DNA of 43,654 nt from Atractiella rhizophila (lineage: Eukaryota): positions 62,001 to 105,654 of the forward strand of contig MU271291.1 in the NCBI GenBank assembly GCA_021432655.1. Reading direction: 5' to 3'. Shown here in pieces: positions 1 to 43,654 of this stretch. A program made the position numbers and the translations under genes. Position 1 is the first letter of the stretch; each line of letters opens with the position of its first letter. The notes under the pieces were generated by a model that saw nothing but the letters and a program-made list of their open reading frames with translations, searched no databases and was not told the DNA's origin.

Positions 1-3000
1 GTGCGCGATGGAGTAAAAATGGCAGACCTTGTTGGCGCTGGCATCCTTAAACAGAATGACACCTCGTTTTTCCAACTCCAACCTTGCAGCCTGGGTGATA
101 AAAAGATTGGCTCCTTCGACAATGAACCTGATCTCTCTCTATCAGCACTGGAGTCGAGGCACGCAGAGAATAGAGACGCACTTGAACTTGAGCTGTCCTT
201 CAGCATCCCACAGCTGATTGACATTCGTGATGGACACAGCTTCCGGCCTATCATGCCAACCTCATTTGGCTGCTTCAGTGGGACGAAACAACTCACCTGC
301 CACCACAAGGCACAAACATATCAGCCTTATATCTGAAGTGGGCAAGGTTTCTGAAAACAGTTCCGTCCGGAACGAGCTCTCCAGCTGCATGCGCTCCTCA
401 GTCTGGTCACTAGCATGAACGGAAAAACAGCGTACAAGGAAGGGTGACATCAACGTCATCAACAAGAACAAGGTAGCCCCCTGGTCCAAGTTTGGACTTG
501 TCAAAATTCTGGACCATTTGGCGAGCTTTTGCAAGACGCTCAAGTTCCGCTGAGCCCTCCATTTAGTTGAGATACTAGCACGAAAGAAGCACCCTACCGC
601 GATTGAGACCATTAGGATCATGGGCAACACCAGAACCGTCAATTATAGCAATTGTCTTGTCCTTGCTCAGGAGAATCTCGTCTGTCCATCACACGGTCAG
701 CAAAAGCACCACGACAAGCAGCACCACATACTCGAACCGAGATCTCCGTCTGGCCCACTTCACAACAACTCAGTTTATCTTCAACGTATGGAGGATCTCA
801 CATACCCGGTCTGAACCTTTGTAATGTCTTCTTCCTTCAGGCCCATTTCTCTGTAAATTCCGGTTGTGTACTGTCTGATGGAAAGGGATGTACATCCGAA
901 GAGATCGTGTGGCTATCCCACACATTCAGACTCGATTGTTCCGATATCAAGACCACATCTACTCACCACACCACCAAGAGTCTCTGCCGTCTTTCCGGTT
1001 GCTGCAAACGGAAATTAGCGCACTGAGCTAGTGCAGGAAGGATGACATACTGAAAGACTTCCACCAGCTCGCACCACGATCTCTTGCGTGAGTAGCAGCC
1101 CAATCCATAAAATCAGCCGTTCCTTCATCAGGTCCGAAGAAAAGCTGTCATCGCAGGATTAGCAGTGGTAAATAGTCGGGAATAAAAGATAGAAGTACAA
1201 TTTCCTCCTTGTTGTACAGATCGACAATGGCTTCCTTGATACCCGGAGAGTTGCCCTTCAGGAGGAGATCCAGAATTGAGTCGACATATTTCTCAAAGCA
1301 CAATCTCGGAGTAGCATCAAGATCAGGGAGGATTGTGCCCTTGCTGCCACCTTCTGGGATATCCTTATTCTTCAACGCTTGAGTGGAGGCCAAAGAGTAG
1401 TTCTCGTCGAACAAATTCCTTTGATTGATGGAATACGTCTCCGTGTTCCTACTCCTCACGATCCTGATCCCACCTCTCGCCACGTCCTTGAACCTCAAAT
1501 GGAAGCCTCTAAAGTCCGATCCAACCACAAAGAAGAGACCAAACGGAGTGATGGGGTACTCCTCAGTGGGAAGGAAGGAACAGTCAAGTCTGAACGAGAG
1601 TGCGACTTTGGTGGGCGTGTAGAAGTTAGTTTTGAGAACTGCAGAGTTGAAGACGAGGAAGGACTGGAGGACCGCAATGTGGTGCTTATTCGTCGTGAGC
1701 CTTTGAATGCGGGTCGACAGTTCCTCCGCCGTCAAATAATCGACCGTCTTCAGTCGCTGGTATGACAAGGTAGGGCTATGGAAGATTGGTCAAGCTTGAT
1801 CCAGTCTCAGAAACGCATGAAACGTACATGAGCTGAGGAGAAGCGGAGGCAGTATGATGAGTGACTGCAAAGTTAACATAAAGCAGTCTGATCATGTCTG
1901 GATAAGTATGCAAGACCTATTCGTATCCAAGGATCAGCGCCATTCCATTTTCTCCATCAGGAATGGCCTACCTCCAAGATACTCTGTCTCGTGTAAGTCT
2001 CTTCCCTGAACCTATTCCTAATCGCACTCAGAACCTGAGCCTGCTCTGGGACGTCCTCCCTCAGCCACTCCTTGAGAGCTAGGTACGAGCTTCCCAACCG
2101 ATTGAGGAAATGTTGAGCGAATATCCAAGCCACGTATCCATATGCAGCCTCATTGACCGCGAGACCTGTTGCAGGGGTGAAGAGTGGATTTCTGGGGAGG
2201 CAGTAGATCAATGATGCCTCTCGCATGATTTGATGGATCGTGCTCTCCAACGGAGGACCGCGGAGGGGCATGAGGTAGATGGAGATGATGGTGATTCCGT
2301 TGGCGAATTGTTCAACGTATTTGCGCGTCGAGTAGGCGCCGTAGAAGTGCTTCAAGGAACAAATCGTAAGAACACTCTACTAAGGAGTGATGGAGCGAGT
2401 GGCAAAGAAAACTCACGTAGAGATCCGAAAGACCAGAGAAGAACCACTTGGTGCTTCCTTGCTTGTAAGCAATGACCAGCCTCCTCTCGCCGGTCCTCTC
2501 TACCTCATAGAAATCAGTGACCGGACCAGTTCGATCCATAGCCTTCTCCATGATTCCTTGATAGATTTCTATCGTTTTCTGGCTCGCTTTTTCAAGGAAG
2601 TTCCTATCAGCGACTTTTTTGATGTCCCTCTCATTAGCTCCGCCTGGGTTGTCAACCCATTCAGTGCGAGAGAGGAAGTAGCATCGGAGGTTTTGAGCGA
2701 GGGAAGAGGAGACGTTGCCGAGAGAGCGGTAAGACTCGAGCCTCCAACTTATCTAAAATATGACAGAAAGATAAATGGGAGGGGAAGGGAAGGAGGAATG
2801 GGACGAACCGTAGCGTTGGAATTGTCAAGGTACTTTTGGTCCATCATCCGCTCATATCGCGGTCCTTCCACATCTGAAATACCGGGTGTAGATGTGTGGA
2901 TAAAGAAGGAGCTAGTCTCTGACTCTTTCTGGAGGTCCAACTGAAGCTCATCCTGGTGCTTTGCGAAGGCAATAACTAGGTTTACGCTAGTTAGTCTAAT

Positions 3001-3446
3001 AGGATCGATATGCACAAAGGACAAGTACACACCTTTTGCTCCCCAGAGAGAAGTGACATGTTGAGCGATGGTCTCCACACTCTCCATCTTAAAATAGGTG
3101 TCTCCAATGCCCAAGTTGTTGTAGAACCAAGCCACTTCATTATGGACGAGTTGTGTGGGGATGAATCCTTGATTCTGCACGAGGTCTTCAACCTGTCCAT
3201 CATTGATAGAAAGTCGGAATTTAATACTAGCAGACTAGCAGAACAAAGAATGAGACTAACCTGGGCAGCTTGGGCTTTTTTGCCCGCAAAGGAAATGTTG
3301 TCCTTATATCCGTCTGAGGGATAAGGAACGTGCCCTTCGCTGGACGGAGAGGGAGTGCCTGGAATCGAGAGATGTTGCGCGGGATTAGGAGAATAGGCAC
3401 GTCCGGTTGGAGAGGCGAGCCTAGAGACGAGTGGATTGGTGGTCAT
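1..3446 (-). CDS. GDH2: NAD-specific glutamate dehydrogenase (large fungal type), multi-exon, 3' end runs off the left edge
   Basis: Spliced exons carry diagnostic motifs: GFHLRFKDVARGGIRIVRS, LFDENYSLASTQALKNKDIPEGGSKG, IAIIDGSG, MFVPCGG-RPEAV, IVEGANLFITQAAR, LFKDASANK. The ATG at 3446 follows a possible acceptor (ttgtag), so an upstream exon cannot be excluded. Confidence 0.95.
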
Positions 3447-4282
3447 CTACAAATCAGCTTATCAGCAACTTTCGTGCGAGCTTTGCTTGCAAAGAAAGGA
3501 CCATATAAAATAGGGAGAGAAAAAATTCGCTCCTCATAAATAGGGGAATCAAACTGATACGCTCTTCTAGCAGTGATACGAGAAATCAATCTAGTTCTAC
3601 TTCGTCGTTTTTGAGATCCAGGCTACGGGATTCCCTGGTTTTTTCTGGAGATGAGAGATGAGAGATCCGCTCACTGTTTGGGATTATTTAGTGTCAAATA
3701 TTGCTATGGTATGCAACTGAGGATGCTGGTTTGGGTCGATGCTTTAAGATGAGGGCGAAAGTGCAAGTCGACGGAGTGCGGGTTGGAAGGACCCTCCGGG
3801 AACCGCGATGGTATTGACGACGATCGGCTGCGCTGAGGGTCCAAGGGGCTAGGTAAAGGTGGATTGAGGTGTTAAGGGAGGCACTAGACGATACTTTTGG
3901 TGCTTTCTGGGCTGAAAACGTGTGGCGCAAGGTCAAGAGGTGCGTATTTTATAGGCACTGCTTTCTCGGACAATTGAGGGGGAAGGGTCGAGCACCTGAC
4001 GCGTTTCCTGCGTGATCTAAGGTCACATTCTCCCAACCTGCAGAATATTCTTACAAAATTGCGCGTTGGGGAACCCTTTTTGGCTTACTTTGGACGGCAA
4101 GATGAAGCGGGGAAGAGATGAAAAGGAACGGAATGCCGGAGTGGCTTTGTTCTTCTTTCTCTTCTTCTCTCCCACGTTTTCTTGTAGCCTCTGCCTTTTA
4201 AGTGTTCTGCATTATATCACAAGTGCTCAGACTCCCCTCATCACTGCTCTGACCTTTCGTCTATCTCACATCACCAAAGGGC

Positions 4283-5122
4283 ATGATTACGTACATGCCT
4301 CCAACTCGAAGACGACCACCAGGACCAACGCGTCAACGATCTCCAAAGAAACCACCCGATCCAGCAGCACGCTTGCTAGCCAAACACTCCTCCAATGTTG
4401 AAGCAAAAGCGCGAAAGGCAGAGCTGATGGCCTTCGAGGCAGCGAAGCTGGAGCGAGCGAAGGAGGCGGAGCAATTACAGCTTGAGAGGGCACAGGAGAA
4501 GGCGAGGAGGAAGAGGCGGAAAAAGCGGGAGGTCAAGAAGCTGGAAGAGCGGGCTAAGGATGAGATGGACGCGGGTTCGTGCGGAGAGGTACTCCATGAG
4601 GGGTGGAATATAGATATGGAGTGGGAGGAGCCGAAGATCAAAAGAGCGACGACAGTCCTCCTCTCAGACCCTGAGTCAGAGGGGGAGGAAATTGACGAGC
4701 TCAAACCTACACCTGCTCCCCTCACCCTCTTTCGTAACACCGCAACGCTCTCTCCTCCTCACGTCCCAACACCAGATCCAGCTCCTCCTTTCCCTCCACA
4801 GGAAGACGATGTGGACATGACAATTCCGACAGAACCATCGCAGAGACTTGTCGACTGTCCTCCTGTGAGAAGAGCCTTCGTCCTCCCGCCGAATTATCGC
4901 CCACGTCTCCACGCACCATTCTCCGAATCAGAGGAGGAATCAGATCTGACCACTTCGGAGGAGGATGAAGACGAGGTGGTTGAAGAACAAATTAAGTTGA
5001 AGAAGGCACCTGCGAAGAAGGCGACAGCGAAGAAGGGTGTTCAGGCCAAGAAGGGAATGGGTAAGAAGAAGAAGCCACCACAGACGATGGCCAAGGCGAG
5101 GAAGAAGGCTGGGACGAAATAA
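4283..5122 (+). CDS. Hypothetical charged/low-complexity protein (coiled-coil N-half, acidic tract, Lys-rich C-terminus)
   Basis: Uninterrupted 279-codon ORF with coding-like composition; no recognised domain; the start may be the second Met (4295). Confidence 0.6.
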   Translation: MITYMPPTRRRPPGPTRQRSPKKPPDPAARLLAKHSSNVEAKARKAELMAFEAAKLERAKEAEQLQLERAQEKARRKRRKKREVKKLEERAKDEMDAGSCGEVLHEGWNIDMEWEEPKIKRATTVLLSDPESEGEEIDELKPTPAPLTLFRNTATLSPPHVPTPDPAPPFPPQEDDVDMTIPTEPSQRLVDCPPVRRAFVLPPNYRPRLHAPFSESEEESDLTTSEEDEDEVVEEQIKLKKAPAKKATAKKGVQAKKGMGKKKKPPQTMAKARKKAGTK

Positions 5123-5375
5123 CATTCATAAGGCATATTGGAAGTGCATTAGGTGACCAAGTTTGGAGTATCTCATACAATGCTCGTTATTTATCGGTTC
5201 ATATTTGTCTTATAATCCGTGGGTCACTCCACAGAGTGTATGTGCCAGTGCATCATTCATCTGTGCAATCTCAAGTCTGTTATGGGTTAACATATTTGGC
5301 ATACTAATCTGACTGATGATCTGAGTACTTTTGATCGACACGGAGCAATAAACAGTGACGGATTACTTAAATGGT

Positions 5376-8202
5376 TTACCACTCCACCCATTTGCCTTGG
5401 GCGACCTTACCCTCCTCTTGCTCAATAATGATCCTAGGACAGTCAGGCGTGACAAGCTTGTCGCCAAATTGCTCTGTATCACCAGCCAACAACGATTAGC
5501 ATACACTCCCATTGAACAGAGAGAAGACATACCGAGCCACTTGATAACCACACCATTGGTCCATCCAAAACCGCTCTGGACGGTGTACTCTCCTCCCACT
5601 CCAGCTTGATCCAAGGTACTGGCGGCAAACTTCTCGAACATGTTTCCGAAGAAGTTCTGGCTGAAAGTTTGGGCCAACTCCTCCTGAGACAAGCGGTTCA
5701 AGACGCCAGGGATCGATCCACCCGAGGCATACCTAAACATTGCCTATCAGTAACCGCCTAGCTAGCAGGATTGTAGAGCAAGGCCTACCAAGAACAGAAA
5801 GCAGAGCCGATGTAGCGCTGGGCCATGCTCAGGAGCAGACCATCTTTCCAGCTAACGGTCTCGTTAAGAACAGCAACGTTCCCAGACTGTCCCCACGGCC
5901 TGACTTCTGCGAAACTGCTATCAGTCCCATCGATCGGTGCAGGAGGAAGATCGGCTTCGTCGACTCCGAATACGTTGGAGGGGAGAACGGAAAAGTCGTT
6001 GACATCGGCAGACCAGGATTCAAACGAGGATTCGGAGAGATTCTTAGGAATGTTCGCCACTGCTTGCGCGTAGATGTAAGCGTGCTATAATTCAGGTCAT
6101 GCGGAGCGTCAGCTTGAAGCTCGTCGAAACAACGATTAGAAGAGACTCACAGGAGGCCAGTCCTGGAAATCCCACTGCAGTCCTGTATCGAGGAGAGTGG
6201 TAGGCAGCGATCCGTTATACCTAGAAAGGAGGTAACCGAATCCCTTAAAGGCCGTCGATGTTTTTTCAGGACTGTCCAAAAGATCACGAGGCCAAATACC
6301 GCTCCAGTAGGGGTAGAAGCTTGCAGTCGTCCTGCACAATTACGAATGAGTGCTCTACTCCGTCGTGAGGCGAGAGGATCAGCTCACCAGTACTTGCCAT
6401 GATCGCCGGCTGTAGTATTGAAGTCATAAAATGTAAGTCTATCCGGATCCCAGAAAAGGTCCAGAATGGCATGCTTGAGTGAGTTAGCCTTCGTCTGCCA
6501 AGCAAGGCTCTTCTTCTCGTTATAGGTCTCTCCTTTGATCTTGTACATCGTCGCAAGTAGCTCGTAGTTCCTGAACAAGATGGAGTTGAGGTCGACGGGC
6601 AAGGTCTCGTAAATATTGAGTTCTCGAAGAGAAGGGAAGTTATTCGTCTTATTCGCTAACGGCGTTTTGGACCACCTTCCCCAATGGATTAGAAAGAGAG
6701 GATAAGGTGCAAGAGACACTTACTTGGCGCCTGAATAGTCCATCCCAGATTCAGCTCCACTGGCAAGCTCGATGTAGAGACGGTCCTGTGCTTCCTCCGA
6801 CAGGTCAAACGTAGGGTTCTTCACATCGTCTCCCCAGATTGTGAGCCAATCAGGAAGGTATCCTTCAGGTCTCGGAGCTGTTATCCATGAATTAGTGAAC
6901 TCGAATGGGGTGAGAAGGCTGTAAGGACGAACCAGTGCTGGCGACCTTGTAGTGGGAGATATTGTGCACTTGCCCGGACTTAGGGTTGGTGTAGGTGATT
7001 GTCCTATTGTTCTGGAAGAACGCCATCTCCTTCTCTAGGATCGGAAGGGCTCTCTTCAAGATGTCAACGTCGTTCGTGTGCTGAATGTAGTTGTAGACCA
7101 TCTGGGTCATCAGAGGAGGTTGAGAACGGTTCAAGTAGTAGATTCGCATTCCGTTGGGCAGGAATCCGACTTGGTCCATCACGTCTCTGTTAAACGAGTG
7201 AGAACGATCTCAAATCGACGTGAAAAGACAAACAAGAAGTTCTCAATCATGTTTTTGGACATGCTGTAAATCTCAGAAGTCAACAATCCCTCTAAAATCC
7301 ACCTCGAATCCCTACATTCCTCTGTCAGTCGGCTGCGAACCAGGTTTAAGTGTGCTAAAACGAACCAGTAATAAGCCTCTCTGAAACGTCCACCAGCAAT
7401 GATGAAGCTCCGGTTGAGAGGAATGCTCGTCGTCTCGAAACCTCCATTGGTATTTTGAATGTTCTCCCGCGCCAGATCCCTCCAGATTCCATGGACGATC
7501 TGACCCCAGCCGCGAAGGAACTTGTCCTTGACGTGGATGAGGAAGGATGGGTTAGGGTTGAAATCAGGAATGGTCGTGCTTTGAAGGTCCAGACCTGCCC
7601 AACAGCGAACACTCAGCAGATGTGGGGAATAGTAAACATGGGAGAGTTGACATACCTTCACCCTGGAAGTTGTCGTCGATGAATTGCTCAAGCTGAGCAT
7701 ACGTGATGCTGATATTCAACGTTCCGTCACTTCCAACGCCAGAGTCCTCTCCGACAAGAGCTTTCCAGTTGTTCAGGACCTGCTGTGAGCTTCCCTTCGT
7801 TGGCTATTCCACCCGAGGACAAACTTCAACATTCCCATTGCATTAAAGTGAGGAGCAGAAGCGCACCTTATCCACGAATGTCTTTGAGTCCACCAACACT
7901 TGCGCGAGCTGAACAGCATGGAGAATTGGCGACCCAGGGCAGAATATCTCGCTCTTGCAGGTCGGTTGCTTCTTCGGGATTGGCTTTCGAGGATATGGAA
8001 TAATCGCGCTTGCAGAGGCCGTCGTCGAAGGGAGAGCGATAGACGGGGAGTAGGACGCAGCGGGTGCTAGAGAGGAGAGGACACCAGAAGGATTGGCGGT
8101 CGCTGAAGGCGCGAAGTCCTTTTGCACGCCAAGCACGTCGAATGGAGGGAGAGCGCTGGCTAGCGACCCAACGACTAGGGAAAGAAGCAGGATACGTCCC
8201 AT
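5376..8202 (-). CDS. Trehalase, glycoside hydrolase family 37, with N-terminal signal peptide, multi-exon
   Basis: GH37 motifs DSKTFVD, GGRFREAYYW(DS), GFLPNGMRIYYLNRSQPP, ELASGAESGWDYS, PVDLNSIL, GLQWDF, MFEKF, GGEYTVQSGFGWTNGV. Hydrophobic start MGRILLLSLVVGSLASA. The last exon reads EQFGDKLVTPDCP...WVEW* with stop at 5376-5378. Confidence 0.93.
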
Positions 8203-9686
8203 TCTGTCGAAAGTCTTGACTGTCGCGTGTTCCAGCAGAAACCCAACGACAAGAGCAGGACGAAGGCAAGGAAAGGGCCATCACCGACGCTCAAGCCTTT
8301 TATTAGATGTGGGTCGGAAGCAGAAGCAGGCGGATCTTCATCATGAATAATTTCTACCCCGCACATGTCATTTCTTGCGTGCAAGCCATGCGGGAACAAG
8401 CATCTTTCGGTGAATGCGCGCTTGTTTCCTGGGTTTCCTGACGTTCGACCGACCGCAGAGTGAATCACGGCGTGCTCTAGATCATGCTGCTGAGCGCTGC
8501 TGGATGAGTTGGGATCGAGATGTGAAAGTGTGACGTCTCAGCTCAAGGCGAGGCTACTCTTTTTTTGTCCCGAAACAACACCGCGAGAAGGTGCGAGGAG
8601 TTCAACGCGCACGGCCACAATCATGATGGATCGATTTGGAGGATATTCCCCGACAGCTTGCATTATGGAGAGCAGGTTGTTGCAGAGGCTGGGTGCAGGA
8701 AAGCCACTGTCCCCCGCGCGAGTTGGCGGATGGTGGCGAAACGCGGTCTGCCCTCTTCCTTTATTCAGCCATACTTGTAGAAAGCCACATGGGGTGTTAG
8801 CTCGTTGCTTAATTTCCCGCTGCGGTTTTCTGAAGAGCAGATATGCTCTTCGAAATCAAATGCTTGCGCAAGAGCAACAAGCTCAGCACAACAGACTATT
8901 CTCAAACAGCAGCAGATTCCAGGTGAACAGAGCTGGCCATACCCAGCTGTTTTCTGAACTGAAGGTTCTCATTCATTACAGGATTTTTTATTCCAGGTTC
9001 TGCAATGTCAAAGGAAGGGCGTTAATTTGACAAGGCTAACTTTAAGACACAATACTGGTAGATGTCGTTTTTCAGGGGGAAATGTTTCGATTCTCCGTCA
9101 TTCTTCCTATTCGAGCCGCCAGCTACTACAGCTGACTGGTGATATCTATAAGCATGTTGATTGCTCATACAGAAACCGCCATTTCTCGGTGCAGTAATGC
9201 AGTCTAGATATTGTCTTGGATATTGAAGCCTGCGAAAAGCAAGATCCCAACCAAATCACAGCGTATTAATCCACGCTCCGTTCTTTTTGGCAGTCAGGGA
9301 ATCATTGACGGCTGATTATCGCACGGAAGACTGCGTTGATGATGGAAGGAGTCGTCTTCCTCCCCTCGTTTTCTTCGGCCTAAGCATTTCTAGCACAGTC
9401 CGTTTTGCCACTCCCGTAGTTGTAGCTGGACCTCTGCTCACTTTGTTCCTCAAATGCTCAAAAAGTGGGTCTCGGAGAATTGAATCACTTGCCTTGACAG
9501 GCGGAATCAGTGCAGTCGTCTGTTCGCGCGTCGGCAGACGGGATCTCCTCTCCGATTGAGGAAATCGTTCTTCTCAGAGGCGATTGATGTATTGTTAACG
9601 CTGCCGACGTGCGAACGTTGAACGCTATAAAAGCACCATGCGCGCCACACAAAGATCGTCTCCTCGTGCTATATACTACATCAGTT

Positions 9687-10829
9687 ATGACTCGCAAGCT
9701 AGATCAGGACGCTATCCTTCCTCCCAGGGCGAAGAAGCCAAAGCCAAATCGTTTCTCTGTTCTCGTGTTCTTGAGGGATGGTCTACCGCTATCCACTTGG
9801 ATCGGCATTGGCGGATTGCTCCAAGTCGCTCTTACACTTCTTTCCAGATACATTCCCTTCATCTCCATCTTCGGAATCGCTATCCCAACTCTCGTCTTAG
9901 CCTCTCTAGTCCCATGTTACATCCTTTTCAAGCCCCTCGCGGTTGTTATTCTCGTCAGCTACGGTTGGATGGAAAACAAATATATGAGGTGCGCTGTCTT
10001 TCCTCCGCGTGCTTTCATTCTGATTTTACCACGTGTAGGCGAGTGGTGGCAGACCCCGCTGTTGCCGTCGTGCCTGGCTCGGAGTGGAGAGAAGATGGAG
10101 CTAGAGTGCCTCCAGAATACTGTGTGATCCTCTTAGGAGCTCGTTCCAATGGTCCGATGGGCAGTTTCGATCGTCGATTCAAACTCATTGGCGAACAATT
10201 CAGAGCGGTACGCTTATTTTTACAGGTCTGAGATGCAATTCGCCTGATGTTCTTCAGATGATTGAGGAGTTGGACAACGACCCTAGCCTTGGATGCTGGA
10301 AGTACGTCTTATCCTTGACTTCCTTGCCGCTGCTAAAGCGCAGTGCAAATGACAGTCACGAATCTTGGCTTTCATTGGAGCGCAACACGAGCAACACGAT
10401 CATGACAATGTTCTACTTTGAAAGTCCTGAGAAGGTCTATGCCTTCATAAAGGGGTGCATATCCAACTCCTTTGCTACTGAAAACTTTCTGACTTATGTC
10501 GTATAGAAAAATACACACTCTAGCCGAGAAGGTATACTACGAGAATGCAGAACAGAATCGCGAGATTGAGATCTGGCATGAGATGTTTACGGTGCGTAGC
10601 TTTGGCGCGCACAGGCTCTTTCCTGATAAGTCTACTACAGATAAAAGAGAAAGGTTCAGAAGCGATATACGTCAATGCTGCGCCAAAAGGTCTAGGGAAT
10701 ATTTGGACGCCTCTGCCGCCTTCGGATGATTCGAAGGACGAGTTGTACGGTCACTCTCTGCACGCTCCAACTGGTCGTTTGAGGAGGATGAGGAACAGCA
10801 GAGGAAGAATGGGACAAGAGGAAGTCTGA
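9687..10829 (+). CDS. DUF4188 / Af470-like monooxygenase family protein, multi-exon
   Basis: N-terminal membrane segment (RDGLPLSTWIGIGGLLQ), then VILLGARSNGPMG, MIEELD, IMTMFYFESPE, IEIWHEMF, EAIYVNAAPKGLG, ending SRGRMG. This order is typical of fungal DUF4188 proteins. Confidence 0.8.
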
Positions 10830-10959
10830 AGGCTCCGAGTTGAGATTCCGATTCAGGGAATGTATGTAACAATGGATACCCCAAGGACGCTTCCGTTTGT
10901 GCCGCCTTGCTGTGAGAAAGCTGAACATGAGTTACACAAGAACGATAGGATGTAATGAC

Positions 10960-11870
10960 GCGTGAACCTTCTATCAGATATCGCTTCGCCCTTCAGTATC
11001 GATGCATATCGATGGACTAGACTCGCTATTCTCGCTTTTTCTTCTAGCACTTCCAATTCCGCAACTTCCCCCTTCATCTTCAAATACCCGAGCCCTGTCT
11101 TCTCATATCCAGAAAGCCACTTTTCCTGCTTAGCTAAGCTCTCCTCCAAAGCATCAAGCGATTGCGTGAGCATCGTAGGAAGTTTGTTCATGATCCCGTA
11201 CTGTGCTCTCTCGGCATCAGAAATCGCCGCTGTCCAATCCATTCAAGAGCAAACTTTTGCTTTAGGTCTTTCGATCGAAAAATGATGATGCAATCCAACG
11301 CTTGATTGGATAGCAGGCTGCGATGCATTCTCTCAAGAAATAGAGAGCATCAATAAATTGAATATGCTCTGCAGGCTGGAGAAGATGCCGAAAAGAGTCT
11401 GTCCACATTCCGCGTGGAATTGGTAACTTGAATTCCTGATCCAGTAGACTGAAGATCTCTTGAAGATAGGAGAGGACTTTAGGACGACATGCAGACGGAT
11501 TATGGGAGTAAACTCGATCTCGAATCCCAAGTGGAAGGTCATCTCGTTCTCTTTCGCGGCAGCCAGAACACTCTCAAGTACCCTTCTGTTACACCATTCA
11601 AAACGCCATCTATCTCCTTTAAATACATCGCACCACACCCAAGCTTCCATCAGCTTTCCCTCTGCATTCCTGGTCTATAGTACCATTCTGAGGGACTCAA
11701 AGTCTGGATAGAGGTAACCGGTACCGGTGATTGGGAAGTCTCGAAACAGGGATCAGATTTGCTCGCACACTGGACGTAGGGCGATGGCGGCAACTTTGAA
11801 CTCTTCCCCGATGGAACGAGGGAAAGAGCCTGCTGAAGGAGGATAGACAGTTACGATCTTCCCTTCCGTG
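10960..11870 (-). pseudogene. Decayed glutamine synthetase-like (FluG C-terminal type) gene
   Basis: GS-type motifs YLYPDFESLR, C-x-R-x-x-L...FHLGFEIEF, GLHHHFSI and C-terminal LPTMLTQSLDALEES. In-frame stops at 11753-11755 (TGA) and 11675-11677 (TAG). The segment normally between GxHxHxS and the C-terminal helix appears to be missing. Boundaries approximate. Confidence 0.72.
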
Positions 11871-12800
11871 AAGCAGGCGTTTTATACTCTCCACTCTATA
11901 CGCGAGCAACTGATGCGAATGCTTCGGAGGAACACTACGAAGAGAAAGGCGAAGAGGTTCCAGGAACGAGCAGGGACCATAAAGTCCAAGGCTCAGTTGG
12001 CTGCCGCAACACCTGGTATGAATGGAGGGACGAGCACTGTTGAGCGTGATAGGACGGTTCTGATGGAGTACTTGTCTCCACCGTTGTACTCTCCTCTTTA
12101 TCCCATGCGCTAAGCCTCCGCACACAGTCAACATGGTAAAGCAGACGTTCAAAATGGAAGCTCATTTAAGGATGGTCAGGACAGTGGATTGAAGGCAGAC
12201 AAGGTCAGATCGAAATGACATCCGCAAACAGGTTCTCCCAAAGTCAATTATTCGGGGGAGTTCGCATGAAGGTATGTGTAGACAGTAAATCGTCATTGGT
12301 CAATGTTCAAACCGATTCAAACTCACGAGCACAGCTACGCTAGCTGAACAAGTTACGAAACTCCCTCTTGATATCCACAACATCAGCCCGCCGTGCCAAT
12401 ATGCGCACCTTCAACACTGAATTCATAAAGAATAAACCGAAGGCCTGAAGCTTTGCTCAACCTTTGAAAACCTCCAGGAATGGCAAGCCAAGTCCGATCA
12501 AACCTACTTCGAAATCCCACCACCACCATTCCTCGGCCCTTCTCCATCCAGCCTCCATCTGAGCGCTTCAGCCTGTAGTACCAAGACGACGTAACGAACC
12601 AGTGCCGGCAGCCCAAGTACCATTAATTGTGAATACCATCTTCCCGCGGCGTCGAACAGCACGCTCGTTACGAACTTCTTTTCTCAACACTTTTTGCTCG
12701 CATCACTCTTTTCTTGATTTTTTGCCTATTTGCGTTGCGTTTGTGTGCAGTCATTGTGAGGAGGTGAAATTTTGGTGGATTTGGGTTATTCTATCTCAAA

Positions 12801-15800
12801 ATGAGAGGCCAATATGGACACGCTCACTCAAACTCTCAGTCCATTGGTCAAAAGGCTCAGGTGGGTCCTCCTCTTTTCTCTCATTATTACTAGGAGGCGA
12901 GGAGTGAACTTTGTTTGTAGCTCTCAAATGCATACCAAGAGCTAGGGAAGGCATTGACAAGCCGTGACATAACCACCATCGGGAACTATTCCATTGGTAA
13001 CCGAGTATTAGGAGAAGGTGCTTTTCTCCTATCCAATCTCCTTGCGGCCCTCACTTAAGCAACAGGTTCATTTGGGACGGTATATATGGGCATTCATCGG
13101 CTAACAAAAGTACGAGTTGCGATCAAGCAAATCGCCAAATCGCTCCCTCTCTCATCAGGCTTCAATCCAGTCTCTAGCGGCCTTCAGGCATCAACTCCTC
13201 TCCAACTCCTCACCCGCGAGATACACCATCATCGTCGTCTACATCATCCCAACGTCCTCCAACTCTACGAGATCATCGCTACCGAATCTTCCATCTACCT
13301 CATCTTCGAGCTGTGTGCTGGAGGAGAACTGTTTGATTATCTCCTTGAGCGGGGGCGCTTCACTCCGATGGAGTGCAGGAGGATATTCGGACAGCTCTGT
13401 CTAGGAGTCTCATATATCCATTCGATGGGCGTCGTCCACAGGGATCTCAAGTTGGAAAACGTGTTATTGGATGGAATGCTCAATGTCAAGATTGCGGATT
13501 TTGGGTTTGGAAGAGAGTTTGAGGGTAGGCGAATGCTCGAAACCTTCTGTGGGACAACGGGGTATGCGGCACCAGAGATGTTGGCTGGGAAGAAATACGC
13601 TCCTGAAGGCTAGTTGTTTCGTGATCGACTGAGTTTGGTCGTTGATGTTAGAGAATAGAGGTCGACATCTGGTCTCTCGGCATTATATTTTATACTCTTC
13701 TGACAGGTTCGATGCCTTTCGATGATGACGACGAGGGCCTCCTGAAGGCAAAGATCATCAAAGGGGACTACTACCTTCCAGAATGGTTAGGAGAAGGTAT
13801 GCATTAATTTTCTGGTCCAAATGGTCCATTAAGAACGGTGTAGACTGCTGCGATCTCATCTCCAACATTCTTCAGGTGGAACCATCTAAAAGATTGTCAA
13901 TCAAGCAGATCCTAGCCCATCCTTGGTTTTCTACGCCTCTGCCGAACTACCACCTCGACCCCCATAACGAATACGATGGCGTACCACCTGCTATCCCAGA
14001 GGCGGAAGAAACGGTCACAGTCTCGTCCATGCACGATCACGACCATGACATGGCCGAAGTAACTGTGATCCCGCCTACCCCAATATTGGGAGACAGCCAA
14101 ACCTCACAGGATGAAGCGTCAAGTCGAAGCAGCAGCGAAGCTTTATCAGTGTTTGGAGAGGAGAATGGGAAGGGAAAGAGTGGAAGCAGTAGTCCGATAA
14201 CGAGCGACGATGACTCCCAACCGACTATTGCTTCTGTCATCAGAGTACCGTCAGCCAACGGGAAGAAAGATAAGGAAGAGGGAAAATTGGGCTTTCATAG
14301 AAATGAAAGCCAGAGCACGATCCGGAGGACTGGAGACGATGTGGATTCGAGAGGCAGTTCGCCCAGATCTGCTGGTGGCGGATTGGGAGTTGGAGGGATC
14401 AGTCGACCGCCATCCCTTCCTACTCGTTCGTCTTTCTTCTATACTGCACGTCGCTTCATTCGCTCATACTGAATAATAGACATGGAATCGCCTGCTGCAT
14501 CTCCTGGAGAAGAAGACGAAATTAATCTCTTCTCAACAGCCAAAAGCGTGGCTTCAGCTTCCAGCTCCCGTCCTCCTCTTCCGACCACCTTCGGTTCCTC
14601 CTCTTCCAATTTCACAGGCTCCACAGCTACCCCTGGCATCCGCCCTCCATCTTCCACCTCTTTCATCGCCAACCTTCCTCCTCCAGCTGTACACTCTCGG
14701 ACACCGTCCCGCACGAAGCGACGATCAGTCGGATCAGTCATATCTGATCGCGGCGCTATATTCCACGAGGACCACACCCCGCATGTCGATTACCTCTCCC
14801 TACTTAACCAACCCACTCCTCCTAGATTTGAAACGGATCTGGAGAAAAGGACCCTGGAGAGTTTGGAACTGCTCGGATTCGACGTGGGTCAGATCCAACA
14901 CTCTGTCAAACATGACGCATGCGATGCTGCTGGCGCGCTTTGGTGGATTCTCAAGAAAAAGGCAGAGGATAAGGAGGAGGGTTTGATGGAGGTTACTCTT
15001 GAGGCTGAGCCAGCTGAAATAGTGGAAGAGGAGGAGGCAGAAGTGTTGCGACCCAGCGTGGAAATTGCGGCGAAGGCTTCAACCTCTCGTCTGCAACTGG
15101 ATCATCTGGACGAAGCGGAAAGTGAGTCCGAAGGCCTGCACAAAGACAAGGGCAAGAAAAAGACTTTCGGGTGGAATCGAGAGAAGACGGCTTCGAAGGA
15201 CGATCTGAAGAGAAAAAAGTCGTCAGGTTCCCTCATTTCAGAAGTGATGAGCATCGCGTCTTCACCTAGTGGTGTGATCTCTTCTCTTTCTGCCCCAGCT
15301 CTCGCTTTCTTTGGCTTTCCACGAGATTCTAGTCCTTCGAAGGAAGTGCTGGACAGCCCGTCGAACGAATCTCTTCCGGCTCGTCCTCGGACGGGAAGCC
15401 CATCATTCACCTCCCTTGATCGGCCCCCAGCCAAAACTCCAGAAGTTGTCAGTCCTCCTCGCGTTGAAGAACTCAAACTCAAGAAGTCAAACTTCACAAA
15501 ACCTCGTTCAGCCTCCGTTGGGGTTTTCCAACGAGCCACAAACGTCTTTACACTTTCGTCCAAGAAGTCTGAGGAGTTGAAGGAGAAAAACAGGGACCGA
15601 GAGGGTTCGGACGATCGGAGCGTCGTTTCCACCCCTGTCGATGAGGGAGGTAGGAGCACACCAAATCTTGCCAGCTTCTTCACGAGAAAGCATTCAGCTG
15701 TGTCGACTGTCGACATACCCAAAAGCCCACCACCGACACCGAGTGCCATCCCATCCCAAAAGAGCATGAAAGAGAGCATGAAAGAGGAGGAGAAAAATCC

Positions 15801-17220
15801 TGCTGCAATCCCGCTCCCAGCCGATAAGAGCGAGTCTGGACACTCTGACCCGTCAACATCGAAGAAATTGCAAACCCTAAAGTCAAAGGAGAGTCTGGGA
15901 GCGGATGCGAGAGATGAAAAGCCTCCTGAATCACCTACCATGAGTACCGGGGCGGCCAGCCAACGGACAGCGAGAAAACCGAAAGGCAGCAATTTCTTCT
16001 CCTCTTTCAAGCTGTGGTTCAATGACGACAGACGCAAGAGAGGGAAACGACCGTCTACTTCTTCCGGTCTCACTTATGCTGGCGATTCTCTCTCCCGTCG
16101 TCCGTCGAGAAGAAACGACGGCACTCTTCGTGCGCGTCGACCAGGTGGATCGACGGGTGCTTCACGGCGTTCCTCTCAAGCTTCACTTCACCCAGCTATT
16201 ATCGCAGAGTTGAAGCACACTCGACGACTGAGCGAATCCAGTCGAGTTTCGGGGGGAAGCAGGAATGGGAACCGAACGCCTACAAGCGAGAAAGGGCGCT
16301 CAAGACCTCCATCGGCGCAGAGCCATGCCAGAAGGAAAGCTCATGCCAGAGCTGGATCACAGGGATCGGCTAGCTCTATTCGTCATCTTCACGCTCATGG
16401 AAAAGCTTCTCCAGTTCCGTCCTATCGTCGCCCCCCCACTTCGACCACCATTCGACGCGTGTCGCAGGCCACGTTCACAAACAAAAAACATGGTCGAAAA
16501 GAATCTGCCAGCTCGTCAATCCACACGTCTTCCCGTCCTTCCAGTTTAAGAGAGCGGCGCAACTCACAGTCAGATTCAGAGTTTGAATCCATGACTGAAG
16601 AGAACGATAACCCGACAATCCACGAAGAAAACGAATCGATATCCGATTCCATAGAAGAAGCAAGAGAAAAAGCTTTCCGCAAACTCTCGGGCGAGTTTGT
16701 TATGCAAGCCACCACGGCTTCAATGGACACTTGGGCTCGTTCTACCGGCAGTCGACATGGTAGCTTTGTCTCTCGATCTGGTGGCTCTCATCTCTTCGGA
16801 CCTCCATCCTCAGCCGGTATCGGTTCCACAAGAAGCAGCGCATCGACAATTCGTCCGCAGCTCAGGAATGTGTTTGCGAAGGGTATGAAGGAAGATGGAG
16901 AGTGGGTTGATGAGGATGAGGATCTCGACTGCTATGGAGGTGGTTTGGGCCAGCCGTCCTCGAAATCGTCGGCGTCTTCAGCCACATCAAGTAATGATGG
17001 TCATACCTTTGCAGCTCAACAGCAGCGTTCATACATGGACGGGAGTTTATCGTCTTTCGATTCAACGGTCAGTGGTGGGAGTTCGATATTGGGAGAAGGA
17101 CGATACGCTGGCGTTGGTACTTCTGGGAAGGGGGAGGCACAATGGCGGCCTGGGACGCTGAGGAATAATCAACCGAGCTTCCGAGGTCCTGTGATCGAGG
17201 AGGAAGAGGAAGAGGAGTGA
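12801..17220 (+). CDS. Ser/Thr protein kinase, CAMK/CAMKL (MARK/SNF1-related) with UBA-like region and long Ser/Arg-rich tail
   Basis: VLGEGSFGTV, VAIKQI, GGELFDYL, VVHRDLKLENVLL, IADFGF, TFCGTTGYAAPE, VDIWSLG; UBA-like LELLGFDVGQIQHSVKHDACDAAGALWWIL; 912-codon final ORF ending in an acidic tail. Confidence 0.92.
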
Positions 17221-17927
17221 ACTTGACAGGTTCAAGCTCGTCATCTCATATTTCATCGTGGATCGGCATATATTCATTCTTCAGACAACGGCGATCCATG
17301 CTTGTTCATCGGCTCCAATCGTCAGAGCAACAATCCATCCTTCTCCATCCTTCTCTGTCTGAAAAGAAGAGCCTTTCGGGAAGGCGGGACGGGTTCTGAA
17401 TTTTCAAAATACCTTCATCTTCCATCGAGTAGACAATTATATATGCATCCGTTCCATTTTCCATCTCATTTTCGTATTGTGTTTTTGTTTGAAGCGCTGT
17501 CATTCCGTGAATCTCGGTTCCGTGGTGGGTTTGTCGTCTTCAGTATGTGAATATCAGTAACTGCTCCGTAAGGTTATATTCTCTTCGATTTTTAAGCTCT
17601 ACCACGATTACGGTGGATCGATGACGGACAACATTGTGAGATTTCGACGCCCAAAACGGAAACAGGTATAGATATGCCGTACAGAGTTTTAAGTGGGGAT
17701 AATCTTGAACGTATGAAAGCCGATGAAAGCACAAAGGAATGAGAAAGCACCATTGTGATGACGATAGATATGAAGAGCAGAACAGAGCAGAGAAATAAAT
17801 GCCCAAAGAGGGTATGGTAAACAGTCAATCCATCCAACTAACCAACAACATCACGTATTACTGGTACCGATCGGAACATGACATATCCAATGCTGACCTC
17901 CAGGAACGGAATGGGTCTCGGACGCTT

Positions 17928-20374
17928 TCAAAGCGCATTGTAATCCTCGCTGGACATGACCAGCCTCCTTCCACCTGTCTCCACCATCTTCCCTTTCCCT
18001 TTCTCCTTATCCTTCTCCCGTCCAAAAAGCGCTCTCAAACTGAACCTCCTCCTCACTCCCGATCCCTTCCCTCCTTCCGTCACCGATCCTGAACCTGAGG
18101 GCGAAGCCGAAGGTTGGAAGAGGAAAGGGGCGACGCGCGCGTCGGTGTTGTGAGAGGGCAAGGTGTTGAAATGGGAGGAGGGTGGCACGGGAGGAAAGCT
18201 TGTGGGGCGGGAGGACGGTTGTGCTTCTGAGAGGGGAAAGTAGGGATTGGGTCCTTGGAGGGAGTGAATGGGTAGGGAGTGGGATTTGGGAGGGGTGTAG
18301 GTGTAGGAAGAGGGTGGGTGAGAGTGATATGAGTCGTGAGCACGAGCGTAAGGAGGAAGAGGAGGGAGGGGTTTTCCCGACGTCTTTAAATCCACCAATC
18401 AGCCACAATGAAAAGATGAAATGAAGGACATACGTAATCCACATGTCGCCCCCGTTCTCTCTCCCTTTCTCCTTCCACAAATTCGGTCGGAGAAGATGAA
18501 GACGAAGCGGCTCCTGCGAGAGAATCCGCGATCTTCATCCCTTTCTCCAACGCCTTCTTCAACACCAACCCCCCGGTTTTCGCTGCCGTCCCATTTCCAC
18601 TTCCATTTCCATCCTGTCTTCCAGTCATCTCCGGTGAGGGTATGAACGACACCTCCCTTCTTTCCCTTGCCCTCTCACGCAAAATCGGAGCCTCCCTCTC
18701 CGGTCTCTCCCTCTCCCTCTCCCACTCTCCCACACCAACACGGACACCGCGCTTCTGTCTCTCCCTCTCCATAGTCAAACCCAACCTGTTAGAAGGAGAA
18801 ATATCCGAAGGATTGTAAGGATCACTCGAAAGAAGGGGAGGGAAGATCTGGATTGTGTTATCTGACGAATTGGAGATGTGGTGATGCGGCTTTTGAGGTG
18901 TGGTTGGAGAACTAGAGCCGCTGGAGAGGGCGTCGTATTCGAGTTTAGTCGGGGAGGCGGAGGAAGGTGCGGAGGAGATGGGTGTAATGGGGGAGGAGCG
19001 GGAAAGGGTTAAAGGAGGTGGACGCAGGGTCTGTCGTCGGTCCCTGTCGACGTTGTTCACTGGCGTGACATTTTGATCCATCATGTTGTGATGAGAAATA
19101 TTTTGATGTGGGGTATTTTGAGCCTTGGAGGGGTATGCAGGAACGGGTTCAGGGGAGGGAGTGATTCGTATCTCTGTGGGAAAGACGATGGTCTCTTCCT
19201 CCGCCACCACACGGGGATCCTCTCTCTTTCCCTGTTGCGGTCTCGAATCGTGTGGAGACACAGAAGGGATGTGCGTTTCGGCAGTCCCGAACGAGGTTTC
19301 GGTATTGTGGGAGGAGACGGAATAGGATCGTGAGAGATCCTGGCCCCCTTCCACTCCGCTCTTCGACACTGTCTCCTCTTCCACTCCGTTTTGCGGCTGC
19401 TCAATTTTATGGTCCAGTTCTCCGTTAATACCCATCGACGGTCCCCGCTCCCCCTTCGACGTCATGTCAGTCTCCCGTTGGGATCGCTGAGATTGCTGAG
19501 ACTGAGGAGGATGAATTCCATTAGACCGAGGCTTGATCACAGTCTCCTGTGGTGATTGTGGGGATGGAGGCTGAGCAGGATGGACTCTATTAGACCGAGC
19601 CTCGACATGCGGCTGAGGTTCCTCCATTCGCCTCCTCAGTACCTCCACCTCCTCTCCAGAACTTTGAGGTTGAGTCTGAGGAGGATGAGTTCCATTCGAC
19701 CTAGGCTTGACACTAGACTGCGGTTCCTTCCCCTCCCCAACCTCCCTACGTCTCCTCTGCACCTCCTCCTTGATATGACCCTTCTCCTTCTCTCGTTTCT
19801 CGACTCCATCCTCATCCCAAACCTCGACCTCCTCCACCAATCCCGGCGGGACACCAAACTTCCTCAGACTAAAGGACGAATTCCTGGACGCTCCCTTATA
19901 ACTGCTCTCTCTATTCCCTCTCTTCTGGCTCGGAGGCCGACGAAGCTCTGACGTAGCTGCCGCAGGAGAAGAAGCAGTTGTCGAAGCCGATACTGATATC
20001 GGACGCTCCCTATTCGGGGTAGGGACGGAAGGTGGCCTGTTCTGTCCCTGTCCTTGTCGTGACCTCCATCCCGGTGGTGGTTGGTGGCGGGAGACGGATG
20101 AGCGGGCAGAGAGAGAGGGAGACGGCTGCTGGGACTTTTGAGGTAGAGAGGAGGATGTACGCACGGAGGGAGTGCGTGTGGGAGGTTTGGTCGGCGGAGG
20201 GGAGAAGGTAAGGTAGAGGGAATCGCGTGATGATGGTTGGGTGGTTGGAGGTTGAGACGATATGGATTGGGGCACGAGGTAATAGTATCTGTCATGAACA
20301 ATCAGTACCATATCATTGTTTTATTTAGAGAGTGATGATAACATGGCTTACCTGGACTGTGTTTTTGACGGCAT
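17928..20374 (-). CDS. Hypothetical Ser/Pro/Gln-rich disordered protein (3 exons inferred)
   Basis: ATG 20374 (MPSKTQS) splices in phase (gtaagc...gacag) onto the 641-codon ORF, which splices (gtatgt...ttaaag) onto TSGKPLPPLPPY...; no recognised domain; the 3' end is uncertain. Confidence 0.6.
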
Positions 20375-20653
20375 TGTTGATTTGCTATTGTGACATCTCA
20401 ACGAAATCAAGCAACCCAATCTTAAACCGTTGAGGTATTCAGCTATTCAGCATGGAGCCAAGCACGGGGGAATGAGCAGGGGAAAGAGGGCGATAAAGAA
20501 AGGGAAAGAGGAAAGGTAGAAAGGTTAAGGAATGTCCAAGATATTTCAGGTGACGTTATAATTGTCCCACTACAAACTAACTCTGAACCACGGGTAAGGT
20601 CACGCAGATGATTTATCATTTCATTATCACTTCCATCGATATCCATTCTATTT

Positions 20654-20762
20654 CTATTGAAATTGCTGTTTCGCAGCCTTAACGAGGAACTCCACCGTTT
20701 CGTCCACCTTTGTAAGGAACGGCGCATGGCTCGCTTGAATCGATGTCGTCTTGACTTCTATC
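20654..20762 (-). pseudogene. Detached 3' end of alpha/beta-hydrolase copy A (carries the putative catalytic His)
   Basis: Reads IEVKTTSIQASHAPFLTKVDETVEFLVKAAKQQFQ*, homologous to the terminal exons at 28441-28580 and 30042-30175. It joins in frame to 26992 onward when the transposon and one TATC copy are removed. Confidence 0.9.
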
Positions 20763-20793
20763 CACCGTGGAAGCTCTTTCGGCAGGTGACCTG
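20763..20793 (+). repeat. Left terminal inverted repeat
   Basis: caccgtggaagctctttcggcaggtgacctg; 23/31 ungapped identity to the reverse complement of 26957-26987. Confidence 0.85.
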
Positions 20794-21324
20794 ATGGCTA
20801 AACGCAGGAACTCTATTTTGCCGTCAGGTCTCCTGCTTGCTACCAACACGCAGGTTTGTACTTAGCATTTGGCAGCAAGGATCTGATGGTCAATCTGATG
20901 GCTGTGGATAACGCATGTACATAATGATTTCGCGATGAATAGACTTGTCAACAAACACGATGTACATCTCAGATCGCACCGTCCGTCAGTCTCTGATACT
21001 TTAATCCGCACCTTAACGAGCTCGACTCTCCTCCTCTTCAAGTTGACTCAGTCCTCCTAAGTGGAAACTTCAATCTTCTTCCAGGCCGATAAGACGCCAT
21101 TCTGTTGTTACTCTAGATCATCTTGCTGCTGTCTTCACTTTTTCCTCGCTCGGTTCTCTGCCTCCGCTGCTCTCCATCCTGTCTCAGATGGCCTGTTTAT
21201 CCCTAAGATGACACAGCGGTCATTTCTAAATGGGGAGGTGAGCGTGGAAAGACTGAATACTTGAAAGCAATCTATTCAGCAATATTAGCAGCAGCACCGA
21301 CGGTGATCTTGGGGATTGGCTGAC

Positions 21325-24300
21325 CTAGGTGAGGATAAGCTCCTCCTCCACAAACTCTGGTGCCACAACCTCCTCTGCTCTTTCTACAATCCACCAGTCC
21401 GATTCATCATAAGTCGTAGCCCGTCCAACTAGGCCTCCGATGCACTTCAAGTCAACAACTCCTCGTTCCCGCAGCTGAAGTCCAAAAGGCATGTGAATGA
21501 GGCCGTCGTCCGTCACCGTCGTTTCCACCTCTCGCACAAACGCGAATAAGTGCGGGTTAGCTCTAAAGTGGAGCTGAATGATGCGATCTAGTCGGCCATA
21601 CGTTACGTGCGGAGCATAGACAATCGGAGCATCAGGTTTTTCAGCGTTGAGATCAGCGTAGGTGGTAATCTGCCGCTCTCCTTAGTTATCAGCTTGCAAA
21701 AAGAGGATAGACAAACCCTGCACCAGTTCCGACATCGACTAAAGTCACTCTGTATTGATCCTCCCCCCTCAGCGACGACGGTATCACCATTGTGATCAAG
21801 TTTAACTTTCCCCCACTCCCTAAGTCCCATCCCCTCCTCTTCCAGCTCCTTTCGGATCTCCATTTTTGTGAACTCCTGGTCCGATATGGTAAAGAGATGG
21901 TTGATCAGGATTCGGCGCTCATGTTCCGACAAATCGGAAAGAGTCAGTCCCCTCGAAGGACGGAGGAGAGAGCAAGCGTAGTTCGGAATTCTTTGCCCTT
22001 GAGTAAGGCTTCTGTCATTATCTGAGTCAAACGTGAGATGATATTTGATCTTGATTTGTCGTAGCTGCTCCATCTGGACAATGTGGTTCATCAGGTTTTC
22101 GTAAGGATGGATGCGCGAGCCAAGATGTGTTTTGAGAATGCCGAGAAGGCGCTCTCCTGCAAACGCCCATGTTGCCCAAGAAGGTCCAATCCAGTCATGG
22201 AAGTCAGGAATATGGAGGAAGCGATGGAGGACGGAGGGGCAAGCGGAGAGTCGCTGATACTTGTACTGATAGTAAAGCCTGAAACCAAATTTACTAAGGT
22301 CAGCTCTGACTTCAAGTACAATGAGGGGGGAGCAGAGCGACATGGAATAGCTGTGAGAGATGGCGGGATAGTCTTGGAGGATGACAAATATCTTACTGCT
22401 CATAATCTGCCTCCCATCGCTCAACATGCTCTCTCACATCCGCTCGACCTTCTGGATCGAGCCGATAGCTAATGCACGAAATGACAATCTTCCTTAAGTC
22501 AAGGAAATGCTTGTAGTAGTTGGGAGGCAGACGCCCCGGACCGCGAAGGACATAAGGACCTTGAATGAGGATGAAGTTGGCGAGATCTTCTGCTGTCAGG
22601 CTGGCTCGGTCATTCCATATGTTCCGCGCTCGTCGTCCAAAGATAGATGGTGTCAACTTGTTCATCTTCTCGATCTCGCCGCCAATCATTTCCCACATTG
22701 GCTCGTTGATCACATAGGGTCCTTTTTCGGTGTAATCTAATCCTTTGAACTCGCCTCTCCAAAAAGCAAGCAAATTGCGAATAATATTTTCAAAAATAAG
22801 ATGCATAAAGTCCTGGGCAAAAGACCAAGGGAAAACAACACCAGGAAAGCGAAACCAGAGTGTGCTCCCGTTAATGCCTGTGTCCTTCGACATCTCCTCT
22901 GCCTGTGCAGCGGACGCACAGTCTATCTGAAGACCTTGCTCTCGCATGGTCCTGTGGTCGCGGATGACCATCTTGGAGCGGTCATAGACTTCGTTCAGAG
23001 GGCGTGACCCTGTGTTCACAGAAGGAGGGACATCTTGGGGAGGATGAACAGGGCAGTAGAACGTTTTATTAAAGAGAAAACCTCGAATTAAACAAACAGA
23101 ACATGACGAAATACCATTAGGACCTTTCATATTCATCAACTTCTTCAATGCTTGACCGTCTCCAAGAATAAGTGAGAAAAATGCACGTAAAGTGAAACGG
23201 GAATGTGAAAGAATGTCTGGTGTGTTGGGTACACCTTTTGCAAGTTGAATTGACTCTACAAACAAAGGGTAAACAAATGAATCAAAGTCTTTCGGGGAAT
23301 ATTTACCAGGAATAATGAAAGATAACAGCATTTCTGCAGTATGATGAACAAGACGGGGATCGAGGTTATAATTTAGGATAACTCCCGGCCAACAAGTGTA
23401 CTTCCCTCTCTTCCAAAGAGCAAATCCATCAGTATAGAAAGCAAGAAAAACATCTCTGGAATCTTGAAAATATTTATAAGGCATCTGTTCTCCTTCTATG
23501 ACAACATTGGTGTTGCATAACTTCCGATACAACAACCCATCCAGCACCGAATTTAAACACCCGTCCTCTCGAACATTCTTTCCTCTGAAACTCATCTTCT
23601 CCGCCATTCCTGGATCGGCTGCCATTGCCACAAGCCGAGGAATGAGGGGAACATATTTCCAGGTCGCCCTTGGAATCCTCTTCCTTCCAACAAACTTCCA
23701 TCGGGCTTCTCCACACAGCTGGCACTTCTCGTCATTTTTGTATTGTGGGCATTCGTAATTGATGCACGAATTGATGCATCTCTCGTAGACTTTGATATCC
23801 AAAGAGGCAAGCCTCTTCAACCGATTCATTATCTGAGGAATCGAGGCCAATTTGACCTTTTTTTTCAAGATGTAGCGAAGACGCTCATAATTACGCCTTG
23901 AGAGCTTTGAGATCTTGAATAATTCAAAGACTTGAAAGGTCTCTATCTCCTCTGGTGAGAGTAAGCCCTCCACTGCAGCATAACATATAAGTCGGGTAGA
24001 GGATGAAGATTAAAGGAAATCTACCTAAGAAATCACCAGGAAATGCGGAAGCATCCTCCGCTTCGTAAAGGTACAGCTCTTCGATTAAATCGTCCAGCTC
24101 CTCGTCTCCGGAACTTGGTTCTCGATCAGGCTGATTTGCTCGATCTCTCGCACTATCTGCGGCTCCATGTCCGAGTTCCGCATCCATGATCTCATCGTCA
24201 TCCTCTTCCATGACAATCCTATGGTCGATGGTAGAAGAGACAGAGGCAAGCGGGGCTTCTGTGGCAGCAGGAGCATGTCCATTTGAAAACTCGAAATGTT

Positions 24301-24809
24301 GCATTGGCAGCTCCTCCTGCACTTCGGTCGTGCCATCGTTCACCACCTGGCTCTTCTAGCAGCCATAGAGAGATCATTGAAACATTGAAAGTGTGATAAA
24401 CAAAAAATGATTGAAGGACAAAAATGAAGTAAAGGCATGACGATTGTTAAACCCATTCCAGTAACCAGTAGAAGGAAGTACTCACCTGTTGTGCACCTCC
24501 ATTGTAATCCTGGTTATTCCACATCTGCAGTCGCTCCACTGCAGCTAAGCTGGGCAGCTCTTCCCGTTCATATTTATCAAAGAACTCCAATTTCTTCTTG
24601 ATTTCCGCAGTTTGATCCTGTTGTCCACTACGTCTTAGAAGCCGTTGACGCTCCTTAATGTGTTTACTAATTGTTCGAGTGGTGAGTTGTTTACCACAGC
24701 AAGGACAGGCTGGTTTGTGATAAGTTGACTTTGCCGTCCCCTGCAGTCGTCTGATTTTGGTGGGGAGAGGCGCATGATAGCCGAGAGGTTCGCGGTGACG
24801 CTTGTTCAT
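21325..24809 (-). CDS. CACTA/En-Spm Tnp2-family (Transposase_21-like) DDE transposase, ~1042 aa, 5 exons
   Basis: Inferred exons 24809-24486, 24346-24025, 23972-22397, 22278-21717, 21669-21325, all GT-AG, 3129 nt, in frame with no stops. Motifs: N-terminal CPCCGKQLTTRTISKH, CINSC...CQLCGEARW, YVPLIPRL, FYTDG, CWPGVILNYNLDP, IIPGKYSPKDFDSF, GDGQA...KGPNGISSCSVC, DFMHLIFEN, LHRFLHIPD...GPSWATWAFAGERLLG. Confidence 0.92.
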
Positions 24810-24984
24810 TATCTGGTGCTAAGAAGAGGTGTTTGGTTGAAGAGGAGAGGGTGGGTTTGAAATACGGGACATGTGACGTCAATCCAATCCAGTAGGGTCA
24901 AATCTCAAACGACGACCAGAGTTCACTCTCCCCTTGCAGAACTCTGCGACGCATCTGCCTCTTTGGTTTAAAACCACATCCATC

Positions 24985-26436
24985 ATGCCCCACAAGCGCT
25001 CGACCGCATCGACTTCAAGATCTGCTTCGAAATCAAGCACTTCTACCACTCAAGATGGAAAAATCAAGAAACAACTTGCTTTGAAAGAGAAGGAATTGTA
25101 TGCTGAGCAGGAGAAGAATGCACAGCTCCTAAGGGAGATTGCAGCTGCTAAAGGTGTGTCGTATTGTTTGCTAGTTGTCTGGGTCATGGGAGGAATGGGA
25201 AAAAGTGTGTGGCAAATTCTGTCAACTAGAACGAGGAGGCTATCTGTGCTATTCTCTGCGGACAGCAGTGCTGACGAAACCATTGAGATCAGTTTCGTGA
25301 TTTCTTAGCCTAAAATATCAAGAGTTCCATTTCTAAATGCTGATTGGCTGGTCAAAAGCTCAAGCACTCCAGGATCGTGCCAGGCTCAAGAGAGCGACAG
25401 CTGTTCCACGAAAGAAGATACCAAAGGTTACAGGTACTATTGGTGCCAAAGGCTTTAACCTGCAGAAGGTGCTTGGGGTGGACGATAAGGAATACCGAAA
25501 GTTTCGGGTCAGCATTTTCCTCTCCGGTCAGTTCCTTATATTTGGCTCATAGATGTTAGTCTGCTGTCCGAATCCACACCATGGCCCAGAACCTCCCTCT
25601 ACGTACCGTTGTATGGAATCAACTTGATCAAGGGAAGCTGCGTGCCGCTCAGGAAGCGGTATGGCGTTAGTATGACCTCTGACCACTGTTGATGTGATAG
25701 TAGGTTGCCTCACTCTTCCCGGAGCTTGACAAGAAACATGAAGACCTCAAGTACTATGTGGAGCGTTACCAAGTTCAAGTCTGCAAGGTTCAGCGTGAGG
25801 AAGAACGGAAAGCGCAAGGGGGAGTGAAGGAAGCGATCAGGAGCAGCAGTTCAGTGGCGACGAGGACAGGAAATGAGGACATCGACAGCGAGGTTGGAGC
25901 TGAACAGCATGGCATGTCGCCGGTTCCCGAACAGCACAGTGAGGTAGAAACACTTGAGGAGGAAGAGGAAGAAGGATTGTTTCTTGAGGACGAACATCTT
26001 ATTCGGGACAAGCGTGTTGGGCAAATGGTTGATGATGATTATGATTATGACGGAATGGTATGTCTAAAGGTTGAATATTTATTTTGAGGGATCCTCACAT
26101 AAGGAACAGATTCCTGCCCTCACAAATCAGAGTCCCAACACTACACCGACAAAGATGAACACTCGTGCCGGAAACAAGCGTCGAGTTGCACCAGCTTCGG
26201 AAGACGAGGGTTCTGAGTCGGAATTATGTGCTCTAAAGAAACGGAAGATCATTGGCAGCCGCACAATAGTCACAAGGAAGGTGAACTCTGCTTTTGGTGC
26301 TGGGAGGAAGGGGAGAAAAGACTCAATTATGCAGTTTGAAGGGCAGCAACGCGAAAGTTCTGTCGGATTTGATGTAAGTGTCTTCATGCGTTTTCTCTCA
26401 GCTTGTAGAGGTCCTGATTCCATTTTACAGTTCTAG
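24985..26436 (+). CDS. Transposon-borne second gene, uncharacterised ~346-aa protein (candidate TnpA-like accessory factor)
   Basis: Inferred exons 24985-25153, 25359-25507, 25560-25658, 25704-26057, 26110-26373, 26431-26436, all GT-AG and phase-compatible, 1041 nt. Coiled coil, then IPKVTGTIGAKGFNLQKVLG...FPELDK core, acidic tract and basic NLS-like LKKRK. Confidence 0.7.
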
Positions 26437-26956
26437 AAATCACGTCTTCATATTCAAGGTACGGCGTTCTTTTGGCTTCAGTGTCTCTCAAACCATGCTG
26501 ATTGCTTACGAGCTAGGTAAAAATAATTTCTTTGTTTATATCGCCAGATTCCAACTGCACGTGGGTACTTTCTAACAAATACCAACGGAATATGAACCTG
26601 ATGTCGATGACAGTGTCAAGAAACATCTCCCTTGTCAGATAATTATTTATCACTGTGTCCATATTGCATTAGGAAAGTGAAATACATGTGCATAATTGAT
26701 CCTAAAGGGTAGCAGCAAGTGTTACAAGTGTCAACGAGCGAAGAAATCAAGGAGCGCAGGAGCTGTAGCCAATTGTTAGGATCTGCCATCAGGTGCACGC
26801 AGGTCGCCTGCCACTAGCCATCAGGTTCTTGCAATATAGCTGACGGTTGGCAGTAGGCCACCTGATGATTGGACAAATCGCCGCGATCAGGTTGCCTGAT
26901 GGAGTTTCAGCAGGTAGCGTTCTCCTAACCGGAAGGCCGCCTGCTGAATTTGGTGG

Positions 26957-26987
26957 CAGGCCACCTTCCGAAAAGCTTTCTTCGGTG
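26957..26987 (-). repeat. Right terminal inverted repeat
   Basis: Reverse complement is caccgaagaaagcttttcggaaggtggcctg; immediately followed by the TATC duplication. Confidence 0.85.
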
Positions 26988-27891
26988 TATCCCTTCATCT
27001 TTGGCCCACTTGAGCATGGCTATAGTATTCAGAGCACAAGTCTAATCAGCCCGCATCCTGAGTATAACGTGCCCTAAATACTCACAACGACTGACGACCG
27101 GTGGAACGAGCATGTCCTGCTCTCCCAACAGGAAGCAGGTGTCCACAAACCTGTAAGCTGGATAGTTGATGTAGCCGTTGAAAGATTTGGTTGACTGTTT
27201 GTCTACAGCTGGCACGTAATATTTGTCGCGCAATTCTTCAGCTGTTGAATCGGGCGTCGTCACGCTCCTTCGCCCAACGAGAGCCAGACGCTCACCTTCC
27301 TCTATCGGGACGTCGCAGAACGCATACCTCCAACTTTCCGGATGGTTCTGCATGTAGTCGTTCTACAATTGTTCCTTCACAAGGGAATAGGACAGGAAGA
27401 GGAGAGAGGACACACGGGAGAGTCCTTCATGGCCTCAGGCAGAGACTCTCCCATCACATCACGGATCGACTTCCCAGGTGGAGGAATGAATGACGCGAGG
27501 TAAGCGAGCGCAATCACGCCTCCTTTCTTCCCTTCTTTTGCCCGATCAGCAGCTATTAATCCCTTACAAGCTTGTGTTCCAGGAAACCCGCCGTAGCTCG
27601 ACATGGCCACAACAACGTGCTGGCCACTCATCGTCAGCCCACATCACCATCACTCGAGCCAGAAGGGACGCGAACCTTTCCTTGCTCCGCCAACTTTCGG
27701 ATCTGTGCAGCTATCTGTGTCACGTCGTCCTCGAAACTTGCTGGGCCCTCCGGTCTCTCTCCCACGGAAGCCAAATCCGTAGGGTACACCTCGTAACCCA
27801 AGCTCCGAAGTCGAGGGGTAACTCGAGCGAAACACGGTTCAGCGAAGACTGAAGCGCCGGGGATCAGGACGAAGGCAATCATGTTGAGCAT
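26988..27891 (-). pseudogene. Alpha/beta-hydrolase copy A, 5' part, interrupted in the last exon by the transposon
   Basis: IAFVLIPGA, VVVAMSSYGG, GGVIALAYLASF, FLLGEQDML. The last exon MLKWAKDEGI runs into the TIR and terminates (HRRKLFGRWPATKFSRRPSG*) without the HAPF motif. Confidence 0.88.
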
Positions 27892-27969
27892 ATCTTTATG
27901 AGGATGGAACGTTTTGCTTGGTGATCTGAGTGGCTTGACTGGATGGAGAGAGGACGCGAGCCCATGTCG

Positions 27970-27976
27970 TTTTATA
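27970..27976 (-). promoter_or_regulatory. Putative TATA box of hydrolase copy A (equivalents at ~29546-29552 for B and ~31089-31095 for C)
   Basis: TATAAAA on the minus strand ~80 bp upstream of the ATG; positionally conserved in all three paralogs (TATAAGA in C). Confidence 0.5.
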
Positions 27977-28440
27977 CGCCTTCTCTCGGTTCTTCCTATC
28001 CGCTTCGATGTAAGCTGCTCATATTTTGTGACAAGTATTTCATTCCGGATATCAGCAACTCGATATACTTGATAACTCAGCTTTCAGAATCTTCGTAATC
28101 GAATGACAACACGCCTTCGTGAGGCGAACTCCTCTCCTGTACACTCACCACGTACTCCGATGTCCAGCGCGTCCACGTCCAGAGCCGACCTACCTTCGTT
28201 CAGCTGCCATATTTTATACTACTTGAATGTTCTGTTGGAAGTACCGATGTGTTTTCCCGTCGTCTAACCTATTTGGCTTTTTCTTGCTTTGTCCTCCTCT
28301 ACTTTATGACGGCCGTGAGGCGTCGAAAGGGGTTTCTGCACCATTTGAGGCACATTGATTTACTATAAATCGCAGCAGCAGCATTCCTGTTAACCCGCAT
28401 TGCACTTAAGTCCATGCTGGTCAGGCACCCACTGTCCCTT

Positions 28441-29466
28441 CTACCTTCCAGTTGTTTTAACAGTCTTGACGAGAAACTCCACCGTTTCGTCCACCTTCGT
28501 AAGGAACGGAGCGTGACCAGCCTTGATTGAGGTTATCTTGACTTCTACGCCTTCATTTTTGGCCCATTCGAGCATAGCTATCCACACCAGTTACCTCCCA
28601 TTTCCCAACTTCAGCATGCGTTGAACACATACAGTGACTGGTGGCTGGCGGAATGACCATGTCTAGCTCTCCCAAGAGGAAGTAGGTGTCCACGAACTTG
28701 TAAGCTGGATAATCGATGGCGGATCCGGTGAAGGATTTGGTGGACTGCTTGTCTGTTCCTGGCAAGAAATATTTGTCACGCAATTCCTGAGCTGTGGATT
28801 TAAACATCGTCAAGTTATCCTCCATTCAAGTGACCAAGGAAAGAACACCGGCCTTCATCCAGACGCTCACCTTCCTCTATCGGGACGTCGCAGAACGCAT
28901 ACCTCCAACTTTCCGGATGGTTCTGCATGTAGTCGTTCTACAATTTTCCTTTACGAGGGATAGGACAGGAAGAGGAAGGAAGGACACACGGGAGAGTCCT
29001 TCATGGCCTCAGGCAGAGACTCTCCCATCACATCGCGGATCGACTTCCCAGGTGGAGGAATGAATGACGCAAGGTATGCGAGCGCAACCACACCTCCCTT
29101 CTTCCCTTCTTTGGCCCGATCAGCAGCTATTAATCCCTTACAAGCTTGTGTTCCAGGAAACCCGCCGTAGCTCGACATGGCCACAACGACGTCCTGGCCA
29201 CTCATCGTCAGCGCACATCTCCATCACTCGAGCCAGAAGGGAACGCGAGCCTTTCCTTCCTCCGCCAACTTTCGGATCTGTGCAGCTATCTGTGTCACGT
29301 CGTCCTCGAAACTTGCTGGGCCCTTCGGTCTCTCTCCCACAGAAGCCAAATCCGTAGGGTGCACCTCGTAACCCAAGCTCCGAAGTCGCGGGGTAACTCG
29401 AGCGAAACACGGTTCAGCGAAGACTGAAGCGCCGGGGATGAGGACGAAGGCAATCATGTTGGGCAT
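28441..29466 (-). CDS. Alpha/beta-hydrolase copy B (Abhydrolase_6 / methylesterase-like), chimeric A/C gene, apparently intact, 5 exons
   Basis: FVLIPGA oxyanion strand, MSSYGG nucleophile elbow, LGELDMVIP acid region, AGHAPF His; stop at 28441-28443. Confidence 0.88.
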
Positions 29467-30041
29467 ATCTTTATGACGATGGAACGTTTTGCTTAGTGAT
29501 TTGAGTGGCTTGACTGGATGGGAGAAAGGACGCGAGTCCATGTCGTTTTATACGCCTTCTCTCGGTTCTTCCTATCCGCTTCGATGTAAGCTGCTCATAT
29601 TTTGTGACAAGTATTTCATTCCGGATATCAGCAACTCGATATACTTGATAACTCAGCTTTCAGAATCTTCGTAATCGAATCACAACACACCTTCGTGAGG
29701 CGAACTCCTCTCCTGTACACTCGCCACGTACTCCGATGTCCAGCGTGTCCAGGTCCGCCGACCTACCTTCATTCAGCTGTCATATTTCTACTATACACTA
29801 CTTGAATGTTCTGTTAGAATTATTTATTTTCCCTGCTGCGGTCTGCCGTCTAACGTATTTAACTTTTTCTTGCTTTATTCTCCTCTACTTTATAACGGAC
29901 GTTCGGCGTCGAAAGGAGTTTCTGAACCATCTGAGGCAAATTGATTTACTATAAATCACAGCAGCAGCATTCCTGTTAACCCGCGTTGCTTAAGTCCATG
30001 CTCGTCATTCACCTAATGTCCCTTCTACCGTCAAGTTGAAA

Positions 30042-31037
30042 TCACTCTTTTTTAACAGTCTTGACGAGAAACTCCACCGTTTCGTCCACCTTCGTAAGGA
30101 ACGGAGCGTGACCAGCCTTGATTGAGGTTATCTTGACTTCTACGCCTTCATTTTTAGCCCATTCGAGCATAGCTATCCACACCAGTTACCTCCCACTTCC
30201 CAACTTCAGCATGCGTTGAACACATACAGTGACTGGTGGCTAGCGGAATGACCATGTCTAGCTCTCCCAAGAGGAAGTAGGTGTCCACGAACTTGTAAGC
30301 TGGATAATCGATGGCGGACCCGGTGAAGGATTTGGTGGACTGCTTGTCTGTTCCTGGCAAGAAATATTTGTCACGCAATTCCTGAGCTGTGGATTTAAAC
30401 GTCGTCAAGTAATCCTCCATTCAAGTGACTGGGGAAAGAACACCCACCTTCATCCTCCGCAACATCACAGAAGAGGTACCTCCAACTTTCGGGATGACCT
30501 TCCATGTAATCATTCTACAGATCAAAATGAGATTTTTCTTTCACAAGCAGCGGAAATAAGGGGAGACACACTGGAGACTCCTTCATAGCTTCAGGCAGAG
30601 ACTCTCCCATCACGTCACGGATCGTTTTTCCTGGTGGAGGAATGAATGACGCGAGGTATGCGAGCGCAACCACGCCTCCTTTCTTCCCTTCTTTTGCACG
30701 ATCTGCAGCCGTCAACCCCTTGCAAGCTTGTGTGCCTGGGAACCCGCCGTAGCTCGACATGGCGACGACTATGTCCTGTTTCAGATCATCAGCGCCGCCC
30801 AGCGGCACTTCAAAAGCTCGCCTTTTCTTGCTCTACCAGCTTTCGGATCTGTGCCGATATCTGTTCAACGTCGTCCTCGAAACTCGCTGGACCCTCCGGT
30901 CTCTCTCCCACGGAAGCCAAATTCGTAGGGTACACCTCGTAGCCCAAGCTCTGAAGTCGAGGGGTAACTCGAGCGAAGCAAGGTCCAGCGAAGGCGGTGG
31001 CTCCAGGGATGAGGACGAAGGCGATCGTGTCTGACAT
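30042..31037 (-). CDS. Alpha/beta-hydrolase copy C, apparently intact, 5 exons
   Basis: MSDTIAFVLIPGA, DIVVAMSSYGG, GGVVALAYLASF, LGELDMVIP, AGHAPF...VKTVKKE*. Confidence 0.88.
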
Positions 31038-31599
31038 GTTGAGCTTGTTAATTCCAGTGGGTTGATGGGGGGACAGCTGGTCTCGTGCTCTTATAGGCCA
31101 TCTAGTTCAGTCGGCTCATTATTCCCGCTTCGACGGTAAGCTGGCTGTTGCTGCCTGACCAATCCATTCCGGAAGTAGTCTCGTTCGTGCGAGTGGACTT
31201 GCATTGCTTCATAGACCAAAGGCGAGGAAATTGATTGGTAATATGCCATCCTCAAGAGAATATGCTCTTCTCACGCGCAGTCACACCGCGTACTCCGGCG
31301 TCACGCGTCAACCCCGAAACAATCTCCCTTGGGTTGGCCACAGCCGGTATTCTCCTTAACCGCCTTCTGCCATCTCATAGATGTTCTCCCGTGTGCACCA
31401 GTGACATAGCCGTTGTTTCTTCAGCGTCTGATGTTTCCTGTCACCAATTTGTGACTCTAGCCGATAGACAGCAATTCCTTTGCATGTGTCAACACCGCTG
31501 TGACAAGAAAGCTCGATGCCGCACCTGCCCCAACTACCTGTGTTAAATAATCTAAACTACACAATGTCAAAGACCTACAAAATCAACGAATTGTTGCCC

Positions 31600-32705
31600 T
31601 CAACCACTGGCGGCCGCCACTGAGGTTCTTTTGACAGCAAACGGGTCGCGAGGTGAAGGAGAGGATGACCATTTGGAAGGAATTGACGCAAGACATGGGA
31701 AATAATCAGACCAACGGCCCATCGATCTGCGGGAATCGGAGCAATGTTTGCTCTGGCCCGTCTTCTGTTCCAAGTTCAGGAGCCACCGATGGTCGAGTTC
31801 CTCGATATCCTTTAAGACGGTTTTGTCGTTGATTTCGCGAGGCAATCCGAAATCAATGATCTAAGGCATCTGAGATAGCAACGAGGTTGTTGGTTTGAGA
31901 TCCAGGTGAACGAATCCATGGCGATGCATGAAACCCTCGCCATCGACAAGCTGTTGCGCCAAATACATCGTTAACGGCGTATTCACAACCAAGAACGGTA
32001 GATGCGTCCCGCGGGGAAGAACAAGCAGCAGGCGGTCGTGTAATTCCAAAACTTCGCATATGTCTACTGTATGATTTTTGATGCCAGATATGCTGGTGAG
32101 GTCTAGTGAATCTGAGGTTCCCAAGGGCTGGATGTGCGTTTTATCAGCACAGGCGTGCCACCGTCTAGTTACAAGGCTGCTACCACGGACAAACTCAAAC
32201 CCTGGCATCACGCATCAACAGGGAGTCGAAGACCGAAAATACATACATCTCCATATGGAATTCAAGAAACTTCTAGACCTCGACGACTCCGGCTGAAAAC
32301 CCAAATCACGAAGTAAGGTTGCAAATGTGGAACATCAAGATGTTCGTCGTCTAGTGCGTCGCTTTCATTGCTTCACGAGTTGTTTGCGTTTCTTCCTCGA
32401 GGCGCCGAACGACGGAAGCTGGCCAGATGTGTTTAGGAAGGCCTGGATTTTGGTTGGTCGCCTCTTGATTTCATTGTCCGGGGAATCGATCACGTCTGAG
32501 CAGTTGTATAGCTCACGAAGGAAATTGAATGCTTCCTCACACTTGCGAAGATCGAATCGGTATTCCGAGTATTTCACTGTTTTCTGCGAGAAATGAGATT
32601 AATGAGATCTCAGAAGTGACACGGGAAGAGGCAAATTGCTACTCACTGAGCCTGAATCAATAGGTGGAGCGCGCCAACGATTGGGGCTAGGTAGAAATGC
32701 GACAT
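31600..32705 (-). pseudogene. Degenerate protein-kinase pseudogene
   Basis: FMHRHGFVHLDLKP, then a TAG (31861-31863) directly before IIDFGL. NNLV, GYRGTRPSVAPE and ADRWAVG are recognisable, with NNLV and GYRGT..APE in frames shifted relative to HLDLKP/DFG. 5' boundary approximate. Confidence 0.75.
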
Positions 32706-33948
32706 GGGTTTGCATTAGAATCATAGTCATAAAAATTTTGAGCACTGTCACGATGTTGAAAGTGACTTTTGTACCCGCGGCGTGCCATATCCACCTGCAT
32801 CAGAGGTGGACTTGATCGTCGTCAGAAAGTCTTCTTCCCTGATGGGTAGCATTGGGTCAAGCATCCACAATGCAAATTATTTAGAATGTGGATTGCACGG
32901 TGTTTTTTTTTGCCAACGTTGGTTCGAATTTTCCTCTCCATGTCTTGGACCGAGTGATTGGAGGAAATTATGACAGATGTCGCTATGGCAATCTTGATTT
33001 CCCAAAAACTTGATGAAAAGCACGTTCCTTGTTTGGAGGCAGCACTTGCCCGTTTTGCAATTCCTTCTATGGGCATTTCGAATGGGCTCTTTCTAGCTCA
33101 ACTGCAGAGTGTGCAGAGCACTAGCCTGCATTGGGATCCAAATCGTTATACATAGAAAGATATCAGGTTAAAATGGCTGCATGCCTGGCTGGGGAAGCGC
33201 CGACGCCTTCCTTATGTTTTTACAACTGCATCCTGGACAGTCTCTGATCTAGTTTTGGATCGAATTGGACCCACAAGAGGGGTTTCTTCGACCAAACTGT
33301 TGTCTCGATGGGCGTCTCACCATTCTAATGAATAGCAAGATTATCACTTGTACTGTTTTTTCTGCTACAACAATCGCGGAAAGAAGAATCCTAGATAAAT
33401 AGAACATATGATCATGGGTTATTGGGCTACTTCAATTTCGGGTGTGGCCAGAAAGCGTAACGCAAATATGAAGAGGGTTGCAAGAGCGCGATGCACTAAC
33501 AATCTCGTCTCCTTGGTGAACATCGGCTCAAATTCTCCAGAATAACAAACAAGCAGCTCGAATAAACAATTCCTCTTTTCAACTTGTGGCTTTAAGACGT
33601 CAACGCGTCAACCTGACGAGACGCTCGAATGAGAACGGACCATTCAACGTTTGGTAATGAACCTAATGCCGCCCGTTGCCGCTTCTTGTCCACAAATACA
33701 TCTACTTGGATCTCTCAACAGGTAGAGCTTTCGTACCTGCTTTGCCTGAATCACAATCTCAATCTCGCTCAACAGACCACTATTTCCTCGTGATCAAGAA
33801 CCAAAAGCTGTGACTTCGGGATAGTCACGTTCCTCAATTCACCTTCTACTTCGGCTGAAGCAACTCACGAGCACTTGAGCAGTTCAGGCATCATATAATC
33901 ACAGCTTCATACACTCGTGATACCCACATAATAGCAGCACCCATTCCA

Positions 33949-34382
33949 ATGTCCACTCGTTGGCTCTCCAGCACTGTCGCTCTCTCGCGCACAATTCTGC
34001 CAGTCGCTCGTACCTTCTTGCCTATGTCAACACGCTTCAGTAAGCTTTTCCTAGCCGTCTTTCCTTTACGAACTGACCTGAACATTGCTCAGGCTCCACC
34101 GACACCACCTCTTCACCCACTCCTCCCGCCCGTTCACGTCCGCAGAAAAAGCGACCAATTTCCTCGGCTCCAGGAGGAACTGTGCTGTCCAACCTCGCCA
34201 TTCACAAAGGAGAGTCGGATCCTGTGGCTCTGGACGACTCTGAGTACCCGGAGTGGTTGTGGAGTTTGTTGGATGCGAAACCGAGCAAACAGGAGAAGGA
34301 GAGCTTGGAATTTATGAAGAAGACAGGGAAGAAGGAGAGGAGGGAGAAGATTAAGTTGAGCAATATGTTGAGCAAACGATAG
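33949..34382 (+). CDS. MRPL37: Mitochondrial large-subunit ribosomal protein mL54 (yeast Mrpl37 family), 2 exons
   Basis: Arg/Ser-rich presequence; one gtaagc...ctcag intron; SSAPGGTVLSNLAIHKGESDPVALDDSEYPEWLWSLL and RREKIKLSN signature. Confidence 0.9.
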
Positions 34383-34645
34383 CTGCTCGTGGTGCTGGTG
34401 TTTCCAGGGATTGGAATGGAGGAATGTGAGGCTCCATTGTCTATTCGTTCTTTTTTTATTGGATGGGAGAAGAGTGCATGTGCATTTAAAATGGTCACAG
34501 ACATGCAACATTCAACATTCAACATTTGAACATGGGCAGCAATTGAAGTGGTGTAAAGAAGGAAGGGCGAGAAGCCAGTACCTATGCACGAACACAAACT
34601 TCTCATTTCCACCCTTCTCTCCACACGAAAGCCGACCATATTTCT

Positions 34646-36265
34646 ATGGTAATGGAGTCTCGAGTAGTTCTCGTTGTTCCTCCTTCATTAACGAGAGTGG
34701 TCAAGACATACCTCGAAGACAAGGATTTTTTCGATAAAAAGCACGGGATATCTCCCTCAAAACTGAAAGATGGATATTTGGATATACCTACTTTGATTAT
34801 GAGTGAAGCAGAAGGGAATAAGGATGAGACTCTAAATCGAGACGGAGAACTCGATGCAGCCAACGGGTCAATCCTTCCACCTCCAAATCTGTACCCTCTT
34901 TCGGAGTCAGAAACAGTTCACGGTGCCTCCTCAGCTGCAGCTATTACATCTTTATCCTCCTCTTTCCCACAGCTTCTTGCCTACCTCTCACAGCACGATT
35001 CACGACCACCGACTTCTCTCTCTCCCCAACCTTCCACGATATCTACACACCTCCAACCTCCTCCTCTTCTCCTCCGCACCTTCACCTCCCTCTCCTCCCC
35101 GCCCTCGCATCCAATTCAAAGGTCGAAGGCATCGCACTGCGTCTCCCCATCGCACGGTCCGACGAGAAGCGGACAGGACGATCAAGTGGCTGTGGCTCGC
35201 CGACGGTTTGGGTGAAGGAGCAGAAGGAAAAGGAGGGGAAGAGAGGAGCAGGAGAAAGAGTTTTGGACGAGTTTGGCGCAGACGATGAAGACTGCGAAGG
35301 GCGAGGAGAGGAGGGTAGAGTGGTTCTGGGCGCCGGAACAGACAATGTTTAGTCGGGGGAACGCAGCGGAGAAGGGGAGGATTGCAAGATTGGAAAATNN
35401 NNNNNNNNNNNNNNNNNNNNNNNNNNNNNNNNNNNNNNNNNNNNNNNNNNNNNNNNNNNNNNNNNNNNNNNNNNNNNNNNNNNNNNNNNNNNNNNNNNNN
35501 NNNNNNNNNNNNNNNNNNNNNNNNNNNNNNNNNNNNATGGGTAGGGATTGGATATTTTACTTTGCCTTACTTGGTAGCTGGCGCGAAAGAGGTATGGGCT
35601 TGTGAAATCAATCCGTGGTCCATCGAAGGTTCTTCCATCACGTCCCCATGTGAAGGCAAATCATTTTTTCACTGTCATTCATAGGTCTCAAGCACGGTGC
35701 CTCCCGTCTCAAAATCTCCTACGATGTCCTCCCAACGAGCGACACGTCGAATTCCAGCTGCTCTGAGCCTGAAAACGCGAATCAGGATTGCAGGCTTCAC
35801 ATCCTCCCCACATACAACCACCTCTGCCTGTCTCATTTCCGAAATCGAGCTCAACACGTCTCACTCGGCATTCTCCCCTCCGCTCGTTTACCACCATCCT
35901 TCTCTGATTCCTCTTGCTCCAAAGACGAATGGTCATCGCCTCCTTCTTCTGGTCTTTGGGTTGGAATTAGAGCTTTGAAGTTGGACGAGGAGGGTGACTG
36001 CAGCGTGTTGAGGGTGCATGAAGAATTGGAGCTGTCTAGGGCGAGTTTGAAGCGAGAGGCAGAGAGGGAGGAGCTGGAAGTTTGGGGTGAAGAGGTGAGG
36101 AAGGTGGTGGAAAGGCTGTTGGAGGAGAGATGGGTGGATGAGGGGAAACAAGGACGGTTCAGAGTGAATGTGCAGCTGGAGTATTTGGGGAAGGTAAAGA
36201 GTATGGGTCCAAATGTGCTCCATGTTGTTGGAGATTTTAGAGTAGTTTTAATGCAAGTCAAGTGA
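34646..36265 (+). CDS. TRM12: tRNA wybutosine-synthesising protein 2 (TYW2/Trm12); spans an N gap and has apparent frameshifts
   Basis: FWTSLAQ, WAPEQTMFSRGNAAEKGRI, GIGYFTLPYLVAGAKEVWACEINPWSIEG, HVSLGILPS, LRVHE, VKSMGPNVLHVVGD. Confidence 0.85.
35399..35536. other. Assembly gap (N run)
   Basis: 138 N. Confidence 1.
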
Positions 36266-36269
36266 GACA

Positions 36270-37236
36270 TTAGTCTTCAAGGAGCACAACGTATTCGCGA
36301 GACGAGAAGGCAAACTTCATCACTGTGAAGGAGGTCTTCAGCGACTAGATGATATGTGAACGAACAACCTACCATCTCCTGAACGAAGCTCGTAATAACG
36401 CGACGTCGGGATTTTCTCTTCATTCACCATGGTTCCATTTGCGCTCTCTAGGTCAATGACGAAGGGTCTAGCCATGGGAAAACCAAAACGTCAAGAAGGC
36501 ATTTGGAGTGGACAGAAAGAAGCGTACTTGACGATACCCTTATCCTTTCCAGTCTCAGGATTCTTCTCCCAAATCTGTCGGAACTGTATGACCGCGTGTT
36601 GCTTCGATGTCGAAGGATGCTCTGCTGGTATATCACAGACTATCTTATCCCTCCCAATGAGGTAGGCGGACTGTCGGTTGAGTTGAAACATGTCTGCCGC
36701 CACCAAGAAGCCAACCAGTGTTTAAAGGTCACTTTCGCCTTCCCATCGTGCAAAAGGTAAGATAACGCACCAACTTCTTTCCCATCCTTGAACACATAAA
36801 CCCTCCAATTCCTCAAGCTCTTTCGTGCTTCCGGAGGCTCATTATACTTCAAAACGATACCCTTAAAGTTGTTCGACTCCGCCGCCAACAGTCCCGAAGC
36901 TGCAAAATTGGGAGGAGGAGGTTTATTTTTCTCTTCGCTAGGAGACGCAGACCGCGACCTAGACCTAGACCGTGGTCGCAGAGCAAGCGCCTTAGAAGTT
37001 GATGGCTTTGAAGAACGTCTGTCTCTGTCTCGCGAACGAGAGCGTTCTCGCCTGTCACGACTGCGACTACGACTCCGAGAACGCTGGCGCTCCTTGTCTT
37101 GCCTTCCGCGACGCTCCCTCTCCTTATCTCGCCCGTAGTCGCGCTCGCGGTCGTTTTTTGAAGTTCTGGAACGAGAAACGGGTGATCGTGAGCGGGAACG
37201 CCTGCGGCGAGGTTCTGGAGAGACAGAGCGAGGCAT
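36270..37236 (-). CDS. PML1: FHA-domain RES-complex splicing factor Pml1/SNIP1 with RS-rich N-terminus
   Basis: RS repeats, PNFAASGLLAAESN, LKYNEPPEARK, WRVYVFK, YLIGRD, HPSTSKQHAVIQFR, IDLESANGT, RYYELR, SREYVVLLED*. Confidence 0.92.
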
Positions 37237-37604
37237 TTTCACGACTTTGTCGCGGCGTGAAAGTTTAGGCAACAGTTAAGGAGAAGACGAGACGAGTATC
37301 CAAAGGCAGGATGTGCACCGTGGAAGTATAAAGTTAACTATGTTTCTGCGCAGCTCAAGCAATCGAAAGTTTATCAGGTTAAGATGTTCCTCAGTTTCTC
37401 GATGAGCAGATGTCTCTTTCCCCGTCAAAAAAGGTAGTCCAAGTCCTCAGACATGCCAGCATGCAATCCTCAACGCAGTTCACATTACAGAATGCTTTGA
37501 GATCGTAGTCACAGACATTCCATTCATCACGCATTCCGAGCACATGTAAGGAGACAGTACTTTCGTTCGACAGATTAATATCAGGTATTTGCAAAGTATC
37601 GCGC

Positions 37605-40312
37605 TCAGCGAACCTCGACGGCACGACCGTCCTTCCTGATGGCGACTTTGTGCTTCGCAATAGAGGCTTTGACAGGATGTTCGGCACTGAACACCTCGTC
37701 CAATTCCTCCAGTGACCTTCCCACAGTCTTAAAAAACACTCAGTGACACATTTTTGGGAAGAGGGACCAGAGGCTCACCTCGACAGCGAAGAAGTACCAC
37801 AAAATGGATTCGATGATGTCCCATCCGACAAATACGCAGACATATCTCCAGCCAATGTTTCCTGTGTTGGACGAGGATCAACTTACGTGTGGAGCGTAAA
37901 GCAGCGAAAAGTTTACCTAAAGCGATAGGACCTGAGAGTCGAAGGCCAAGTGAGCTAAAAGTTCAACGTTTCTGGGAAGATGCTGACCTGCATAGAGGTT
38001 TAGGAAACCAGTGGTGCTAACGATCAAAATCTTTGCAGCGACACCTGATAGTGGTCAGNNNNNNNNNNNNNNNNNNNNNNNNNNNNNNNNNNNNNNNNNN
38101 NNNNNNNNNNNNNNNNNNNNNNNNNNNNNNNNNNNNNNNNNNNNNNNNNNNNNNNNNNNNNNNNNNNNNNNNNNNNNNNNNNNNNNNNNNNNNNNNNNNN
38201 NNNNNNNNNNNNNNNNNNNNNNNNNNNNNNNNNNNNNNNNNNNNNNNNNNNNNNNNNNNNNNNNNNNNNNNNNNNNNNNNNNNNNNNNNNNNNNNNNNNN
38301 NNNNNNNNNNNNNNNNNNNNNNNNNNNNNNNNNNNNNNNNNNNNNNNNNNNNNNNNNNNNNNNNNNNNNNNNNNNNNNNNNNNNNNNNNNNNNNNNNNNN
38401 NNNNNNNNNNNNNNNNNNNNNNNNNNNNNNNNNNNNNNNNNNNNNNNNNNNNNNNNNNNNNNNNNNNNNNNNNNNNNNNNNNNNNNNNNNNNNNNNNNNN
38501 NNNNNNNNNNNNNNNNNNNNNNNNNNNNNNNNNNNNNNNNNNNNNNNNNNNNNNNNNNNNNNNNNNNNNNNNNNNNNNNNNNNNNNNNNNNNNNNNNNNN
38601 NNNNNNNNNNNNNNNNNNNNNNNNNNNNNNNNNNNNNNNNNNNNNNNNNNNNNNNNNNNNNNNNNNNNNNNNNNNNNNNNNNNNNNNNNNNNNNNNNNNN
38701 NNNNNNNNNNNNNNNNNNNNNNNNNNNNNNNNNNNNNNNNNNNNNNNNNNNNNNNNNNNNNNNNNNNNNNNNNNNNNNNNNNNNNNNNNNNNNNNNNNNN
38801 NNNNNNNNNNNNNNNNNNNNNNNNNNNNNNNNNNNNNNNNNNNNNNNNNNNNNNNNNNNNNNNNNNNNNNNNNNNNNNNNNNNNNNNNNNNNNNNNNNNN
38901 NNNNNNNNNNNNNNNNNNNNNNNNNNNNNNNNNNNNNNNNNNNNNNNNNNNNNNNNNNNNNNNNNNNNNNNNNNNNNNNNNNNNNNNNNNNNNNNNNNNN
39001 NNNNNNNNACGATTGCGCTAGGGGCGGCTTGCAGAATCAAAGGGATACGCCAGGCCCAGTTGCTCGTCATGTACGACGTTCCAAAGGTAATTGCTGCAGC
39101 TGGGATCGATCCTCCATTCCATCCTGTGTTGTACTTTTCCCAGTTGATGTACGTTAGCTAAATCAACAGGATAGGCAAAAAAAATCAACCAAGCCGGTGA
39201 TCTTTCCCCTCCAGTGAGGAGGAGCGACTTCGACGCCTGTTTCTCAGATTAGCCAGCGCGGAAGTCTCGACTGGGGTCAATTCAACTCACAATAAGTAGG
39301 TGCGCCGATGATGGCAATAGCGATTCTGTTCCCTAGTGAGTGATGCACCGGTTAGGTCAGCGAAATGCTACTCGCCCCATGCCAAGGATAAATCTGGATT
39401 GGAACAAATATTAAAAGACTGTGAACACAGGATGGGGTTCTTACCTTCCCGCAATAAATTGGCTTTTGTCGTTGCTGCTAGAAATGATAGCAGCTGGTAC
39501 AAGTCTCTGAGCCCACAAAGTTTCCCAAAGCTTGGAACGTACCACCGGTCATGATGATGATGCAACCAATAAACATGCCATATCTGCGACCCAAACGATC
39601 ACAAATAGGACCCTGTTAGCTTACAGTCAGTAAACATTTGACATGATGCCAGACTACGCACTCCAAAAAACAGAGCCCCAGCCATTTGACCAAATGTGTA
39701 ACAGGTGAAGATAATTCCTGAGATGAGCGAGCGATTAAGCGGTGTCATTCAACAACAAACGCGGAACGTACCAGTCGTTTTGTTCAATCCAGGTGAACCC
39801 GGGGTAATAGTGTGTTTGTACGGGGTCATACCGTTGATCTATCTCTCTTTAGGGTCTGAACGAAGCATTGTTCAAGTAAAGGGGCATACAGCCGTCATCA
39901 ACCTGAAATGAGTTTTGTTAGAGTTCGAAGGAGCAAACGGAATTGAACATACGAGCCGTCGTAACCATTACAGCAGCTCGTCAAGAATCCCAAGAAAGAG
40001 CAGAGCAGGATAATCTGACGGGCCGATTAACGGTACCCTTTATAATAACAAGTTCACCCACCATCCCTCCTTTAGACCAAGCTCTGAATTGCTCGCCTTC
40101 CTGAATTGCCGTCGCGAGTTCGACTACCGTGAAAGTTAGCTTCCTAACAGATCCTTGCTGACATGCTCACCATTAGCGGCTTCCTTGACATAGGCAATAT
40201 CCTTCAGACTAGCTTCTCCTGGTAGACCATGCTCGGTCTGTTCCAAGTCGTACTTCTCATCCTTTGAGGATGAGAGAGACAATGATCTGGTGGGGGTCAT
40301 GGTGGAAGCCAT
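37605..40312 (-). CDS. MFS sugar porter (lactose permease / cellodextrin-hexose transporter-like), many exons, interrupted by an N gap
   Basis: NGYDGSLMTAING, GRRYGMFIG, VEVAPPHWRGK, WAWRIPLILQAAP, TVGRSLEELDEVF; stop at 37605-37607. Confidence 0.9.
38059..39008. other. Assembly gap (N run)
   Basis: 950 N. Confidence 1.
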
Positions 40313-41451
40313 GGCGAGTCGCTCTGTACGGAAGAAACGCGAAGCGATTGAGCTGCAGTTACAAACTGCGCTCTTTTATATCATGCCTCACAATTCGCGA
40401 TATTCGCTGGTCATCCACCCCAGCTGGTTGGAATTCGGCTTAATGATCCGTAAATGAATGGGTAAAGTAAATCGATATCGCCGTCTCGCCACACGATCAA
40501 TGCAGCGTGGTAGAGGGAGGAGCGTGCATTCGTACCGACCAACCGAAGGCGGAGATAATTTGGCAGATCTTGCCAACTAGCATCAAATCCGAGCTTTGTT
40601 CCCCACTGCCTTCTTCAAAGCGGCCCACGCAAAGGGGAGGAGAATTTCCCCGTTGCGAACTTTGAACTTTGCCGGCGAATATGTGAGCCCAAAATGCAAT
40701 GTACTGAATGCTTGGCTTTGAGTCGAACGTGAGAAGTACTCCAATGTTTCAATTGACCCATCTCATCGATGGATCGAGCAGACCCGGGGGTGTCAGCAAG
40801 ATTCCGGGGAAGAAGAACAGGATTCTTTGCACAAATGAGAGCTTGCAAGAATACAGCTCAAAGAGCAACAAAAGGAGTCTGTCAGAGAGCACGAAATACA
40901 CTAAGGTACTTCCTTAGGGTGTGCACATACTCACAAAATCACCGGCAGACTGGCAGACTTTTGGTGTCCTGTAAAACGGCGCTAAAATCGAAGGTTCGAT
41001 AATGCTCAATTATTGACAAAATCAATCGATTTGGAACCTTCGGAGAGACTGAGATGGGCGTTAGCCGATGAGTACTGTCTGTCAACCTACAGCCTCTCAT
41101 TCGAACAAAGAGCATGTGTCCCCATAAGAATGAACAAAGCGATGAATAGAATCCCTCAAATACCTGTCAGCAGCTACACAACGTAAGCTGGGTGTGATTC
41201 AAAGTCTGCCCCTGTGGACTCTGACTGCATCTGTTTTGATGAGAGCAAGGCCAATGTGGACAAAAGGCTTAACGGCAATTAATATGGAACGTGTCCGCCA
41301 TTGACAGTAAAATTGAATCTCTGGCCGACAGCTACAGCAAACGATGACACAAAAATGATATTGATGCACATGTCAGAACACAGAACAACATTGTTGGTAC
41401 AATACTCCGTATCTTTGAGCACGTTATGATTAAGCTTACCTAAGGCAGTTC

Positions 41452-42373
41452 TCAAATAGGAACGATGAGACAGCTTGGTATGTCCTCGTCAGCATTCTTC
41501 GAGGGAAAACAGCGACGTGACAACTGACCCCAACGCTCCTCTGCCGCCCCATCCCGTTCTGGGTGCTAGGCGCACTCTGACCTTTTCTTTCTGTTCACCA
41601 CGATGGAGGAGGAGATAGATTGGTTCCTGCACTCGCAGCTTGAATGAATGGCTACAAAAAAAAGAGGGAGGAGCTGCAAACGCACGCGATTTTGCGTTGC
41701 TCTCTGTACGAGAGTAGACACTTGTGGGAGAAGGTCCCTTGAGACACCTCCAGGAGCGAGAGTGATGCCTCCAAAACGATAAATGCGGTCTTTAAAGCGT
41801 AGACCCTGCGGAGAACACAGTCGCGTTGACACCCGACAAAACTCACCAGCAAGGGATTCGAAAAACGTACTGCTTCGTCACTTGGACTCCCTTTTTCAAC
41901 AATTGATACTTCAGCCCAATCAAGTTCAGGGTCTTCAGCATCTTCCTCTTCCTCCTTCTCGGCTCTCTGGACGCCTTCAAAACCAAGGTTCACAACACGG
42001 CCCATTTCCGCCTCTATCTCATTCAAATCGTTCCGCAAACGGATTATCGCTTGTCGAGAGGTACGGACACGGTAGACATCGATGTCCGAGCGAGGAAAAC
42101 CATCATACGTAACAAGGGGAGAGCTCATCGTCGAGTTTTCCTTTGCCGATTATGTTCAACAACATAATCTCAGCATTTGCGCAAAGAAATGTACGGATTT
42201 TAAGATATTAATATGCTCCTCCATGTCGACATTGATGCCCTTGCGAACCTTGGAGGCCCAAAACGCGTCAGCTTTCAGTAAAGAGGAACAATGCCGCAAC
42301 TCACCTCGATCAGTCGGTCTAACTCCTCCTTGACAGTAAGACCTTTTGTAGATCCCGGAATTGCAGAAGACAT
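41452..42373 (-). CDS. NAS2: 26S proteasome assembly chaperone Nas2/PSMD9 (PDZ domain)
   Basis: MSSPLVTYDGFPRSDIDVYRVRTSRQAIIRLRND, VEKGSPSDEA-GLRFKDRI, PRTGWGGRGALG-CLIVPI*. Confidence 0.92.
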
Positions 42374-42638
42374 AGATACACTCGGTTCCCGTGAAAATAT
42401 TATCGACCTTCCCATGAGTAACGCGATGGTTAAGTTATCGCAATTTGCCCTTTCTTCGATCGCAACGGACCCGAGGAGGCTACAATATCCCGAGAACCTT
42501 GATATTTTTTTCGCTGAAATCAATCGCAAGCCCAAAAGCTCGAAGAACCAGAGCTCGAGCCTCTGAGCTCCCCAATTCCCTCCAGCGAAACATTGATTTG
42601 CTTCGCCAGGCACTCAACTCCCAAAACTGCACCAGAAC

Positions 42639-43654
42639 ATGGCGTCTCCAACCCAGTCCCCAAATCCTGAGACTCGGGCAGTACCCGTGCCCCAGTATGC
42701 TTGTAAGTCGTCGAACCAATCTGAGATAGTAGAAAGAGCGACTCATGAAAAAGTGAAGGCCGATCTCTTAAGGATCTGAAGCTCGTGAACGGTAGCGCTC
42801 CAAGTTACAGCTCTTTCGAGAATTTCGAAAAGTGCGGCATGTCTCAATGAAGCAATACATTTCGCTGACGTCTTAATAGACCTGAAGGACAGTCGAAGGT
42901 ATTCGCCTACAGCGGAGACGGAGCACTCTTCGCTGCGTCATTTCCTGAAGAGTACGTTGTCCAATACGCTGTGGTCACCTACTGATTGTACGCAGGGTCT
43001 ATGTGTATAAAACCTCGGATGGAAGCGTTCTGTGCAAGATTCCCGTGAAGAATGCCATTGATCTGGCCTTGTCGCCAAAGGGAACCTACCTCCAAACATG
43101 GGAGCGGTACTGTATGCAATGCTACCTTAGACGGAGAATTACATGAGACTGAGATTCTGGAGCAGCGAAGCCGGAAGATGGTTCCCAACTCAAAAATGCC
43201 AAAATCTGGGCCATACCAACAGCGGAAGAGTTAACGGCCTTCACTGCTCGAAGCTCGGATAACTGGTCTGCCATTCTACTCCTCCATCCACAATATCGTC
43301 CTCATCGCTGTGTGTTGTCACGTAGGCAATACCAATTCACATTCAACGAAGCTTTTGCTCTCAAGCTCGTGACGAACGAAGTTCAGATCTTCGATTCCAA
43401 ATCCCTCTCATCTGCACCTGTCAACAGAATCAAACTCGAAGGGGTGAATGCTTTCAGCGTTTCCCCTGGCCATCATGACTTTGTGGCTCTGTTCGTACCT
43501 GAGAAAAAGGTTCGTACTTTTTGGTCCTTGCCATTGTAACCTCAATGAGTGAGAATGACTGTAGGGAGCACCAGGAACAGTCAAAATCTTCAGCGTCACG
43601 TCGACGGCCGCGTCTTCAGCTTCGAAGACGTTCTTCAAGGCTGATCGCGTCCAG
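42639..43654 (+). CDS. EIF2A: Translation initiation factor eIF2A, 5' part, runs off the right edge
   Basis: QYA-YRSLK, SPKGTYLQTWE, QYQFTFNE, VTNEVQIFD, FSVSPG, VALFVPEKK-GAPGTVKIF, KTFFKADRVQ. Confidence 0.92.

Follow-up and report, generated by a model that had tools for sequence, protein, structure and literature searches.

Introduction

Plant En/Spm elements encode a second protein, TnpA, beside their Tnp2/TnpD transposase. It binds to clusters of family-specific motifs and induces both demethylation and activation, and the terminal motifs differ between plant Spm families (10.64898/2026.08.24.746577). An interaction between TnpA and TnpD was reported (PMC1636069), and TnpA has been modelled in complex with TnpD (PMC13547354). 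According to the first of these studies, proteins of the TnpA type seem to be confined to flowering plants, and fungal Spm elements typically have a transposase with a fused DNA-binding domain (10.64898/2026.08.24.746577). In the literature searched, with subscription papers and Repbase entries outside its scope, no description of a fungal partner protein of this type was found. If fungal elements have a conserved helical partner that is encoded separately and transcribed divergently, this would extend or qualify the model of a TnpA confined to flowering plants.

Here, a two-gene element of Atractiella rhizophila is analysed. The window, i.e. the whole stretch of DNA under study, comprises 43,654 nucleotides (contig MU271291.1, positions 62,001 to 105,654 of the forward strand), and coordinates without a locus number refer to it. 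Gene 2 is a real, spliced second gene within a cut-and-paste transposon of this root-associated fungus. As in plant En/Spm, it encodes a second element-borne protein beside a Tnp2 transposase, the subterminal motifs are clustered and family-specific, and the putative DNA-binding unit is probably composed of three helices, which in the case of gene 2 is predicted from a paralogue. In contrast to TnpA, which is alternatively spliced or encoded head-to-tail with the transposase, gene 2 lies head-to-head on its own strand. TnpA contains two tandem helix-turn-helix units, whereas gene 2 has apparently one core of about 95 aa with low-complexity flanks. No sign of the C-terminal beta-barrel of TnpA was seen in the gene 2 protein.

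Other described systems share single features with this locus. Fungal EnSpm/CMCT elements have the same CAC..GTG termini, target-site duplications within 2-5 bp and a transposase of the Tnp2 type, in which the DDE, C(2)C and H(3)H motifs occur; in the rust families the duplication is 3 bp, whereas it is 4 bp here (Kojima 2025, PMC12730594). For Cryptococcus CNIRT6, one gene annotation is mentioned (PMC12810828), and in the parts covered neither of the two papers describes a head-to-head three-helix partner. PIF/Harbinger elements also carry a separate gene for a small helical partner beside the transposase, but the transposase differs: Here it is Tnp2/CMC (PF02992). Single-BEN factors combine a coiled coil with a small helical domain, a layout resembling that of gene 2. 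TET/JBP-carrying fungal transposons have a dioxygenase cargo, whereas gene 2 encodes a short helical core with low-complexity flanks. A Pfam scan of five gene 2 exons, of its public 93-aa annotation (P0003) and of 12 paralogue domains yielded no family, including TnpA, Myb/SANT, BEN and dioxygenase.

The element and its insertion site

The element and its flanks have the following features:

20763..26987, no strand: EnSpm/CACTA-type (CMC/CMCT) DNA transposon, 6,225 bp; ends CACCG...CGGTG, inverted repeat imperfect and about 20 bp long
20759..20762, + strand: left target-site duplication TATC, 4 bp
26988..26991, + strand: right target-site duplication TATC, 4 bp
21325..24809, - strand: Tnp2 transposase, intact, encoded in five exons (1041-1045 aa), PF02992, N-terminal Cys/His motif
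24810..24984, no strand: interval between the gene 2 ATG and the transposase ATG, 175 bp, putative bidirectional promoter

The boundaries were derived from ends common to other genomic copies, from empty-site paralogues of the insertion site at 28531 and 30126 and from loose contig ends of the public run X2 at 20763. Termini and target-site duplication enclose both genes, so that gene 2 lies inside a transposon, as the sequence-only reading had assumed. The head-to-head arrangement with a gap of 175 bp between the start codons was also described correctly there. Among seven distinct insertions with both ends, six are flanked by a 4-bp duplication and one by a duplication of 3 bp. A Transposase_21 (Tnp2) domain, the DDE/C(2)C/H(3)H motifs, CA..TG termini, a duplication within 2-5 bp and clustered subterminal repeats are all present, and the element conforms to the CMCT definition (Kojima 2025, PMC12730594). 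A search of the genome found the 6.2-kb element once, one partial transposase copy with 89% identity and copies of both ends; the left end matches 14 other places.

The element is inserted into a tandem array of three alpha/beta-hydrolase-like genes, where it interrupts the first gene in its last coding exon, and the other paralogues represent the empty site. These genes occupy 20640-20762 and 26988-31100 with a spacing of about 1.57 kb. Outside the element and close to its right end, a + strand GT-AG intron at 27153-27208 is spliced in X2 (depth 68). It is antisense to the interrupted hydrolase gene, and the transcript possibly started in the terminus. The window contains N runs at 35399-35536 and 38059-39008, and the long open reading frames near 38000-39160 are artefacts.

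The transposase matches PF02992 with E 3.6e-15 and 56.2 bits (cut-off 28.6). Inspection of the gene model located D396, D486 and E782 as well as CSVC at 505-508 (CxxC) and HRFLH at 758-762 (HxxxH). Four joints of this gene, on the strand opposite to gene 2, are present in X2 contigs; they correspond to three coding introns and one in the 3' UTR, and intron 2 is predicted only. Intron 2 (23973-24036) is needed for the reading frame and was not seen spliced; the sole contig there, 23994-24357, enters the intron. Its retention would yield a short N-terminal product. In a tree of 34 sequences, each with 250 or more aligned residues, the transposase groups with five other copies on a long branch (support 1.0).

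Gene 2 is spliced as predicted

Gene 2 comprises these parts:

24985..25153, + strand: exon 1, aa 1-56; rich in Ser/Thr at its start, followed by the beginning of the coiled coil; joint in run X2
25359..25507, + strand: exon 2, aa 57-106; end of the coiled coil, begin of the core; joints in run X2
25560..25658, + strand: exon 3, aa 107-139; helix 1, turn with Trp125 and helix 2 according to a low-confidence model; joints in run X2
25704..26057, + strand: exon 4, aa 140-257; FPEL motif, putative helix 3, then acidic tract; joints in run X2
26110..26373, + strand: exon 5, aa 258-345; low-complexity, with a basic patch at aa 279-326 that may serve as NLS
26431..26436, + strand: coding part of exon 6, TTC TAG; joint 26373/26431 in run X2
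25418..25796, + strand: core, aa 77-170, net basic, across exons 2-4; putative three-helix DNA-binding domain

Joining the six exons yields a coding sequence of 1041 nt, i.e. 346 aa plus stop, which bears out the proposed six-exon gene of about 346 aa with TTC TAG as its last exon. The introns are of the GT-AG type and 205, 52, 45, 52 and 57 nt long. All five were found as GT..AG joints with exactly these lengths in X2 contigs. The splicing evidence comes from X2, as run X1 provided three contigs only, none with gene 2 joints. The library type of X2 is unrecorded and its source may be the same strain as that of the assembly; splicing is thus proven, but the support is not independent of the assembly. 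The spliced contigs of gene 2 have depths of 458 and 1147 and those of the transposase 6-22, values that cannot rank the two genes since they are contig depths. A candidate intron in the 3' UTR of gene 2 (26459-26516), whose splice signals also occur in the derivatives described below, is absent from the X2 joint list.

The coiled coil, core, acidic tract and basic patch seen by the sequence-only reading are all present in the protein. The coiled-coil-like segment spans aa about 25-70. The core contains 18 K/R versus 10 D/E. Its classification as a putative DNA-binding domain is based on a weak similarity to a paralogous domain, a common Atlas cluster and the fold of a paralogue (see below). 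Codons of gene 2 are G-rich in position 1 and A-rich in position 2. The public NCBI annotation contains only a 93-aa fragment encoded by exons 2 and 3, an Atractiella rhizophila hypothetical protein (P0003). This means, gene 2 is mis-annotated in public data.

Terminal motif and non-autonomous derivatives

Both ends of the element carry clustered palindromes:

20763..20870, no strand: left terminal region; palindromes at 20783 and 20825; 92.6-94.4% identity in 6 derivatives
26741..26987, no strand: right terminal region; near-palindromes at 26800, 26854, 26888, 26933 and 26957; 84-89% identity in derivatives

The exact palindrome CAGGNNNCCTG occurs four times in the window, where 0.78 are expected, and one of 100 shuffles reached four. 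All four copies are located at the element ends, as are all seven near-palindromes of the element. CAGG/CCTG half-sites number 17 in 358 terminal bp, i.e. 47.5/kb compared to 7.7/kb in the window, a sixfold enrichment. When the element was compared with six derivatives (five on the right), two of 68 motif columns but 34 of 205 other columns were variable (p=0.003), a result somewhat favoured by the fact that motif columns were defined on the derivative majority. The subterminal CAGG-N3-CCTG palindromes pointed out earlier are therefore real, clustered at the ends and conserved in derivatives.

The six derivatives are 1.34-1.36 kb long, and their ends are 84-94% identical to those of the element. 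Their interior, with 65-70% identity, is a decayed copy that runs from the promoter through the first exon and first intron of gene 2 and continues with the last part of exon 5 and the 3' region. These decayed remains indicate that gene 2 travelled with the element lineage. Transposase and gene 2 core are missing, so that whatever the ends need has to come in trans.

Search for relatives of gene 2

No homologue of gene 2 was found in 5.8 billion proteins or 1.84 billion representatives. With exon 4 as query, the protein collections gave no match, and with exon 2 only the 93-aa annotation of gene 2 itself was recovered; likewise, P0003 matched only itself among the 1.84 billion representatives. 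Metagenome scans with P0003 and with the transposase revealed no relative. In the genome, neither a host donor gene nor an intact second copy was found. Judged by sequence, the gene 2 protein belongs to no named family.

Several candidates were rejected. PDB sequence matches to EGFR kinase, LaTranC and RanBP2 are short chance matches, a look-alike in locus L059 is an off-frame piece of transposase, and two weak matches within the genome are off-frame in a gene similar to that for ribosomal protein S2. The contigs L075 and L076 are 97% identical over 3.2 kb spanning this gene, which suggests that they are duplicated or allelic; copy counts may therefore be inflated. At L032:2556-5489, helicase-like reading frames, which we take by eye to be Helitron-like, occupy the place of the upstream part of the closest transposase copy. 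Hence, no gene 2 copy is left at this locus.

A head-to-head gene family in other Tnp2 elements

Since no relatives were found in the large collections, the neighbourhoods of transposases in the same genome were examined. Forty stretches around transposase matches were chosen from 55, a choice that favoured long open frames and the upstream side. A transposase match was present in 38 of them. A second gene with a common domain, designated ORF2, is present in 24 of these 38, always upstream on the opposite strand, i.e. head-to-head. The profile of this domain was built from 12 stretches and recovered it in 12 of the remaining 26. In seven elements, terminal inverted repeats and a 7-bp target-site duplication enclose both genes. 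They have CTC or CCCTG ends, and their duplications exceed the 2-5 bp of the CMCT clade:

L037:410-7322, Tnp2 element
L042:2220-9218, Tnp2 element
L044:523-7945, Tnp2 element
L051:333-7212, Tnp2 element
L053:922-7645, Tnp2 element
L056:1703-9301, Tnp2 element
L067:1522-8934, Tnp2 element

Terminal motifs differ among the Tnp2 element families of this genome. The transposase of the element studied here contains no copy of the ORF2 domain, and a clear ORF2 was found at none of the five other members of its clade.

To remove the sampling bias of transposase-centred stretches, the search was reversed. Two domain queries gave 31 ORF2 places, including the 2 query sites. A divergent transposase within 2.5 kb is present at 18 of them. 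One further place is a tandem duplicate 5.4 kb away, and one lies behind the transposase of another element. Twelve places are without a divergent transposase, seven of which also lack a terminus detectable with the probes used; four of the 31 have a family terminus without transposase (one has both ends). The sequence-only reading had asked whether homologues consistently lie divergently beside Tnp2 transposases in basidiomycetes. Probable homologues are indeed head-to-head far above chance, in the one genome that could be assessed: A search with the paralogue profile found seven proteins, all labelled as the same organism.

L033/L034, the only pair that could be used, shows purifying selection on the ORF2 domain, with a dN/dS of 0.084 compared to 0.151 for the transposase. 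Of the eight pairs, four were saturated and another (0.435) was based on three synonymous changes.

A third open reading frame is located beyond ORF2 in four loci (L035:3551-4045, L036:5956-6462, L041:4633-5217, L037:5853-6380). It matches no Pfam family, and a GFGHKLDP motif is common to three of the four.

Gene 2 as a possible distant family member

The tests of gene 2 against the ORF2 family gave mixed results. Direct tblastn and phmmer comparisons between gene 2 and the paralogues yielded no match, and an ORF2 profile from nine sequences did not separate the gene 2 core from 2000 shuffles. In comparison with 12 paralogues, the core reached a best pairwise z of 5.7 and a summed z of 12.0, each matched by none of 500 shuffles. 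It ranked 3 of 502 with the 12-paralogue profile and 8 of 1002 with a trimmed profile, and hhalign against the former gave P 0.0036 at 9% probability. The positive tests thus correspond to p about 0.004-0.008, values that come from tests reusing the same sequences and picked after looking. The best alignment falls on the W...FP.L segment every time.

Further likeness comes from clustering and gene layout. An Atlas cluster (101 aa, 104 members, mostly Basidiomycota) is third both for P0003 (0.87, a lead only) and for the paralogue P0009 (0.92), where the clusters were equated by identical descriptors. Gene 2 agrees with four of seven paralogues scored in its position and orientation and in having a coiled-coil-like segment ahead of the domain. 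The order of coiled coil, then domain, is that of the ORF2s of L033-L036. Gene 2 has five introns, whereas the paralogous ORF2 domains each lie within a single exon. With moderate confidence, the sequence comparisons suggest that the gene 2 core belongs, as a remote relative, to an unnamed family of three-helix domains in second genes of other fungal Tnp2 elements.

The fold was predicted for the ORF2 domain of L061, the paralogue closest to gene 2, with 12 sequences. The model shows three confident long helices and a short one, with a core pLDDT of about 90. Foldseek against PDB and viral models found nothing at E <= 0.001. An exhaustive aligner compared the paralogue model with 48,161 chains. 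Its top match was the BEND6 BEN-DNA structure (Z 6.4, rmsd 3.0, 66/92 aligned), a Z below the level that the tool deems informative for helical bundles, so the match may reflect a common arrangement only. The top 30 also include the BEN domains of Bsg25A, BEND3 and BANP, which makes four BEN structures, as well as P-element transposase, capicua and homeodomains (Z 5.1-5.6). Unrelated helical proteins that do not bind DNA are among these 30, too, and tie with the middling Z 6.4; Reb1 appears only at Z 5.2. The definition of the BEN domain comprises five helices with a loop in the middle (PMC10789644), in contrast to the three long helices and one short helix of the paralogue model. The model of truncated P0003 itself (pLDDT 58, last helix missing, best Z 4.3) is uninformative with respect to fold matches. 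A helix-turn-helix pattern around Trp is predicted again, at low confidence and guided by the paralogues.

Possible role of the gene 2 protein

Gene 2 is best explained as the element's own accessory gene. By analogy with plant En/Spm, we lean slightly towards its product being a putative end-binding or regulatory accessory that is TnpA-like in role without being a demonstrated TnpA homologue. The protein might dimerise via its coiled coil, its basic patch might take it into the nucleus, and it might bind the inverted CAGG half-sites near both ends. Like TnpA, it would then help the transposase to assemble the ends and/or maintain the activity of the shared promoter, with the acidic tract as a possible transcriptional activator. 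The protein would act in trans on the 1.35-kb derivatives. The sequence-only reading had suggested that gene 2 could be the end-binding or anti-silencing half of a two-component system, with TnpA and the Myb/SANT partner of PIF/Harbinger as models. Of this, a gene that is transcribed, spliced, located inside the element and part of its lineage has stood, together with a conserved terminal motif; a Pfam match to either model protein was not found.

Three other explanations have to be weighed. An accessory with the same core could be under selection without reading the terminal motif: It might contact proteins or chromatin, e.g. for target choice, restraint of the transposase or shielding from silencing, and the transposase would bind CAGG. 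We consider this unlikely, but not far-fetched. The transposase has its own N-terminal Cys/His motif, and fused DNA-binding domains are reported for fungal Spm transposases (10.64898/2026.08.24.746577). Moreover, the BEN fold match is not decisive, and any binder would fit the conserved terminal motif. On the other hand, the gene 2 core is net basic, the best fold matches of the paralogue repeatedly include BEN and helix-turn-helix proteins, a coiled coil joined to a small domain suits a palindromic site, and the ORF2 domain is absent from the transposase.

Gene 2 could also be unrelated to the ORF2 family: It might have been captured from the host or have arisen de novo as a passenger, transcribed from the promoter of the element but useless for transposition. 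It lacks a significant direct match to paralogues or database proteins, its five introns set it apart from the single-exon paralogous domains, and its clade-mates have no recognisable ORF2. Nevertheless, no host donor gene was found in the genome, and position, orientation and the order of coiled coil and domain are those of the ORF2s of L033-L036. The recurrent alignment on the W...FP.L segment also argues against a passenger, and so does the fact that gene 2 is intact, while the derivative copy, about 30% diverged, has decayed. We judge this explanation improbable. Even less credit, very little indeed, can be given to an incidental or decaying reading frame, i.e. a spliced transcript from which no selected protein is made. 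Its proponents could refer to the failure to find an intact second copy and to the 93 aa retained in the public annotation. An open frame of 346 codons across five RNA-confirmed introns, the G-rich first and A-rich second codon positions and the intact partner transposase speak against it.

If the gene 2 protein does not bind, the locus is no more than a common CACTA-type element of two genes, the second of which is an orphan. The TnpA-like role that we prefer leads to a wider, rather doubtful proposal: At least two deep basidiomycete CMC lineages, one with CAC ends and 4-bp duplications and one with CCCTG/CTC ends and 7-bp duplications, might carry a free-standing, BEN-like, sequence-specific regulator that co-evolves with the terminal motif of its family. 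This regulator would be a fungal counterpart of TnpA, which originated or split off independently. If true, a function would be found for basidiomycete hypothetical proteins that form an unnamed family. The locus combines a two-gene element that is intact and expressed with a candidate site of 11 bp and with derivatives that have the ends but neither protein.

An element of 5.6 kb at L099:2249-7877 has both family ends and ORF2 and is without a detectable transposase. In keeping the second gene it resembles Arabidopsis EN/SPM1, 1A and 4 (PMC13547354).
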